64,000 nt of DNA from Thermodesulfobacteriota bacterium (GTDB lineage Bacteria > Desulfobacterota_D > UBA1144 > Nemesobacterales > JAJCZQ01): assembly GCA_965203965.1 (NCBI GenBank), contig CBDBDR010000017.1, positions 1,120,001 to 1,184,000 of the forward strand, read 5' to 3'. Shown piece by piece: positions 1 through 64,000 of the stretch (its first letter is position 1; every line of letters begins with the position of its first letter). Below the pieces are notes generated by a model, which saw only the letters and a list, made by a program, of their open reading frames with translations, was not told where the DNA came from and ran no database searches. The position numbers and the translations under genes were made by a program.

Positions 1-750
<750 letters not shown>

Positions 751-767
751 TCAACCAGGATAAGAAT

Positions 768-1178
768 TTGTCTGAATCTATAAATCTCAAAATAATAACA
801 CCCAAGATGCTTGTAATAGACGAGCAGGTTAAACTGGTAGCGGCTCCGGGACAGCTAGGAGAATTTGGAATACTCCCCGGTCATGTTCCATTTATCTCAA
901 CTCTCTCACCGGGATATGTGAAATTTACCGCAGAAGAAAGCACAGAGGCAAAATCTATAATCATTCACGGAGGACTTGCCGAAGTGAGCGAAGACACTGT
1001 CAGAATACTCACTGACGACGCTGAATTCCCGGACTCAATTGACAATGAAACAGCAAGAAAAGAGCTTGAGTTTATTGAAAATCAGATTAAAGAGCATTCG
1101 GGAGATTCAAAGAAACTGAAGGAACTTAATCACAAACTCAAACTAGCACAAGTTAGAGCTTCAATCTCACCCAAGTAA
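768..1178 (+). CDS. atpC: ATP synthase F1 subunit epsilon
   Basis: GEFGILPGHVPF motif; follows atpD. Confidence 0.96.
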   Translation: MSESINLKIITPKMLVIDEQVKLVAAPGQLGEFGILPGHVPFISTLSPGYVKFTAEESTEAKSIIIHGGLAEVSEDTVRILTDDAEFPDSIDNETARKELEFIENQIKEHSGDSKKLKELNHKLKLAQVRASISPK

Positions 1179-1244
1179 AGCTAAAAATTTGTTTCTTAAT
1201 ATAACGGGACACGTAAAGAGGAATTCAAACGGGGAAACGATCCT

Positions 1245-1287
1245 TGTTAAACACTGTTTAAATCCTGTTTAATTGCCATTAAAGCGT
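1245..1287. repeat. Imperfect 10-11 bp tandem repeat with TTAA(A) core
   Basis: TGTTAAACAC/TGTTTAAATCC/TGTTTAATTGC/CATTAAAGCGT. Confidence 0.55.
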
Positions 1288-1399
1288 CAATAATTCCGCT
1301 AAAAGACCTCTCTAATACGAATTTCTCTGGGGTTTATACTGGAACTTATTTGCTCTTTGCAATTGACTATTTCTTTGTTCCAATCTCGCAATTTGCAAG

Positions 1400-2329
1400 C
1401 AAATTTCCGACCCAGAAACAGGAGAGATACTTGCCGAGAGATTTCCCCCGCATCGCTTAAAAACTATCTATCGCACAAACCTACTATCTGCCTATGCTGT
1501 GGGCAGGGAAGCGTCTATTGAGAAAAATAAAAAGCGCCGTCCTTTTGCCCAATTTATCGCACTTCTTGATTCCCGAACCCGTGATGATCACGCTGAGCTT
1601 CACGGCAGTATATTTCCGGTTGATGATCCTTTCTGGAACACTTTTACTCCACCGCTGGATTACAACTGCCGTTGTAACAAACGGACGTTGACCCAAAGAC
1701 AGATAACCAGCAGAGAATGGGAGGTTAGCAGTTCAAAAGGCAAGCTGGTGCGGAGTTCTTTTGATCTTGGCAAATCCGAAAACAACAGAAAAGTAAGCGT
1801 TACCGGATACCGCCTTTCCCCCACCAAAACGGTCTTTCCTCACGCCAGCTTTGGCTTTAATCCCTACAAAGCTACTTATCAGCCTGATTTAAATAAATAT
1901 AAAAACACCGTTGCTTATCAATATGTGCGGGCAACTGTTTTTGGAGAAGGTTTTAAGAGGTTGGTAAGAGGGAGAAGCAATAAAGGTTGGATGCCCGTTG
2001 CGGTTTTAAATCAGGAAATGACCAAACGACTCGGAGCGAAAAACCAAACAATACTCCTATCTGCAGACACCGTCAGGGAGCATGCAAAAAAAATAAACCT
2101 AAAAGATTATCAGTCAATTCAATCTAAAATTGACGACATTTCTGACAACAAACTTGAAAATATCAAGATCATTCCCAATCCTGACAATAGGCAATTACTC
2201 ACTTGGGAAGAGAAAGGTAAGCATCACATGATAGCTCTTAAAATACTGCCAAACGGGGAGAACTTTTTTCTCACCATGGGCAGGGTGCGGAAAGGAAACA
2301 TTAAGAAATACGAAGAGAGAAATAAATGA
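1400..2329 (+). pseudogene. 5'-truncated phage MuF/SPP1 gp7-family head morphogenesis protein with C-terminal extension resembling PBECR-type (Barnase/EndoU/ColE5/RelE-like) nucleases
   Basis: DSRTRDDH...DDPFWNTFTPPLDYNCRC MuF signature; the frame extends upstream of GTG 1499 as QISDPETGEI..HRLKTIYRTNLLSAYAVGR with no nearby ATG/GTG start; tail PVAVL..LGAKNQTILLSADTVREH..LKDYQSI. Confidence 0.75.
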
Positions 2330-2330
2330 A

Positions 2331-2447
2331 CTGTCGCCTGGTCAGCTCTGTCCGTGCCAGAAGGACTGCCGTTCCCTTCGTCGCCTTATACGGCTTCTGA
2401 AGTAGCCAGGGGTACCCCACTTTTGGATGCAGATTTTGCAGGCACAG
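2331..2447 (-). ncRNA. Candidate structured ncRNA convergent with MuF-nuclease gene
   Basis: 67/117 G+C in AT-rich context; terminal complementarity CTGTCGCCTG/CAGGCACAG; internal helices; minus-strand promoter just upstream. Confidence 0.5.
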
Positions 2448-2471
2448 ATTTTAATTTGTCTTTTGTTGTCT

Positions 2472-2501
2472 AATATAGCACCTGTGAGAAGTAGTTGTCA
2501 A
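2472..2501 (-). promoter_or_regulatory. sigma70-type promoter TTGACA-N18-TATATT with extended -10 TG
   Basis: Reverse complement reads TTGACAactacttctcacaggTGcTATATT. Confidence 0.65.
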
Positions 2502-2515
2502 ATCTTACAAAACCG

Positions 2516-2971
2516 CTAAATAAAGCCATTATTTACCATCTTTATAAATTCTGCCATATTACAAACGCGGGAGATTTGCCCGTCTTGTTGTTTTTTGATC
2601 CATTTAATAGCCCCTTGTGAGTGTCCCCCGCCGTCAATTACAATAGCTGTAGAAAAACTATAGTTTTGTTTAATGTTAAGAACTAAATACGGCAACTTTT
2701 CCTCTGTTGTTCCTTTTGACTGTTGCCATTTGCACTCTATAATCAGAAAGTTAGGGTGTTTTTCAGGGTGATAAAGTAAAAAGTCAGCTCTTGTGTCTTT
2801 GCCTTCATAAAGGCTCTTTGCTATTGGGAACTGTGCGGTGTAGGTTGGCTGTTCCAAGATACTACCCGCTTCAATTCTGTTTGCTGGAAACCATAGGTAG
2901 TTACAACCTATGATAAGTTGCTCAATTTGATTTTCAAACGCAGCACCCGTTCTATTTGCCTTGTCTCTCAT
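2516..2971 (-). CDS. PD-(D/E)xK nuclease, putative restriction endonuclease partner of adjacent MTase
   Basis: GAAFE...RADF...IIECKWQQSKGT.EEKLP motif; abuts the MTase stop codon. Confidence 0.75.
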   Translation of the reverse strand: MRDKANRTGAAFENQIEQLIIGCNYLWFPANRIEAGSILEQPTYTAQFPIAKSLYEGKDTRADFLLYHPEKHPNFLIIECKWQQSKGTTEEKLPYLVLNIKQNYSFSTAIVIDGGGHSQGAIKWIKKQQDGQISRVCNMAEFIKMVNNGFI

Positions 2972-3793
2972 TTAGTAGTTCTTAATTAAAAATTCTGATA
3001 TGTTTTGTCTGCTTTGTGCTTTACAACTCACCCTTCTGGGTGCTTCTACATTTACGATATTAAAGCTCTTGTATAAGCCTTTTATCTCATCTGTGGCAGA
3101 ATTTGAAAGCATGAAATAAACCCCATCTTTGTTCAGTGCCTTGCAAAAATCAGCTAATTCTATGTGTCGGTCTATGGAAAATCCTTTGTCAGAATAACCG
3201 CTATACGTTTTATGGTATGGAGGGTCTAAATAAACAAAGTCATTCTTGTTTGGTTTGCAACTTGTAAAGTCTTCATTTTTAATTGTTGTGGTTTGCAAGA
3301 CCTTATGACATGCCATAATTCCTATGTCATCAAGAATCAGAGGATTTGCATATTTGCCAAAAGGAACGTTAAATTTGCCTTTACTATTTTCTCTATACAG
3401 TCCGTTAAAACAGGTCTTATTCAGATAAATAAACCTTGAAGCAACCTCAACAGGTGAGGTTATAACGTCTTTGTTTCTGACTTTGTAATAGTAGGTTTTG
3501 TTATGATTTTCTTTATGATATTTTAAGCTATCAATCAGTTCTAACGGCTTCTTTTGTATGACTTTATAAGTGATTATAAGGTCTATATTTACATCGCTAA
3601 TAACCGCCTTTTGTGGTTGCAACTTCCAGAACAAAGCCCCACCACCAATAAACGGCTCATAATAGCCTTTATAAAATTCGGGCAAGTTCTGCACTAAAAC
3701 ATTTAGAATGCCCCTTTTTCCTCCCACCCACTTTACAAAGGGACTTATACCGTTTGAGCTGTGATTTGTTTCTTTGAGATCGTTAGGGTTCAC
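2972..3793 (-). CDS. Dam/D12-family N6-adenine DNA methyltransferase
   Basis: KWVGGK, YYEPFIGGGA, FNGLYRENSKGKFNVPFG and DPPY motifs. Confidence 0.93.
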   Translation of the reverse strand: MNPNDLKETNHSSNGISPFVKWVGGKRGILNVLVQNLPEFYKGYYEPFIGGGALFWKLQPQKAVISDVNIDLIITYKVIQKKPLELIDSLKYHKENHNKTYYYKVRNKDVITSPVEVASRFIYLNKTCFNGLYRENSKGKFNVPFGKYANPLILDDIGIMACHKVLQTTTIKNEDFTSCKPNKNDFVYLDPPYHKTYSGYSDKGFSIDRHIELADFCKALNKDGVYFMLSNSATDEIKGLYKSFNIVNVEAPRRVSCKAQSRQNISEFLIKNY

Positions 3794-3799
3794 TATTCA

Positions 3800-3828
3800 A
3801 AATTAAGCAACTTTAAGCTATTTGTCAA
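3800..3828 (-). promoter_or_regulatory. sigma70-type promoter for MTase (TTGACA-N17-TAATTT), probably leaderless transcript
   Basis: -10 ends 6 nt before GTG start at 3793. Confidence 0.5.
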
Positions 3829-3932
3829 TTCCCCTCTTTAAGCACAACGCATTTGTCTTAAATGGAAATATAGCAAAAAATGCAATAAATACAGTGAGTT
3901 AGCAGTTGCAAATAAGAGTAGATGTTTAAATT

Positions 3933-3978
3933 ATTCCCCTCCCGTGGAGGGGTGGCAGGCAAAGCCTGACGGGGTGGT
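3933..3978 (+). repeat. REP-like palindromic element, copy A
   Basis: ATTCCCCTCCCGTGGAGGGGTGGCAGGCAAAGCCTGACGGGGTGGT; two hairpins; similar inverted copy at 50540-50585. Confidence 0.8.
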
Positions 3979-3990
3979 TAAAAAAGGTGG

Positions 3991-4326
3991 TTAATCCCCC
4001 TTGCCTTTTTTAAGAAATCTCAAAATGCTCTCCAGCCGTCGCTCCATCGCCTCAAGTCGCAAGTTTACATCTCTTATTTCTTGTTTGATTGCGTCTTTCT
4101 CATCTTTTAAATAAACTTCCTTCTCCTCAAAAAACGCTTCCCGGCGAACATTAAACTTGCCCATGATTTTATCCATTGCGGAAGCAGGTATCATTGCCCT
4201 TCCAGCCTCCCAATTCCCCACGGTTACTCGCGAAACTTCTAAGAGGTCAGCCACGTCTTGTTGCCTTAATCCCAGCTTGACTCTCAACAACTTTAAATTG
4301 TGAAAATTTTTACTTTTTCTTGACAT
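3991..4326 (-). CDS. XRE-family HTH transcriptional regulator (phage repressor-like)
   Basis: LKLLRVKLGLRQQDVADLLEVSRVTVGNWEAG; C-terminal coiled coil. Confidence 0.88.
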   Translation of the reverse strand: MSRKSKNFHNLKLLRVKLGLRQQDVADLLEVSRVTVGNWEAGRAMIPASAMDKIMGKFNVRREAFFEEKEVYLKDEKDAIKQEIRDVNLRLEAMERRLESILRFLKKGKGD

Positions 4327-4488
4327 TGTGCAAAAAATATGAGAAGATGAAAGTTATGAGATTGGCAACAAAAAAAGACACACCGAGACGCCGATCTCAC
4401 ATTTCCAAGGAGAAACGCACACTGACCACGAGCACATATTCTTGCCACTTCATAAGTGTCCCTCTTACAATTAGGTATTAAAAAGACC

Positions 4489-7020
4489 CTAACTACACTT
4501 AGAATAAGCACAAGACCTGCAAGTCATGCAGCCGGATTCAAATGCCAATGCTCGGTCACCACATTCCGGACAAACTTCAGCTATAATATCGGTGGAGATT
4601 GACTTTCTGATGAAAAGATCAGTTTGTTTTACGTAATCTGGAGTTTTTTTTTCCTCGTTAGTATCTTTAACCACAAAGCGCTTTTTCAGCACCGTTGCTA
4701 TGGCATCAGGAATGGACATCACCAATTTTCCCTCAGAGAAAACAGGAGAAGAACCTCCTATTCCTTCCAATTGGTCTACAACATCTTTAACACTTATGCC
4801 GGATCTGAGGGCTAAGGATACCAACCTGCCGGTTGCCTCTGCATCTGCCATTGCGGTGTAACCCGACTTCCCAATCTGCACAAACACCTCAAAAGGTTTA
4901 TCTTCAAATATATTTACAGTTACGTATAGGTTTCCGTAGCCGGTTTTTATAACCTCTGTAAATCCGGTCAAATACTGGGGTCTTTCTACAGGTTTGATCT
5001 CTGGAAGAAGGGTGGGATGAGGGGATGGGGTGAGGTTGGACTGGGTGAGTGACATCCCTTCATCCCGGGATGAAATCCCTTCTGAGGTGTTGGTCAATTC
5101 TCCTTTTGCTTCCTTTATTAATTTTGCTCCTTCTTCCGTCACTAAAATACCTTCTCTGGAACCTTCCCTATAAACCGTTATTCCTTTGCACCCCATTTTC
5201 CATGCAAGGAAATATATCTTTTCAACTTCTTTCAGAGTAATATCAGCGGGAAGATTAACTGTGCTGGAAATGCACGAATCTATGTGCTTCTGAATTGCCG
5301 CCTGCATACGAACCCGCATTAGAGGGTTTATTTCATGCGAAGTAACAAAAGTGTTTGGTAGTTCTGTCTCGTCACAAATGTTAAATTCTTTTATATAATC
5401 TCTAACCAGAGGGTGATAAACTTTGAATTCCTTCTCAGAAAGAGATTCGGAGCGCCTGTAGTAGGAGAGGGCGAACATTGGCTCAACGCCACTTGTTGTT
5501 CCAGCTAGCACAGAACCGCTGCCAACAGGAGGAACTGTTAAGATACAGGCATTTCTCAACCCCTGTTTTTTAATTTTTTCAACTATATCCCCGCTCACCG
5601 AATCCAGAAATGGTCTTGACAAGTGTGTATTCAGATCAAAAGCTGGAAAACTTCCTTTTTCTTGTGCTAGATCAGAACTTGCTTCATAAACAACATTCTT
5701 AATGTGTTCAAACATTTTATCTGTAAACTTAATTGCCTCATAGCTGTCATATTTTATGTTTAATTTGGCAAGCATATCCCCAAAACCCGTAAAACCAACT
5801 CCTATTCTCCGCGAAAGAGTTGAAGCAGTGGTTTGAAACTCTATCGGATGCTTTTCCATGTTGTAGTCGAGTATATCATCAAGAAATCTTACAGAATACT
5901 GAAAAGCCCTCTCAAGATTTTCCCAGTCAATCTTTGCATTCTCTGTAAATTCATCCCTTACAAACAAAGACAGGTTAACGTTTCCAAGACAGCAACACCC
6001 ATAATCTTCAAGTGCTTGCTCGCTACACGGATTTACACCATTAACTTCCATACCTGCATATTCTGTAGGTGAATATTTTTTGACTGCATCCCAGAAAATA
6101 AGACCCGGTTCAGCAGAAGTCCATGCTGATTTAACTAACCTATTCCAAATATCCCTTGCCTTTACTTTTCTACTGACTTTAACTTTCTCGCTTTCAAATT
6201 TAAGCTCAAAATCCGTGTCTCCTTCTACGGCTTTCATAAATTCATCGGTAACCTTTACTGATATATTTGCAAACTGCACTTTGCTCCTTGCTAAATCATT
6301 TTTTATATCAAGAAACTCCATGATATCGGGATGATCCACCCTGATAGTTATCATCAAAGCACCTCGTCTACCCGCTTGTCCTATTGTGCCAGTGGTTGTG
6401 GACAATAAATCCATAAAAGAAACAGCACCTGTGGAATAAATAGCAGAGTTATTGACGGGAGCTCCTTTTGGCCTCAAGATGGAGATGTCCGTTCCCACTC
6501 CACCACCGAAGGAATAGGTTCTTGCCGCTTCCTTGCACCAATCAAAAATACCTTCAATTGAATCTTCTTTAATTGGCATATAATAACAGTTAAGAAGTGT
6601 TGACCGCCTTTTCTGTCCAGCACCAAAAAGAATTCTTCCGCCCGGTATAAATTTGAAATCAGATAGGAGCCAGAAAAATTTCTTCTCCCACTCTTCTTTA
6701 AGCCGACTAGTCTTCTCCGGCGATGATATTTCTCTTGCAATCCTGCTCCAAAGCTCTTCTGGGGTTTTCTCAATAATCTTTCCGGATAAATCTCTGAGGG
6801 CATATTTTTCGTAAAACACACGTGCTCTTAATTCATCCCCATCAAAAGCGTCTACAGTCTCTTGAGGTATATCCATAACACTGTCTGAAAAACCAACTGA
6901 TCCTTCCTGATGCTCTGTATCATTTTCAAGAATCTCCCCAACCTGCTTCTTGAAATCTTCTTGGTCAATCACATCTAAGTCTCTACCATTACTCTGGTTA
7001 GGTTGAATTTTTTCCGACAT
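4489..7020 (-). CDS. nrdJ: Adenosylcobalamin-dependent (class II) ribonucleotide reductase with C-terminal TSCPD-like domain and Zn ribbon
   Basis: LLNCY, GGGVG, RRGA, NPCSEQ, CCLG motifs; terminal CPEC...CMTCRSCAYSKC; NrdR boxes upstream. Confidence 0.92.
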   Translation of the reverse strand: MSEKIQPNQSNGRDLDVIDQEDFKKQVGEILENDTEHQEGSVGFSDSVMDIPQETVDAFDGDELRARVFYEKYALRDLSGKIIEKTPEELWSRIAREISSPEKTSRLKEEWEKKFFWLLSDFKFIPGGRILFGAGQKRRSTLLNCYYMPIKEDSIEGIFDWCKEAARTYSFGGGVGTDISILRPKGAPVNNSAIYSTGAVSFMDLLSTTTGTIGQAGRRGALMITIRVDHPDIMEFLDIKNDLARSKVQFANISVKVTDEFMKAVEGDTDFELKFESEKVKVSRKVKARDIWNRLVKSAWTSAEPGLIFWDAVKKYSPTEYAGMEVNGVNPCSEQALEDYGCCCLGNVNLSLFVRDEFTENAKIDWENLERAFQYSVRFLDDILDYNMEKHPIEFQTTASTLSRRIGVGFTGFGDMLAKLNIKYDSYEAIKFTDKMFEHIKNVVYEASSDLAQEKGSFPAFDLNTHLSRPFLDSVSGDIVEKIKKQGLRNACILTVPPVGSGSVLAGTTSGVEPMFALSYYRRSESLSEKEFKVYHPLVRDYIKEFNICDETELPNTFVTSHEINPLMRVRMQAAIQKHIDSCISSTVNLPADITLKEVEKIYFLAWKMGCKGITVYREGSREGILVTEEGAKLIKEAKGELTNTSEGISSRDEGMSLTQSNLTPSPHPTLLPEIKPVERPQYLTGFTEVIKTGYGNLYVTVNIFEDKPFEVFVQIGKSGYTAMADAEATGRLVSLALRSGISVKDVVDQLEGIGGSSPVFSEGKLVMSIPDAIATVLKKRFVVKDTNEEKKTPDYVKQTDLFIRKSISTDIIAEVCPECGDRALAFESGCMTCRSCAYSKCS

Positions 7021-7040
7021 ACTGTAAAAACTCCTTTGGT

Positions 7041-7088
7041 ATCAAAGATATTGTGTTTAAGTGGGGATTGAACCACAATATATAGTAT
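7041..7088. promoter_or_regulatory. Tandem NrdR boxes
   Basis: 7073-7088 CCACAATATATAGTAT and 7041-7056 (rc ACACAATATCTTTGAT) resemble acaCwAtATaTwGtgt; 32 bp apart; upstream of the RNR gene. Confidence 0.75.
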
Positions 7089-7185
7089 ATGTCAACTATT
7101 TTTTAATTTAATGCAAAATTAGCTCCACAACAAGATATTATTGATCTTCAGAAATTTCCCTTATTTTTGGTAAAATAGGTAAAAT

Positions 7186-7608
7186 ATGCGTATTTTAGCG
7201 CTTGACATAGGAACGAAGACTATAGGTGTGGCAGTAAGCGATCAACTTAATATATCTTCAAACGGTGTGAAAGGAATAAACAGAAAAAATATCAGCAATG
7301 ATCTGGACGAACTTAAAAAGATAATGGATCAATACAAACCTGTTGAAATAGTTGTAGGACTTCCCTACAGAGAAGATGGCTCGCTTGGCAAAAGAGGAAT
7401 GGACATTAAGAGATTTTCAAAAACAATTGAAAACTGTTTTCAAATTCCCGTCAAATATTTTGATGAAAGCTATTCAACGGTTTTTGCAGAAGAGGCCTTA
7501 ATAAAAGGAGGTGTTAGTAGAAAAGCAAGGAAAAAATTAGTTGATAAAATGGCGGCAGTGATCATTTTACAGGAATATCTTGAGGAGTCAAAGACCAAAA
7601 CATCATAA
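7186..7608 (+). CDS. ruvX: RuvX/YqgF-family nuclease
   Basis: MRILALDIGTKTIGVAVSD, VVGLP, DESYST, VDKMAAVIILQ. Confidence 0.95.
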   Translation: MRILALDIGTKTIGVAVSDQLNISSNGVKGINRKNISNDLDELKKIMDQYKPVEIVVGLPYREDGSLGKRGMDIKRFSKTIENCFQIPVKYFDESYSTVFAEEALIKGGVSRKARKKLVDKMAAVIILQEYLEESKTKTS

Positions 7609-7655
7609 CAATTCTCTCCGCGTGGTCTAAGCAGGAATGAACACCTGAAAAAATT

Positions 7656-8441
7656 ATGCCATTTGCACAATCAAACGGAATAACGATCCATTATGAAACC
7701 TATGGCGAAGGAGAACCGGTAGTTTTTATATCCGGACTGGGAAGCTCATTTGAAAGTTGGGAAACCCAGATACCTATCTATTCAGAAAGGTTCAAAGTCA
7801 TCGTCTTTGACAACAGGGGTGTTGGAATGTCGGAAATAACCGAGCCTGGATTTAAAATTGAAGACATGGCAGATGATTTGGTCGGATTGCTTGATTATAT
7901 GAAAATTGACTCCGCAAACTTCATTGGTAAATCCATGGGCGGAATGATAGTCCAGAGGATTGGAATTAAATATCCGCAAAGATCCAATAAGCTCGTAATG
8001 GGTTGTAGTTCTGCTTCACGTGATGAAGTGGGAAACCTTCTTCTGGATAATTCAAAAGAAATTGCAACAAATGCCGGAATGAAAGCGGTTTGGATAACAG
8101 CACTATTCGGTGGATACACAAGAGAATATATTGAAAAAAACATTGAAGGCATTAAAGAATCCCTGACGCACACGTCCGAAGATAAAAAAGCACTTAAAGG
8201 ATATTTGGGGCAACTCATGGCATGCAAGGAGCATCATAGCCTGGAGGAAATTAACAGGATAAAATCTGATACTTTGGTCATGTACGGCGAAAAAGATATG
8301 ATTACCTCCCCAAAAAGATCAGTGGAAATTGCCGATAGAATACCAAATTGCAGGCTTGAGTGCTTTAAGGATGTGGGGCATGGATTTTGGAGGGAAAAAC
8401 AGGAAGAAGTGGATAAGTTGGTAATGGAATTTTTGGACTGA
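7656..8441 (+). CDS. Alpha/beta hydrolase
   Basis: DNRGVG, GKSMGG nucleophile elbow, C-terminal Asp and GH. Confidence 0.9.
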   Translation: MPFAQSNGITIHYETYGEGEPVVFISGLGSSFESWETQIPIYSERFKVIVFDNRGVGMSEITEPGFKIEDMADDLVGLLDYMKIDSANFIGKSMGGMIVQRIGIKYPQRSNKLVMGCSSASRDEVGNLLLDNSKEIATNAGMKAVWITALFGGYTREYIEKNIEGIKESLTHTSEDKKALKGYLGQLMACKEHHSLEEINRIKSDTLVMYGEKDMITSPKRSVEIADRIPNCRLECFKDVGHGFWREKQEEVDKLVMEFLD

Positions 8442-8625
8442 CTCAAATTTTTCTTCTTGACAATTGATTACCTCATAAGCCAGTATCCGATCTTGATCGA
8501 AAATTATTTTGCGCACTGAAGTGTATGAGTTCCAAACCCTTGCATTAAGGTTACACTAACAAACCATCTGTAATTGTATTTTTTTACAAACCTTATTAAT
8601 ACAAGCTCTGACATAATTTAACTCT

Positions 8626-10194
8626 ATGAAAAAAAACCAACACAAAAAGATAGAACAATCCACAGACGACCGTAAACCATTTACAAGTCTCAGAGAAGGG
8701 GGTTGGATCCTTTTTGCTTCTATCATGGGCACTGGTATGCCCTTTATTGACAGCACTGGTATCAACGTCATACTTCCAATCCTGCATCAGGAACTTGGCA
8801 CAAAGCTAACTCAGACACAGTGGATAATGGTGAGTTATGCACTCTTTATTTCCTCCCTAATACTATTCGGCGGGGCGTTAAGCGACAAATTTGGAAGAAA
8901 AAAAATATTTATTATAGGACTCATTATATTTACCTTATGCTCTTTATGGTGTGGACTCGCACCTTCCGCAAACAACCTAATTCTGGCAAGAGCTTTTCAG
9001 GGAATCGGCGGAGCATTGTTAATCCCAGCAAGCCTGGCTTTACTAACTGTATCATTTGACAGCAGTTTGAGAAACCGAGCACTTGGTATATGGTCAGGTG
9101 CAGTTGCAACCACGACTGCGCTCGGACCCATACTGGGCGGATGGCTTGTAGAAAATTACTCCTGGAGATATATGTTTTTTATAAACATACCTATTGCATT
9201 AATGATACTTCCCATCCTACTTTGCAAAATTCAGCACGACATTAATCTGAGAAAGGTCAAGCTTGACCTAATTGGTTCTGTATTGGCTTCATGCAGCCTT
9301 GGGTTTTTTGTGTTCGGACTTATAGAATCTCCAAATATTGGTTACTACAACATCAGAACAATAGGCTGTCTGGTAGTAAGTTTGATGCTGGGAACAATCT
9401 TTATTTATTACGAAAAGAGGATTAAAGAACCGCTTGTTCCTATGGAGCTCTTTCGGTCAAAAACATTTACTGGCGCCAACATCATAACGTTTTTGTTCTG
9501 GTCTGCTTGGAACGCTGTGATTTTCTACCTGCCTTTCGGATTTATTCAAATTTACGGATATAGCGCTCTGGATCTGGCCATCTACTTTATTCCGGGATTT
9601 ATAGCACTGCTTATATTTGCCTCACTTTCAGGAGAACTTATAAGGTTATTTGGTGTAAGAATGCTTTTGATTACAGGCTTTTTTACCGTTTCTTCATCTT
9701 TTTACCTGTTTTCTCTACCTGCTATAAATGCAGAATATACAAGTGACTGGCTTCTTGGTATTTTACTCATGGGAACGGGAATAGGAATTTCTAGTTCACC
9801 AATGATCTCAGCTGTGGTCGGGGCACAGGACAAAAAGTATTCTGGACTGGTATTTGGAATTAATAATGCAATTGGCAGGGTTGCAGGTTTGATGGGAATA
9901 GTCATCATGGGACTCGTAGCAATTAACTTATTCAACATTGAACTGGACGCGCGCTTGGTTAATATAGCAATTGACTCAGAAGCACTTGAAATGTTAAAAG
10001 TAGAGAGAATAAAACTGACAGCTGCAACAATTCCCCAATGGCTGGATGCAGAAACCACAAATGCAATCAAGATTGCCTTAAACAGATCATTTCATGCCAC
10101 CTTTGTGTTTATAATGAAAATATGTGCACTCATCTGTATTATCGGCGGAGTGTTGGCATACGCTCTCATAGATGATTCTAAAATCGAGAGTTGA
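8626..10194 (+). CDS. MFS transporter (DHA2/EmrB-QacA-like)
   Basis: GALSDKFGRKK motif A, ARAFQGIGGA, GPILGGWL; many TM segments. Confidence 0.92.
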   Translation: MKKNQHKKIEQSTDDRKPFTSLREGGWILFASIMGTGMPFIDSTGINVILPILHQELGTKLTQTQWIMVSYALFISSLILFGGALSDKFGRKKIFIIGLIIFTLCSLWCGLAPSANNLILARAFQGIGGALLIPASLALLTVSFDSSLRNRALGIWSGAVATTTALGPILGGWLVENYSWRYMFFINIPIALMILPILLCKIQHDINLRKVKLDLIGSVLASCSLGFFVFGLIESPNIGYYNIRTIGCLVVSLMLGTIFIYYEKRIKEPLVPMELFRSKTFTGANIITFLFWSAWNAVIFYLPFGFIQIYGYSALDLAIYFIPGFIALLIFASLSGELIRLFGVRMLLITGFFTVSSSFYLFSLPAINAEYTSDWLLGILLMGTGIGISSSPMISAVVGAQDKKYSGLVFGINNAIGRVAGLMGIVIMGLVAINLFNIELDARLVNIAIDSEALEMLKVERIKLTAATIPQWLDAETTNAIKIALNRSFHATFVFIMKICALICIIGGVLAYALIDDSKIES

Positions 10195-10269
10195 ATTGAA
10201 AAGAGAGATTTATAATAGCATAATCTATAAGCAAATATGACATGCAATAAAAAAGCATAAGGGGGTACA

Positions 10270-10716
10270 ATGCTGAAGAATTTTTATTATACCGATGACA
10301 ATACCGCAGGGCTTATCGCAAGAATTGCCCTCGGAGTTGTTATCCTTCCCCACGGACTTCAAAAACTACTTGGAATGTTCGGAGGAAGCGGCTTTTCGCA
10401 AACAATTGAATTGTTTGTAAGCAGTGGAATACCTTATTTGTTAGCATTACTTGTAATAATTGGAGAATCGCTGGGAGCCCTGTCGTTAATAGTAGGCTTT
10501 ATGTCAAGATTTTCAGCAGCAGCACTAACTTTGATAATGCTTGGAGCTGTGTTCATGGTGCATTCCAAGCATGGATTTTTTATGAACTGGTTTGGAACCC
10601 AGCAAGGTGAAGGCTTTGAATACCATATTCTGGCAATCGGGCTTGGTTTAGTAGTTACTCTAGTGGGTGCAGGAAAAGCCTCTATTGACCTCCTTATTTC
10701 AAAGCATCACAGATGA
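10270..10716 (+). CDS. DoxX-family membrane protein
   Basis: RIALG..HGLQKLLG.FGG, GEGFEYH. Confidence 0.9.
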   Translation: MLKNFYYTDDNTAGLIARIALGVVILPHGLQKLLGMFGGSGFSQTIELFVSSGIPYLLALLVIIGESLGALSLIVGFMSRFSAAALTLIMLGAVFMVHSKHGFFMNWFGTQQGEGFEYHILAIGLGLVVTLVGAGKASIDLLISKHHR

Positions 10717-10729
10717 AATCAAATCTCTA

Positions 10730-10990
10730 TTATTGAATGGCATCGAGAAGTATTGCTTCATCGACAAGAAGAATGGGTATTTCTTCTATTATTGGATAGA
10801 GATACTTCCCATCTTTTCTTATAAGTCCCCCATCCAACTTGCTTTTCACAGGCAGTTTTGAGCGGTTAAAAATTTCTTTTTTTTCAATCAACCGGTTCAA
10901 CTTTTCAATCAAACCATCTCCAGCTATCCTTAGGCTTTGTTGTGTTTCAGGACAGCAAATAATTTCCAGCAATTTTTTATCAATTTCCAC
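10730..10990 (-). CDS. Trm112-like small protein
   Basis: LLEIICCPET...YPIIEEIPILLVDEA. Confidence 0.8.
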   Translation of the reverse strand: MEIDKKLLEIICCPETQQSLRIAGDGLIEKLNRLIEKKEIFNRSKLPVKSKLDGGLIRKDGKYLYPIIEEIPILLVDEAILLDAIQ

Positions 10991-11060
10991 TTTGAGTATA
11001 TTTTATCAATGTATTAATAACATTCAATATAAATGAACTCAGGAACAAACAGAGCAAGTT

Positions 11061-12596
11061 TTGCATCAAGATAGAAAGAGAATGGAAAAATATAATAAAA
11101 CAAAAACAACAAAACTGTCCGATATTGTTACTTTAATCTCAAAAACCTTTAAAATTAAAAAAGAAAGAACCGAAAGCAACAACCATACCTATTTTGACAC
11201 TTATGATTGGCGACTGTATAAAAGCGGTCTCTTTTTAACAAAAAGCAACTTTTGCTACACTCTGGCAAAAATTTCAAACGGAGAACCTCTGACCTCCATA
11301 AAGATTAGATTGAAAAAAAAACTCTCTTTCTGGCAAGATTTTCCTGACGGCAAACTTAAAAATGAAATTAAAAACTTAATCGGTGTAAGATCATTGATTA
11401 AACTAATCAGTGTAAGCCATAAAAATCAGATTTTTACGGTATTGAACAATGATGAAAAAATTGTAGTAAGACTTACTTTTCAGGAAATTAAGAGGACAAA
11501 CACCCGAAGAGTAATCAGCCTAATCTACCTGAACCCTGTCAGAGGCTATAACAAAGAGTTTGAAAGGGTTAAGAATATGCTCACGGAAACCGGTTCAACA
11601 CCTGAAAGAAAAGATATACTAGCAATTTCACTGCCATCCGATATTAAACCCGGCTCCTACACCGGTAAGCTGAATATAAAATTACAGTCGGAAATGACCA
11701 CAAGACAAGCGGTCATAGCCATTTTCAGCAAGCTTCTTGACACCATAAAGCAAAATGAAGAGGGCATAAGAAAAAATATTGACACCGAATTTCTGCATGA
11801 TTTCAGGGTTGCAGTGAGACGAACAAGGTCTCTCTTTTCACAAGTTAGATCTACTTTTCCAGTGGATGTAACAAACAAAGCCAAAAGAGACTTTTCCACT
11901 CTCGGTAAAATGACAAACAAATTACGAGACCTTGACGTCTATATTCTAAAAAGACAGCAGTATATACAGATGCTGCCTGGCAATCTGCGTTCCGGAATTG
12001 AACCGATTTTCAACAGACTTGAAATTGAAAGGAAAGAGGAACAGAAAAAATTGGCACTCTATCTTAATTCTCAGCTTTACAAAAATATCATCACTTCTTG
12101 GAATAACTTCCTTGAAAATCAAAATCTGAAACATGTGAGAACCTCAAACTCGGATATTCCCATCATCGTAACAGCCAAAAATTTCATTCTGAAAAAATTC
12201 AAGAAGATAATAAAAACCGGCAAATTGATCAATGATAAAACCCCTGACCCTGAAATTCACAGTCTCCGCATTGAATGCAAAAAACTGAGATACCTCCTCG
12301 AGTTTTTCTCATCATTATTTCCCAACAAGGAAACCACACTTATGATAAACTATTTGAAAAAACTTCAAGACACCTTGGGCGACTTCAATGACCTCCACGT
12401 TCAACAGGAAAACCTAAGATTTTTTCTAAGAAAGATTGAAAATAACAAAGGTAAGAATACCGAAACAATGGCATTAGGAGGGCTCATTACTATCCTTTAT
12501 CAACAACAGCAAGAAGTAAGAAAACAGCTTAATAAGAAAATCGCAGAGTTCAGTAAAGCAAAAAATATAAAACTTTACGATAGCATATTTTCTTGA
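11061..12596 (+). CDS. CHAD domain protein (polyphosphate-binding) with degenerate CYTH-like N-terminus; start may be ATG 11082
   Basis: EFLHDFRVAVRRTRS, RDLDV, HSLRIECKKLRYLLEFF, LQDTLGDFND; N-terminal YFDTYDWRL. Confidence 0.88.
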   Translation: MHQDRKRMEKYNKTKTTKLSDIVTLISKTFKIKKERTESNNHTYFDTYDWRLYKSGLFLTKSNFCYTLAKISNGEPLTSIKIRLKKKLSFWQDFPDGKLKNEIKNLIGVRSLIKLISVSHKNQIFTVLNNDEKIVVRLTFQEIKRTNTRRVISLIYLNPVRGYNKEFERVKNMLTETGSTPERKDILAISLPSDIKPGSYTGKLNIKLQSEMTTRQAVIAIFSKLLDTIKQNEEGIRKNIDTEFLHDFRVAVRRTRSLFSQVRSTFPVDVTNKAKRDFSTLGKMTNKLRDLDVYILKRQQYIQMLPGNLRSGIEPIFNRLEIERKEEQKKLALYLNSQLYKNIITSWNNFLENQNLKHVRTSNSDIPIIVTAKNFILKKFKKIIKTGKLINDKTPDPEIHSLRIECKKLRYLLEFFSSLFPNKETTLMINYLKKLQDTLGDFNDLHVQQENLRFFLRKIENNKGKNTETMALGGLITILYQQQQEVRKQLNKKIAEFSKAKNIKLYDSIFS

Positions 12597-12610
12597 AGGC
12601 TATTTGGGTT

Positions 12611-13348
12611 ATGAAAACAATATCGTTATATAGTATGAAAGGCGGTGTGGGTAAAACTGCCGCTACGGTCAATCTGTCCTATCTGACAGCAAAAGAAGGC
12701 TTGAATACGCTGATCTGCGACATGGACCCTCAGGCTGCTTCCACTTATTACTTCCGTATAAAGGGATCCAAAGGATTTAGTTCGGGCAAATTTATTAAAG
12801 GAGGGAAAACCATTGATAAAAACATAAAGGGAACTGATTATCCCTGCCTGGACCTGTTACCATCAAAATTCTCCTACCGTAATTTTGATCTTGAACTGGA
12901 TGGGCTGAAAAATCCCAAAAATACCCTAAAAAAGATTATTCGCGAACTTAAAAGTGATTATGAATACCTGTTTCTGGACTGTCCTCCCGGCATATCACTG
13001 CTATCTGAAAATGTTTTCAATGCGTCGGACATAATACTTGTCCCCCTAATACCAACGACCTTGTCAGTCAGAACCTATCTGAAAATGCTGAAATTCTTCA
13101 AAAAGAACAACCTTAACCACAAAAAGATATATCCTTTCTTTTCCATGGTGGAACAAAGGAAACTAATGCACCAACAGACAATGGATAGAATGAAAAAAAG
13201 GATAGGACATATTCTAAAAACCCGCATACCATATAGATCTGATGTAGAAAAAATGGGTATTTACAGACAGCCTGTATTAGAATTTGCACCACTTTCACCT
13301 TCATCAATATCTTATATTGAACTGTGGGAAGAGATTAAATCACTTTAA
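12611..13348 (+). CDS. ParA/MinD-family ATPase
   Basis: KGGVGKT deviant Walker A, DMDPQ, DCPPG; ATG at 12611 (track starts at TTG 12593). Confidence 0.92.
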   Translation: MKTISLYSMKGGVGKTAATVNLSYLTAKEGLNTLICDMDPQAASTYYFRIKGSKGFSSGKFIKGGKTIDKNIKGTDYPCLDLLPSKFSYRNFDLELDGLKNPKNTLKKIIRELKSDYEYLFLDCPPGISLLSENVFNASDIILVPLIPTTLSVRTYLKMLKFFKKNNLNHKKIYPFFSMVEQRKLMHQQTMDRMKKRIGHILKTRIPYRSDVEKMGIYRQPVLEFAPLSPSSISYIELWEEIKSL

Positions 13349-13351
13349 AGT

Positions 13352-13825
13352 ATGTCAAAAGAGATAGAAAGAAAATTTTTGGTTTACAATCCACCTTCAG
13401 ATTATAATAAGCACCCGCACGGAGACATCGTCCAAGGCTATATAGCAATTACTGATGATACAGAAGTAAGAATTCGTAAAAAAAATAACACCTATTTTCA
13501 GACCATAAAAACCGGCAAAGGATTGATAAGGAAAGAAACCGAAGTTGAAATCACACGTGAACAGTTCAAAAAATTATGGCACCTTACAGAAACCATGCGT
13601 ATAGAAAAAAAAAGATATGAAATAAAATATGAAAAAGCTTTGATAGAATTAGATTTTTACGGCGGAAAACTGGCAAACCTCATTGTTGCGGAAGTGGAAT
13701 TTCAATCTAAAAATGAGAGCAAGGCATTTACTCCACCTGAATGGTTTGGGGAAGAAATAACAGAAAACGAGGAATTTAAGAACAGAAATCTTGCCTTGTC
13801 TGGAATCCCTGACTATAAAGTTTAA
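13352..13825 (+). CDS. CYTH domain protein (triphosphate tunnel metalloenzyme)
   Basis: EIERKFL, QGY, VRIR, AEVEF, PEWFGEEIT. Confidence 0.92.
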   Translation: MSKEIERKFLVYNPPSDYNKHPHGDIVQGYIAITDDTEVRIRKKNNTYFQTIKTGKGLIRKETEVEITREQFKKLWHLTETMRIEKKRYEIKYEKALIELDFYGGKLANLIVAEVEFQSKNESKAFTPPEWFGEEITENEEFKNRNLALSGIPDYKV

Positions 13826-14024
13826 AACCCACCCCGGTCTTCCATTTGGCACCAAGCAATGCTTTGGATATTACCAACAAGAATGAAGAGATCAAGGCTG
13901 GGTGCATACAAACGCTGTTCAAGGCAAAATCACTATAAAAACATGGTTACTTGGATTAAAATATACTTCTACTGAAGATATATTACCGGCTTAATATACA
14001 AGATTCTGGATCCCAATCACTAAT

Positions 14025-14058
14025 AAAAAAAAGGGAAGGCTTAAAAAAGCCTTCCCTT
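14025..14058 (-). terminator. Rho-independent terminator
   Basis: AAGGGAAGGCTT/AAGCCTTCCCTT stem, U-tract on minus strand, downstream of AmiS/UreI gene. Confidence 0.85.
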
Positions 14059-14089
14059 AATCTCAATATTCGTAATTCGTAATACCTAC

Positions 14090-14611
14090 CTATGGCGTTC
14101 CTCCCAAAGGATTCCACTTATCGGTAAGCAGCAGCATACCTGGGATCATGAGAGTAACAAAAGCCTCTATCAAAAATAGGTAAGCCACGGTAGTTGCCAA
14201 GTTTTTACCTTGTGCAAAGGTGAAGAAACAAAGCAAAGTTAATACAGCCCAAGCCCAGCAAAACAAACCAAAATACATTAGACCCGCGCTATAGAAATGA
14301 TACCCATACCAAACAAAAGCCAAGGTAGCAAACAAACAATACCAACCAAGCCCTTTTGCATCATGCCCATGAACAAAAATGGCATACACCATAACGTATA
14401 TTAGGGCAAAGACACTCACTAATGCAGTAGCAGCAGTCAAACCCAAATCGTGCAACTGCCAAGCAGCCATAAGAATTAATAAAGCTACACCAAGGTTAAG
14501 AACCCCAACCTCCTTGGCGCCCGTTTTACCTAGTAGGGTCATACCATTAGCAAAAAACACAAACCCAACTAGTAATAAGACATATCCTAACAATCCTTCA
14601 ATTGGAACCAT
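14090..14611 (-). CDS. AmiS/UreI-family channel
   Basis: LLLVGFVFFANG, KEVGVLN, KGLGWYCLFA, WAWAVL; about 6 TM. Confidence 0.8.
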   Translation of the reverse strand: MVPIEGLLGYVLLLVGFVFFANGMTLLGKTGAKEVGVLNLGVALLILMAAWQLHDLGLTAATALVSVFALIYVMVYAIFVHGHDAKGLGWYCLFATLAFVWYGYHFYSAGLMYFGLFCWAWAVLTLLCFFTFAQGKNLATTVAYLFLIEAFVTLMIPGMLLLTDKWNPLGGTP

Positions 14612-14967
14612 GTCTTCTTGTACCTCCTTTATAATTTTTTACCAATTTTATCAAATTCATTGATGATACTTCACTATCTGTAGATAGAATTTAATCATGT
14701 TTAGAGAGCTTATGTCAAGTGAATTTTAAAACAACAGAGAATAGTAAACAAAGAACAATCTATACAAAAATAATCTAACAGCCTGCAATCATTGAAAAAT
14801 ATTTAGATCTGTAAAACTCCAATGTAGCAAAAAACAAGCTGTTCACGATTGAAAAATCAAATCAAATTGATAGGAAATATTAGAACTGATATTCAAATGT
14901 TCATAAGTTCAGAACTTTGAATAATTAAGACTCTAATTCACAAGAACAACTTGGTTCAAAACTAATG

Positions 14968-15420
14968 TTATGAAACAGTTTCTTCTTTTCTCTGAACTAA
15001 AATTACCCACTTACCCTTCTGCACTACTTCCTCTTTCTGATTGTGGACATTAACTTCAAATATGAAAAACCCCATGTTCGGACGTTTATGATCTTTCTTC
15101 TCAACCAATTTACGGGTTATATGTATTGTATCTCCCGGAAAAACTGCCCCGGAAAAACGCCAATCTTCAAGCCCCATAAATGCAACAGTGGCTAACCGTG
15201 GCATAGTAAACCAAAGACCCGTTGCTATAGACGTAACCAACATTCCATGGGCTACTCTGGTTTTGAAAACTGTCTTTTTGGCAAATTCTTCATCAATGTG
15301 CATGTTGTTGTAATCAGCCGAAAGCCCTGCAAAATTAACGACATCTGCTTCAGTTACCGTCCGCCCGGAGCTTTTATGCTCCACTCCTTCTTCTAAATCT
15401 TCATAAAAAAGCCTAGACAT
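14968..15420 (-). CDS. MaoC-family dehydratase/hydratase
   Basis: RTVTEADVVNFAGLSADYNNMH..VAHG. Confidence 0.92.
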   Translation of the reverse strand: MSRLFYEDLEEGVEHKSSGRTVTEADVVNFAGLSADYNNMHIDEEFAKKTVFKTRVAHGMLVTSIATGLWFTMPRLATVAFMGLEDWRFSGAVFPGDTIHITRKLVEKKDHKRPNMGFFIFEVNVHNQKEEVVQKGKWVILVQRKEETVS

Positions 15421-15508
15421 ATTTACTCTCCTTTAAACTCAAAGCATCCCTATTTAAGAATAAGTAAGGGGTTGGTTTATGAAAAATTTGTATCTATTAC
15501 TAAACTAA

Positions 15509-15934
15509 CTATTGTATCGGCTTAAATTTGGGAAGGGTTACTTCATCTGTAATATCGTCAAATACAACCTCAACTTCCATTCCAACATGAACATCCTTGA
15601 CATCAACGTCAATAACGTTGGACATCATCTTGATCCCCTCATTCATCTCAATTAGCGCCACAACATAAGGTGGGTCACCTTTATAGGCTTTGGTGGGACC
15701 CATATGGTGAATTGAATAAGTCCAGATTTTGCCCTTTCCCTCCGATTTCACCCATTCTATATCATCAGTCATATCTTCACCAGGAGATAAAGCTCTAGGA
15801 TAGAAAAAATACTCTCCCGTGGTTTTAGACCTTGGTATAACAAGCTCATGCTTTTTGCATGCTTCCCAGTATGGTTTTGTTTCCGGTCTGAATTCCGGAA
15901 GCGGTTTGCTATATTCCTTTTTTTCTTCAGCCAT
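15509..15934 (-). CDS. DUF35 Zn-ribbon/OB-fold acyl-CoA-binding protein
   Basis: PYWEA..G.GKIWTYS..PYVVALIEM.EG; adjacent to thiolase-like gene. Confidence 0.88.
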   Translation of the reverse strand: MAEEKKEYSKPLPEFRPETKPYWEACKKHELVIPRSKTTGEYFFYPRALSPGEDMTDDIEWVKSEGKGKIWTYSIHHMGPTKAYKGDPPYVVALIEMNEGIKMMSNVIDVDVKDVHVGMEVEVVFDDITDEVTLPKFKPIQ

Positions 15935-15953
15935 TTTCTATAAACTCCTCTGA

Positions 15954-17165
15954 TTATGAAAGTGCTTCTTTTCCTAATAAAACTGTGCTATGAGCAGAAA
16001 CTATACCTCCGTTGCCATGAACAAGTGCAACTTCAGCATCCCCAACCTGCCTCTTACCAGCTTCTCCCCTTAGCTGTAGTGTAGCTTCAATCACATGGTG
16101 CATTGCTCCCAGATGTGCTTGGGACAAAAGCCCACCATGTGTATTTGTCGGAAGGTCCTTACCAATTTCCATGCGTCCCTCAAGAGCAAATGCTCCCCCC
16201 TCACCTTTTGGCACAAAACCTAGTCCCTCAAGTTCAAGAAGAACAGTTATAGTGAAGCAATCATAAAGATAGGCAAGATCCACGTCAGAGGGTCCAATCC
16301 CAGCCGTCTGGTATGCTTTTTGACCCGAATGATCAATAGCATTGTATATTTGGTCAATATCTTGCAAAGTAGTCAAATACTGATGTGAATAACCCTGTCC
16401 CATTCCCCACAGGTAAGCTAGGTTTTTTTCAATACCAAGTTCCCTTGCCTTATCTTCGGTAGTTACAATAAACGCTGCACCGCCATCTGAAATTATAGAA
16501 CAGTCGTATTTATGAAGTGGTTCAGCAATTACTCTTGAACTTAGTACATCCTCAACTGTAAGCGGATCCTTGTTCATTGCGTTCTCTTTATCTGCGGCGT
16601 GTTTTCTCATAGTTACAGCTACTGCAGCTAAATGCTCCGGCCTGTTACCAAAATCGTGCAGGTATCTTTGAGCCGCGAGTGCATAACCACCTGGAGTAGT
16701 CAATCCATAGGGATATTCAAATTCTGCATGGCACATTTCCCTAATTAATGCAACCATACCCGAGGATGAAATACCGGAAAGTGTGTTGTCGCCTCTCACA
16801 CAGAGAACTGCCTCCGCCTGCCCAGATGCAATTGCCATTGTTGCCTCTGCAACCATCCATACGGCAGTAGCACCTCCAACAGCCACTGAAGAAAAGAATC
16901 CAGGTCTCATGCCAAAATAATCGGCAAAAGTGGTACAGTGCATAAAAGTATTCTCTACCAGAGAAAACGCCGTTACCAACCCGTCAACATCTGATTTTTT
17001 TATACCTGCGTCCTGAATTGCAAGCCTTGAAGCCTCTGAAAGAAAATGAAATGAACTTTTACCTGGTATTTTCCCCTGTTCGGTTTCACCAACTCCTGCA
17101 ATTACTATTTTTTTCTTCTTTAATAACTCACGTGTTTCCCCGATCCCTGGAAAATTGTGTGACAT
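15954..17165 (-). CDS. Thiolase-like (SCP-x/Ltp2-type) protein
   Basis: VIAGVGET, DCSIISDGGAA, YDCFT, NTHGGLLS; GGAT where the catalytic Cys would be. Confidence 0.88.
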   Translation of the reverse strand: MSHNFPGIGETRELLKKKKIVIAGVGETEQGKIPGKSSFHFLSEASRLAIQDAGIKKSDVDGLVTAFSLVENTFMHCTTFADYFGMRPGFFSSVAVGGATAVWMVAEATMAIASGQAEAVLCVRGDNTLSGISSSGMVALIREMCHAEFEYPYGLTTPGGYALAAQRYLHDFGNRPEHLAAVAVTMRKHAADKENAMNKDPLTVEDVLSSRVIAEPLHKYDCSIISDGGAAFIVTTEDKARELGIEKNLAYLWGMGQGYSHQYLTTLQDIDQIYNAIDHSGQKAYQTAGIGPSDVDLAYLYDCFTITVLLELEGLGFVPKGEGGAFALEGRMEIGKDLPTNTHGGLLSQAHLGAMHHVIEATLQLRGEAGKRQVGDAEVALVHGNGGIVSAHSTVLLGKEALS

Positions 17166-17247
17166 AATTTTTCACCTCAAAATATATTTTGCTGAAAATT
17201 AGTTTTTCAAAACACTTATAGTAATGTCAAGATATCAAAAAGTCAAT

Positions 17248-18390
17248 CTATATACCTAACTCTCTGGATATAACAATGCGTTGGATCTCTGAAGTGCCCT
17301 CTGTTAATGATGCGAGTTTTGCGTCCCTGTAATAACGCTCTGCCAGATATTCAACGCTGTAACCGTATCCCCCAAGAACCTGCACGCACTCAGTAGCCAC
17401 TTCCTGAACTATTTCTGCTGAATACAACTTAGCCATAGATGCTTCTTTCAGACATTTTTTGCCATTACTATAAAGCCAGGCGGCTTTATAAACCATCAGT
17501 CTGGCAGTCTCCACTTTTACCGCCATATCAGCAAGTTTAAAACCTATTGCTTGAAATTTAGATATAGGCCTGCCGAAGGCTTCCCTCTCTTTAGAATATT
17601 GCAGTGCATAGTCCAATGCAGCTTGTGCAATTCCAACGGATTTTGCTGCATGTGTAATCCTTGCACCAAGCAGTGTTTCCATGGCACCCTGAAAACCTCC
17701 TTCACCCACAAGCATGTTTACCTCGGGAACTTCACAGTTTTCAAAGATAAGCTCTGATGTATCAGCCGACCTGTGTCCAAGCTTGTGCATCTTCTGGCTC
17801 ACAGAAAAACCCGGTGCATCATTGTCCACAATAAATATACTAATTCCTGTTCCTTTTTTCTCTTTATTAGTATAAGCCGCAACAACCGCATAATCACAGA
17901 TGGTACCGTTTGTAATCCAAGTCTTGGTTCCATTTAGAATGTATTTATCTCCTTTCTTAATTGCAGTAGTTCTTATACTCCTCGCGTCCGATCCTGCAAA
18001 AGGCTCCGTTAATCCCAAAGAACCTATCTTTTCTCCCGTAATCCCAGGTACCAGATATTTTTGTTTTTGCTCTTCTGTTCCAAATTTATAAATGGGAAAC
18101 ATTGAAAGACTTGTGTGGGCATTGACACACATTGCTATACCAGCATTTATCTTCCCCATTTCTTCAGAAAATATACAGTCGGTAATTTTATCCAGACCAA
18201 CTCCCCCATATTCCTCCGGAAAAACTATGCCCAGCAGTCCCATTTCTCCCAGTTTGGGAAAAAGTTCAACTGGAAACATCTCATTTTTTTCTGCATCTTC
18301 TACCAAAGGCTCTATCTCATTCTGCCCAAAATCTGTAATCATATCTTTGAACATTTTCTGCTCTTCGGTAAACTCAAAATCTAAACTCAC
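17248..18390 (-). CDS. Acyl-CoA dehydrogenase
   Basis: LTEPFAGSD, LNGTKTWITN, GGYGY..ERYYRDAK..EGTSEIQR. Confidence 0.96.
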   Translation of the reverse strand: MSLDFEFTEEQKMFKDMITDFGQNEIEPLVEDAEKNEMFPVELFPKLGEMGLLGIVFPEEYGGVGLDKITDCIFSEEMGKINAGIAMCVNAHTSLSMFPIYKFGTEEQKQKYLVPGITGEKIGSLGLTEPFAGSDARSIRTTAIKKGDKYILNGTKTWITNGTICDYAVVAAYTNKEKKGTGISIFIVDNDAPGFSVSQKMHKLGHRSADTSELIFENCEVPEVNMLVGEGGFQGAMETLLGARITHAAKSVGIAQAALDYALQYSKEREAFGRPISKFQAIGFKLADMAVKVETARLMVYKAAWLYSNGKKCLKEASMAKLYSAEIVQEVATECVQVLGGYGYSVEYLAERYYRDAKLASLTEGTSEIQRIVISRELGI

Positions 18391-18605
18391 TTGAACCCCT
18401 CCCGCTGAGTTAAGTTAACTTCGGGAACCCAGTATATCATGCTTGCATATTGTCGCAAGTTAAAACCGAAGAAGGATTTTCAAGTTTTAAGATTTTTAGC
18501 ATTATTGTAAGGATAGAGTATACGTTCCCACTTTGTTAATTGATAAGTATTACGTCAGTTTAGAAGTTCTTAACTTACTTTGAATCTAGCACTGTTTGAA
18601 GTATA

Positions 18606-19016
18606 ATGGCGAAAGGAGCTAAAAAACTCATGAATAAGAAAAAGGTTCTGGGCGTAGATCCACTGAGCTGGATTAAAGAAACAAAAATACAAAAGCCAAA
18701 ACAGTTGGAAAAAAAATTCAAAATAAAAGAAACCTTGGACCCCGATAAACAGACAAAGCCAAAATTTGAAAGCTATAACGTAAAACTTACGATAAGGTTA
18801 AATGAAACCCATCTGGATTTTCTGATAAACCTCGAACGTGAGATTATGAAGGAAAGATCCAAAGAGAGTAGAAAGGAAAGAGTTACAAAAAATTCAATTA
18901 TCAGGTCAATGTTAAACGTTTTTATTGAAAATGAGATTGAATTTGATAAATCAGAGATACCGGACGAGCATGAGTTGACAAAAAGAATTCAAAAAACCAT
19001 TCTTACCCGCTCATAA
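18606..19016 (+). CDS. Hypothetical protein, possibly a DNA-binding/partition-associated small protein
   Basis: Basic N-terminus KKKVLGVDPLSWI; C-terminal KLTIRL...RVTKNSIIR. Confidence 0.55.
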   Translation: MAKGAKKLMNKKKVLGVDPLSWIKETKIQKPKQLEKKFKIKETLDPDKQTKPKFESYNVKLTIRLNETHLDFLINLEREIMKERSKESRKERVTKNSIIRSMLNVFIENEIEFDKSEIPDEHELTKRIQKTILTRS

Positions 19017-19029
19017 ATGGAGCACTACT

Positions 19030-20484
19030 CTATTTTCTCCAGAAAATCGGAGTAAAAATGACAAGAACAGTGTACAACTCCAACCTGCCGAGGATCATTA
19101 AAAAACAGAGCCATAATTTGGAAAAACTGGACAGAAATTTATAGGTGTTGGCAGGTCCCAATTCCCCTAAGCCCGGACCCACGTTCCCGATAGATGCCGC
19201 ACATGCCGATAGCGCACCTATAACTGATATATCCTCAACCATCAGTATTAGAAGAACGGACAATACAAATATAAATATATAAAGGATGAAAAAGCTGGTA
19301 ACACTTGATACGGCTTCATCATTCACCACTTTCTGGTTGACTCTTATGGGTAGAACAGCTCGCGGGCTTATAAGTTGACCTATCTCTCTGTAACCCTTTT
19401 TAACTAAAATCAGTATCCGAAGTACCTTGATTGATCCCGACGTTGAACCTGCACAAGCACCTATGAACATTAAGGTAAATATTGCAAAGGTGGAAAATTT
19501 GGGCCAGTCGGCGTAATCCACGGAACTAAAGCCGGTCGTGGTTAGAATTGAGATGACTTGGAAGGATGAATATCTGAGAGAATCAAAAAATGTGTAATAA
19601 TCTGTTATCCAAAGGTCTATACAAACAACAGAAATAAAACCAAAAACCAGAAATACATAAAACCTTAACTCAGAATTTCTGAACACTTCCGAAAATTTGC
19701 CACTTAACAAGAAATAGTGGAGAAGAAAATTGATCCCGGCAATGAACATAAAAAACATTACTAATAACTCAACCAGTAAACTGTTATAGCCACCGATACT
19801 TGTGTTGTTTATCGTAAAACCACCAATAGACAAAGTGCTGAATGAAGTAACAACGGAATCAAATAAAGGCATACCGCAAAGTAGGAGCAGACCAACCAGT
19901 AGAAACGACAGTCCTATATATACGACCCATAGCTTTTTAGCAGTCTCAGCAATCTTTGGTGTCAATTTTTCTTTTACAAATCCTGGGGACTCGAGCTTCA
20001 TAAGCTGCATGCCTCCCACGGATAACTTCGGCAATATGGCGATTCCCAACACTATGATTCCCATTCCACCCAACCACTGGGTAAAACTCCTGTAAAAAAG
20101 TAGGCCTCGTGGTAATTCCGCCAAATCGTTGATAACACTCGCGCCAGTAGTGGTAAACCCTGCCACGGACTCAAACCAAGCATCCACTGGATTTGAGAAT
20201 ATTGATGTGAAGAGATAGGGAAGAGATCCATATAAACTGGCAACAATCCAGCACAAAAAAGCTACAATGAAAGCCTCTTTTCTGCCTAATTCATTTATAT
20301 TTTCTGCTTCTTTATTCAATACTTTCAAAAGCAAGCCCGAAGCTGCCGTTATTAATGCCGTCAATAAAAAGTAGTATTCATCTCCCTCTCTATAGATCAT
20401 GGAGCATAGGAAAGGTATCAGCATCAATACACCTAAAAACTGTAAAAAAGTGCCAACTATGTATAAACAGAGCCTCAGGTTCAT
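19030..20484 (-). CDS. trkH: TrkH-family potassium uptake protein
   Basis: FESVAGFTTTGAS, QWLGGMGII, GSTSGSIK, GNVGPG, GRLELY. Confidence 0.95.
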   Translation of the reverse strand: MNLRLCLYIVGTFLQFLGVLMLIPFLCSMIYREGDEYYFLLTALITAASGLLLKVLNKEAENINELGRKEAFIVAFLCWIVASLYGSLPYLFTSIFSNPVDAWFESVAGFTTTGASVINDLAELPRGLLFYRSFTQWLGGMGIIVLGIAILPKLSVGGMQLMKLESPGFVKEKLTPKIAETAKKLWVVYIGLSFLLVGLLLLCGMPLFDSVVTSFSTLSIGGFTINNTSIGGYNSLLVELLVMFFMFIAGINFLLHYFLLSGKFSEVFRNSELRFYVFLVFGFISVVCIDLWITDYYTFFDSLRYSSFQVISILTTTGFSSVDYADWPKFSTFAIFTLMFIGACAGSTSGSIKVLRILILVKKGYREIGQLISPRAVLPIRVNQKVVNDEAVSSVTSFFILYIFIFVLSVLLILMVEDISVIGALSACAASIGNVGPGLGELGPANTYKFLSSFSKLWLCFLMILGRLELYTVLVIFTPIFWRK

Positions 20485-20561
20485 GTCTCAACTACTCCAG
20501 TGTCTCCACGATAGATAATGCATTATCATAGTGAATTATTTAGCTAATTTGATAAGTGTAT

Positions 20562-20885
20562 CTATTTTTTTATCGGCTCATTAGATCTAACGTTCAAACC
20601 TTGCTCATATTTTTTTAAAACGTAAAGCAGTTGCACGGAACCCACTTCCAACAGCAAACAACCAGACATTACAACCAGCCCGGAAAGGTTGTCTAAAATA
20701 AATTGAAGATATACACCATATATAACACCGAGAAACCCAGGTAATACACCTATTGCCCTGATCAAATATCTGGAATATTTTATATAATTGCTGTTTGTAA
20801 AAGCCATTCTCAAAGATAAAATGCAGAGTAATAGTATAGTCAGACAGATAGCATATAAAACTGGTAACAACTGTTCATAACTCAT
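20562..20885 (-). CDS. Hypothetical membrane protein
   Basis: Three hydrophobic segments; co-oriented with neighbours. Confidence 0.55.
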   Translation of the reverse strand: MSYEQLLPVLYAICLTILLLCILSLRMAFTNSNYIKYSRYLIRAIGVLPGFLGVIYGVYLQFILDNLSGLVVMSGCLLLEVGSVQLLYVLKKYEQGLNVRSNEPIKK

Positions 20886-20908
20886 ATCAATCGCGCATCC
20901 CAGACCCT

Positions 20909-21214
20909 TTAGGAAGAAAGACCTTCTATCTCTTTGGCAAGGTTTATATCTTTAATTGTAATACCACCCTCACTATGAGTAGAGAGAACAATTACAACTT
21001 TCCTGTATTTGATCAGTATATCAGGATGATGATTGGCTTTTTCGGCCAGAACTGCAATCCTATTTACAAATCCCATAGCATCTATAAAATCTTTTAGCAT
21101 ATAAGTTTTTGTTATTTCATCACCCGATTTGCTCCAACCATCTAGTTCCTTTAAAAAATCTTTGATCTCATTGTCTTTCAGTAACACTGTTTTAACACCC
21201 CCCTTTTTTGCCAT
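20909..21214 (-). CDS. Pterin-4-alpha-carbinolamine dehydratase
   Basis: AEKANHHPD, STHSEGGIT.KD. Confidence 0.92.
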   Translation of the reverse strand: MAKKGGVKTVLLKDNEIKDFLKELDGWSKSGDEITKTYMLKDFIDAMGFVNRIAVLAEKANHHPDILIKYRKVVIVLSTHSEGGITIKDINLAKEIEGLSS

Positions 21215-21267
21215 ACCTACTTATTGGGTTCAAAGTCATGTTTCATTATAGATTAAAATTTGTTTAA

Positions 21268-21768
21268 ATGACAGGTATAAGAATGTTTAGTGTTTTCATA
21301 GGAATTGGATCCAATCTGGAAAACAGGACTGAAAATTGTCTTAAGGCTTTAAGATCAATTTCAGAATTTTCAACTATCAAAACCGTATCCTCTTTTTACG
21401 AAACCAAGCCTGTGGGTAGGGAAAATCAACCTGACTTCATTAATGCAGTCGCAAAGGTAAGTACACAGCTTTCATCTGATGATTTGCTGACTTCATTAAA
21501 AGCCGTAGAAAAACAGATGGGACGTAAAGACGGCAAAAGATGGGAGCCAAGAATAATAGACCTTGACATACTATTTTATGAAAACTTCGTGATAGAATCC
21601 CTAGAATTGACCATTCCTCACAAAGAACTCCACAGGAGAAGATTTGTCCTTGAACCTCTTTGTGAGATCGCCCCTTATTTTGAACACCCAATATTAAAGC
21701 AAACAGTAAGCAAACTGTTAAAAAACCTTGAGGACGGAAAAGAAGTTAAAATAATTGGCAATTTCTAG
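21268..21768 (+). CDS. folK: 6-hydroxymethyl-7,8-dihydropterin pyrophosphokinase
   Basis: IGIGSNL, QPDFINAV, PRIIDLDIL, PH...RRFVL.PL. Confidence 0.95.
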   Translation: MTGIRMFSVFIGIGSNLENRTENCLKALRSISEFSTIKTVSSFYETKPVGRENQPDFINAVAKVSTQLSSDDLLTSLKAVEKQMGRKDGKRWEPRIIDLDILFYENFVIESLELTIPHKELHRRRFVLEPLCEIAPYFEHPILKQTVSKLLKNLEDGKEVKIIGNF

Positions 21769-21862
21769 ACAGTTAATCAATAATTAAATCTCTTTGTTTT
21801 CCTAATTCTAAATAATTTATCAACAATCACACCAGTAAAATTGGTTGTGCCACAGCCATGTA

Positions 21863-22726
21863 TTAACCAGATAATCTGACGGATGTCATCTTAGCTGATT
21901 CGAGGGTGTTCCAAAGCAGCATTGTAATAGTCATGGGACCTACCCCACCCGGAACAGGTGTAATGTAGGAGGTTTTTTTGCCAACATCTTCAAAATCTAC
22001 GTCTCCTTTCAGTTTTCCGTCTTCGCCTCTGTTGATACCTACATCTATCACCACAGCTCCGTCTTTTACCATATCAGACTTAATAAAATTAGCCCTTCCT
22101 ATCGCTGCCACGAGTATATCAGCTCTTGCGGTAACTTCCCCTAATTTTCCAGTCCTTGAATGACAGATAGTAACAGTAGCATGCCTGTGCAAAAGTAGCA
22201 TCCCCACCGGCTTGCCAACAATATTACTCCTGCCCACTACTACTGCTTCTTTACCTTTAATTTCAATATTATAGTAATCAAGCATCTTTATAATTCCGTA
22301 AGGTGTGCAGGAAATAAATCTAGGATTCCCTTCAACTAACATACCAACGTTTTCAGGATGAAAACCATCTACGTCTTTAAGTGGTGATATTTTTCTTAAA
22401 ATATTCGTCTCATTTATCTGACCGGGCAGTGGTAGCTGAACTAAAATTCCATGAATCTTTTCATCCTTGTTTAATTTTTCAATCAACCTCAGCAACTGTT
22501 CTTCGGTTGTTTGTTGGGACAACTTGTGCTCTTCGGAATAAATACCGACTTTTTCACAAGCTTTCCTTTTGTTCCTAACGTATATTTCGGACGCAGGATT
22601 ATCCCCAATAAGCACAGCTGCAAGCCCTGGAGTTATCCCAGTAGTGCTTTTCAGTTCTTGCACACTTTTTTTTATTTCCGCCCTTGTGTCCTCGGACACT
22701 TTTTTACCGTCAATTAGTTTGGATAT
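21863..22726 (-). CDS. folD: Bifunctional methylene-THF dehydrogenase/cyclohydrolase (probable ATA/ATT start upstream of called GTG 22699)
   Basis: GILVQLPLP, KDVDGFHP, GRSNIVGKP, TPVPGGVGPMT; in-frame upstream ISKLIDGKKVS. Confidence 0.93.
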   Translation of the reverse strand: MSKLIDGKKVSEDTRAEIKKSVQELKSTTGITPGLAAVLIGDNPASEIYVRNKRKACEKVGIYSEEHKLSQQTTEEQLLRLIEKLNKDEKIHGILVQLPLPGQINETNILRKISPLKDVDGFHPENVGMLVEGNPRFISCTPYGIIKMLDYYNIEIKGKEAVVVGRSNIVGKPVGMLLLHRHATVTICHSRTGKLGEVTARADILVAAIGRANFIKSDMVKDGAVVIDVGINRGEDGKLKGDVDFEDVGKKTSYITPVPGGVGPMTITMLLWNTLESAKMTSVRLSG

Positions 22727-22827
22727 AATGCAACCCCGGTGATTCTAAAATAATTTATTACAAGGATTGATTATAGTAACTAATAGTGGCTGAAATTACA
22801 TTAGCACTCTGATTTTGCAATTCAGTG

Positions 22828-23631
22828 TCAACCCATATTCCATGAATGATTCAAAAGCACGTTCCCATTTGCCGTGAGCGAACCGTTTTTAATCGCCTGA
22901 AAAATATAGTTTTTGGCACAAACTATTGTATCTTTCAATTCATAACTCTTGGCAAGGTAGGCACAAATCGCAGAAGAAACTGTGCAACCTGTACCATGAA
23001 CGTTATTGAATTTAAGCCGCTTTGTTTTGTATTCTCTAAATTCATTTCCATCAAAAAAAATATCTGTTGAAAACTCTGGGTCGTCTATATGTCCTCCTTT
23101 CAAAAACACAGAACTACATCCAAACCCTTTTATATATTCCGACGCTTTTTTCATACTTGTCAGGTTATTAATCATCATTCCGGTCATCACTTCAGCTTCA
23201 GGAACGTTAGGGGTAACCACGCAACATTGAGGCATAAGCATATCAATAAGTTCTGAAACCGCGTCATCATCCAGAAGTTTGCAACCACTTGCCGATACCA
23301 TAACAGGGTCCAATACGACTTTGCTGATCTCATACTGCTCAAGTTTCCTTGAAACTGATCTTACAACGTCAACATTTGAGAGCATACCAATCTTTACAGC
23401 ATCACATCTCACCATATCGTCCATAACTGCGTCAAATTGTTCCTCTATGAAGCCAGTAGGCAGATTATATATGGAACGGACACCAAGGGTATTTTGAGCA
23501 GTGAGAGATGTTATAACTGACTGTCCATGTACTTTGAGAGCAGCAAACGTTTTAATATCAGCCTGAATACCTGCCCCGCCGCATGGGTCGGACCCAGCAA
23601 CTGTCAATGCACACGGGAGGTTGTTGGTCAT
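22828..23631 (-). CDS. thiD: Hydroxymethylpyrimidine/phosphomethylpyrimidine kinase
   Basis: TVAGSD..GGAGIQAD, TAQNT, TPNVPEA, LKGGH, HGTGC. Confidence 0.96.
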   Translation of the reverse strand: MTNNLPCALTVAGSDPCGGAGIQADIKTFAALKVHGQSVITSLTAQNTLGVRSIYNLPTGFIEEQFDAVMDDMVRCDAVKIGMLSNVDVVRSVSRKLEQYEISKVVLDPVMVSASGCKLLDDDAVSELIDMLMPQCCVVTPNVPEAEVMTGMMINNLTSMKKASEYIKGFGCSSVFLKGGHIDDPEFSTDIFFDGNEFREYKTKRLKFNNVHGTGCTVSSAICAYLAKSYELKDTIVCAKNYIFQAIKNGSLTANGNVLLNHSWNMG

Positions 23632-23727
23632 GCCTTAAATTCTACAAATGGTTTTCATATTTTACAAACCAATCGGGTTTGAATATACTGTTCTTTGAGA
23701 AATTTTATGTAAAAGAAGGAGTTTTTT

Positions 23728-24144
23728 ATGAGTGACAATAACGAAATTTTTAGGGATGACCTATTTACCACCGATGAAGAAGGCAGAGTAAGACTGATCG
23801 CAGGTTACTCAAAAGAGTCCGACAACTACACTTTTCCTAAGTATTTAGCCGACCCCGTCAGTTTCTCTGATGATGTTGAAGAAAAATTATTAAGCCCTAA
23901 AGGCGTATTACACTCATTTACAATAGTAAGAAGAAGCATGCCAGAATTTCCTGTCCCTTATGCTCTTGCTCTTGTGGATTTTCCGGAAAAAGTCAGGATA
24001 ATGGCACAAGTTGAGACAAAAAACATGGAAGATCTTCGGATTGGAGAAGAGATGGCAGTCAACACGGGCGTGGTGAAAAAATCCCCGGATGGCAAGGAAG
24101 TAATTTCCTACAAATTCACTCCTGTGAGGGAAATGGAAAAATAA
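23728..24144 (+). CDS. DUF35-type OB-fold protein
   Basis: GVLHSFTIV...PVPYALALVD..VRIMAQ..YKFTP. Confidence 0.8.
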   Translation: MSDNNEIFRDDLFTTDEEGRVRLIAGYSKESDNYTFPKYLADPVSFSDDVEEKLLSPKGVLHSFTIVRRSMPEFPVPYALALVDFPEKVRIMAQVETKNMEDLRIGEEMAVNTGVVKKSPDGKEVISYKFTPVREMEK

Positions 24145-24376
24145 ACTGTTAGAAGGACTACAGTAGCCAGACTATTTCAGAAGGAAAAGCCTACAAAAGG
24201 TTTAGATATAGCCTACAGAACTCATCCAATACATTCCCGTATCAACCCTGATGTGGAAAAACCTTGCATCAACAATCCTTTCTCTAAAATCAAGATTTTT
24301 CACACTGTCAACACCGTCCCAATAATGGCTTTAACAAAACTTTCAGCATGTTATCATTGGTTAAACGGGTGTTTAA

Positions 24377-25378
24377 ATGAGCGATTATAGCTTTAAAGCA
24401 ATGGTGGTTACGGAGACACAAAGAAAATTCACCAGACAAATTTTGCAGAAAAATTTAGACAGCCTTCCCGATGGCGATGTTCTGATAAAAGTAAAATTCT
24501 CATCTCTAAACTATAAAGATGCTCTTTCTGCAATCGGCAACAGGGGTGTTACTAAAAATTACCCTCATACACCAGGAGTTGATGCCGCAGGTATTGTTGA
24601 ACACTCAAACAGCAGAAACTTTTACCCTGGAGATGAGGTGATCATACATGGCTATGATCTAGGAATGAACACTCCCGGTGGATTTGGACAGTATATCAAA
24701 GTCCCTGCTAGCTGGATCGTAAAACTTCCAGAAGAATTGTCCTTAAAAGAGTCAATGATGTATGGAACAGCAGGGTTTACTGCCGCCCAATCTGTATTTA
24801 AAATCAGAAAAAATGGAATAAAAGCCGAACATGGAAAAATTCTTGTAACTGGTGCAACAGGAGGAGTTGGTAGTCTGGCAGTAGCTATACTGAGCAAAGC
24901 AGGTTATGAAATAATCGCTTCCACGGGCAAAACTGAACAAGAAGAGTTTCTCAAAAACATAGGAGCCTCTGAAGTCATCAGCAGGGAAGATCTAATTGAT
25001 CAGACAGAAAAGTTGCTACTCAAGGGGCAATGGTCAGGGGTAGTAGATACCGTGGGAGGAAAAATACTCTCAACTGCTTTACAATCCACAAGTCAAAGGG
25101 GGATTGTAACAACATGCGGCAATGTTGCTTCCCATAAACTTAACACAAATGTTTACCCGTTTATATTGAGAGGTATTAGCCTGATTGGAATTGACTCTGC
25201 AAACTGCACTATGAATAGAAGGGTGAAAATATGGGAAATGATGTCTGATGAATGGAAAATAGACTGTCTTGATCAAATTTGTAGGAAGGTAGTCTGCCTT
25301 GAAGATGTCAGTAGTGAGATCGATTTGATGCTAAACGGAAGCCAGATAGGGAGAGTGGTTGTTGATCTGTGGAGTTGA
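24377..25378 (+). CDS. YhdH/AcuI-family NADPH oxidoreductase (acrylyl-CoA reductase-like)
   Basis: SSLNYKDAL, GTAGFTAA, VTGATGGVGS, PFILRG. Confidence 0.92.
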   Translation: MSDYSFKAMVVTETQRKFTRQILQKNLDSLPDGDVLIKVKFSSLNYKDALSAIGNRGVTKNYPHTPGVDAAGIVEHSNSRNFYPGDEVIIHGYDLGMNTPGGFGQYIKVPASWIVKLPEELSLKESMMYGTAGFTAAQSVFKIRKNGIKAEHGKILVTGATGGVGSLAVAILSKAGYEIIASTGKTEQEEFLKNIGASEVISREDLIDQTEKLLLKGQWSGVVDTVGGKILSTALQSTSQRGIVTTCGNVASHKLNTNVYPFILRGISLIGIDSANCTMNRRVKIWEMMSDEWKIDCLDQICRKVVCLEDVSSEIDLMLNGSQIGRVVVDLWS

Positions 25379-25406
25379 CAGGAATTGTCTTCACAAACAT
25401 TGAGAT

Positions 25407-26801
25407 ATGAGAAATACTAAAATTATTTGCACAATCAGTCCTATAACCGGTTCTGAAAAAAAGCTAACTGAAATGTATAAAGCAGGTATGAATGCTGTTC
25501 GTCTTAACATGACACACGGTGACCATGAATCACACCTCAAAATCATTAAGTTGGTTACCAAGCTCAATAAAACCTTTAAATACCCTGTCCCAATAATCCT
25601 GGATACGCAGGGGCCTGAGGTAAGAACGGGTACTTTGCAAAATGATATAAAGCTAGAAAAGGGAGACATTATCATTGTATCCGTAAGAGGGAGAGACGTA
25701 GAGGAAAGTTCAATTCATATTGATTATGATGACCTTATTAACGCCGTCAACGAAGGGGATAAAATAACGGTTGACAACGGACTGATAAATTTAAGGGTAC
25801 TAAAGAAAAATCAGGGGCTCCTTAAATGTAAAATACTCGATGGTGGCACATTAAAAAGTAAGAGGCACGTTAATCTTCCAGGCATAAGAATCAACCTACC
25901 TTCAATCACAAACAAAGACAAAAAAGATATTCTTTTTGGAATTAAAAATAATATTGATTGTATAGCCCTTTCTTTTGTAAGAGAGGCTGAAGATATTAAA
26001 GAGCTTAAGAGATTTTTGGGAAAAAATGCCGACAAGATAAAAATCATCTCTAAAATAGAGGATCAGGAAGGAGTTCGTAATATAGAAAAAATTATTGATG
26101 TTTCCGATGGGGTTATGGTAGCACGGGGAGACCTCGGAATTGAAATCAGCATAGAGGAGTTGCCCAATATACAAAGAAATATTGTAAGACTTTGCCAGGA
26201 AAAGGGAAAAAGAGTTATAGTTGCCACACATTTGTTAGAGTCTATGATTGAAAACCCGATTCCCACACGTGCGGAGGTTACAGATGTTGCCAATGCAATA
26301 TATGAAGAAGTTGACGCAGTAATGCTTTCGGGGGAAACATCCATTGGGAAACATCCTATAAGCTCTATAAAACACATTAACAAAATTGCAATAGCTTCCG
26401 AAAAGCATCCAGGCCTCAATTTCCGAAAAAACCTCATCAAAACTAATGAAAAACAGCACATTGCTGCCACAGCAGTGGGTTTGGCAGAAGCAATAAACTC
26501 AAAAGCAGTGGTTGTAATAACAAAGAGAGGCATAATGGCTCAGTATGTAACAAACCGCCGACCTGTAAAAACCTATATATACGCCTTCACCGAAGATAAA
26601 ATGGTGCAAAGGCAACTTGCTTTAAACAGGTCAGTCGCAGCTCATTTAATAAAATTTGATAAGGACCCCGAACAGATAATTAAAAAAGCTATTAATACTC
26701 TAAAAAAGGAAGGGTTTAAATCTGGCGAAAGAATAGTGGTTGTTTCAGATGTAATTACTCGAACCGGCAGCGATGCTATTCAAATAAGAGCAGTGGATTG
26801 A
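25407..26801 (+). CDS. pyk: Pyruvate kinase
   Basis: TKIICT, RLNMTHG, MVARGDLG, PTRAE, MLSGET. Confidence 0.97.
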   Translation: MRNTKIICTISPITGSEKKLTEMYKAGMNAVRLNMTHGDHESHLKIIKLVTKLNKTFKYPVPIILDTQGPEVRTGTLQNDIKLEKGDIIIVSVRGRDVEESSIHIDYDDLINAVNEGDKITVDNGLINLRVLKKNQGLLKCKILDGGTLKSKRHVNLPGIRINLPSITNKDKKDILFGIKNNIDCIALSFVREAEDIKELKRFLGKNADKIKIISKIEDQEGVRNIEKIIDVSDGVMVARGDLGIEISIEELPNIQRNIVRLCQEKGKRVIVATHLLESMIENPIPTRAEVTDVANAIYEEVDAVMLSGETSIGKHPISSIKHINKIAIASEKHPGLNFRKNLIKTNEKQHIAATAVGLAEAINSKAVVVITKRGIMAQYVTNRRPVKTYIYAFTEDKMVQRQLALNRSVAAHLIKFDKDPEQIIKKAINTLKKEGFKSGERIVVVSDVITRTGSDAIQIRAVD

Positions 26802-26953
26802 TGAATAAAAAACTAACAAAATATGAAAGTAAACAAATAGAACTGATCAACGATTGGAAAGCAAAAGAACCGTCTGTCGTTGCAAAATCATTGGGAATTG
26901 TCTTGTCTCCTGCAACACAGTTAGTAAATAGAATAATACCAGACCCTCTATGA
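26801..26953 (+). pseudogene. 50-aa N-terminal fragment resembling EcsC-family proteins
   Basis: ATG overlaps the pyk stop; MNKKLTKYESKQIELINDWKAKEPSVVAKSLGIVLSPATQLVNRIIPDPL*; ends at the convergent DUF4177 gene. Confidence 0.5.
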
Positions 26954-26955
26954 GA

Positions 26956-27168
26956 TTATTTACCTAAAGTTAGGATCATTGACTCTCTTTGCCAAAATAA
27001 GAAAACCCTTTTGGATTCAACTACTTGAAACACTAGGTTCCAGCCATCGACAGCATACTTATTGATCTCATCTTCTATTTTTTGAATTGGTAACTTTGAA
27101 GATCCAAACAACAAAGTCCCTAAGAATCCTTCATAAATTTCCACAACTTTGTATTGGGTGTATCTCAT
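26956..27168 (-). CDS. DUF4177-family small protein
   Basis: YKVVEI.EG.LGTLLFGSS.LP..IN.YA.DGW.LV. Confidence 0.8.
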   Translation of the reverse strand: MRYTQYKVVEIYEGFLGTLLFGSSKLPIQKIEDEINKYAVDGWNLVFQVVESKRVFLFWQRESMILTLGK

Positions 27169-27185
27169 AGAAAATCCCTAATAAT

Positions 27186-27220
27186 AAAAAAGAAGAGGGT
27201 TACCACTTGATAACCCTCTT
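27186..27220 (-). terminator. Rho-independent terminator after ADC-family pair
   Basis: AAGAGGGTTA/TAACCCTCTT stem with U-tract on minus strand. Confidence 0.75.
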
Positions 27221-27258
27221 TCTCGTTTTTAAACGATTGTTAATTCCAACTTAAAGCA

Positions 27259-28230
27259 CTAACACTGGCTATACTGCGGAAGCAGGAAGCGGTGTCTCAT
27301 GGTGTACTCAAATGGTTTTGAGTATACAACATGACCCATATCGTCAGTACTTCTTTCCACGGTTTTAGTCCAGATCGTCTGAGCTGGTGGAATAATCAGG
27401 TTAAATGTAAAACTGATTAGACCAACAACTTCCACATTTCCAAGCTGTCCACCCATGAAATCAAAAGGTGTGCCAGACATATACCAAGAACGAATGTCCT
27501 CTGGAACTGCTGTGCGGATACTGCTCGGATCCAACTGGAAGCGGTGACCCGTTCCAAATCCTGGTGGAAGCTCTGACGGAAGATAAGTAACCTCGTGGAT
27601 ACTATTTGACACATCAGGCCTTGTTGTAATCCTGTAGTTCATACGACCCCAGTCCGTCTTACCATAAAAAGTTGGCTTAGTAGCAAGCGGCCTGTCTGAA
27701 TAACGACCGTTTGCAGTATGGAGAATATAACCACGACGCTCCATTAGATGGTTGAAGTAGTTATTGTTCGTCCCATGCTCAAAACCAGCAATATAAGCAG
27801 CTTTTTTGGGAAATCCAAAAGGCTCCTTACCAGCAAAAATCGGGGAGTCATTTGAAAGATACATATATGGATAGTAACCAGCTTTGTATATCTGGCCATC
27901 ACCAGAATCAACTGTAGCTGAGAATGTTACACCAAACTCCATGTATGGACCTAACATCGTATTTTTGTGAATCACATACCAGAATTCAATTGCATCATCG
28001 GTAACCTGAATCGGTTCCGGTACAACTGCTTTCATGGCATTCTCGTCTGCACGTACACAATAAGCCATCCAACGGCTTTCCGTATACGTTAGAGGAATAA
28101 TGTCATAGTCAAAAACTGGGTCAGCAACACCTTGTGAGATGATGTGAATCCTGTCTCTGTCCAGAGGCAATGGAGGAACTTCACCTTCATCTAACCAAGG
28201 ATAGCTATATTCATTTGCTTGTAAACCCAT
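27259..28230 (-). CDS. Acetoacetate decarboxylase-like superfamily protein (paralog 2)
   Basis: LGPYMEFG, YPYMYLSND.PI.AGKEPFGFPKK (Schiff-base Lys motif). Confidence 0.8.
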   Translation of the reverse strand: MGLQANEYSYPWLDEGEVPPLPLDRDRIHIISQGVADPVFDYDIIPLTYTESRWMAYCVRADENAMKAVVPEPIQVTDDAIEFWYVIHKNTMLGPYMEFGVTFSATVDSGDGQIYKAGYYPYMYLSNDSPIFAGKEPFGFPKKAAYIAGFEHGTNNNYFNHLMERRGYILHTANGRYSDRPLATKPTFYGKTDWGRMNYRITTRPDVSNSIHEVTYLPSELPPGFGTGHRFQLDPSSIRTAVPEDIRSWYMSGTPFDFMGGQLGNVEVVGLISFTFNLIIPPAQTIWTKTVERSTDDMGHVVYSKPFEYTMRHRFLLPQYSQC

Positions 28231-28293
28231 TGTTAATACCTCCTGATAAATTTTTTAAACTCAACAACAAAATGCAATTACCAAAACTCTCTT

Positions 28294-29271
28294 TTATGAA
28301 CCCTGACTTATCGGGAACTGCTGACGTAACCCGTATTTATACGGTGTAGCATAACCCCTGTAGCTTGCAGGACGCTCATATGTTTCAGTCCAAAGAACTT
28401 CAGCAGGCGGAATAACAAGATCAAATACAAAAGATATAAGACCTGTAACCTCCTGAATCTTGACTTCTGCTCCCATGTTGTCAAAAGGAGTAGCTTGTGC
28501 AAACCAGTTAATTGCATCACCAGAAGCTGTTCTTGTGTGCTCCGGCTTAATTTTAAATCTGTGCCCCTGAATCATTGAATCAAACGGTGGGGGCAGTGCT
28601 GATGGAAGATAGGTCAACTGCCATTCAGAACTTGAAACGTCAGGTCTGGTAATAACTTTCATATTGAATTTACCCCAGTCCGTCTTTCCATAAAAGAATG
28701 GAGGCTTAACTTCCTTATCGTCAAACTTACCTGTAGCGCTGTGCATCAGGTAACCGTTACGTGACATGGCAAAACCAAAGAAATCAGTTTCTTTCTCTCC
28801 ACCATGAACGGAGCATCTGATATAGGACATCTTCTTTGGAAAACCAAGAACACGACCCGCATCAACTGGAGCATCGCCAGTAAGATACATATACGGATAG
28901 TAACCAGCTTTATACACATTACCCTTGGGATCTTTATATGTGGCAGAAACAGTTACACCAAATTCTAAGTATGGACCAAGCATTGTGTTCTTATGATCAA
29001 CATACCAGTATTCTACTAAATCTGCATCCTCTCCATCCCATACCGTGAGTGGCGGATTAGGGCAAAGGCGTTGTCTGGTAGCTTCATCGCACCTGACTAT
29101 AAAGGCAGACCAACGGCTGTCTGTGTAGGTTAGAGGCAGAACATCAATATCCCATAGGGGATCTGAAGGATTAGCTATAATCCATGATTTGATGTCTCTC
29201 TCTATTGGAGGTGGTGGAACCTCCTTTGTGAGTTCCCAATACTTACTAGGAACATTTAAATGACTAGGCAT
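28294..29271 (-). CDS. Acetoacetate decarboxylase-like superfamily protein (paralog 1)
   Basis: LGPYLEFG, YPYMYLTGDAPVDAGRVLGFPKK. Confidence 0.8.
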   Translation of the reverse strand: MPSHLNVPSKYWELTKEVPPPPIERDIKSWIIANPSDPLWDIDVLPLTYTDSRWSAFIVRCDEATRQRLCPNPPLTVWDGEDADLVEYWYVDHKNTMLGPYLEFGVTVSATYKDPKGNVYKAGYYPYMYLTGDAPVDAGRVLGFPKKMSYIRCSVHGGEKETDFFGFAMSRNGYLMHSATGKFDDKEVKPPFFYGKTDWGKFNMKVITRPDVSSSEWQLTYLPSALPPPFDSMIQGHRFKIKPEHTRTASGDAINWFAQATPFDNMGAEVKIQEVTGLISFVFDLVIPPAEVLWTETYERPASYRGYATPYKYGLRQQFPISQGS

Positions 29272-29524
29272 ATCAAATACCTCCTTACAAAAAATTTTTA
29301 CGAATTGTTTCCAATTCTTAATGAAGAAACGCTTAGAAGTAAAACTTACTTATTCCAACACATTTCTCACCTTGCCTTAATTTATATCAAAGAATTACCT
29401 TTGATGTCAAGAAGTTTTTTTGATTTGAAAAAAATACTTTCAGGTTTCTAATGAAAATCCTTATAGATAAATCAAATTCCAGTTTTATAGCCAAAAATCC
29501 AGCAAATTTTTCAGCAAACTCTGT

Positions 29525-29923
29525 TCAATTTTCCTCTTCCTTAAAATCCAGTGAGCAGGAATTAATACAAAACCTATTGCCAGTTGGATCAGGGCCGTCG
29601 GGAAAAACATGCCCAAGATGAGCATCACACAAGGAACAAACCACCTCTGTCCTTATTAGACCGTGACTCTGGTCAATCTCCGTTTTAATATTCTGCTCAT
29701 TTGAAGGTTTATAAAAACTCGGCCATCCCGTACCAGAATCAAATTTGGCATCGGAATGAAAAAGCTCAGCCCCACAGCAAACACACCTGTATAAACCCTT
29801 CCTTTTATTATCGTTATACTTACTAGTGAAAGGCCTTTCAGTAGCTTTTTTACGTGTAACCAGATACTGTTCATCTGTAAGCACTTTTTTCCATTCCTCT
29901 TCTGTTTTTTTGATCTTACTCAT
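29525..29923 (-). CDS. msrB: Peptide-methionine (R)-S-oxide reductase
   Basis: [26 protein letters not shown]. Confidence 0.97.
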
Positions 29924-30779
29924 CAGACACTCTCTTCATTTCAGATAGTTTTAACTCACTTGCTTTTTCAAGAAAGCTCATTAATTGATCCGTCTCTTCA
30001 TTTTTGATTGCCGAACCGAGGGTTTCTAGGCTAACCTTGAACGCTTCTATACTTTTGAGAACGCTATCCTTGTTTTGCAGAAAAATCGTTTTCCACATCT
30101 CTGGAGAACTAGCAGCAATTCTTGTGAAATCTTTCAGTGATCCTCCAGAATATCTGAAAGCATTATCAATGCTAGCGGAAGCAATGGAATTTACAAGTGA
30201 GTATGCAAGCAAATGAGGCAAATGGCTCACGTGTGCAAACGTTTTGTCGTGAGTTTCGGGATCAAGTATGAAAACCTCTGCCCCCAGCATACACCAAAGA
30301 TCGGATACTTTTTGCACTGAACTTTCACTGCTTTTACTTGTAGGCGTAACAACCACTTTTTTCTCCCTAAAAATATCTGCGTCAGAGTGTTCTATACCTG
30401 AATGTTCCTTGCCCGCAATAGGATGAGAACCAACAAAATGGACTTTTTTACCACTTAAGATGCTTTCTATTTTGGCTACTATAACCGACTTGACACTTCC
30501 CACATCGGTTATTAAACAGTTTTTCTTTAAAAACGGTTCTATTTTTTCAACAATTTCAGCAATAGTGTCAACATAAGTTGCAATTACCACAAGATCCGAA
30601 TCAATAACCTTTTCCAGATCGGTACTTCCCCGGTCAACTATTCCACCGCTGATAGCAAAATTTACAACCCTCTTATCGGAATCAATTCCAACAACCTCAC
30701 GGAAGGTTCCGAATTTCTTCATTGCCCTACAAACCGAGCCACCTATTAGTCCAAGTCCTATTACACTTACTGAATTCAA
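29916..30779 (-). CDS. tyrA: Prephenate/arogenate dehydrogenase
   Basis: [32 protein letters not shown]. Confidence 0.93.
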
Positions 30780-30781
30780 TT

Positions 30782-31867
30782 TTATTTACCTAAAACTTTT
30801 CTTAAAGCTGCTATAAATTTTCTGTTCTCTTCCCCAGTTCCAACCGTTACTCTCAAATGGGATTTTAACCCATATCCGCCGACGGGCCTCACAATTACAC
30901 CTTCCTTTAATAATTTGCTGTATATTGGCATGGAATCTTCCTCAAGGTCAATAAGAATAAAATTTGTATAAGACTTTATAAACCTGATGTTCAGGGAGTT
31001 AAAATTTCTTTCCATAAAACTCATTCCAATTTTGTTAACCTCATTAGTAGTAACCAGATGTTCCTTATCATCCATTGCTGCAAGTGCTGCTATCTGAGCA
31101 ATGGAGTTAACGTTGAAAGGTTGTCTTATTCTACTGACGTAATCAGTAATATTTTCAGAGGCAACAGCATATCCAATACGAAGCCCTGCAAGACCATAGA
31201 TTTTAGAAAAAGTTCTTATTGTGATCAAATTGGGCTTTTCACTGTGGTATTCAAGCGAATTAGGATAATTTTTATCATCAACATATTCAAAATAAGCTTC
31301 ATCAACAACTATTAACACATCGTCTGGAACAACCGATAAAAACCTCTCAAAATCTGCTTTTCTGAAAATAGTTCCGGTTGGATTGTTAGGATTGGCAAGA
31401 AAGATGATTTTTGTTCTGCCGGTTATCCTTGAGGTAATGTCCTCTAAATTATGAACCATATCAGGCATAGGAGAAATAATGTGTCTGGCACCAATGGATT
31501 GCACTACAATCGAGTAAACGATAAATGCGTATTCACCGTAAATTGCTTCATTTTCACCGCAAAGATATGTTTTGGCTATCAACTCAATCACATCATTTGA
31601 GCCATTGCCAATCGTTAGATTTTCCACTTTCACACCTAAAAATGAGGCTATTTTTTTCTTTAGATAAAAACAGTCTCCATCAGGATAACGATGGAGGTTA
31701 CTAACCGTTTTTTCAACTGCTTCCATGGCCAACCTTGATGGGCCGGAGGGGTTTTCGTTAGACGCAATTTTTACTGAATCCTCTATACCATACTCACGTT
31801 CCAACTCCTCAATTGGTTTGCCGGGAACATAGGGTATCAGTTTCTTAATCTGGCTAAGAGGTTCCAC
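30782..31867 (-). CDS. hisC: Histidinol-phosphate aminotransferase
   Basis: ASNENP, NPNNPTG, DEAY, RTFSKIYGLAGLRIGY. Confidence 0.95.
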   Translation of the reverse strand: MEPLSQIKKLIPYVPGKPIEELEREYGIEDSVKIASNENPSGPSRLAMEAVEKTVSNLHRYPDGDCFYLKKKIASFLGVKVENLTIGNGSNDVIELIAKTYLCGENEAIYGEYAFIVYSIVVQSIGARHIISPMPDMVHNLEDITSRITGRTKIIFLANPNNPTGTIFRKADFERFLSVVPDDVLIVVDEAYFEYVDDKNYPNSLEYHSEKPNLITIRTFSKIYGLAGLRIGYAVASENITDYVSRIRQPFNVNSIAQIAALAAMDDKEHLVTTNEVNKIGMSFMERNFNSLNIRFIKSYTNFILIDLEEDSMPIYSKLLKEGVIVRPVGGYGLKSHLRVTVGTGEENRKFIAALRKVLGK

Positions 31868-32952
31868 TAATCAATCTTTCCAATAGGGTAGGAGCCTATA
31901 ATTTTTAGAAAAATGCAGTTCTTTTCCACTTTATCTATCAATGCTTTGATTTTTTTATCCTTATGATGTCCAACAAAATCAGCAAAAAAAACATATTTCC
32001 ATGCTCTATCTTTGGAAGGTCTTGATTCAATTTTGGACAGATTAACTCCCTGTTCAGCAAACGGAAGAAAAAATGATCTGTGAAGCGTTCCAGGCTCATC
32101 TTTGAGGGAAAAAACAATTGAGGTTTTATCCTCCCCCGTAATCGGGTTTTCTTCATTACCTATTATTAAAAATCGAGTCGTGTTCTGTTTGCTGTCCTCA
32201 ATGTTTGACTGAACGGTCTTTAAGTTGTAAATAGAGGCGGCATGGCCGCTTGCAATAGCGGCAACCTTCAAGTCTTCCGCGGCAATCTTTGCAGCTGATG
32301 CGGTGCTTGAGGTTTCAACAAAATCAACACCCCTTAAATTCCTGCCAACCCATTTTTTACACTGTCCAAGAGCCTGCGGGTGGGAAGCAACAATTTTTAT
32401 ATCATCTATCCTACCGGTTTTTGAAAGTAGAAGATGATTTATTCTCTCAAAATACTCTGCTAGAATTTTTACATTTTGTACAACAAAAACATCTAGCACA
32501 CTGCCAACAGAACCCTCAATTGAATTTTCTACTGGGACAACCCCGAGTTCAAGCCTGTTTGCATTCACTTCCTCAAAAATATCTTCAATATTACCAAGAG
32601 GGATAAGTTCCGAACTTTCTCCAAATTTATGAAATGCAGCCTGATTTGAAAAACTTCCTTTCGGACCCAAATAACCGACCTTGAGTGGTTTCTGCAAGTT
32701 TCTACAGACTGAAACGATCTGCCTGAAAATAGAGATAACGTGCTCATCCTTCAAGGGACCGGAATTGATTCTCTGAAGCTTTTTTTCTATCTCCGTTTCC
32801 CTTCCTGGGTCATATATTTGCAAGGAGTTTTGCTGCTTACGTTCCGATATTTCCAGTGCAATCTGTCCTCTTCTGTTAATGAGTTTCAAGATGCTAATAT
32901 CAATATCGTCTATCTGCTCTCTCAGTTTATGCAGAATTTTAGAAGGTTTCAT
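31867..32952 (-). CDS. pheA: Chorismate mutase/prephenate dehydratase
   Basis: N-terminal CM domain, PVENSIEG, SHPQA, NTTRF, IESRPS. Confidence 0.96.
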   Translation of the reverse strand: MKPSKILHKLREQIDDIDISILKLINRRGQIALEISERKQQNSLQIYDPGRETEIEKKLQRINSGPLKDEHVISIFRQIVSVCRNLQKPLKVGYLGPKGSFSNQAAFHKFGESSELIPLGNIEDIFEEVNANRLELGVVPVENSIEGSVGSVLDVFVVQNVKILAEYFERINHLLLSKTGRIDDIKIVASHPQALGQCKKWVGRNLRGVDFVETSSTASAAKIAAEDLKVAAIASGHAASIYNLKTVQSNIEDSKQNTTRFLIIGNEENPITGEDKTSIVFSLKDEPGTLHRSFFLPFAEQGVNLSKIESRPSKDRAWKYVFFADFVGHHKDKKIKALIDKVEKNCIFLKIIGSYPIGKID

Positions 32953-33043
32953 GTTAAGAAATATAGATGAAAATTCTATCCTTTCACAAAGTTGTGAATT
33001 ATGTATATAACACCGTAAAAAGTCAACTAAACCAGCGGATAAT

Positions 33044-33889
33044 CTAATTTTTCTTAAACTTAACTCTGCCGAAAGGACCTGTTATCCTTGCAGATAGGCT
33101 TCCGTCTTTTTCCCTTTTCATAAAAGACTTGAGAAAACCCATCTTTGAACCCGGCTTTAATTCAAACCTTACAAAAATATTCAGGTTTCCATGTTCTATT
33201 TTCCAAGGCAACGGCGCCGTGCCGCTCAGAAAGAGTGTGAAGTCTTCATTTTCAAGTCGGAGTTTATCAAGCCGCGTTCCGGTTTTTTCTATTCTGCCTT
33301 CAAGATCAGCTTTTAAGGCATTGTAGTCAGGTAGAGTAAAACTTTTGAGCTTTAAACCAGAAAATGAAAAATTGGGGGAATACAGTTCGAATTTTCCAGT
33401 GGTATCAACTTTTCCGCTTACCTCTCCACCAAAATCTGGAATGCCCTTTTTGTTTTTTAACAAGCTCTCAATTACTTCAAGGTCAACTTCTTTCAACTCT
33501 GCCACAATAGAATCCGGCTTTTTTTTACCATCGGAGTAAATCACTACGCCCTTAATTTCGCCCTTTTTAATCCTTACATCAAAAGAAATTTTTCTGCTTT
33601 GTCTGAAAAAAGAGAACAATGAAGGAGATATCTTCAAACTGTCAATAGGCACGGCAATTTCATCCTGTTCTCTCAACAACTTCATATTACTGATACTTAC
33701 AACGGCCGGGGGTGAAACATCTAAATCACCAATCTCCACGCTAAGACCATAATTACTTGTGATTTCTGTAATTACTCTATTTTTCAAAGATTCTGTCGGG
33801 AAATACATATAGAAAAACAGGATCAGGAAAAAGAAAAATAGAACTAAAGACGCAATATACCTTGTAGTTTTGTTCGTCAACTTATACAT
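33044..33889 (-). CDS. gspN: Type II secretion system protein N-like
   Basis: N-terminal TM with FP motif, beta-rich body; follows L/M-like genes. Confidence 0.65.
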   Translation of the reverse strand: MYKLTNKTTRYIASLVLFFFFLILFFYMYFPTESLKNRVITEITSNYGLSVEIGDLDVSPPAVVSISNMKLLREQDEIAVPIDSLKISPSLFSFFRQSRKISFDVRIKKGEIKGVVIYSDGKKKPDSIVAELKEVDLEVIESLLKNKKGIPDFGGEVSGKVDTTGKFELYSPNFSFSGLKLKSFTLPDYNALKADLEGRIEKTGTRLDKLRLENEDFTLFLSGTAPLPWKIEHGNLNIFVRFELKPGSKMGFLKSFMKREKDGSLSARITGPFGRVKFKKN

Positions 33890-34469
33890 CTACATCCCTA
33901 GCTATTTCAAACGTTGAAAGTTTGAAAGAAGCATCTACCAACTCAGACCTGTTGAATCTGATTTTAAGCCTTAGGTTTGAAACCTTTAGAAAACTGTCTC
34001 TGTTCTGAATGGAGTAAAGCACGTCTATTAATCTTTTAAGTGGAACTTTTTTAAGATCCACCTGCACAACTGCTTCATCCGACAACTCATATGAGTAGCT
34101 TTCATCCAACTTGCTGTCCTTGATTGAAAAACCTGTCCGTTCAATCCCGTTGTCAATAAATATCTTTTCAACAACTGAAATCAGCGATTCATTCTCCTTC
34201 TTGATAGTTCCAATCAATTCGTCCAACCTTTGTTTTGACTGCTTGTATTCGTTTTGAAGCACTCTTACCTGCATAAGGTTATTCTCAAGGACGGAAAGCT
34301 GTTTTTGATATTTACCGGAATTTCCTGCAAGCATGTTGTAGGAAGCTATCGTGATAAACAGGCAGATTATTACAAGACCAGTATAAACTGTTCTCCTGTC
34401 ACTTTTAGAACTCAAAAAGCCAGTCAGTTTTCTTATCTGGAACTGTCTTAATATGTTGTTAATATCCAC
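33882..34469 (-). CDS. gspM: Type II secretion system protein M-like
   Basis: TM, coiled coil, ferredoxin-like C-terminus (V.LKKV.L..L...LY.I). Confidence 0.65.
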   Translation of the reverse strand: MDINNILRQFQIRKLTGFLSSKSDRRTVYTGLVIICLFITIASYNMLAGNSGKYQKQLSVLENNLMQVRVLQNEYKQSKQRLDELIGTIKKENESLISVVEKIFIDNGIERTGFSIKDSKLDESYSYELSDEAVVQVDLKKVPLKRLIDVLYSIQNRDSFLKVSNLRLKIRFNRSELVDASFKLSTFEIARDVDV

Positions 34470-35912
34470 CTAATTAACCACCATTGACATAACGAACTTG
34501 ACGCTATTATCCACAGATTGACTTACATGATCTCTTTTTACATCTTTGAATCTTTTGGATTCAGAAAGTATTTTCTCCACAGTTGCAATATCCTTGTATG
34601 AAATGCACCTGCCCCAGATTTTTAATTGCTTTCCTGACTCAAATCTGACTTCATCAACTCTTATGTTTAAACTGTCAGGAAAAGCAGAGGCAATATCCCT
34701 TATTACATCCAATGGAGTTGAACCGCCCTTAACTTCTTCTACAAGGTCAAGTTTGTCCCTAACTTTTGCAATTTCAGTTTCAATAAAAGAAACTGGGTCG
34801 GGTATAACAGTGGGCGCATCTGGAAAAACTTTTTTTACTTCCCTCTTAATTTCATTCCGCAGTAATTTAACTTCCTTTTTTGAGATCATAGACTCAGAAA
34901 AACCCCTGTAAAAAGTCAGTATCAGAAAAACTGCAATAAGCAAACTCGGAATCAAAAAATTTTTTCTTATATCAATGCCTTTACCTTCAAACTCAAATTC
35001 ATTGATTCTCAAATTCAGACTGTCTTGGTCAGAGTAAGCCCCGTAAAGCGCAATTGCATACGATTTTGCATAAAGTGGAGAATCCTCCTTGCCAAGTTCA
35101 GGTATGAATATCCTGCTGACGGACTTGTTAAGATATTCCGCCAAAATATCTTCAACACCCTCAACTAGGCACACATCTCCGGTCAGAACAACTGACTTGA
35201 TTTCATCTCTTAATTCACTTTCAAAAAAATGCGTAGTTCCAACTATTTCAGTAATGAGGGGTTGGATTTTTCCCTTGTCTATGTTCTCAATCTCGAGACC
35301 ACCAATAAACATGGATGAGGAAGCAGGTAAAGATCTCACTCTTCTTAGACCATTTTCATCAAAAAGCATGAAGTTTGTCTCATCGGAGCTAATATCTAGT
35401 AACAAAAATGGCCTCTCATAAGACAGACGGCTGTTTAACGAACTGAAAGCAACAGGTGAGAATGTTACGAAACTTGGGTCAATGCCGCTTTTTTTTAGAA
35501 ATTCAAGAAATGACTCCATATCGGCTTTTTCAAACATTGAAACAAGCACCTCTGAAAAACCATCTCTTTTTAACAAGTGGTATGAATGCAACTTTTCATC
35601 GGGATTGTGAACTGTCTCGTTTTCAAGTTCAAACTTGTAAACCTGCTTTATCTTACTGGAATCCTTAAATGGAAATTTAAGCACTCTCGAGGATATAGGT
35701 GATGTTGTTATTGCGGTACAGATGCTGTAGTTGACCAGATCAAGTTTACTTAATGAGGAAAATAATAGAGCTTCTTGTACATTATTATTCATGCTTGATT
35801 GTGGAAACACAGACTCCTTTATACCTATTTTCTCCCCTCTAACAGACTTGTGAACAGCACAAACCCTCAAACGAGTGTTTCCAACATCTAAACCTAAGAA
35901 TCTTCCAAACAT
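34470..35912 (-). CDS. gspL: Type II secretion system protein L-like (PilM/PilN-like fusion)
   Basis: Actin-like N-terminus LGLDVG, LTGD, TM, PilN-like periplasmic domain. Confidence 0.7.
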   Translation of the reverse strand: MFGRFLGLDVGNTRLRVCAVHKSVRGEKIGIKESVFPQSSMNNNVQEALLFSSLSKLDLVNYSICTAITTSPISSRVLKFPFKDSSKIKQVYKFELENETVHNPDEKLHSYHLLKRDGFSEVLVSMFEKADMESFLEFLKKSGIDPSFVTFSPVAFSSLNSRLSYERPFLLLDISSDETNFMLFDENGLRRVRSLPASSSMFIGGLEIENIDKGKIQPLITEIVGTTHFFESELRDEIKSVVLTGDVCLVEGVEDILAEYLNKSVSRIFIPELGKEDSPLYAKSYAIALYGAYSDQDSLNLRINEFEFEGKGIDIRKNFLIPSLLIAVFLILTFYRGFSESMISKKEVKLLRNEIKREVKKVFPDAPTVIPDPVSFIETEIAKVRDKLDLVEEVKGGSTPLDVIRDIASAFPDSLNIRVDEVRFESGKQLKIWGRCISYKDIATVEKILSESKRFKDVKRDHVSQSVDNSVKFVMSMVVN

Positions 35913-35959
35913 GTTTAAGTAAAAAAGTTAATTTTATCTTCAATATATAAGAAATTAAC

Positions 35960-36670
35960 TTAAAAGTCAATTTGCCTGCTAGCGGTCGTCAAAGTAAGTA
36001 CCTGAACTGAAGCGGCACCTGCTTCCAGCAAAACCTTGGAGCATTCATTTACAGTTGAACCGGTGGTGAAAACATCATCTATTAAGAGCACGGAAGTGCC
36101 CTTTATTCTAGCAGCATCTCTAACAGAAAATGCATCCTTTACGTTCTTTTTTCTCTCTTTTAAACTTTTAAATGACACTTGCGGTAAAGTGTCTCTTACC
36201 TTGCAGAGTGCAAAAGGGTCATATACACACCCAGAACTCACAGAAAAATTTTTTCCAAGTATTGCAGACTGATTATATTCTCTTTTTCTTAACCTGTTCA
36301 AATGCACTGGAACAGGCAGTATCAGATCAAAAAAACCAAGACCTCTTGGAACATTCATCACAAATATATCGGACAACAACTTTCCTATGTAGAGTTTTCC
36401 TCGGTATTTAAAGAGGTGTAAAAGTTCTCTTATTAAACCGTCGTAATGAGCTACAAACCTTGCCCGTGTAAAGTAGAGACTGTGATTAAGGCATCTCGCA
36501 CTCAGGTGACATGAATTTTCGCTACATTCATTAAAGGGAATCCCGCAAACACTGCATCCGGATTTTTCTTCTAAAAAGCTAATGCTGGAATAGCAATCAT
36601 CACAAATCCCAATATTGACGACGTGTTTTTGGCAGGAGACACATACGTTCGGAAAAACGAATCTCAACAT
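35960..36670 (-). CDS. comF: ComF-family protein (Zn finger + PRTase)
   Basis: CxxC motifs, PVPVH..R..R.YNQS, LLIDDVFTTGST. Confidence 0.9.
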   Translation of the reverse strand: MLRFVFPNVCVSCQKHVVNIGICDDCYSSISFLEEKSGCSVCGIPFNECSENSCHLSARCLNHSLYFTRARFVAHYDGLIRELLHLFKYRGKLYIGKLLSDIFVMNVPRGLGFFDLILPVPVHLNRLRKREYNQSAILGKNFSVSSGCVYDPFALCKVRDTLPQVSFKSLKERKKNVKDAFSVRDAARIKGTSVLLIDDVFTTGSTVNECSKVLLEAGAASVQVLTLTTASRQIDF

Positions 36671-36677
36671 TATGCTA

Positions 36678-37778
36678 TCAAATTCTCATTGGCATTACGA
36701 TGCAGATATAGTTTTCCTCATTTTTAGGTTTTATAAGCACAGGGCTTAATTCATCCGAAAGTCCAAAAATGACATCTTCTTTATCAATAGATTCAAGAGC
36801 TTCTATAAGGTAATTTCCACTGAAGCCTATTTCTTTCAAACCACCGTCGTAATTAACTTCAAAATCCTCTTTAGCCTCTCCAACGTCCTGAGATACAGAT
36901 TTAAGAACTATAGATTCTTTATCAAACGTAACCTTTACACTTTTTGTCCTTTCAGAGGAAAATACACATACTCTCTTCAACGAACTCAAGAACTGATCTC
37001 TACTAATTTCTAATTCAAATTCCGTTTCATCAGGCACAACCTGCCTGTAATCTGGAAAATCAGCATCTATCAATCTAGAAAAAATAGTGGTGTCTTCACC
37101 AACAGCTGCAAAGAAGTTACTCTCAAACCCAATCTGAATAGGCTCACTTTGCTTCAGTATCTTCCTAAGCTCCAAAACCGCTTTTTTTGGAACAATCACA
37201 CTGCTTAACAACTTCACGTCATCACTTGAAGAATTTTCAACAAAACTCAACCTATGTCCATCAGTTGCCACAAGTCTTAGGTTGTTCTGTCCACTTTTTT
37301 CAAAACAAATTCCACAAAGATTTCTCCTCATATCATCTGATGACACACAATAGACGGTTTTTGATATCATATCATCCAGTAGGAGAGAGTCTATCGTAAA
37401 TAAACCATCAACGGCGACTTCCGGAATTTGTGGAAAATCCGTACTGGGAAGACCAGCTATCTTATAATTCCCATTACCTGCATTCAACTCAATCCAACTG
37501 TTTTTTATCTCATTGATCTCAATGAGACCATCAGGTAATTCACGCACAATCTCAAACAACTTACGAGCAGGAACTGCAATACTGGATTTATGACTAACAT
37601 CAGCACTCATCTGTGTGGTCAAAGTTGTTTCAAGATCGGTTGCAGTAATTCTTACTATGCCATCGGTGCTCGTCAGAAGTATAGAAGAAAGCACAGGCAT
37701 TGTCGTTTTTCTTTCTGCAACGCCTTGTACTAGAGTTAACTTTTCTAAAAATTTTTGTTTATCAACAGAAAATTGCAT
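36678..37778 (-). CDS. dnaN: DNA polymerase III beta clamp
   Basis: ATDLE, ATDGHRL, FPDY..V.P, VMPMRI; downstream of dnaA. Confidence 0.97.
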   Translation of the reverse strand: MQFSVDKQKFLEKLTLVQGVAERKTTMPVLSSILLTSTDGIVRITATDLETTLTTQMSADVSHKSSIAVPARKLFEIVRELPDGLIEINEIKNSWIELNAGNGNYKIAGLPSTDFPQIPEVAVDGLFTIDSLLLDDMISKTVYCVSSDDMRRNLCGICFEKSGQNNLRLVATDGHRLSFVENSSSDDVKLLSSVIVPKKAVLELRKILKQSEPIQIGFESNFFAAVGEDTTIFSRLIDADFPDYRQVVPDETEFELEISRDQFLSSLKRVCVFSSERTKSVKVTFDKESIVLKSVSQDVGEAKEDFEVNYDGGLKEIGFSGNYLIEALESIDKEDVIFGLSDELSPVLIKPKNEENYICIVMPMRI

Positions 37779-37998
37779 CGTTTATTATCCTTGGTTGTTT
37801 ATTCTTCTTAACATATTTTAGATAATAATAATAATAAGGAATGTGAATTTGTTAAATAGTTAGCAAACTCCCTTTGTTCTTTGGATTATATCCTGTTTAT
37901 AGAATTAATATAAGTTCACATAGTATCAACATATTTTTTGGTTTTCCACAACTACCATAAAACATCAACATTTTAATAACAGTTTATTTAACAATTTA
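37779..37998. other. Replication origin oriC (dnaA-dnaN intergenic)
   Basis: Degenerate DnaA boxes (TTTTCCACA 37942-37950, TGTGAATTT 37842-37850, TGTTAAATA 37850-37858, GTATCAACA 37923-37931); (TAA)5 DnaA-trio run at 37823-37837; AT-rich. Confidence 0.8.
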
Positions 37999-39408
37999 TC
38001 AAGTGTTCATGTTGTCTATTCTTTTTGATATTGCATTCACAGATTTTGTGAGAGCTAGGTCGTTACCAAGCAGTCTTTCTATTTTATTAAAGCCGTGTAT
38101 GATGGTTGAATGATCCTTTCCCCCAAATTTTTCTCCTATTTCTGGGAAGGAAGATACTGTGTATTTACGCGAAAGATACATGGCTATTTGTCTTGGTATT
38201 GATATATTTTTCTGCTTTTTGCTTGATTTTAAGTCTAAAACTCTCAAACCAAAGTAAGAGGCGACCTCTCTTAAAATAGCCTCAACAGTAACTACTCTTT
38301 CTTTTGCAATTTTTCCCACGGTTCCTTTTGCCATATCTATGTCAATTTCTTTGTTTGTAAGCCTTGACTGTGCCACCAGATTGTTAAATAGTCCTTCAAG
38401 TTTTCTGACGTTTGACTCGGAGTGTTGTGCCAGAAACATCTTTGCCTCTATTGGTATTTCAATGCCTTCCGATTCTTCTTTCTGGGTTAATATTGCCATT
38501 CTGGTCTCAAACTCCGGTGGTTGAATGTCTGCTGTCAAGCCCCACTCGAACCTTGAACTAAGCCTGTCTTCCAATTTGAGCATTTCACTTGGAGGTTTAT
38601 CGCTCGTCAAGACTATATGCTTTTTTGATTCGTAAAGTGCGTTAAATGTATGAAAAAAAACCTCCTGTGTGCTTTCTTTTCCAGCTATGAACTGTATGTC
38701 GTCAATAAGTAGAATGTCACACCCAAAACGGTAGCGGTTGTGAAACTCTTCCATCTTGTTGGTTTTTATTCCTCTAATAACTTGATTTGTAAACTCCTCG
38801 GCAGAGACAGAACACACGTTCTGTTTGCTTTTTTTTATATGATTGCCAATTGCATTAAGCAAGTGGGTTTTTCCCAGACCTACACCTCCATAGATGAAAA
38901 GAGGATTATAGGTTGTTCCAGTTTTATGAGCAACCGCGTGAGAAGCTGCATGAGCAAACCGGTTGCTTGGTCCCACAACAAAATTTTCAAACGTATAAGA
39001 GGGGTTCAAATTGCCGAGTAGCTCTGTCTGTCTTGCTATGAATTCAGTCTTTCTTCCTATTGTTAAGGCTGGTTTGATTTTTCCTGGAGATTTAGCGGTA
39101 TTCTGATCTTTCGATGATGAAACAACTTTTATTTCAAACTTCCTATTGTAAATCTCGTTGATTGTTTCACTTATAAAGTCAATGTAGTGATTTTCCACCC
39201 AGTTCTTATCAAAGTTTGATTTTGCCGCCAATATTATGGTGTTTGCCTCTTGGTGTACCAATTCTAGAGATTCAAACCAACCTGAATAAACATGTGCGTT
39301 GGATTTTTCTTTTATTTTCTCAAGTATATTGCTCCACGTGACTGAAAACGGAATTTCTTCTTGGACTGAACGCGGTATTTCCAAATTACCTCTCCCAAAA
39401 TCACCCAA
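37999..39408 (-). CDS. dnaA: Chromosomal replication initiator DnaA (start uncertain)
   Basis: YTFENFVVG, YNPLFIYGGVGLGKTHL, LLIDDIQF, FGGKDHST. Confidence 0.98.
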   Translation of the reverse strand: MGDFGRGNLEIPRSVQEEIPFSVTWSNILEKIKEKSNAHVYSGWFESLELVHQEANTIILAAKSNFDKNWVENHYIDFISETINEIYNRKFEIKVVSSSKDQNTAKSPGKIKPALTIGRKTEFIARQTELLGNLNPSYTFENFVVGPSNRFAHAASHAVAHKTGTTYNPLFIYGGVGLGKTHLLNAIGNHIKKSKQNVCSVSAEEFTNQVIRGIKTNKMEEFHNRYRFGCDILLIDDIQFIAGKESTQEVFFHTFNALYESKKHIVLTSDKPPSEMLKLEDRLSSRFEWGLTADIQPPEFETRMAILTQKEESEGIEIPIEAKMFLAQHSESNVRKLEGLFNNLVAQSRLTNKEIDIDMAKGTVGKIAKERVVTVEAILREVASYFGLRVLDLKSSKKQKNISIPRQIAMYLSRKYTVSSFPEIGEKFGGKDHSTIIHGFNKIERLLGNDLALTKSVNAISKRIDNMNT

Positions 39409-39792
39409 ATAATGAAAGTTATATTAGGGATTTAACAAGATATATAATATATTGTCAACAAAGAATTTTTTTAATAATTTATTTTTTAATAATTACAGTA
39501 TGTTGCAGTCTGCCATCTATTGGGGATTTAACAGCTCAGTCTTTTTGGGTCTGTGTTGGAATCAAGTAAAAAGTCATAATATCCCGTAATTATTGAAAAA
39601 AGTGAAAGAACGACTGTTTTTACACCAATTTTTTATTAAAAAATTATACAAATTCCCATTTAAAAACTTATACTGATTTTTCATCAAAAAAACTCTTAAA
39701 CTTATACTGTTGTTTGTTCAACTACACAAAATCTTAATTTCAAATATAATCATCGGATTGTTTCCAAGTTATTTAGTAGCGAGGAAGTGTAA

Positions 39793-41325
39793 TTGATCTC
39801 TAAGGTTTTAAGTGCAGCTGTTCTGGGAGTGGAGGCTTATCTGGTAGAAGTTGAGGTGGATATTTCGCCTGGTCTTCCGCAGTTTACAACCGTTGGTCTT
39901 GCCGAGGGTGCAGTTAGAGAAAGCAAGGAGCGAGTAAGATCGGCTATAAAAAACTGCCGATACGATTTTCCCCAGAGGCGTATAACGGTAAATCTCGCAC
40001 CTGCAGATATAAAAAAAGAAGGTTCGTCCTTTGATCTTCCGATCTCAATTGGAATTCTTGCGGCTTCAGGCATTATCAAAACGGATTTACTGGGCGAATA
40101 TTTCTTCATGGGAGAGCTTTCACTGGACGGCAAGATAAAGTCTGTAAAAGGGGTTCTTTCTGCTGCTTTACTTGCAAAGAAAATGGAACTGAAAGGGATA
40201 ATAGTTCCAAGGGGAAATTCTCTGGAAGCAGCTTTTGTGGAAGGTGTTGACGTAATTGCCGTGGATACCGTTCAAGATGCCGTGGAGTTTATCATAGGTG
40301 AACGTGAGATCCAGCCTGAAAAAGCAGACTTAAATGGGATCTTTGAAAAGCGGAGCATCTATGATCTGGATTTTGATGAAGTGAAAGGTCAACATCATGT
40401 AAAAAGGGCACTTGAAGTTGCCGCAAGCGGAGGACACAATGTTTTAATGATCGGCTCTCCGGGCAGCGGTAAAACAATGCTTGCCAGAAGGGTCACAACT
40501 ATACTCCCGGACATCACTTTTGAGGAAGCTCTTGAAACGTCAAAGATCTATTCCGTTGCTGGTCTTCTACCGCGAAATGAGTCGTTCATTGCAACCAGAC
40601 CCTTTAGAACTCCTCATCACACAATCAGCGATGCGGGACTGATAGGGGGTGGTGCTTACCCAAAGCCTGGCGAGGTAAGCCTTGCACATAACGGGGTTTT
40701 GTTTTTGGACGAGTTTCCCGAGTTTAAAAAGAACGTGATAGAGGTATTAAGACAACCTCTGGAGGATGGTAACGTTACAATTGCAAGGGCTCTGACCTCA
40801 ATTACCTATCCATCTAGTTTTATGCTGGTTGCAGCAATGAATCCTTGCCCGTGTGGATATTACGGCGACCCAGGTAAACAATGCGTGTGTAGTCACCACC
40901 AGATACATAAATACAGATCCAGATTGTCAGGTCCCCTTTTGGATAGGTTAGATATACATATTGAAGTGCCGTCATTGGATTACAAAAAACTTACTGAGAA
41001 CAGACTTGAGGAATCATCTCAGAAAGTGAGGAATAGAGTAAATAATGCGAGATCGGCACAGAAAAATAGATTTGAAGGCACGGACATATATTCAAATTCC
41101 CAGACGCCACCAAAACTGGTAAGGAAACATTGCCAGCCAAATTCCGAAGGTATCAGGCTTTTGATCAGTGCAATAAAGAAACTGGGCTTGAGTGCCAGAG
41201 CATACGACAGGATACTAAAGGTTGCAAGAACCATAGCTGATCTGGAAGGAGCCTGTGATGTTGCAAGTCATCATATTTCGGAAGCTATACAGTACAGAAG
41301 TTTAGACAGATATACTATTTATTGA
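39793..41325 (+). CDS. comM: YifB/ComM Mg-chelatase-like AAA ATPase
   Basis: RITVNLAPAD, GSPGSGKT, PGEVSLAHNGVLFLDE, NPCPCG. Confidence 0.93.
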   Translation: MISKVLSAAVLGVEAYLVEVEVDISPGLPQFTTVGLAEGAVRESKERVRSAIKNCRYDFPQRRITVNLAPADIKKEGSSFDLPISIGILAASGIIKTDLLGEYFFMGELSLDGKIKSVKGVLSAALLAKKMELKGIIVPRGNSLEAAFVEGVDVIAVDTVQDAVEFIIGEREIQPEKADLNGIFEKRSIYDLDFDEVKGQHHVKRALEVAASGGHNVLMIGSPGSGKTMLARRVTTILPDITFEEALETSKIYSVAGLLPRNESFIATRPFRTPHHTISDAGLIGGGAYPKPGEVSLAHNGVLFLDEFPEFKKNVIEVLRQPLEDGNVTIARALTSITYPSSFMLVAAMNPCPCGYYGDPGKQCVCSHHQIHKYRSRLSGPLLDRLDIHIEVPSLDYKKLTENRLEESSQKVRNRVNNARSAQKNRFEGTDIYSNSQTPPKLVRKHCQPNSEGIRLLISAIKKLGLSARAYDRILKVARTIADLEGACDVASHHISEAIQYRSLDRYTIY

Positions 41326-41377
41326 TCCAAATAGAAACGAACTTGAAAATTAAAATCTTAATCAAGGGTGAAACAAG

Positions 41378-42928
41378 TTGAAAAACGGCTACGTAAACAT
41401 ATTTGACACGACTTTAAGAGACGGGGAGCAGGCACCGGGATGCAGTATGACCGTGGACGAAAAGTTGAGGGTTGCATACCAGCTTGAGAGGCTGGGCGTT
41501 GATATCATTGAGGCGGGATTTCCCATCTCTTCGGAAGAGGATTTTCTTTCAGTCAAGACTATTGCTGAAAAAATAAAGGGTTGCCAGATAGCGGGATTAT
41601 GCAGGGCAAACTTCAAGGACATAGACCGTGGTTGGGAAGCTGTCAAGCATGCTGAAAATCCCAGAATCCATACTTTCATAGCAACGTCAGAGATACATCT
41701 AAAGCATAAGCTCAGAAAATCAAGAGAGCAGGTGTTGGAGATGATCAGTGGAGCCGTCAAACATGCAAAGAACTATACGGAAAACGTGGAATTTTCATGT
41801 GAGGATGCAACACGGACTGATATAAACTACCTTTGCAAAGCGGTTGATATTGCAGTTAAAGCCGGTGCAACGACTATAAACATTCCAGACACCGTTGGAT
41901 ATACAACACCCGGAGAGTTTGCAATCATCATAAGGACGTTAAAAGAAAAGTTGCCGGGGCTGGATGACGTTGTTTTGAGCGTTCACTGTCATAATGATCT
42001 GGGACTTGCAGTTGCAAACTCACTTGCGGCAGTAAATGAAGGTGCAAGACAGGTTGAATGCACAATAAACGGACTGGGAGAGAGGGCTGGTAATTCTTCT
42101 CTTGAAGAAATAGTTATGTCCCTTAAAACAAGGAATGATATTCATCCCTATGTTACAGGAGTAAATACGGAGAGCATCTATCCGACCAGCAGGCTTGTTT
42201 CGCAGGTTACCGGCGTGAACGTCCAGCCGAATAAAGCGGTTGTGGGGGCAAATGCCTTTGCCCATGAGGCAGGGATTCATCAGGACGGTGTTCTCAAACA
42301 TACAGAGACTTATGAAATAATGAAACCTGAAGAAGTTGGTATTCCATCAAATAAGATCGTTCTGGGAAAACATTCAGGTAGGCACGCTTTCAAGAATAGG
42401 ATTGAAGAGTATGGTTATTTTTTAAGTGATGAGGATATAGAGATCGCATTTAAGAAATTCAAGGATCTGGCAGATAAGAAGAAATACGTTTTTGATGAGG
42501 ATATAGAAGCCTTGATCAACGAAGAGTTTCTACGATCATCAAATTACTACAAACTTATAACGGTAAACTTTGCGGGTGGAACCGGCATGTCTCCTACGGC
42601 AACGGTGAAAGTTGAGATTGATGGCAAGGAATTTGTTGCTTCCGAGGCGGGCGGGGGTCCCGTTGACGCAATATACAAAGCGATCAAGAAAGCAACGGGA
42701 GAGCGACCAAAACTTGAAAACTATTCCGTTTCATCCATAACCGGCGGCACCGATGCACAGGGTGAAGTATCCGTAAGAGTTATAGATGAGGCTGAGAGCA
42801 TTGTTTCTCAAGGACACGGCTCGGATACTGATATTGTTGTTGCAAGTGCCAAGGCTTACATTAACGCTCTGAACAAACTTCGCTGGCGAAAGGAGCACCC
42901 CAAGGTATCAGGTGCAAGAGGGATCTAA
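41378..42928 (+). CDS. leuA: 2-isopropylmalate synthase
   Basis: DTTLRDGEQ, HCHNDLG, GERAGN, HEAGIHQDG; C-terminal regulatory domain. Confidence 0.96.
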   Translation: MKNGYVNIFDTTLRDGEQAPGCSMTVDEKLRVAYQLERLGVDIIEAGFPISSEEDFLSVKTIAEKIKGCQIAGLCRANFKDIDRGWEAVKHAENPRIHTFIATSEIHLKHKLRKSREQVLEMISGAVKHAKNYTENVEFSCEDATRTDINYLCKAVDIAVKAGATTINIPDTVGYTTPGEFAIIIRTLKEKLPGLDDVVLSVHCHNDLGLAVANSLAAVNEGARQVECTINGLGERAGNSSLEEIVMSLKTRNDIHPYVTGVNTESIYPTSRLVSQVTGVNVQPNKAVVGANAFAHEAGIHQDGVLKHTETYEIMKPEEVGIPSNKIVLGKHSGRHAFKNRIEEYGYFLSDEDIEIAFKKFKDLADKKKYVFDEDIEALINEEFLRSSNYYKLITVNFAGGTGMSPTATVKVEIDGKEFVASEAGGGPVDAIYKAIKKATGERPKLENYSVSSITGGTDAQGEVSVRVIDEAESIVSQGHGSDTDIVVASAKAYINALNKLRWRKEHPKVSGARGI

Positions 42929-43392
42929 TGGCAATCAAATTTCCTGAAACTTCAAGAATACTAACTCCTTACGTTACGGTGCAAGATGCCGAAAGGTCAA
43001 TTCAGTTTTATAAAAATGCCTTTGGTTTTGAGCTTGTAGAGAATGAATTTATCAAAAATAACGAGGGAAAGATCGTCCACGCGGCAATGTCTTACAATGG
43101 GAAAAGCGTTGTGATGTTTTCACCTGAAGATGCAATGATGCCACCCATGAAGTCTCCCGCGACAACAGGGGTGGATATGCCGGTTGCTTTTTACGTTTAT
43201 TGTGCGGATGTGGATGGTTTTACCGAGAACGCACGCCTGAACGGAGCCAAAGTTCTTTGCGAACCGGATGATATGTTCTGGGGAGACCGTATGGCGAGAT
43301 TTTCAGACCCCGACGGGTATTTTTGGTCTTTTGCCACCCATAAAGGGAAGTTTGATGTTTCCAAATTACCGGAAGGATTTGTTTTGGGGTAG
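42928..43392 (+). CDS. VOC/PhnB-family protein
   Basis: LTPY..FYKNAFG, DMFWGDR...DPDG. Confidence 0.9.
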   Translation: MAIKFPETSRILTPYVTVQDAERSIQFYKNAFGFELVENEFIKNNEGKIVHAAMSYNGKSVVMFSPEDAMMPPMKSPATTGVDMPVAFYVYCADVDGFTENARLNGAKVLCEPDDMFWGDRMARFSDPDGYFWSFATHKGKFDVSKLPEGFVLG

Positions 43393-43553
43393 AAAAAGTC
43401 CTTACTTGCTACCGTTCACTTTGGTAGTGGTGGCAGAGCAAACTATTTACAAACTTCCAACTTGCTTTTTTATCTGCTATATTGATACGCAAAGCCAGTT
43501 TGATGTTAAACGCACAGTCTGGTTACTTGATCTTGAATTTAGGGAGATAGTTT

Positions 43554-45248
43554 ATGTTAAACAATCCAGCAGATTTCAGGCCACCTGTAGAAAAAGGTGA
43601 ATTTATAACGGGGGTCGGAGACGATCCGGACAACCGTGTGGAAGCGGGAGTATTGTTTGTTGGTGCTGGACCTGCAAGCCTTGCTGGGGCTATTCGTCTG
43701 GGACAGCTTCTTTCGGAGGAGCCCGAGCTAATGGAGTCTCTCGGTGAGATACCAATAGCCATAATTGAAAAGGGAAAGTATCCCGGTGCACACCTGCTTT
43801 CAGGTGCAGTTGTCAATCCTTTGGGTTTCAGGACGCTGTTTCCAAATATGAAAGATAGTGATTTTCCGTTTTTTCAGTCTGTCAAGAGTGAGGCGGTTTA
43901 CTTTCTCACAGGTAAAGGTTCATACAGACTTCCAACTCCTCCTACAATGCACAACAAGGGGAATTATGTCGCATCCATAAGCAAAGTTGGTGAGTGGCTT
44001 GCACAAAAGGCAGAGGAAGCCGGGGTGATGATATTTAACGAAATGGCTGGTCAGAAGCTCATAATTGAAGATGGAACAGTCAAAGGTATTAAAACCGATG
44101 ATAAAGGGTTGGACAAAGACGGGGGTAAGATGAATAACTATCAACCCGGGACTGATATACTTGCAAAGGCAACAGTTCTGGGAGAGGGAACGACGGGGCA
44201 TTTGTCCATGGCATTGATAGAGCATTACAATTTGAGAAGAGCCAATCCCCAGATATACGCACTGGGTGTTAAAGAAGTATGGGAAGTAGCAAAGCCTCTT
44301 GATAAAGTTATCCATACAATGGGATGGCCGCTGCGCGGGTCAAAGAAATACGGAGAGTTTGGCGGGAGTTTTATTTATCCAATGGGGGACAATAAGGTTT
44401 CGCTGGGGCTTGTGGTTGGATTGGATTACGCAGATGCAAAACTTTCAGTTCATGATCTACTTCAGCAACTGAAAACTCATCCACTGGTCAAGGAAATACT
44501 CAAAGATGGAAAGAGGGCAGACAACGGATGGGGTGCAAAGACAATTCCGGAAGGTGGATATTACGCCGTTCCTGAAAGATTGAACGTGCCAGGGGCGGTT
44601 ATAATCGGCGATTCGGCGGGACTTGTGAACGTTCCCGCACTCAAGGGGATCCATTATGCGATGATGTCCGGAATTATGGCTGCTGAGAGTATCTTTGCCT
44701 CACTCAAGGGAGAAAAAGATCTGGCAAAGTCCAATTCGCTCGCCAACTATGACGAGGCTTTACGAAGCAGCTTTATATGGAAAGACCTTTACAGCGTCAG
44801 AAACATGAGGCAGGCATTTCATGGTGGTTTTCTAAAGGGTTTTATACTTGCAGGACTTATGACCGCGACAAAGGGTCTTTTTCCTGGAGGCAGATTTGAT
44901 TCTCACCACGATTATGAAAAAGAGATGTTCATAGGAGATAATCCATCCTATCCAAAGCCGGATGGAAAACTCACTTTTGATAAATTAACCAGCGTTTATG
45001 AAAGCGGTAACAGAACCCGTGATAATCAGCCTGATCATATTCGTATCTTGAAGGAAGTGCCTGAGTCCATCGGTGAAACTTGGATAAATATGTGTCCGGC
45101 ACAGGTTTACGAGTGGGATGAGGAAGCAAATGTAAAGGTCATCAGGACTGATCCGTCAAACTGCGTTCAGTGTGGAGCAATTACATCAAAAGGTGGCAGG
45201 CTTTTGCCTCCTGAAGGTGGAGGCGGTCCCGAGTATAAGGAGACTTGA
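43554..45248 (+). CDS. Electron-transfer flavoprotein:quinone oxidoreductase
   Basis: VGAGPA, GAHLLSGA, ALGVKEVW, KGIHYAM.SG, CPAQVY, PEGGGGP.Y. Confidence 0.9.
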   Translation: MLNNPADFRPPVEKGEFITGVGDDPDNRVEAGVLFVGAGPASLAGAIRLGQLLSEEPELMESLGEIPIAIIEKGKYPGAHLLSGAVVNPLGFRTLFPNMKDSDFPFFQSVKSEAVYFLTGKGSYRLPTPPTMHNKGNYVASISKVGEWLAQKAEEAGVMIFNEMAGQKLIIEDGTVKGIKTDDKGLDKDGGKMNNYQPGTDILAKATVLGEGTTGHLSMALIEHYNLRRANPQIYALGVKEVWEVAKPLDKVIHTMGWPLRGSKKYGEFGGSFIYPMGDNKVSLGLVVGLDYADAKLSVHDLLQQLKTHPLVKEILKDGKRADNGWGAKTIPEGGYYAVPERLNVPGAVIIGDSAGLVNVPALKGIHYAMMSGIMAAESIFASLKGEKDLAKSNSLANYDEALRSSFIWKDLYSVRNMRQAFHGGFLKGFILAGLMTATKGLFPGGRFDSHHDYEKEMFIGDNPSYPKPDGKLTFDKLTSVYESGNRTRDNQPDHIRILKEVPESIGETWINMCPAQVYEWDEEANVKVIRTDPSNCVQCGAITSKGGRLLPPEGGGGPEYKET

Positions 45249-45264
45249 ACCGATTTTGCGTTGA

Positions 45265-46491
45265 ATGTATCAACTGAAAGCCCCAACGGCAGTTTTGCTG
45301 GATTCTGATCATGGCTGGATAAATTCCGGCTTGCCAAGTGCTAAAATTTTCAATCAGCCTTCTTTTTCCATAAAGTCGGCAGATGGGTTTATTTATTACC
45401 ACTCTCCAAATTTGCAAAAAAAGTATAAAGGTGATCCAGTAAAAGAGTTGGAAAGGTTTCTTGGAAAGGGTTTTGTTTCAGTAGGTTACATATCCTATGA
45501 GTATTTAAGGTTTACTGATACTGGATCCAAAATCAGGGAAAAAGGAGATCTTAATTACTACGATGCTTGCTTTTATTTTTACAAGGACGAAGAGATCGAG
45601 AGTTGTTGCTATGAAGATATTCCAACATACGGGGGTAAGTTTGATGTGGCGGCTGGTTTTCAGCAGAGTTTGAGGCATGTTTCCAACCTTACAAAGAGCG
45701 AATACATAAAAAATGTAGAAAAAGCTAAGTCGTATATAAGCTCGGGTGATATTTATCAGGTAAATCTTTCACAGAAATACAGCACATCTCGGATTGAAAA
45801 TCCCAATTTGACCCTTCTCAGGTTTTACGAGTTACAGCCCGTTCCTTTTTCCGCATTGATAGAGTTTGATGACCATGTTTTTATAAGTGGGTCAATGGAG
45901 TTGTTTCTCAGAAAAGAGGGGAAAAGAATCGTTACAAAACCCATTAAAGGCACTGCAAAGCGTAGTAATGATAAGATCTCCGATGAAAGAATAAAAAATC
46001 AGCTCAAAGAGAGCAAAAAGGAAAAAGCTGAAAACCTTATGATAGTTGACCTTATGAGAAACGACCTTGGCAGGGTATGTGAGAATGGCTCCGTAAATGT
46101 AAATGAGCTTTTCAGGGTCAACTCATATAAGACCTTGTTCCAAATGGAGTCTGAGGTTGAGGGAGTTTTACGAAGCGATGTAAGGTTAAATGAAATCATT
46201 GCGTTCACTTTTCCACCGGGTTCCGTAACGGGAGCACCAAAAAGCAGAGCGATCGAGATAATTGATGAGATTGAATCTCACTGCAGAGGCCCCTACTGCG
46301 GGGTATTTGGGGTTTTTTATCCGAACATGGATTTTACCCTCAGTGTTGCTATAAGGGTTATGCTGTCAAACCAGAACGGCACTTTCTACTGGGTAGGAGG
46401 TGGTATAGTGTGGGATTCCGACCCGGAGAGTGAATATGAAGAGACTTTACTAAAAGCAAAGGCTATAAGAAAAACGTTATTTGAGAAATGA
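45265..46491 (+). CDS. pabB: Aminodeoxychorismate synthase component I
   Basis: GDIYQVN, KPIKGT, AENLMIVDLMRNDLG, FPPGSVTGAPK. Confidence 0.85.
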   Translation: MYQLKAPTAVLLDSDHGWINSGLPSAKIFNQPSFSIKSADGFIYYHSPNLQKKYKGDPVKELERFLGKGFVSVGYISYEYLRFTDTGSKIREKGDLNYYDACFYFYKDEEIESCCYEDIPTYGGKFDVAAGFQQSLRHVSNLTKSEYIKNVEKAKSYISSGDIYQVNLSQKYSTSRIENPNLTLLRFYELQPVPFSALIEFDDHVFISGSMELFLRKEGKRIVTKPIKGTAKRSNDKISDERIKNQLKESKKEKAENLMIVDLMRNDLGRVCENGSVNVNELFRVNSYKTLFQMESEVEGVLRSDVRLNEIIAFTFPPGSVTGAPKSRAIEIIDEIESHCRGPYCGVFGVFYPNMDFTLSVAIRVMLSNQNGTFYWVGGGIVWDSDPESEYEETLLKAKAIRKTLFEK

Positions 46492-47297
46492 AGGAATTGA
46501 TATTTATTGATGGAGACAAAACAGATGGGCCGCTAAACAGGTCGCTGTTTTACGGCGAAGGCTTGTTTGAAACTTTCAGATGGAAGGGTAGGATGCCTGA
46601 ATATATTTCGGAGCATATCAACAGGATGAGGAGCGGTTCAAGATTTTTGAAAATTCCGTTCCCAGACGAAGGTCATATACTTGAAAAGATCGAAAAAAGC
46701 GTAAAAAAATCTGCTTTAGCCGATCTTCACGTCAAAATAGCTTTGCTCTCAAAAGGGGGCGGTGTTTTTTTCAAAGACCCCCGTGAGTCCTCTATACTCG
46801 TTATAATAATGCCTTACGTGCAAGCTCGAGAAAACGTAACAGTGCGCGTTGCAACTCAAAAAAGAAACAGTGACTCACCATTGATCAGATACAAAACGTT
46901 TAACTACTTGGACAATATAATTGCGAGGCGAGAGGCAATCGGAACAGGATTTGATGATGCGGTTTTTTTGAATGTAAACGATAATTTGACTGAGGCAACG
47001 TCAAGCAACCTCTTCTGGGTAAAGGAAGCAAGCCTTTTCACTCCGTCAGTTGATTCGGGACTGCTTCCGGGAATAACAAGAGAAGTTGTTTTGAATACTG
47101 CCGTTCAACTTGGCTACAAGATAAATTGTGGGCAGTTTGAGATCTCTTCTCTGTTAAGTTCGGATTTCGCCTTTTTGACCAATTCGTTGCGAGGAACGTC
47201 TTGTATCGGTAGGATAAATGAAAAGACGATGCCAAATATCCCGCATGCTTACTCCGGGATCAAAAATGCACTTTTTGAAAAATTTAAATGGATTTAA
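46488..47297 (+). CDS. pabC: Class IV aminotransferase / 4-amino-4-deoxychorismate lyase
   Basis: YGEGLFET, KTFNY, EATSSNLF, LPGITR, TNS; coupled to pabB. Confidence 0.75.
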   Translation: MKELIFIDGDKTDGPLNRSLFYGEGLFETFRWKGRMPEYISEHINRMRSGSRFLKIPFPDEGHILEKIEKSVKKSALADLHVKIALLSKGGGVFFKDPRESSILVIIMPYVQARENVTVRVATQKRNSDSPLIRYKTFNYLDNIIARREAIGTGFDDAVFLNVNDNLTEATSSNLFWVKEASLFTPSVDSGLLPGITREVVLNTAVQLGYKINCGQFEISSLLSSDFAFLTNSLRGTSCIGRINEKTMPNIPHAYSGIKNALFEKFKWI

Positions 47298-47346
47298 TTT
47301 TGTCTTAATCAAAATATAATGATCATCCGGGAGTGGATTTGATACT

Positions 47347-47685
47347 ATGTCAGAGCTAAAAATTTCAGAATATCAGAAGATAGTAGATGATTGGATCAAG
47401 GATGTCGGCGTAAGGTATTATTCCGAGCTATCAAACCTTGCAGAACTTATTGAGGAGGTTGGCGAAGTTGCAAGGATAATGTCCAGAGTCTATGGTGACC
47501 AGAGCTTTAAGGAATCGGACAGAAAATATGATCTATCTGATGAGCTTGCAGATGTTTTTTTTGTGCTTGTGTGCATTGCAAATCAGACTGGGGTAGATCT
47601 AACCGAGTCGCTTAGAAAAAATATGAAAAAAAAATACACTAGGGACAAGGAAAGGCATAAGTCAAATCCCAAGCTCAAGAGCTAA
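47347..47685 (+). CDS. MazG-like nucleotide pyrophosphohydrolase (YpjD-like)
   Basis: EEVGEVAR, DELADV, K..RD..RH. Confidence 0.9.
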   Translation: MSELKISEYQKIVDDWIKDVGVRYYSELSNLAELIEEVGEVARIMSRVYGDQSFKESDRKYDLSDELADVFFVLVCIANQTGVDLTESLRKNMKKKYTRDKERHKSNPKLKS

Positions 47686-47753
47686 TAGGCATAATTATTT
47701 ACAAACAGGTTTAACTGTGATATTTTGACAGGTTTATCAATTTCTCCGTAAAT

Positions 47754-48617
47754 TTGGTTTTGGAGTTTGAAGTGGCAATAAGCGAAAAAGTTGTGAAAAT
47801 GCAGGAAACGACTTGTGAAGACGTTCAAAACATGCCCGACGAACGGGGTATAGCAATAAACAAGGTGGGGATCTGCAGTCTTAAAATGCCTATGGTGTTA
47901 AAGGGTTGTGAAAAAAATCCGGAGTCATCTCAGCACGTTCAAACTACTCTCTCTATCGGAGTAAATCTGGACAGATCAAAAAAAGGTATCCACATGAGCC
48001 GCCTCGTGGAAACCTTGCTAGACCACGGCGAGACCGTTTCGCTTTCTACGATGAAGGGTCTTGTTGACAACCTTCTAAGCAGACAGGGGGCAGAAGAGGC
48101 TTATTTAAAGATAGATTTTGACTACTTTTTTCATAAAGTCGCACCCGTTACCGGGCTTACTGCCCCGCAGGCTTATGGTTGCTCATACAAAATTGAATAT
48201 GTCAAAGAAGGTAGGTTTACGGTTGAGCAAAATGTGGAAGTTCCCGTTAAGACTTTGTGTCCCTGTAGCAAAGAGATCAGCGATTACGGGGCACACAATC
48301 AGAGGTCTAAAGTATGTATTACCGTGGTGCATGAACTTAAAGACGCTCATACCATAGATATTTCTCTGGAGGATATGGTGGAGATTGCGGAGATGGGTGC
48401 TTCTTCGGCTCTGTATCCTATTCTGAAAAGAGAAGATGAAAGACACGTAACAATGAGTGCCTATGACAAGCCGTGCTTTGTGGAAGACGTTGTGAGAAAT
48501 ATTGCAATGGAGTTAAACATTGATAACAGGTTTGATTCCTACAGGATCAAGGTTGTGAATTACGAGAGCATACATAGCCATAACGCCTTTGCGGTGATCG
48601 AAGGCAAGAATATATAA
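47754..48617 (+). CDS. folE2: GTP cyclohydrolase IB (start uncertain)
   Basis: DVQN, KGIHMSR, TLCPCSKEISDYGAHNQR, LKREDE, FVEDVVR, ESIHSHNA. Confidence 0.95.
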   Translation: MVLEFEVAISEKVVKMQETTCEDVQNMPDERGIAINKVGICSLKMPMVLKGCEKNPESSQHVQTTLSIGVNLDRSKKGIHMSRLVETLLDHGETVSLSTMKGLVDNLLSRQGAEEAYLKIDFDYFFHKVAPVTGLTAPQAYGCSYKIEYVKEGRFTVEQNVEVPVKTLCPCSKEISDYGAHNQRSKVCITVVHELKDAHTIDISLEDMVEIAEMGASSALYPILKREDERHVTMSAYDKPCFVEDVVRNIAMELNIDNRFDSYRIKVVNYESIHSHNAFAVIEGKNI

Positions 48618-48734
48618 AGAAAAAGGTTGTTTTTGATCCATAGCGTTTGTATTTAGTTCATCAATTCAGAAGGGAGCACAGTTCCCTTACCAGCCAATAA
48701 TACCCTGATGATTGCTGTAATTGTGTCCACGCAA

Positions 48735-49071
48735 ACGGATTCGGAGGGACTTCCAATAAGAAATTAGTCCTATAACAAGTAAATTTCAGCCAATGTTTAT
48801 AGGGTCATATAAAGCCCTGTTTATAATGTCTTTATAACTTGTTGTTAAAAATGCTTTAATGTGAACAGATTGTGGACAACTTGTTTCCAATAAGTTGTCA
48901 ATTTTCTTAACTACCCGTAATTATTGAATAAAATAGAAATAGAAAGATAATTAGTTTTAATTGAATTATTTTTAAGTTGTGGATTATTACAAATTGTTTC
49001 ACGTGAAACAGTTATTTACCAATACAGAATTTACTGAATATTTCCCCCAGAATATCTTCAGTTGTTACCTC
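48735..49071. repeat. 337-bp direct repeat, copy 1 (parS, DnaA-box-like 9-mers, mnmE 3' end)
   Basis: Near-identical to 50664-51000 (offset 1929). Confidence 0.95.
48995..49010. promoter_or_regulatory. parS site
   Basis: Perfect TGTTTCACGTGAAACA. Confidence 0.92.
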
Positions 49072-50430
49072 TCCGGTGATCTCCCCTAAATTATCAAGCA
49101 CATGCTTCAATTCAATAGACATAATTTCCAACTGTTTATCTTGTTTTATTGCCTCTATAAATAAACTGAGATGGTCTTTTGCTTTTTCCAAAGCCATTTT
49201 GTGTCTAATATCAGTCAAGTATAGTTCGGCTCCTTCTGTTAGACTCTTATTGTCCGTAATTAACCTGTATATCGCTTCCTTCAGATTTTCCATACCTGTG
49301 TTTTCTTTGGCTGATGTGTAAACAATTCTGTCTTCTGCAATGTATTTTTTGAGTCTGTTTGTATTTAGCTTCACGCCAAGATCCGTTTTATTGACAACTG
49401 CTATGTGATTTTTTTTCATCCCTTTTTTCAAAACTTCAATATCGTTACTGTCCATTTCACTGCTTGCATCAAGAACTATTATTATAAATTCGGACTGTTC
49501 TGCTTTTTGAAAGGCGATATTCACACCGACCTTTTCTATCTCGTCCCCCGTTTTCCTTATACCTGCCGTATCAGTCAGTCTCAAAATTATTCCATGAACA
49601 TTGACGGTTTCTTCAATAAAGTCTCTGGTTGTCCCAGCTAAATGGCTCACTATTGCTCTTTCTTCTTTCAGCATAGTGTTCAGTAGACTGGATTTGCCGA
49701 CGTTTGGTTTGCCGAGTATTGTGGTAGAAATTCCGTTTTTTATTATCTTGCCCGTATTAAAAGTCTCAATGAAGTCTGAAATGTTGCTTAACAGTTTGAC
49801 CGTTTCATTTTCTACTTTATTTTTTACCATAGGATTTATGTCTTCTTCAGGAAAATCTATTTGAGCTTCTACTTCAGCAAGTATGTTCAGGGTATTATCT
49901 TTGTAGAAATTTATCTTGTCCGATAACTCTCCTCTAAGCTGTTTTTCTGCCTGTTTCAGGCTGGTTTCAGACTGTGCACAGATAATATCAGCGACCGCTT
50001 CGGCTTGGGCGAGGTCCATCTTTCCATTAATATATGCTCTTTGAGTAAATTCTCCGGGTAATGCAACCCTGTGTCCGAGGCTCGTAATGATTTTCAGTAT
50101 CTTTTTAGGAATTATATGTCCACCGTGGGAATATATCTCCACTACGTCCTCACCCGTGTATGAATTTGGGGCTCTCATTATGGTTATTAGCACTGAATCT
50201 ATTACAGAGTCGTCTGAACTATCAACAATGTCCCCATGATAAATTTTTCTGCTTTCAAATGTTGTGTCAGTTGATTTTGAACTGTCCGACTGTGCTGATC
50301 TTTTTTTGAATATCCGGTTCAGTATTTTTTCCGAATCTTTACCTGATATTCTTATTACTGCTATCCCTCCCTCACCTTCTGGTGTTGAAATTGCAGCTAT
50401 GGTTTCTTCGGATAAATAATCTTTGCCCAT
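49012..50430 (-). CDS. mnmE: tRNA modification GTPase MnmE
   Basis: TIAAISTP, SYTGEDVVE, GKPNVGKSSL, GTTRD, DTAG, FSKFCIGK. Confidence 0.98.
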   Translation of the reverse strand: MGKDYLSEETIAAISTPEGEGGIAVIRISGKDSEKILNRIFKKRSAQSDSSKSTDTTFESRKIYHGDIVDSSDDSVIDSVLITIMRAPNSYTGEDVVEIYSHGGHIIPKKILKIITSLGHRVALPGEFTQRAYINGKMDLAQAEAVADIICAQSETSLKQAEKQLRGELSDKINFYKDNTLNILAEVEAQIDFPEEDINPMVKNKVENETVKLLSNISDFIETFNTGKIIKNGISTTILGKPNVGKSSLLNTMLKEERAIVSHLAGTTRDFIEETVNVHGIILRLTDTAGIRKTGDEIEKVGVNIAFQKAEQSEFIIIVLDASSEMDSNDIEVLKKGMKKNHIAVVNKTDLGVKLNTNRLKKYIAEDRIVYTSAKENTGMENLKEAIYRLITDNKSLTEGAELYLTDIRHKMALEKAKDHLSLFIEAIKQDKQLEIMSIELKHVLDNLGEITGEVTTEDILGEIFSKFCIGK

Positions 50431-50450
50431 AACTTAATTATTACTGAATA

Positions 50451-50466
50451 CGTTTCACGTGAAACA
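50451..50466. promoter_or_regulatory. parS site
   Basis: CGTTTCACGTGAAACA, 20 bp upstream of mnmE start. Confidence 0.88.
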
Positions 50467-50539
50467 TTTTTTTTATTTGGTATTAAGAGAAATTTTTGGA
50501 AGTGACAGAGACAGATAGTTTTTGGTTCTGCGTTGTGGT

Positions 50540-50585
50540 ACCACTCCGTCAGGCTTTGCCTGACACCCCTTCAAAGGAAGGGAAT
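50540..50585 (-). repeat. REP-like palindromic element, copy B
   Basis: rc ATTCCCTTCCTTTGAAGGGGTGTCAGGCAAAGCCTGACGGAGTGGT, matches copy A. Confidence 0.8.
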
Positions 50586-50663
50586 TTTCTATGAACTATA
50601 TCTCAAAGTCCAGATGTTGGTGTTGCTGCTTATGATCTTGTCATAATTGCCACCAGTTGTTTC

Positions 50664-51000
50664 ACGGATTCGGAGGGATTTCCAATAAAAAGTTAGTCCT
50701 GTAACAAGTAAATTTCAGCCAATGTTTATAGGGTCATATAAAGCCCTGTTTATAATGTCTTTATAACTTGTTGTTAAAAATGCTTTAATGTGAACAGATT
50801 GTGGACAACTTGTTTCCAATAAGTTGTCAATTTTCTTAACTACCCGTAATTATTGAATAAAATAGAAATAGAAAGATAATTAGTTTTAATTGAATTATTT
50901 TTAAGTTGTGGATTATTACAAATTGTTTCACGTGAAACAGTTATTTACCAATACAGAATTTACTGAATATTTCCCCCAGAATATCTTCAGTTGTTACCTC
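50664..51000. repeat. 337-bp direct repeat, copy 2 (includes parS 50924-50939 and last 60 nt of mnmE)
   Basis: Near-identical to 48735-49071. Confidence 0.95.
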
Positions 51001-51035
51001 CAAATTTTCTATGCCTGTGCTTACTTTTTTGTATC

Positions 51036-52148
51036 TCAATTAACACCAAAACTAATAGTAAGATCGGATCCGGGGTATATGTCATTTGCATTAAAAACGT
51101 TTTTGCTTTGCAGAAGCACCTTAAAATAATTTCCCATCATTGAGGGCATAAACAGATTTTTTATTGAGTTAATATTGCCTTGTTCTTTAACGTCTCTCTC
51201 TACGATCTTCAGAATTCCCCAGTCAACAAGAAACTGTCCCTGAGTTGTGTATTTGACCTTGTTTAACCCGATCTGAATCCCGATCCGTATCAGATTCGTA
51301 AAATCAACATCGGCTGTAATATCCTGACGTCCGATGTTTTTATACGGATCTTCATTTAATGAGTGGTTTTGGAAGCACCTGAAAGTGCCGTTGATCCTTT
51401 GGTTGTTAAAATATTCTTCGGATAAATACCCGTAATCAATGGTAAGTATATAACCTGTATCCATGTATTTGGTGATGTCTTTTAGCACTTCTTCCGCTAA
51501 AAGATTCACCTCAATCTGCTTTGACTCTACCGGCTCCAAGTCATAACTGTCTAAATAATCCTTAATTTTTTCACTTGATAAAGCTCCGATAGTTTCTTTG
51601 AATTCACTGTTTTTGTGATCAACATAGATTTCATTAAATTTGCCATTGCGATAAATGACTCTGTGGAAAGGAAGTGAGTCAAATAGCTCATTTGAGATCA
51701 CTATGCCACTAAAAGAGTTTTCTAATTCACTGATATTATTGAATATTTTTATTTTATCTTCATGGTTTTGCAGCATAGTTTTGCATTTATTTCCGTTGTT
51801 TTTGTCAATGATCACATAGTTGATAGATCTATACAGTTTGGGTTTTGTCGACAGATAGTTCAGAATATCCAGTGCGAGGTAACCCTTACCTGCCCCCAGT
51901 TCCAAAATGGAGAATCTGGGTGTATCTAAAAAACCGATCGCTTTTTCTATGAACATCCCAATTACTTCTCCAAACGCCGCGCTTACGTGGGGACTTGTGT
52001 AGAAATCCCCATTTTTGCCTATTTTTACTTTTCCCGACCTATAATAGCCAAATTCAGGGTGATAGTGCGCAAGGTTCATAAAGTCCGCAAATGTGGTCGG
52101 TCCGCCGCTTAGTATTTGTTTCTTTATGAGGTGTTCAAGCTCATTCAT
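51036..52148 (-). CDS. MidA/NDUFAF7-family SAM-dependent methyltransferase
   Basis: GDFYTSP, ELGAG.G.LA, SNELFDSLP, IDYG, QDITADVDF. Confidence 0.9.
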   Translation of the reverse strand: MNELEHLIKKQILSGGPTTFADFMNLAHYHPEFGYYRSGKVKIGKNGDFYTSPHVSAAFGEVIGMFIEKAIGFLDTPRFSILELGAGKGYLALDILNYLSTKPKLYRSINYVIIDKNNGNKCKTMLQNHEDKIKIFNNISELENSFSGIVISNELFDSLPFHRVIYRNGKFNEIYVDHKNSEFKETIGALSSEKIKDYLDSYDLEPVESKQIEVNLLAEEVLKDITKYMDTGYILTIDYGYLSEEYFNNQRINGTFRCFQNHSLNEDPYKNIGRQDITADVDFTNLIRIGIQIGLNKVKYTTQGQFLVDWGILKIVERDVKEQGNINSIKNLFMPSMMGNYFKVLLQSKNVFNANDIYPGSDLTISFGVN

Positions 52149-52202
52149 CTCAATTCGGGGATTTTAAGAATAAAAAAGTGGCAATAAATGGTTGCAGTAT
52201 GA

Positions 52203-55200
52203 TCAATAAGCGAGTTTTACTTCGCCTTTGCCGATAATATCCTCAATCGTTCTTACAAATTCCTCATCGGTATTCACCTTGCAGTTGCCAACCTCAATGA
52301 CTGCCTTCTGTCCATTATTATCCAAATGAATATGGATCTTAGATTGTCCGGGATTAAGTGTAAAGGCTTTCTTTAGTCTGTTCATAACCTCTGGGTTTGC
52401 ATTTTGTCTATCCAGATTTATGTGTAGAAGGCAATTTTTGCTCCTGATATGGTTTAGGGAATAAATTTTAGAAGCCTTGATCTTGGCACGCTCCTCAGAA
52501 GGGTCAACAAACCCTTCAACAATTATTGGTTCAACTTTCTCCTCAAGAATAGCTTTTGATCTGCGTAAAATATCGTTAAATAGGATCACTTCAACAGAGC
52601 CTTTAAGATCTTCAAGCACCATATTGGCGTAGATGCCTGAGCCGTTTTTTGTTCGCTTTTCTTTAAGGGATCTCACGATACCGGCGATCGTTACCTGCTT
52701 TTTGGATTTTTGGGACGCAATAGTTTCGCTGTCGCATTTTGACGTATATATCTCAAGCTCGGAGGTGTATTTTGACATTGGGTGACTTGTAACGTAAAAG
52801 CCAAGCACTTCCATCTCGTTTGTCAGCATTGTTTTCATGTTCCATTTATCAACGTCTTGGAGAGAAGGAAGGAATATGGTTGAATCAATTTCAAAAAGTG
52901 CGTGCTGACCTTCAAGAGAACTTTGATGCTTAGCGGCATTGAAGGAGATCAGGCTTTCCAGAGAGTTGATAAGTTTTGCACGGTTCGGTTCAAGTGAATC
53001 AAACACACCGCTTTTAATAAGACTCTCAAAGGTTTTCCTGGTTAACTTTTTACTGTCCACCCTTGAACAGAAATCAAAAATGGACTCAAACGGCCCATCT
53101 TTCTCTCTGGATCCTATAATTGCGCTGACGGTGTTCCCTCCGACGTTCTTAATTGCAGAAAGTCCAAATCTGATCTTACCTTCAACGGGCGTGAATTCGG
53201 ACATACTTTCATTAACGTCAGGTGCAAGCACGTCAATGTTCATTTTTCTACACTCGGTTATACACGAAATGATCTTGTCCGTGTTTTGATGTTCATTTGT
53301 CATAAGGGAAGCCATAAACTCCGTTGGGTAATGTGCTTTTGTATAAGCCGTCTGGTATGTGATCATTGCATAAGCCGTGCTGTGACTTTTATTAAATGAA
53401 TATTCGGCAAATTTTTCCATAGTATCAAAAAGCTCGGTAGCTTTTCTTTCCGATATACCGTTATCTATGGCACCCGTTACAAACCTTTCTCTTTGTGCTT
53501 TCATTTCTTTGGGTTTCTTTTTACCCATTGCACGTCTTAGAATATCGGCTTCTCCCAGAGTGTAGCCTGCGATCTTGCTTGCAGTCTGCATTATTTGCTC
53601 TTGATAGACAAACAGCCCATAAGTGTCTTTCAATATTTCTTCCAACTTGGGATGAGGGTATTTGATTTTCTGCTTTCCATTTTTTATCTTGACAAAATCA
53701 TCAACCATTCCGCTGTCCAAAGGCCCGGGTCTGTATAGTGCCAATAAGGCTATGATGTCTTCAAAAGCACTTGGTTTCAGCCTTTTTAAGAGTTCTTTCA
53801 TTCCCTTTGATTCAATCTGAAAGATCCCTCGCGTGTTGTCGGATACAAGCAACTTATAAACCTTTTTATCGTCAAGAGGGATTTTTTTTATGTCTATTTT
53901 CTCGTCAGGGTCAGATAAAGGTTCATTAACGTATTTCAGGACTTTATCTATTACCGTGAGTGTTTTTAAGCCGAGAAAATCAAATTTCACGTATCCGAGT
54001 TTTTCAATGCAGTCCATATCAAACTGGGTAACGATCTCATTCTTGCTGCCCTTGTATAAAGGTATATAGTCTGAAATTGGCTCATTTGACACAACTATTC
54101 CCGCTGCGTGAGTGGAGGCGTGGCGAACCATGTTCTCAAGCGGCTTTGCGAGCTTCATAAGCTCCTTTAGTTGTTCAGATTTGCCAATCATATCTTTGAA
54201 TTGGGAAACTTTTTTGAGTGATTCGGAAAGACTCGCGACCTTACCCCTAAAAGAAGGGATCAATTTTGAAAGCCTGTCTGCATCCGCATAAGGGACGTCA
54301 AGCACCCTGCTGACGTCTTTGATCACTGCTTTTGACGACATGGTTCCGAACGTTCCTATTTGTGCCACCTTATCCCTTCCATATTTCTCGCTAACGTATT
54401 CAATAACCTTTTCTCTTCCTTCAGTGCAGAAATCAATATCAATATCTGGCATATTGACCCTCTCGGGGTTTAGGAATCTCTCAAATATCAGATTGTAGGG
54501 TATTGGATCAATGTCCGTTATACCAAGAACGTATGCAACAAGGCTTCCTGCTGCACTTCCTCTTCCGGGACCGACGGGTATTGACATTGATTTTGCATAA
54601 TTTATAAAATCGGCAACAATAAGAAAATAAGCAGTAAATCCCATCTGGCATATCGTGTCAACTTCAGAGTCAAGCCGTTCCCTGTATGTTTTAACCTGAT
54701 CGGATGGTATTGATTCTGTTTCTTCTATAAGTTCATTCAGTTTTTCACTTGCCAGTGCTTTTATGTGTTCATCAAGGGTCATACCTTTAGGAGGTTTGAA
54801 TTCAGGGAATTTGTAACCTTCCGTTTTGAACTCAAAATTACATCTGTTGGCTACTTCTACTGTTCTATCAAGTGCGTCTTGATAATTTTGTAGCGTCTCC
54901 TCCATTTGCTGCCTTGATTTTAAGAAAAACTGATCATTGGCGAACCTCATCCTCTTTGAGTCGCTTAGTTTTGCACCCGTCTGAATGCAGAGAAGTGCAT
55001 CATGGGGCATTGCATCTTCCTGCTTGAGGAAATGACAGTCATTTGTTGCTATTAAGGGAATTCCGAGTTTGTCACTTATTTTTTTTAGTTCACTGTTTAT
55101 AAAATTCTGCTCCCTCATTCCCGTTGCCTGTATCTCAAGGTAGTAACGGTCTGAAAATATCTCATGGTATTTTGAGGCAATTACGGCTGCCTCTGTCCTG

Positions 55201-55649
55201 TCTTTTTTGAATAAAGCAGAGGCAATTTCACTGCTCATACAGCCGCTGAGAACTATTAGACCCTCTTTATGGGTGTCCAATAGCTCATGATCAACTCTGG
55301 GACGTCTGTAAAACCCTTCAAAATAGCCTTTTGTTACAAGTTGGGAAAGATTTTTATAACCGATCTCGTTCATACACAGCAAGGTCAGATGAAAATTCTT
55401 ACCATCGGACGGTTTTTCTAGTTTTAACGTCGGGGTTACGTAAATTTCACAACCTATGATCGGCTTAATGCCGGATATTTTTGCTTTTTCATAAAATTCA
55501 TAAGCTCCAAAAAGGTTGCCATGATCGGTAATGGCAACGGCGTCCATGCCGAACTCCTTAGCCCTGTTCACAAGGTCATCGGGCTTAATTGCACCGTCCA
55601 GAAGGGAATACTGGCTATGAAGGTGAAGATGAACAAAACTGTTGCTCAT
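52203..55649 (-). CDS. dnaE: DNA polymerase III alpha subunit
   Basis: PHP motif HLHSQYSLLDG, GRGSAAGS, MPDIDIDF, KFDFLGL, FNKSH. Confidence 0.98.
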   Translation of the reverse strand: MSNSFVHLHLHSQYSLLDGAIKPDDLVNRAKEFGMDAVAITDHGNLFGAYEFYEKAKISGIKPIIGCEIYVTPTLKLEKPSDGKNFHLTLLCMNEIGYKNLSQLVTKGYFEGFYRRPRVDHELLDTHKEGLIVLSGCMSSEIASALFKKDRTEAAVIASKYHEIFSDRYYLEIQATGMREQNFINSELKKISDKLGIPLIATNDCHFLKQEDAMPHDALLCIQTGAKLSDSKRMRFANDQFFLKSRQQMEETLQNYQDALDRTVEVANRCNFEFKTEGYKFPEFKPPKGMTLDEHIKALASEKLNELIEETESIPSDQVKTYRERLDSEVDTICQMGFTAYFLIVADFINYAKSMSIPVGPGRGSAAGSLVAYVLGITDIDPIPYNLIFERFLNPERVNMPDIDIDFCTEGREKVIEYVSEKYGRDKVAQIGTFGTMSSKAVIKDVSRVLDVPYADADRLSKLIPSFRGKVASLSESLKKVSQFKDMIGKSEQLKELMKLAKPLENMVRHASTHAAGIVVSNEPISDYIPLYKGSKNEIVTQFDMDCIEKLGYVKFDFLGLKTLTVIDKVLKYVNEPLSDPDEKIDIKKIPLDDKKVYKLLVSDNTRGIFQIESKGMKELLKRLKPSAFEDIIALLALYRPGPLDSGMVDDFVKIKNGKQKIKYPHPKLEEILKDTYGLFVYQEQIMQTASKIAGYTLGEADILRRAMGKKKPKEMKAQRERFVTGAIDNGISERKATELFDTMEKFAEYSFNKSHSTAYAMITYQTAYTKAHYPTEFMASLMTNEHQNTDKIISCITECRKMNIDVLAPDVNESMSEFTPVEGKIRFGLSAIKNVGGNTVSAIIGSREKDGPFESIFDFCSRVDSKKLTRKTFESLIKSGVFDSLEPNRAKLINSLESLISFNAAKHQSSLEGQHALFEIDSTIFLPSLQDVDKWNMKTMLTNEMEVLGFYVTSHPMSKYTSELEIYTSKCDSETIASQKSKKQVTIAGIVRSLKEKRTKNGSGIYANMVLEDLKGSVEVILFNDILRRSKAILEEKVEPIIVEGFVDPSEERAKIKASKIYSLNHIRSKNCLLHINLDRQNANPEVMNRLKKAFTLNPGQSKIHIHLDNNGQKAVIEVGNCKVNTDEEFVRTIEDIIGKGEVKLAY

Positions 55650-55733
55650 GTTGAAACTTTATTATATCCGAATAAAATATCAGAATAAATTTATTATCTG
55701 TTAAGATAGTTAAGTTATTGTGCGAGATCAGGT

Positions 55734-56066
55734 ATGAAATGCCCAGAATGTAAAGTAAAAATAGGATTTATAGAAAGTCTTACGATTTTAAATCCATTCA
55801 ATTTTAAGTGCCAAAAATGCAATAGTTCTCTTTCCATAAGCAGATCATCCACTAAAGCATACTTGTTATTGTTTTGCATTATACCAATACTTTCCTTTAC
55901 AGGCTCTCGCTTTCTTACTGCAGAAGGCATTTTGACGAGTGATCTCTTGAAAGTGGTCGTGCCCGTAATACTTCTAATGGTGGTTGGCATACACTACTTG
56001 TTCTGGAACCGTGCGGATGCAAAGTTAAAAAAGGAGGATAAGTCGCCAGACTTCACTAATTGTTGA
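55734..56066 (+). CDS. Hypothetical protein, N-terminal CxxC...CxxC and two TM helices
   Basis: MKCPEC...CQKC plus hydrophobic segments. Confidence 0.65.
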   Translation: MKCPECKVKIGFIESLTILNPFNFKCQKCNSSLSISRSSTKAYLLLFCIIPILSFTGSRFLTAEGILTSDLLKVVVPVILLMVVGIHYLFWNRADAKLKKEDKSPDFTNC

Positions 56067-56230
56067 GAGACCACCACGTATATTAAATAAATTATCAAGA
56101 GCATGTGGCAAAATCTCCATGCAAGAGTGACGATATTCCTGATATCCGAAAGTTACCCACAGGATGGGCAGAGAGGGGGTGTTGGAGTCCTTCAGCCATG
56201 TTCAGGGGAACGTCAGGGTTTCTTTTATAA

Positions 56231-56297
56231 CAGATTAAATGGCAGTTAAACGCCAGTTAAATACCAGTTAAATGCCATTTAAGGCATCATTAAACAC
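56231..56297. repeat. 11-bp tandem repeat (CAGTTAAAyrC units)
   Basis: CAGTTAAACGC CAGTTAAATAC CAGTTAAATGC with degenerate flanking units. Confidence 0.75.
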
Positions 56298-56379
56298 CGT
56301 TTCAGGCTTCACCTGTCAACCCCCTCCAGAGGAGGGGAATTACCCTGCCCCGGGACTAACCCGTCAAGGAAGGGGAATT
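56294..56379 (-). repeat. Degenerate REP-like elements
   Basis: CAGGCTTCACCTG..CCCCTCCAGAGGAGGGGAATT and a second ..GGAAGGGGAATT end. Confidence 0.6.
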
Positions 56380-56445
56380 GGGAACAGTTTACAGTCTGTG
56401 CGTTGTTTCTTTGGAAATGGACGGCTTTTGATTTAAAATAGATAA

Positions 56446-57978
56446 ATGGCACAGACAGACCCCTCTAGTTTAGAAAACCAGCTTTTCAAAGCCGCGGACA
56501 AACTGCGTAACAACATAGACGCGGCGGAATACAAGCATATTTCGCTTGGTTTGTTATTTCTTAAATACATATCTGACTCTTTTGAAGCCAGACACGAAGA
56601 ATTGGAAAATCTGAAAGAGACCGAGGGCGCCGACCCCGAAGATCCCGATGAATACCGTTCGGAGAATGTGTTTTGGGTTCCAAAAAATGCAAGATGGGAA
56701 ACCCTTCAATCTCAGGCAAGACAGCCAACTATTGGAGAAATTTTGGACGAGGCAATGGGAGCAATAGAAAGGGAAAACACAACCCTTAAAGGAATTCTGC
56801 CCAAAGTCTTTGCAAGGCCCAACATCTCTTCTTCAACCCTTGGTGAGTTGATTGATCTATTCAGCGATATTGCTCTCGGAGATGAATCCGCCAAATCAAA
56901 AGACGTTCTCGGTAAGGTATATGAATACTTTCTCGGACAGTTTGCCCTTGCCGAAGGCAAAAAAGGCGGACAGTTCTATACTCCCGCATCCATAGTAAAC
57001 CTGCTTGTGGAAATGATAGAGCCGTATAAAGGCAGGGTTTTTGACCCGTGCTGCGGAAGTGGAGGAATGTTTGTTTCAAGCGAGAAATTTATAAAAGAGC
57101 ATCAGGGGAAAATAAACGACATTTCAATCTACGGACAGGAAAGCAATCAGACCACCTACCGACTTTGCCGAATGAACCTCGCCATTCGCAACATAGACGG
57201 CTCACAGGTGAAGTGGAATAATGAGGGATCATTTCTACATGATACGCACCCTGACCTGAAAGCGGATTTTATCCTTGCAAATCCGCCGTTCAACGACAGC
57301 GACTGGAGCGGTAAACAACTGCAAAGCGATGCCCGATGGAAATACGGCGTGCCACCCGTGGGTAACGCCAACTTTGCGTGGGTTCAGCACTTCATACACC
57401 ACCTTTCACCAAAAGGCGTTGCAGGGTTTGTATTATCAAAAGGCTCTCTCACTTCCAAGTCGTCAAATGAGGATGTCATCCGCAAAAACATAATTGAGGC
57501 GGGAATTGTTGACTGCATTGTAAATCTGCCAACCAAATTGTTTTTGAATACGCAAATTCCGGCGTGTCTATGGTTCATCTCCAACAAACGGCACGGCTAT
57601 AACGGTGACCGCAACCGTAGTGGTGATATTTTGTTTATAGATACAAATGAACTCGGGCATTTGATCAATCGCAGAACAAGGGAGTTCTCCGATGAAGATA
57701 TAGGCAAGGTTGCAGATACTTACCATGAATGGAGAAAAGAAGGCGGGAAGTATGAGGACGTTCCGGGGTTTTGTGCTTCGGTGGATGTGCAGAGGGTAAA
57801 AGAGTTGGACTATGTTTTGAGTCCGGGGCGTTACGTGGGGCTTGCGGAAATTGAGGATGATTTTGATTTTGGAACACGATTTGCGGAGTTAAAAGCGGAG
57901 TTTGAGGGACAGATCAAGGAAGAAGTGGAATTAAATAAGCGGATTTTGAAGAATTTGAGCAATATCAAGTATGAGTAA
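56446..57978 (+). CDS. hsdM: Type I R-M methyltransferase subunit
   Basis: [28 protein letters not shown]. Confidence 0.95.
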
Positions 57979-59107
57979 CACAAAGATAAAACAAGAAGGC
58001 TGGCGGGAGGTGAAGTTGAGGGAGGTGGCGATATTTCAACGAGGACATGATTTGCCTAAATCAAAGATGAAAATTGGCAATATTCCCGTTGCTGGTTCAA
58101 ATGGTGTTATCGGTTATCACAATACTGCAACAACGAAAGCACCCGGAGTAACAATTGGAAGAAGTGGAAATATTGGATTAGCAAAATTTTACGAAAATGA
58201 TTTTTGGGCACACAATACTACTTTGTATATTAAAGACTTTTTAGGGAATGATGAGAGATTTATTTTTTATATGCTTAGCAATTTGAAACTATATGGATTC
58301 AATTCAGGAAGTGCTGTGCCAACGTTAAATAGAAATTACATACACGAATTAAATATTACCTGCCCCCCACTCCCCGAACAAAAAGCCATTGCCGAAGTGC
58401 TGTCATCGCTGGACGATAAAATAGACCTGCTCCACCGCCAAAACAAAACGCTTGAAGATATGGCACAGACGCTGTTCAGGCACTGGTTTGTGGAAAATTC
58501 CCCTCCAAAGGGGATGGGGAGTAGTGGGAAGGAGAGAGAATTATCCTATTTTGGTGACATTATTTGTGGCAAGACCCCATCAAAAAGAGTTCATAAGTAT
58601 TTCGGGGGTAATTTCCCATTTATTAAAATTCCAGATATGCACGGCAATAACTTTGTATTTGATACACTAGATACTTTGACAGAAGAGGGAAAAAATTCTC
58701 AAATTAATAAAACACTACCTCCGAAATCAATTTGTGTCAGTTGCATTGCAACAGTAGGATTAGTTTCTATGAATGCTTTTGAAAGCCAAACAAATCAGCA
58801 AATTAACTCCATTATTCCTAAAAAAGAAGAATATAGATATTTTATTTATCTCTTTATGAAGTCGTCCAAAAATTTATTAGAGTCAATGGCAAGTGGTGGA
58901 ACGGCAACTATGAATTTAAATACCGCTAATTTTTCTAAAATTTCAGTTTTAATGCCAGAAGAAGAATCATTACTTAGTTTTCATAATGTCATTAAGCATT
59001 TATTTGATAAAATATTTTACAACCATATCCAGATTAGAACCCTTGAAAATCTACGAGATACTTTATTGCCAAAATTGATGAGGGGAGATTGTAGAATACA
59101 TAACTAG
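57971..59107 (+). CDS. hsdS: Type I R-M specificity subunit
   Basis: Two TRDs; [30 protein letters not shown]. Confidence 0.93.
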
Positions 59108-59115
59108 GAGGAGAA

Positions 59116-61068
59116 ATGACCAATCAAATAGAGAACAATGAAAGGCGTGAATATAGAGTAGGTGTTTCTGGTCAATTAATTAAGCATCTTGGCTTACAAA
59201 TGTACTCTGGTGCAGTTCCTGCAATTGTAGAACTTATCTCAAATTCGTACGACGCAATGGCAAAAAACGTGTGGATCACAATTCCAGTAGAACGCCCAAT
59301 AAAAACAAATGATCAAATTGTCGTCAAAGACGATGGTCATGGTATGACTTATGAAGAATGTAACAATTTTTATTTGCAAGTTGGCAGAGATAGGCGAAAG
59401 GGAAACTTCAATAAGACTAAACCTTACAATGGTCTTAACCCAAGGAAAATTCAGGGAAGAAAAGGTATAGGGAAGCTCGCCGGGTTTGGTATTGCAGATC
59501 AATTAAGTATATACACCGTTAGGGATGAAGAGATTTCTTGCTTCGTAATGGAATTTAGCAAGCTGACTGAAAGTGAACAATTTGCAAACCTTGAGGGATA
59601 TTCACCTACGCCACTGCCGGAAGATGGGCAAAGGACAACGAGCAAACCCTGTACAATCGTAACTTTGGATCAACTAAAAATCACGCGCAAAATTGAAGAA
59701 GAAACCTTTAAACGAAGTATTGCCAGACGATTGCTTGTTTTGGATGAAAGTTTCAACATTTATATAAATGGAAATAAATTATCACGTGATGAAATACCAT
59801 TTCAATTTAGATTCCCCAACGAAACCGGTTCATGGGAAACCGATAAGTTAGAGAATGGGGAGGAAATTCAATGGTGGGCCGGATTTTCTAAAAAAACAAT
59901 ACCAGAAGAGGAGCAGCGTGGGTTAGTTGTCTACGTACGCGGCAAGTTGGCTCAAACGCCATGGTTTTTTGACCTAAGTGGTGGCATTTGGGGGCAGCAT
60001 GGATTGCAATACCTCACCGGAGAAATAAAAGCAGATTTTCTTGATGATGAAGTTGATCTTATTGCTACTGACAGGGGTGGTGTTCAATGGGAAAATTCAA
60101 AAGCAATACCCTTGAAAAAATGGGGACAAGATAAAATTAAAGAATTGTTAAACGAATGGGTGGTGAAAAGAGTTGAGAAAAAACAGAAATCTCCCACAGT
60201 AATAAAGTATAAGGAACTAGCAGAAAAACTACCTAAGAAAGAACGAGATATATTCCACAAGGTTGTTAATCGCATCTGTTCTATACCTCAAATCGACAAA
60301 GATGAGGAAGGCACTGAAATTGCAGACATGCTGGTAGAGGTTGCTTATGACGCTCTGATTAACCGCAATTTCCTCGAAATAATACGACACCTAAAAACTC
60401 TTTCATCAGAAGACCATAGAAAAATATCTGACACTCTTGCTGATTGGGACATTATAGAAGCCATAAATACTGCACAATTAGTAAAGGGGCGGCTAGAAAT
60501 CATTAACAAATTTCAACAAATGATTGACGAAAATTATAGAGAAAAGCCGGACATGCAAGATTATCTACGTGAACATCCTTGGCTTATTGACCCAAAGTGG
60601 ACAACGCTTGCACACGAACAATCATTGGATAATGTTCTCCATGATAAATTTGAACTACCAAAATCAGGAACTGAAGATGGATCTAGACGACCTGATTTTG
60701 TCTGTTTGGGTGACGGTACTAGCGTTTATGTTGTGGAAGTAAAAAGACCCGGCAAAACTATAACGGAAGGTGAATTGCACAGGCTTGTTAAATATGTTTA
60801 TTTTCTTCGAGAGTATACTGGTCTTGAAAATCAAGTAAAAGGCTTGTTAATCGCTGATAAAACTGATTCACATAAACGGTTTATAAAGAGTTATGAAAAT
60901 GATTTTCAGGCTAAATCATGGAAGGTTCTGTTGAGTACGGCATACAGGCTACACGAAAAATTTTTTAATGTAGTAAAAGGGAGAGCTCCCGCGGGTGATC
61001 CCAGAATAGAAAACCTGTCAGAACTTGATTCCCAAGACAACTTTCTAATTTCTAAATTCAAACGGTAA
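59116..61068 (+). CDS. GHKL (MORC/Hsp90-like) ATPase fused to C-terminal PD-(D/E)xK nuclease
   Basis: ELISNSYDA, DDGHGM, GRKGIGKLA; C-terminal RPDF...VVEVKRP. Confidence 0.85.
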   Translation: MTNQIENNERREYRVGVSGQLIKHLGLQMYSGAVPAIVELISNSYDAMAKNVWITIPVERPIKTNDQIVVKDDGHGMTYEECNNFYLQVGRDRRKGNFNKTKPYNGLNPRKIQGRKGIGKLAGFGIADQLSIYTVRDEEISCFVMEFSKLTESEQFANLEGYSPTPLPEDGQRTTSKPCTIVTLDQLKITRKIEEETFKRSIARRLLVLDESFNIYINGNKLSRDEIPFQFRFPNETGSWETDKLENGEEIQWWAGFSKKTIPEEEQRGLVVYVRGKLAQTPWFFDLSGGIWGQHGLQYLTGEIKADFLDDEVDLIATDRGGVQWENSKAIPLKKWGQDKIKELLNEWVVKRVEKKQKSPTVIKYKELAEKLPKKERDIFHKVVNRICSIPQIDKDEEGTEIADMLVEVAYDALINRNFLEIIRHLKTLSSEDHRKISDTLADWDIIEAINTAQLVKGRLEIINKFQQMIDENYREKPDMQDYLREHPWLIDPKWTTLAHEQSLDNVLHDKFELPKSGTEDGSRRPDFVCLGDGTSVYVVEVKRPGKTITEGELHRLVKYVYFLREYTGLENQVKGLLIADKTDSHKRFIKSYENDFQAKSWKVLLSTAYRLHEKFFNVVKGRAPAGDPRIENLSELDSQDNFLISKFKR

Positions 61069-61094
61069 AACTCAAAAGAGGAAAAACAACAAAG

Positions 61095-62201
61095 GTGAAA
61101 AGAACAAATCTGAAAAATAGCAAAAAACCAATTGCCGTAGATCTTTTTGCGGGCTGTGGAGGATTAACCAAAGGCTTGATAGATGCAGGATTTCAAGTTG
61201 CAACGGCAGTAGAAATTGACTCTGCGGCAGCAGAAACGTATAGGCGTAACCATCGACAAACTAAACTAATAGAAAAAGACATTCGGGAGGTTTCTGCCAC
61301 GGAGATCCTTCAAACTGCTGGAACAAGCAACGTGTCTTTGCTAGCCGGCTGCGCACCTTGTCAAGGATTCTGTTCTCTAACGTCTAAGCATAAAAAAGAT
61401 GATCCGCGCAATGAGCTTCTTTTATCTATGGCAAATCTGATAGAAGAGATTCTCCCTGACGCCATAATGATGGAGAACGTTCCAGGGTTAGCAAAAAGAG
61501 GTAAAAGCATCTTTGACAAATTTTTGAACGTTCTAAAGGATATTGGATATCAAACGGAAGGAGCATGGGGTATTCAACAAATGGCTGATTTTGGTGTTCC
61601 ACAGAACAGGAAACGATTAGTTATGTTGGCTGGGAGAAACTTTCAGATTAAATTCCCTGAACCAACTCACGTTCAATCACTTGAAAAAAATCCCAAATTA
61701 GAAAAATGGAGGACAGTAAGAGATACGATAGGCAAAATGCAAAAACCAATTACTTTGAAAAATGCTCACTGTCATGGTGGCCCTCAAGCTCATAACTGGC
61801 ATGTAGTTAGAGATATAACGTTAGAAACAAAAGAACGTTTAAAAGTAGCGAAACCAGGTCAATCACGGTTAAAAATAGACAAGTCTCTAATGCCACAATG
61901 TCATCGTAATGGATATAAAGGCTTTACAAACGTATATGGGAGAATGGAATGGGAAAATATTTCTCCCACAATTACAAGTGGTTTCACCACTCTTTCAATG
62001 GGTCGATTTGGACACCCTACACAAGACCGCACAATTTCGGTAAGGGAAGCCGCCATGCTACAAACTTTTCCAGAAGGATATGTATTCGTCACGGATACAA
62101 TGGAGTCGGTTTGTAATTTAATAGGAAATGCAGTTCCCCCGATATACGCTCAATTGGCAGGAAAACAAATTATATCCGCGATTAACAGCAGAAATGAGTA
62201 A
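61095..62201 (+). CDS. DNA cytosine-5 methyltransferase
   Basis: DLFAGCGG, PCQGF, MENV, GVPQNRKR, REAA.LQTFP, IGNAVPP. Confidence 0.95.
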   Translation: MKRTNLKNSKKPIAVDLFAGCGGLTKGLIDAGFQVATAVEIDSAAAETYRRNHRQTKLIEKDIREVSATEILQTAGTSNVSLLAGCAPCQGFCSLTSKHKKDDPRNELLLSMANLIEEILPDAIMMENVPGLAKRGKSIFDKFLNVLKDIGYQTEGAWGIQQMADFGVPQNRKRLVMLAGRNFQIKFPEPTHVQSLEKNPKLEKWRTVRDTIGKMQKPITLKNAHCHGGPQAHNWHVVRDITLETKERLKVAKPGQSRLKIDKSLMPQCHRNGYKGFTNVYGRMEWENISPTITSGFTTLSMGRFGHPTQDRTISVREAAMLQTFPEGYVFVTDTMESVCNLIGNAVPPIYAQLAGKQIISAINSRNE

Positions 62202-62637
62202 ATGGCCGGGAAATTCGAACAAAGAAAACACTACCTTCGGAGGATTAAACCGATCCCAGCTTATGTCTCGCGTGAGAAGCACTGGAAACATGACAACGGA
62301 AAACCGGCTGGCTTATTTATTGAGAAAAAGTGGCTTAGTCGGATGGAGACGACACCAGAAACTCCCTGGACGCCCCGATTTTGTATGGCCCAGGGAAAAA
62401 ATTGCCGTTTTTGTTGATGGGTGTTTTTGGCACGGCCATGAATGTGGGAGAAATCTTACACCAAAAACTAACACGAAAGAGTGGAAGGACAAGATTGAGA
62501 AAACAAAAACCAGAGATAGGAAAGCCAGCAATGCTCTTCGCGGCATGGGGTGGAAAGTAATAAGAATCTGGGAGTGTAGCCTGGCCAAATCCCCTAATAT
62601 TTGTTTGGACAGAATTAGAAAGCAATTTGATACTTGA
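62194..62637 (+). CDS. vsr: Very short patch repair endonuclease
   Basis: RSQLMSRV, LPGRPDF, FVDGCFWHGH, WECS; ATG 62194 overlaps the MTase end. Confidence 0.92.
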   Translation: MSKWPGNSNKENTTFGGLNRSQLMSRVRSTGNMTTENRLAYLLRKSGLVGWRRHQKLPGRPDFVWPREKIAVFVDGCFWHGHECGRNLTPKTNTKEWKDKIEKTKTRDRKASNALRGMGWKVIRIWECSLAKSPNICLDRIRKQFDT

Positions 62638-62669
62638 CCAGATTCGCGGCTGGTTGTAATAGATTGAGT

Positions 62670-62789
62670 AATTACCCTCGCTCAAATGGCTGATCGAACC
62701 GCTGGGTATATCTGCAAGAGTGAAACAATGAGGAAGCCATTGCAGACCGCAACAAAGCAGTTGAACTCAACCCTAGCCTTGCGGATTAA
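62670..62789 (+). pseudogene. TPR-repeat gene remnant
   Basis: *SNRWVYLQE*NNEEAIADRNKAVELNPSLAD* matches the TPR consensus, with in-frame stops. Confidence 0.6.
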
Positions 62790-62873
62790 TGAACCGATCT
62801 GAACTAACAAATAGCTACCCACTAAACTAACAATCAGCCACTTGCTAAACTTGCAAATAGCCACCCCTTAAAC

Positions 62874-62911
62874 TTGCAATCAGTTGCACTTTGAAGTTAT
62901 AATCAGTTGCA
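62874..62911 (+). promoter_or_regulatory. Promoter (TTGCAA-N18-TATAAT) with direct repeats; probably leaderless
   Basis: TATAAT 62898-62903 lies 7 nt before ATG; AATCAGTTGCA at 62878 and 62901. Confidence 0.55.
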
Positions 62912-64000
62912 TGTCAAAACTGTATCCTCGCCATATTGAGCCGCGTCTGAAAGAGGCGATGAAAGACTCTCCGGTCGTGCTGATCCATGGGCCGCGTCAG
63001 TGTGGAAAGACAACGCTTGCGCAAAAAGTGGGCAAGTCCGCAGGATACGAGTATCTCAGCATGGATGATCCGGAAACCCTGGATTATGCCCAAAATGATC
63101 CAGTGGGTTTTGTTAATTCTCTGCCCCCAAAAGTCATACTGGATGAGATTCAGAAATCTCCTGATTTTTTTTCACAGATAAAACTGACTGTTGACCAAAA
63201 CCGCATCCCTGGGCGTTTTGTTTTGACTGGTTCTGTCAGCGTCCTGCATGTGCGCGGATTGTCCGACTCGCTCGCCGGAAGAATGGAGATCATCCGCATG
63301 CATCCGCTTGCACAAACCGAACTGGCAGGCAAGAAACCGGACTTTCTGGATGCGCTGTTTTCTGCAAAATTCTCAACACGCTGGCATACGAAGCAAGTGG
63401 AACTAACGGAAAGGATCGTTTCCGGGGGCTATCCAGCCGCTCTGAAATACTCCAACAAGAAACGCCGGATTGAATGGTATGAAAGTTACTTGACGACCAT
63501 AGCTAACACAGACGCATTTACAATTTCACGCATCCAGTCTGTAGAAGACTTGCCGAAACTGCTGGAACTTTCGGCAATGTCCACCGCGCGTCTTTTGAAC
63601 GTCAATAAACTTGCATCATTTTTTCAACTTAGCCGACTGACAATTCAGGGCTACCTTTTGTTGCTGGAGCGATTGTTTCTGCTCGAGAAAGTGCCCGCAT
63701 GGCACACCAATCGCCGCAAACAGTTCGTAAAAGCACCGAAACTGCATTTGTCGGACACAGGGCTTGCCGGCGCCCTGCTGGCAGTAGACGCGGATGAGTT
63801 AAAAAAAGACCGCTCATTGCTGGGGCAGTTGCTTGAAACTTTTGTGCTTCAGGAATTAATGAGGCAGGCAGAAGGGCATAAAAACAGATATCGGTTTTTT
63901 CACTATCGGGACAAAGATAAAGTTGAAATAGATATTGTCATCTGGCGCAGCGTCAATTCCGTAGCCGGAGTGGAAGTCAAGGCATCCTCAACCATTTCTC
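62911..64000 (+). CDS. AAA_14-type ATPase with DUF4143/PD-(D/E)xK-like C-terminus (3'-partial; not in ORF track)
   Basis: MSKLYPRHI...HGPRQCGKTT, ILDEIQ, LTGS, SLAGR, GGYP, KAPKLHLSDTG, EIDIV..VEVK; runs off the window. Confidence 0.9.
   Translation, partial: MSKLYPRHIEPRLKEAMKDSPVVLIHGPRQCGKTTLAQKVGKSAGYEYLSMDDPETLDYAQNDPVGFVNSLPPKVILDEIQKSPDFFSQIKLTVDQNRIPGRFVLTGSVSVLHVRGLSDSLAGRMEIIRMHPLAQTELAGKKPDFLDALFSAKFSTRWHTKQVELTERIVSGGYPAALKYSNKKRRIEWYESYLTTIANTDAFTISRIQSVEDLPKLLELSAMSTARLLNVNKLASFFQLSRLTIQGYLLLLERLFLLEKVPAWHTNRRKQFVKAPKLHLSDTGLAGALLAVDADELKKDRSLLGQLLETFVLQELMRQAEGHKNRYRFFHYRDKDKVEIDIVIWRSVNSVAGVEVKASSTIS

Follow-up and report, generated by a model that had tools for sequence, protein, structure and literature searches.

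The minus strand of the window (the whole 64,000-nucleotide stretch analysed here, from a Thermodesulfobacteriota bacterium) almost certainly carries a genuine structured small RNA gene at positions 2320–2471, linked to a MuF gene of the PBECR3 type. The RNA belongs to a previously uncatalogued family, absent from Rfam 15, and the literature search returned no paper describing it. Family members are ∼125–150 nt long, are each preceded by a sigma-70-type promoter of their own, end in an intrinsic terminator or a U-rich stretch, and fold into several hairpins inside one long closing helix. The family originates as the F-G intergenic RNA of Mu-like phage: in intact Mu-like phages and prophages it fills the gap between genes F (MuF) and G. 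The initial annotation had proposed that a promoter-driven structured RNA on the minus strand partners a PBECR-type MuF gene as a possibly undescribed MuF-RNase/ncRNA module, and this is upheld for the PBECR3 type, with the module absent from Rfam 15.

The features of the window considered here are:

1216–1396, unstranded: multi-copy repeat in place of the 5′ third of the MuF gene (blastn pieces at at least 10 other genome sites)
1367–2329, plus strand: 5′-truncated MuF gene relic with a predicted PBECR3-like C-terminal RNase domain (Pfam, homologue alignment, AF2 model)
2320–2471, minus strand: small structured RNA gene of the tRNA-like MuF-partner RNA family (covariance-model match, fold, covariation)
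2328–2348, minus strand: terminator hairpin of the RNA (compensatory changes, conserved loop, U tail)
2351–2448, minus strand: multi-helix core closed by helix P1 (covariation, motif conservation)
2472–2501, minus strand: sigma-70-type promoter of the RNA, TTGACA-N18-TG-TATATT (11 of 12 consensus matches, paralog identity)
56077–56232, plus strand: second, orphan RNA copy (51.5 bits with covariance model R2)

The RNA gene and the MuF relic beside it

The minus-strand promoter first read at 2501–2472, TTGACA-N18-TATATT with an extended TG, is present and agrees with the consensus at 11 of 12 positions. It ties for best among 17 promoter-like sites in 1100–4600, where shuffled sequence gives 7.4 ± 2.5, and equivalents precede most members of the RNA family at a fixed distance. 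The GC-richer stretch is also real (0.50–0.52 over 120-nt spans vs. 0.33–0.40 around it), and the segments CTGTCGCCTG (2331–2340), CAGGCACAG (2439–2447) and GGGGTACCCC (2409–2418) lie where they had been reported. At the other end of the gene, the terminator stem (2328–2333 with 2343–2348) has compensatory changes in 6 of 6 pairs across 42 sequences. Its loop, 2334–2342, is conserved in sequence, of the ACCAGGCGA type, and falls inside the CTGTCGCCTG segment. On the minus strand the hairpin is followed by a U-rich tail (∼2311–2327) that reaches across the MuF stop codon; with its end at 2320, the RNA model extends 10 nt into the MuF frame, stop included.

A second copy in the same genome is 91% identical over 2320–2501 (164/180). 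The promoter and leader (2447–2501) are identical in this paralog at 55 of 55 positions, and the homology breaks off exactly at the −35 box. Of the 676 nt of coding DNA beside the RNA, only 490 align with the paralog, at 82% identity, making the RNA element the more conserved of the two. The paralog’s 19 substitutions hold the minus-strand consensus fold at −40.35 kcal/mol, a value reached by 0 of 500 random placements of the same substitutions (−27.4 ± 4.0 kcal/mol); on the plus strand 16% of random placements reach the observed value, and the strand is not distinguished.

Set against shuffled sequence, the minus strand folds better (z −2.16, with 5 of 200 shuffles doing as well), while the plus strand has no excess stability (z +0.86). 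Covariation among homologs, sought in 42 RNA sequences from several families and one gammaproteobacterial MAG, is found: 22 of 26 pairs have compensatory changes, altered on both sides. Paired cells make up 92.5% of the total, compared to 70.4% after shuffling (0/500) and 42–58% in slid controls, in alignments that were fitted to the model, so that the pair counts lean towards structure. The closing helix P1 joins 2351–2358 to 2441–2448, with compensatory changes in 8 of 8 pairs and 95.5% of cells paired. P2 is the GCAAAAUCU hairpin at 2429–2439, and the T-arm-like P5 (2359–2364 with 2374–2379) has compensatory changes in 4 of 6 pairs. These are not the helices drawn in the initial annotation. 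The pairing of CAGAAGCCGU with ACGGC..UUCUG gives way to other helices that covary, the GUCC/GGAC pseudoknot is unsupported, not being among the covarying helices, and the supposed closing pair of CTGTCGCCTG and CAGGCACAG is not a covarying helix.

The neighbouring MuF gene is not intact: it is a 5′-truncated relic, with no start before a GTG at 1499 and ∼100 N-terminal residues gone. Its frame begins at 1367, just behind a stop codon; that GTG is the first ATG, GTG or TTG in it, and the stop is a TGA at 2327–2329. Residues 27–104 of the 320 aa match Phage_Mu_F (PF04233) at 73.8 bits (gathering cut-off 29.6 bits), covering profile positions 32–110 of 112, i.e., with the profile start missing. 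Homology to MuF begins only at ∼1397, and full-length homologues measure 387–435 aa. With the gene truncated, no RNase is left to neutralise at this locus, and the RNA here is therefore at best an orphan partner. The relic stands outside any prophage.

The C-terminal tail of the window protein appears to be PBECR3-like, an assignment supported by end-to-end alignment with homologues that match Pfam PBECR3 (PF18812), in keeping with the PBECR-type tail originally proposed. These homologues score 16–31 bits against a Pfam cut-off of 30 bits, which only P0018 exceeds, and RNA-bearing relatives in IMG/VR score up to 71 bits. The window protein itself has no match to PBECR3 at E ≤ 1, and its membership rests on the homologues. 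In an AF2 model (pLDDT 85), residues 226–310 weakly match BrnT (Z 5.0, rmsd 3.3, 75 residues aligned), followed by RelE, HigB and YafQ (Z 3.5–4.3); the best Foldseek E-value for the tail is 0.025. The best matches of the modelled fold are RelE/BrnT-type RNases, but these matches are weak (Z ≤ 5). Two candidate active-site residues are His239 (nt 2081–2083), at the end of model helix 233–239, and Thr303 (nt 2273–2275), in model strand 300–306, a column occupied by Thr, Ser or Val in homologues. Lying in the first helix and the last strand of the model, they would correspond to the active-site positions given in the part of Iyer et al. 2017 (PMC5512222) used here.

Contigs from three marine metatranscriptome runs of one study match the window over 2346–2501, 2320–2502 and 2392–2501, with 0–1 differences; in all three runs, the match ends at 2501–2502. 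RNA libraries can hold DNA, and the contigs give neither strand nor ends. They extend beyond the promoter into other flanks, so a start near 2465 is not shown by them. In the same runs contigs fall on the element and none on the MuF body (1870–2136) or the restriction-modification genes (2671–3738), uncovered parts that prove nothing and whose depth is unusable.

Distribution of the family and its link to PBECR3-type MuF

The first covariance model was seeded with the window RNA and its one paralog. With the covariance model, 49 matches were obtained, spread over 24 genomes out of 101 from the same order, and 41 of these matches were examined. Seventeen lie next to a MuF gene or a C-terminal fragment and convergent with it, at a distance of −24 to +69 nt; three are second copies 184–398 nt behind such a gene or fragment, one (G005) is co-directional with MuF, and the remaining 20 lack any MuF within 1.5 kb. 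Orphan copies score up to 99 bits. The window RNA scores 106.8 bits with model R2 over the whole model, its own sequence being in the seed. The second copy in the window, 56077–56232, lies between dnaE and a type I hsdM gene and has no MuF-like sequence within 1.5 kb. The co-directional case and the high-scoring orphans hint at action in trans.

The source genome (99.5% complete) contains 12 RNA copies by covariance-model search. MuF is represented in it by 6 copies or fragments, including two intact genes of 406 aa. Neither gpG nor a terminase or portal was found in this genome, the one portal remnant detected by tblastn being a 62-aa tail directly upstream of one MuF copy. Retention of MuF and RNA without the rest of the phage resembles addiction. 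The MuF copies have four C-terminal tail types on a common N-terminus; four RNA types stand alongside them, and descent would confound any link between the two. One intact paralog (P0002) has two unexplained downstream ORFs that could encode a protein immunity factor.

R2 gave a single match among 80 genome MuF loci, and only the iterated model R3 reached further, matching 6 of these 80 and 21 of 80 IMG/VR loci. All 27 R3 matches lie directly after MuF on the opposite strand, and in 25 of them the match overlaps the end of the MuF frame by at least 2 nt (2–34 nt). In 24 of 25 loci, and in L039 as well, gpG (Phage_tail_S) comes next after the RNA. The match runs from the F stop to the gpG start, with the −10 box in or beside the spacer between the G ribosome site and its ATG. 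The Mu-like phages that carry the family come from several bacterial phyla; in the Haemophilus phage SuMu, the match occupies an unannotated stretch separating MuF from the next ORF of the annotation. A DNA-level search of the element in the genomes of 60 relatives gave matches of chance size only (best 19 nt, E 0.0085). Exact 18–20-nt words of the element were found 0 times in JGI metagenome contigs (two scans) and 0 times in IMG/VR, and blastn of two distant RNA members against 50,697 isolated phage records returned no match.

Presence of the RNA tracks the PBECR3-type tail of MuF, not the F-G junction as such. Of 78 IMG/VR MuF loci, 18 have both RNA and PBECR3, 17 PBECR3 only, 3 RNA only and 40 neither (Fisher p = 1.7e-5, among relatives that are not independent). 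No RNA match occurs at the six PBECR2-type loci or with the 17 MuF frames under 340 aa in this set, nor in phages D108, MP22, R24 and JBD67, in which genes F and G overlap. Mu’s own PBECR domain is called inactive in the portion of Iyer et al. 2017 (PMC5512222) drawn on here. Among the 35 PBECR3-positive IMG/VR loci, the 17 that have no RNA match include 14 that still have a gap of 100–152 nt.

The likeness to tRNA is plainest in distant members: there a canonical tRNA T-arm forms the last hairpin, the closing helix resumes with its 3′ strand directly behind it, and the two together look like an acceptor stem and T-arm. Of the 25 distant members listed, 7 have the T-arm motif GGUUCGAGUCC or GGUUCGAGCCC, and the related GAG(U/C)CC is found throughout. 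Rfam 15 has no match over 2320–2501 at E ≤ 10 when run on 1100–4600 of the window, and at the RNA in 15 relatives’ loci, 8 of them from IMG/VR, it gives no tRNA or other family at E ≤ 1. With ARAGORN, no tRNA or tmRNA gene is predicted anywhere in the window, nor where the RNA matches lie in 12 loci.

Several more familiar identities were rejected. A tRNA or tmRNA gene is recognised by neither ARAGORN nor the Rfam tRNA model; an att site or tRNA fragment is disfavoured by the lack of any tRNA match and by a fold signal that is strand-specific. For a tandem-repeat antitoxin, TRF finds no repeat in 2250–2560. A small ORF was set aside because 1-nt indels in the paralog break the frames and the 39-aa frames have no Pfam family.

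Possible functions of the RNA

We tentatively favour, at a little under an even chance, the reading that the RNA serves to neutralise the RNase borne by MuF, as its antitoxin or immunity factor, a judgement made from sequence comparison. An antitoxin or decoy function is what we infer from gene order, retention in relics and tRNA likeness. The RNA would be made constitutively from the prophage or its relic and would keep the MuF RNase harmless in the cell that encodes it. By the route named most likely, it would act as a decoy, a tRNA-like pseudo-substrate occupying the RNase; as a second layer, it may act as an antisense RNA, pairing with the F message at its 3′ end and with G over the ribosome-binding region. 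Within the neutraliser reading, we give the decoy and the antisense routes roughly equal weight.

The decoy route has a sharper form. In the part of a 2026 preprint used here, PBECR3 is grouped with colicin D-like RNases, and the RNA could be a tRNA-mimic immunity factor, a pseudo-substrate produced constitutively that blocks a colicin-D-like tRNase borne by MuF on the phage head, a proposal we regard as rather unlikely in so specific a shape. If it is true, the lysogen and the assembling phage would be protected, cells holding only a relic would be protected from the RNase of related incoming phages, and this would account for MuF and RNA modules outliving their prophages. It would also be the first case in which the immunity partner of a polymorphic or virion-delivered toxin is an RNA, not a protein.

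The strongest alternative, unlikely on balance but deserving serious weight, is a purely regulatory cis-antisense RNA of Mu-like phages with no toxin-neutralising role. Such an RNA would pair with the F-G junction of the late transcript and either silence leaky expression in the lysogen or uncouple or time F and G, its tRNA-like fold merely stabilising or processing it. The geometry suits this: the RNA is on the opposite strand in 20 of 21 MuF-adjacent matches from the order and in all 27 phage and prophage MuF loci, its 3′ end lies on the F stop, its 5′ end by the G ribosome site and its promoter over the G start. Taken by itself, the convergent layout fits a purely regulatory antisense RNA equally well. 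A regulator of the F-G junction sits less easily with the 20 of 41 examined copies that have neither MuF nor G nearby yet score up to 99 bits, with the one copy co-directional with MuF, and with relics in which G is lost but the RNA and its promoter are kept, the break falling exactly at the −35 box. The loop motifs and T-arm are moreover conserved across phyla, and an exactly complementary cis target needs neither; the matches also follow the PBECR3 tail and not F-G as such.

Quite improbable, in our estimate, is a tRNA-like phage RNA with another job, tied to F only by co-inheritance or assembly, such as a decoy for host defence nucleases that target tRNA, or an RNA cofactor or cargo of the MuF tail packaged in the head. 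Several members do combine a canonical T-arm with an acceptor-like helix, orphan copies exist, and RNA binding is predicted for Mu’s inactive MuF tail in the part of Iyer et al. 2017 (PMC5512222) that concerns it. Against another job, the RNA is restricted to PBECR3-type MuF, MuF and RNA are kept together where the rest of the phage is lost, and ARAGORN and the Rfam tRNA model both fail to recognise the RNA.

It is very hard to believe that the element has no function of its own and is decaying intergenic DNA or a terminator region with a chance promoter: the window region does lie between convergent genes and has a hairpin-plus-U element, but compensatory changes in 22 of 26 pairs, promoters conserved at a fixed distance, stronger conservation than in the neighbouring coding DNA and a fold signal absent from the plus strand all speak against it. 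That a small protein is the real immunity factor can be dismissed as barely credible, since, even though the ATG of a 24-aa ATGA-coupled frame overlaps the MuF TGA and its first 15 codons are identical in the paralog, 1-nt indels between the copies shift this and the 39-aa frames on both strands, the products diverge after 6–15 residues, the two 39-aa frames have no Pfam family, and the region varies by indels and paired substitutions among the relatives listed; the absence of a substantial ORF, remarked on at the outset, therefore holds.

Returning to the neutralising partner, were the RNA to act in this way, RNA antitoxins would be extended to large packaged effectors and polymorphic-toxin-like cassettes, with tRNA mimicry added to their means. 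A well-supported structured RNA family with promoter, fold, terminator and covariation, present in several phyla, is added to phage biology. Its tie to one type of virion-protein nuclease makes directly testable how carriers of a MuF RNase avoid harming themselves, and the RNA can serve as an annotation marker for relics of Mu-like prophages.

Comparison with known systems

Type I toxin-antitoxin pairs with a convergent, 3′-overlapping antisense RNA, such as txpA/RatA and bsrG/SR4 of Bacillus subtilis, are often found in remnants of prophages, and the toxin of a type I system is a small membrane peptide. The RNA described here is similar in having its own convergent promoter and in overlapping the 3′ end of MuF, a geometry read from sequence alone. 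It differs in that its partner is a MuF-PBECR3 virion protein of ∼400 aa and no small hydrophobic peptide, that the ORF overlap is only 2–34 nt (25 of 27 loci), that its fold is multi-helix and tRNA-like, and that it also occurs as orphan and co-directional copies. Among tRNA-like bacterial RNAs are the tRNA-like domain of tmRNA and the Y RNA YrlA. Some members of the present family share with them an acceptor-like helix and a T-arm with GGUUCGA; the MuF-partner RNA differs in having neither CCA end nor anticodon arm, and in its genomic partner.

The likeness to type III systems (ToxIN, PMC8860590) lies in the idea of a structured RNA that neutralises a protein endoRNase, which is here proposed. 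On anatomy, the ToxI analogy drawn in the initial annotation fails: ToxI is a series of short tandem repeats that precedes the toxin gene in the same orientation and is processed by the toxin, whereas the present RNA is a single unit, convergent and downstream, with no tandem repeats by TRF. The type III toxin fold also differs from that of the window MuF tail.

Also comparable are the MuF-PBECR ‘polyvalent’ virion proteins (PMC5512222), in which a MuF domain is joined to a BECR-fold RNase at the C-terminus, the first helix bearing a His and a late strand a Ser or Thr; the predicted architecture of the window protein and its candidate active-site residues agree with this. As among the relatives of the window gene, their genes follow the portal gene in Mu-like phages and prophages. 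A partner RNA goes unmentioned in the portion of PMC5512222 drawn on here, while PBECR3-type genes have a conserved convergent small RNA in our comparison. MuF polymorphic toxins, as presented in the part of Jamet et al. 2017 (PMC5576092) used here, combine a conserved MuF N-terminus with variable C-termini, which is the case here as well. The partner lies immediately downstream in both, and the truncated tail-plus-partner cassettes in that account resemble the orphan modules. There, the partner is a small ORF, reported to follow 89.4% of 191 muf toxin genes (Jamet et al. 2017, PMC5576092); what is conserved downstream in the present case does not code for protein but is an RNA gene on the opposite strand.

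The MuF gene and its PBECR3-like tail

The spacer between the MuF frame and the next gene of the window holds a small structured RNA gene, read from the opposite strand, and is set among the following features.

1-1178, atpD and atpC, at the start of the window
about 1216-1396, multi-copy repeat between atpC and the MuF frame
1367-2329, plus strand, MuF open frame, Pfam Phage_Mu_F on residues 27-104
2330-2515, spacer of 186 nt holding the RNA
2320-2471, minus strand, the RNA, with its promoter at 2472-2501
2516-2971, PD-(D/E)XK nuclease gene (PDDEXK_11, Pfam), convergent with the MuF frame
2972-3793, Dam-type methylase gene (D12, Pfam), convergent with the MuF frame
past the methylase gene, an HTH gene, then nrdJ
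56077-56232, plus strand, second, orphan RNA copy (match of R2, the second covariance model) between dnaE and a type I hsdM gene

The initial annotation described a MuF gene with a C-terminal extension; the Phage_Mu_F domain and the tail are indeed present, but the Pfam match begins only at profile position 32 of 112, frame 1367-2329 has no start codon (ATG, GTG or TTG) upstream of GTG 1499, and full-length homologues (387-435 aa) carry about 100 more N-terminal residues. The window gene is thus a 5′-truncated relic. The tail aligns end to end with homologues matching Pfam PBECR3 (P0018, 31.4 bits; P0012, 28.3; P0007, 27.5; P0003, 22.0; cut-off 30 bits), and His239 and Thr303 occupy the positions given for the PBECR active site in the available text of Iyer et al. 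(2017; PMC5512222). This agrees with the proposed PBECR-type RNase, but the window protein itself has no Pfam PBECR3 match at E ≤ 1 and its fold scores do not exceed Z 5.0. In an AlphaFold2 model (39 sequences, pLDDT 85), the closest structure to residues 226-310 is BrnT (Z 5.0), with RelE, HigB and YafQ next (Z 3.5-4.3), and the lowest Foldseek E-value for the tail is 0.025, to RelE; these model-based matches to BrnT/RelE-type RNases are weak but consistent. Both the MuF-PBECR architecture and the polymorphic toxins built on MuF have been described before, and since the fusion is the simplest architecture in that same text (Iyer et al., 2017), the tail itself is known biology.

A compact restriction-modification cassette (PDDEXK_11 nuclease, D12 Dam-type methylase, HTH regulator; 2516-4326) lies exactly between the −35 box of the RNA and a repeat at 3800-3999. 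In a paralog of the element the promoter is joined almost directly to this repeat, and the joint 2501 to 3933 occurs in a DNA run, so either the cassette looks inserted or the paralog looks like a deletion. The two multi-copy repeat pieces flanking the island (1216-1396 and 3800-3999) are contiguous elsewhere, with joints 3978 to 1278/1279 seen in both RNA and DNA runs. They recur at no fewer than 10 sites of the genome; several of these sites adjoin MuF/RNA modules and one, at about 56240-56340, is beside the second RNA copy. The repeats may be a MITE-like element or a cassette boundary.

A strand-specific structured RNA family

The element has one other copy in the genome, at C17:1440025-1440197, directly behind a truncated MuF gene with the same tail type. 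Homology between the two runs from the MuF stop exactly to the −35 box and no further, with identity of 164/180 over 2320-2501 and 55/55 over 2447-2501, while only 490 of 676 nt of the adjoining coding DNA can be aligned (82%). The initial annotation had noted that no substantial ORF follows the promoter, and every candidate small ORF in the element is indeed broken by 1-nt indels between the copies. A 24-codon frame (2326-2400, plus strand), which starts in an ATGA overlap with the MuF stop, keeps its first 15 codons in the paralog and then diverges; it was rejected as a coding gene because the conserved 3′ half of the RNA accounts for this identity. Contigs from three metatranscriptome runs (one study, labelled marine) cover 2346-2501, 2320-2502 and 2392-2501 with 0-1 differences. 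Past 2501-2502 they run into differing flanks, so the same hard boundary recurs in other strains; since they extend past the promoter, they are uninformative on the transcription start.

Folding of the minus strand is more stable than that of its shuffles (z −2.16), an advantage absent from the plus strand (z +0.86). The RNAalifold consensus of the two copies has 36 pairs, 3 compensated and none broken, and when the 19 substitutions were re-placed at random, none of 500 trials attained the minus-strand consensus energy of −40.35 (null −27.4 ± 4.0); the plus strand reached its observed value in 16% of trials. A structured RNA on the minus strand, as first proposed, is upheld.

R1, a covariance model of the two copies, found matches in relatives and beside other MuF paralogs of the genome. 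Of the 101 genomes of the order, 24 carry R2 matches, which total 49 and include 12 in the source genome; by family, positive genomes numbered 18/37 in f8 and 5/33 in f2, with 0/4 in f1 (the closest relatives) and 0/15 in f7. In the orphan at 56077-56232 the terminator hairpin is weakened, and no remnant of MuF lies less than 1.5 kb away. Across 42 aligned sequences, 92.5% of cells pair (an 18-sequence version was also computed), against 70.4% when shuffled (0/500 reach the observed value) and 42-58% when slid; this alignment is model-fitted and so biased towards structure, a bias that the slid controls share. Both-sided changes occur in 22 of 26 pairs (closing helix P1, 8/8; terminal hairpin, 6/6; T-arm-like hairpin P5, 4/6), whereas the helices drawn initially are alternatives without covariation support. 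Conserved unpaired motifs are GCAAAAUCU, following P1, and a ACCAGGCGA-type loop in the terminal hairpin, which has a U tail behind it. The claim of an own promoter holds for most of the family: a TTGAC(A/T)-16/18-TA..(A/T)T promoter stands upstream of most copies, ending about 17-19 nt ahead of the first motif (32 nt in the window copy).

In distant members the RNA resembles a tRNA, with GGUUCGAGUCC or GGUUCGAGCCC in 7 of the 25 printed and the P1 3′ strand directly after; all members keep a GAG(U/C)CC remnant at the T-arm site and an (A/G)AAUCU loop. Neither ARAGORN nor the Rfam tRNA model calls them tRNAs, and no Rfam 15 family matched the RNA, either the window copy or those of 15 further loci. 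The element is a promoter-to-terminator structured sRNA gene, strand-specific and linked to PBECR3-type MuF.

Linkage to MuF and to the RNase type

For 41 of the 49 R2 matches the MuF neighbourhood was examined. Seventeen directly adjoin a MuF gene, or a C-terminal fragment of one, and lie on the strand opposite to it (gaps −24 to +69 nt), three are second copies 184-398 nt behind a MuF gene or fragment, and one, in G005, follows MuF immediately in the same direction and has a promoter of its own; for the other 20, a distance of 1.5 kb takes in no MuF-like sequence, and one of these shows frameshifted tail remnants. G039 carries two head-to-head tail fragments, each with its own convergent RNA. 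In G040 a standalone MuF+RNA module lies between a type IIG restriction-modification gene and translated frames holding the same peptide motif many times (L161 9858-12541), a pattern suggestive of repeat-array DNA, CRISPR-like or of another kind.

The source genome holds six MuF copies or fragments among housekeeping genes, sharing an N-terminus and differing in their tails. Two are intact (406 aa; G000:C17:464127-466243 and C17:1418013-1419961), each with a convergent RNA. Beside them, additional RNA copies, together with a MuF fragment that is inverted and carries an internal deletion, form cassette arrays reminiscent of polymorphic-toxin orphan modules. Two co-oriented ORFs (168 and 122 aa; G000:C17:462995-463870, also C13:2293-3168, reverse-oriented) lie downstream of one intact paralog, P0002, past its RNA, and are candidates for cargo or for a protein immunity pair. 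Searches of the genome found no gpG, terminase or portal (the control of the Pfam portal search gave no match), the only portal trace being a 62-aa portal tail immediately upstream of one intact MuF; MuF plus RNA is thus what survives of prophages.

Phage loci point to the spacer between genes F (MuF) and G of Mu-like phages as the origin of the RNA. G051 has a Mu-like prophage head module in the order terminase, Portal_Mu, MuF, RNA, tRNA-Ala (L160 6760-6836), gpG; a Zhongshania MAG has Portal_Mu ... MuF, RNA, gpG, Mu-like protease; and G073 has Portal_Mu, MuF, RNA. On MuF loci, R2 matched 1/80 from genomes and 8/80 from IMG/VR, and the iterated model R3 matched 6/80 (Zhongshania, two Balneolaceae, Rodentibacter, a Brocadiaceae MAG and a cyanobacterial MAG) and 21/80. 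All R3 matches lie directly 3′ of MuF on the opposite strand; they overlap the end of the MuF frame by at least 2 nt in 25 of 27 loci and extend as far as the gene that follows. Of 25 loci tested, 24 have gpG (Phage_tail_S) as this following gene, and so has L039. Among isolated phages, Haemophilus phage SuMu shows a weak match (17.8 bits) that includes a canonical T-arm and comes directly behind MuF (2173-2306, minus strand), in an unannotated stretch just ahead of SuMu_29, an annotated 66-aa hypothetical ORF (L244 2338-2538) within the 570-nt F-G gap. D108, MP22, YMC12/01/R24 and JBD67 gave no match; F and G overlap in all four.

Among 78 IMG/VR MuF loci, an RNA match and PBECR3 coincide in 18, PBECR3 occurs without a match in 17 (14 of which keep a 100-152 nt gap after MuF), a match without PBECR3 in 3, all with window-like tails, and neither in 40 (Fisher p = 1.7e-5, the relatives not being independent). 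PBECR2-type loci (0/6) and MuF frames below 340 aa (0/17) gave no matches.

A possible neutraliser of the MuF RNase

The RNA represents a new family of structured RNAs whose partner is specific and testable, and no paper describing it was found among the main texts searched, which came largely from outside the subscription journals. It may neutralise the MuF-borne RNase, a role we put slightly short of even. A small immunity ORF is the usual downstream partner of MuF toxins (89.4% of 191 genes in the accessible text of Jamet et al., 2017; PMC5576092), and the RNA takes its place. Lone RNAs, like the orphan cassettes of tail plus RNA, are reminiscent of orphan immunity modules, MuF+RNA pairs outlast their prophages, RNA matches track the RNase type, and a tRNA-like look beside a colicin D-like RNase, with which the available part of a 2026 preprint groups PBECR3, suggests the same role. 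The orphans, the loop conservation and the copy that is co-directional with MuF favour action in trans on the protein, and the convergent geometry, which is fixed over the stop of F and the ribosome site of G, favours antisense action. The two routes carry roughly equal weight, and our estimate applies to the neutraliser role overall.

The initial annotation was thus largely right in what it observed, its helices and the state of the MuF gene apart, and its reading of the element as an RNA antitoxin, decoy or antisense regulator is plausible but unproven. Although the element lacks the tandem repeats that define the type III (ToxI) systems to which it was first likened, and the small peptide toxin of convergent type I antisense antitoxins, type III RNA antitoxins and these type I systems are its closest working analogies.
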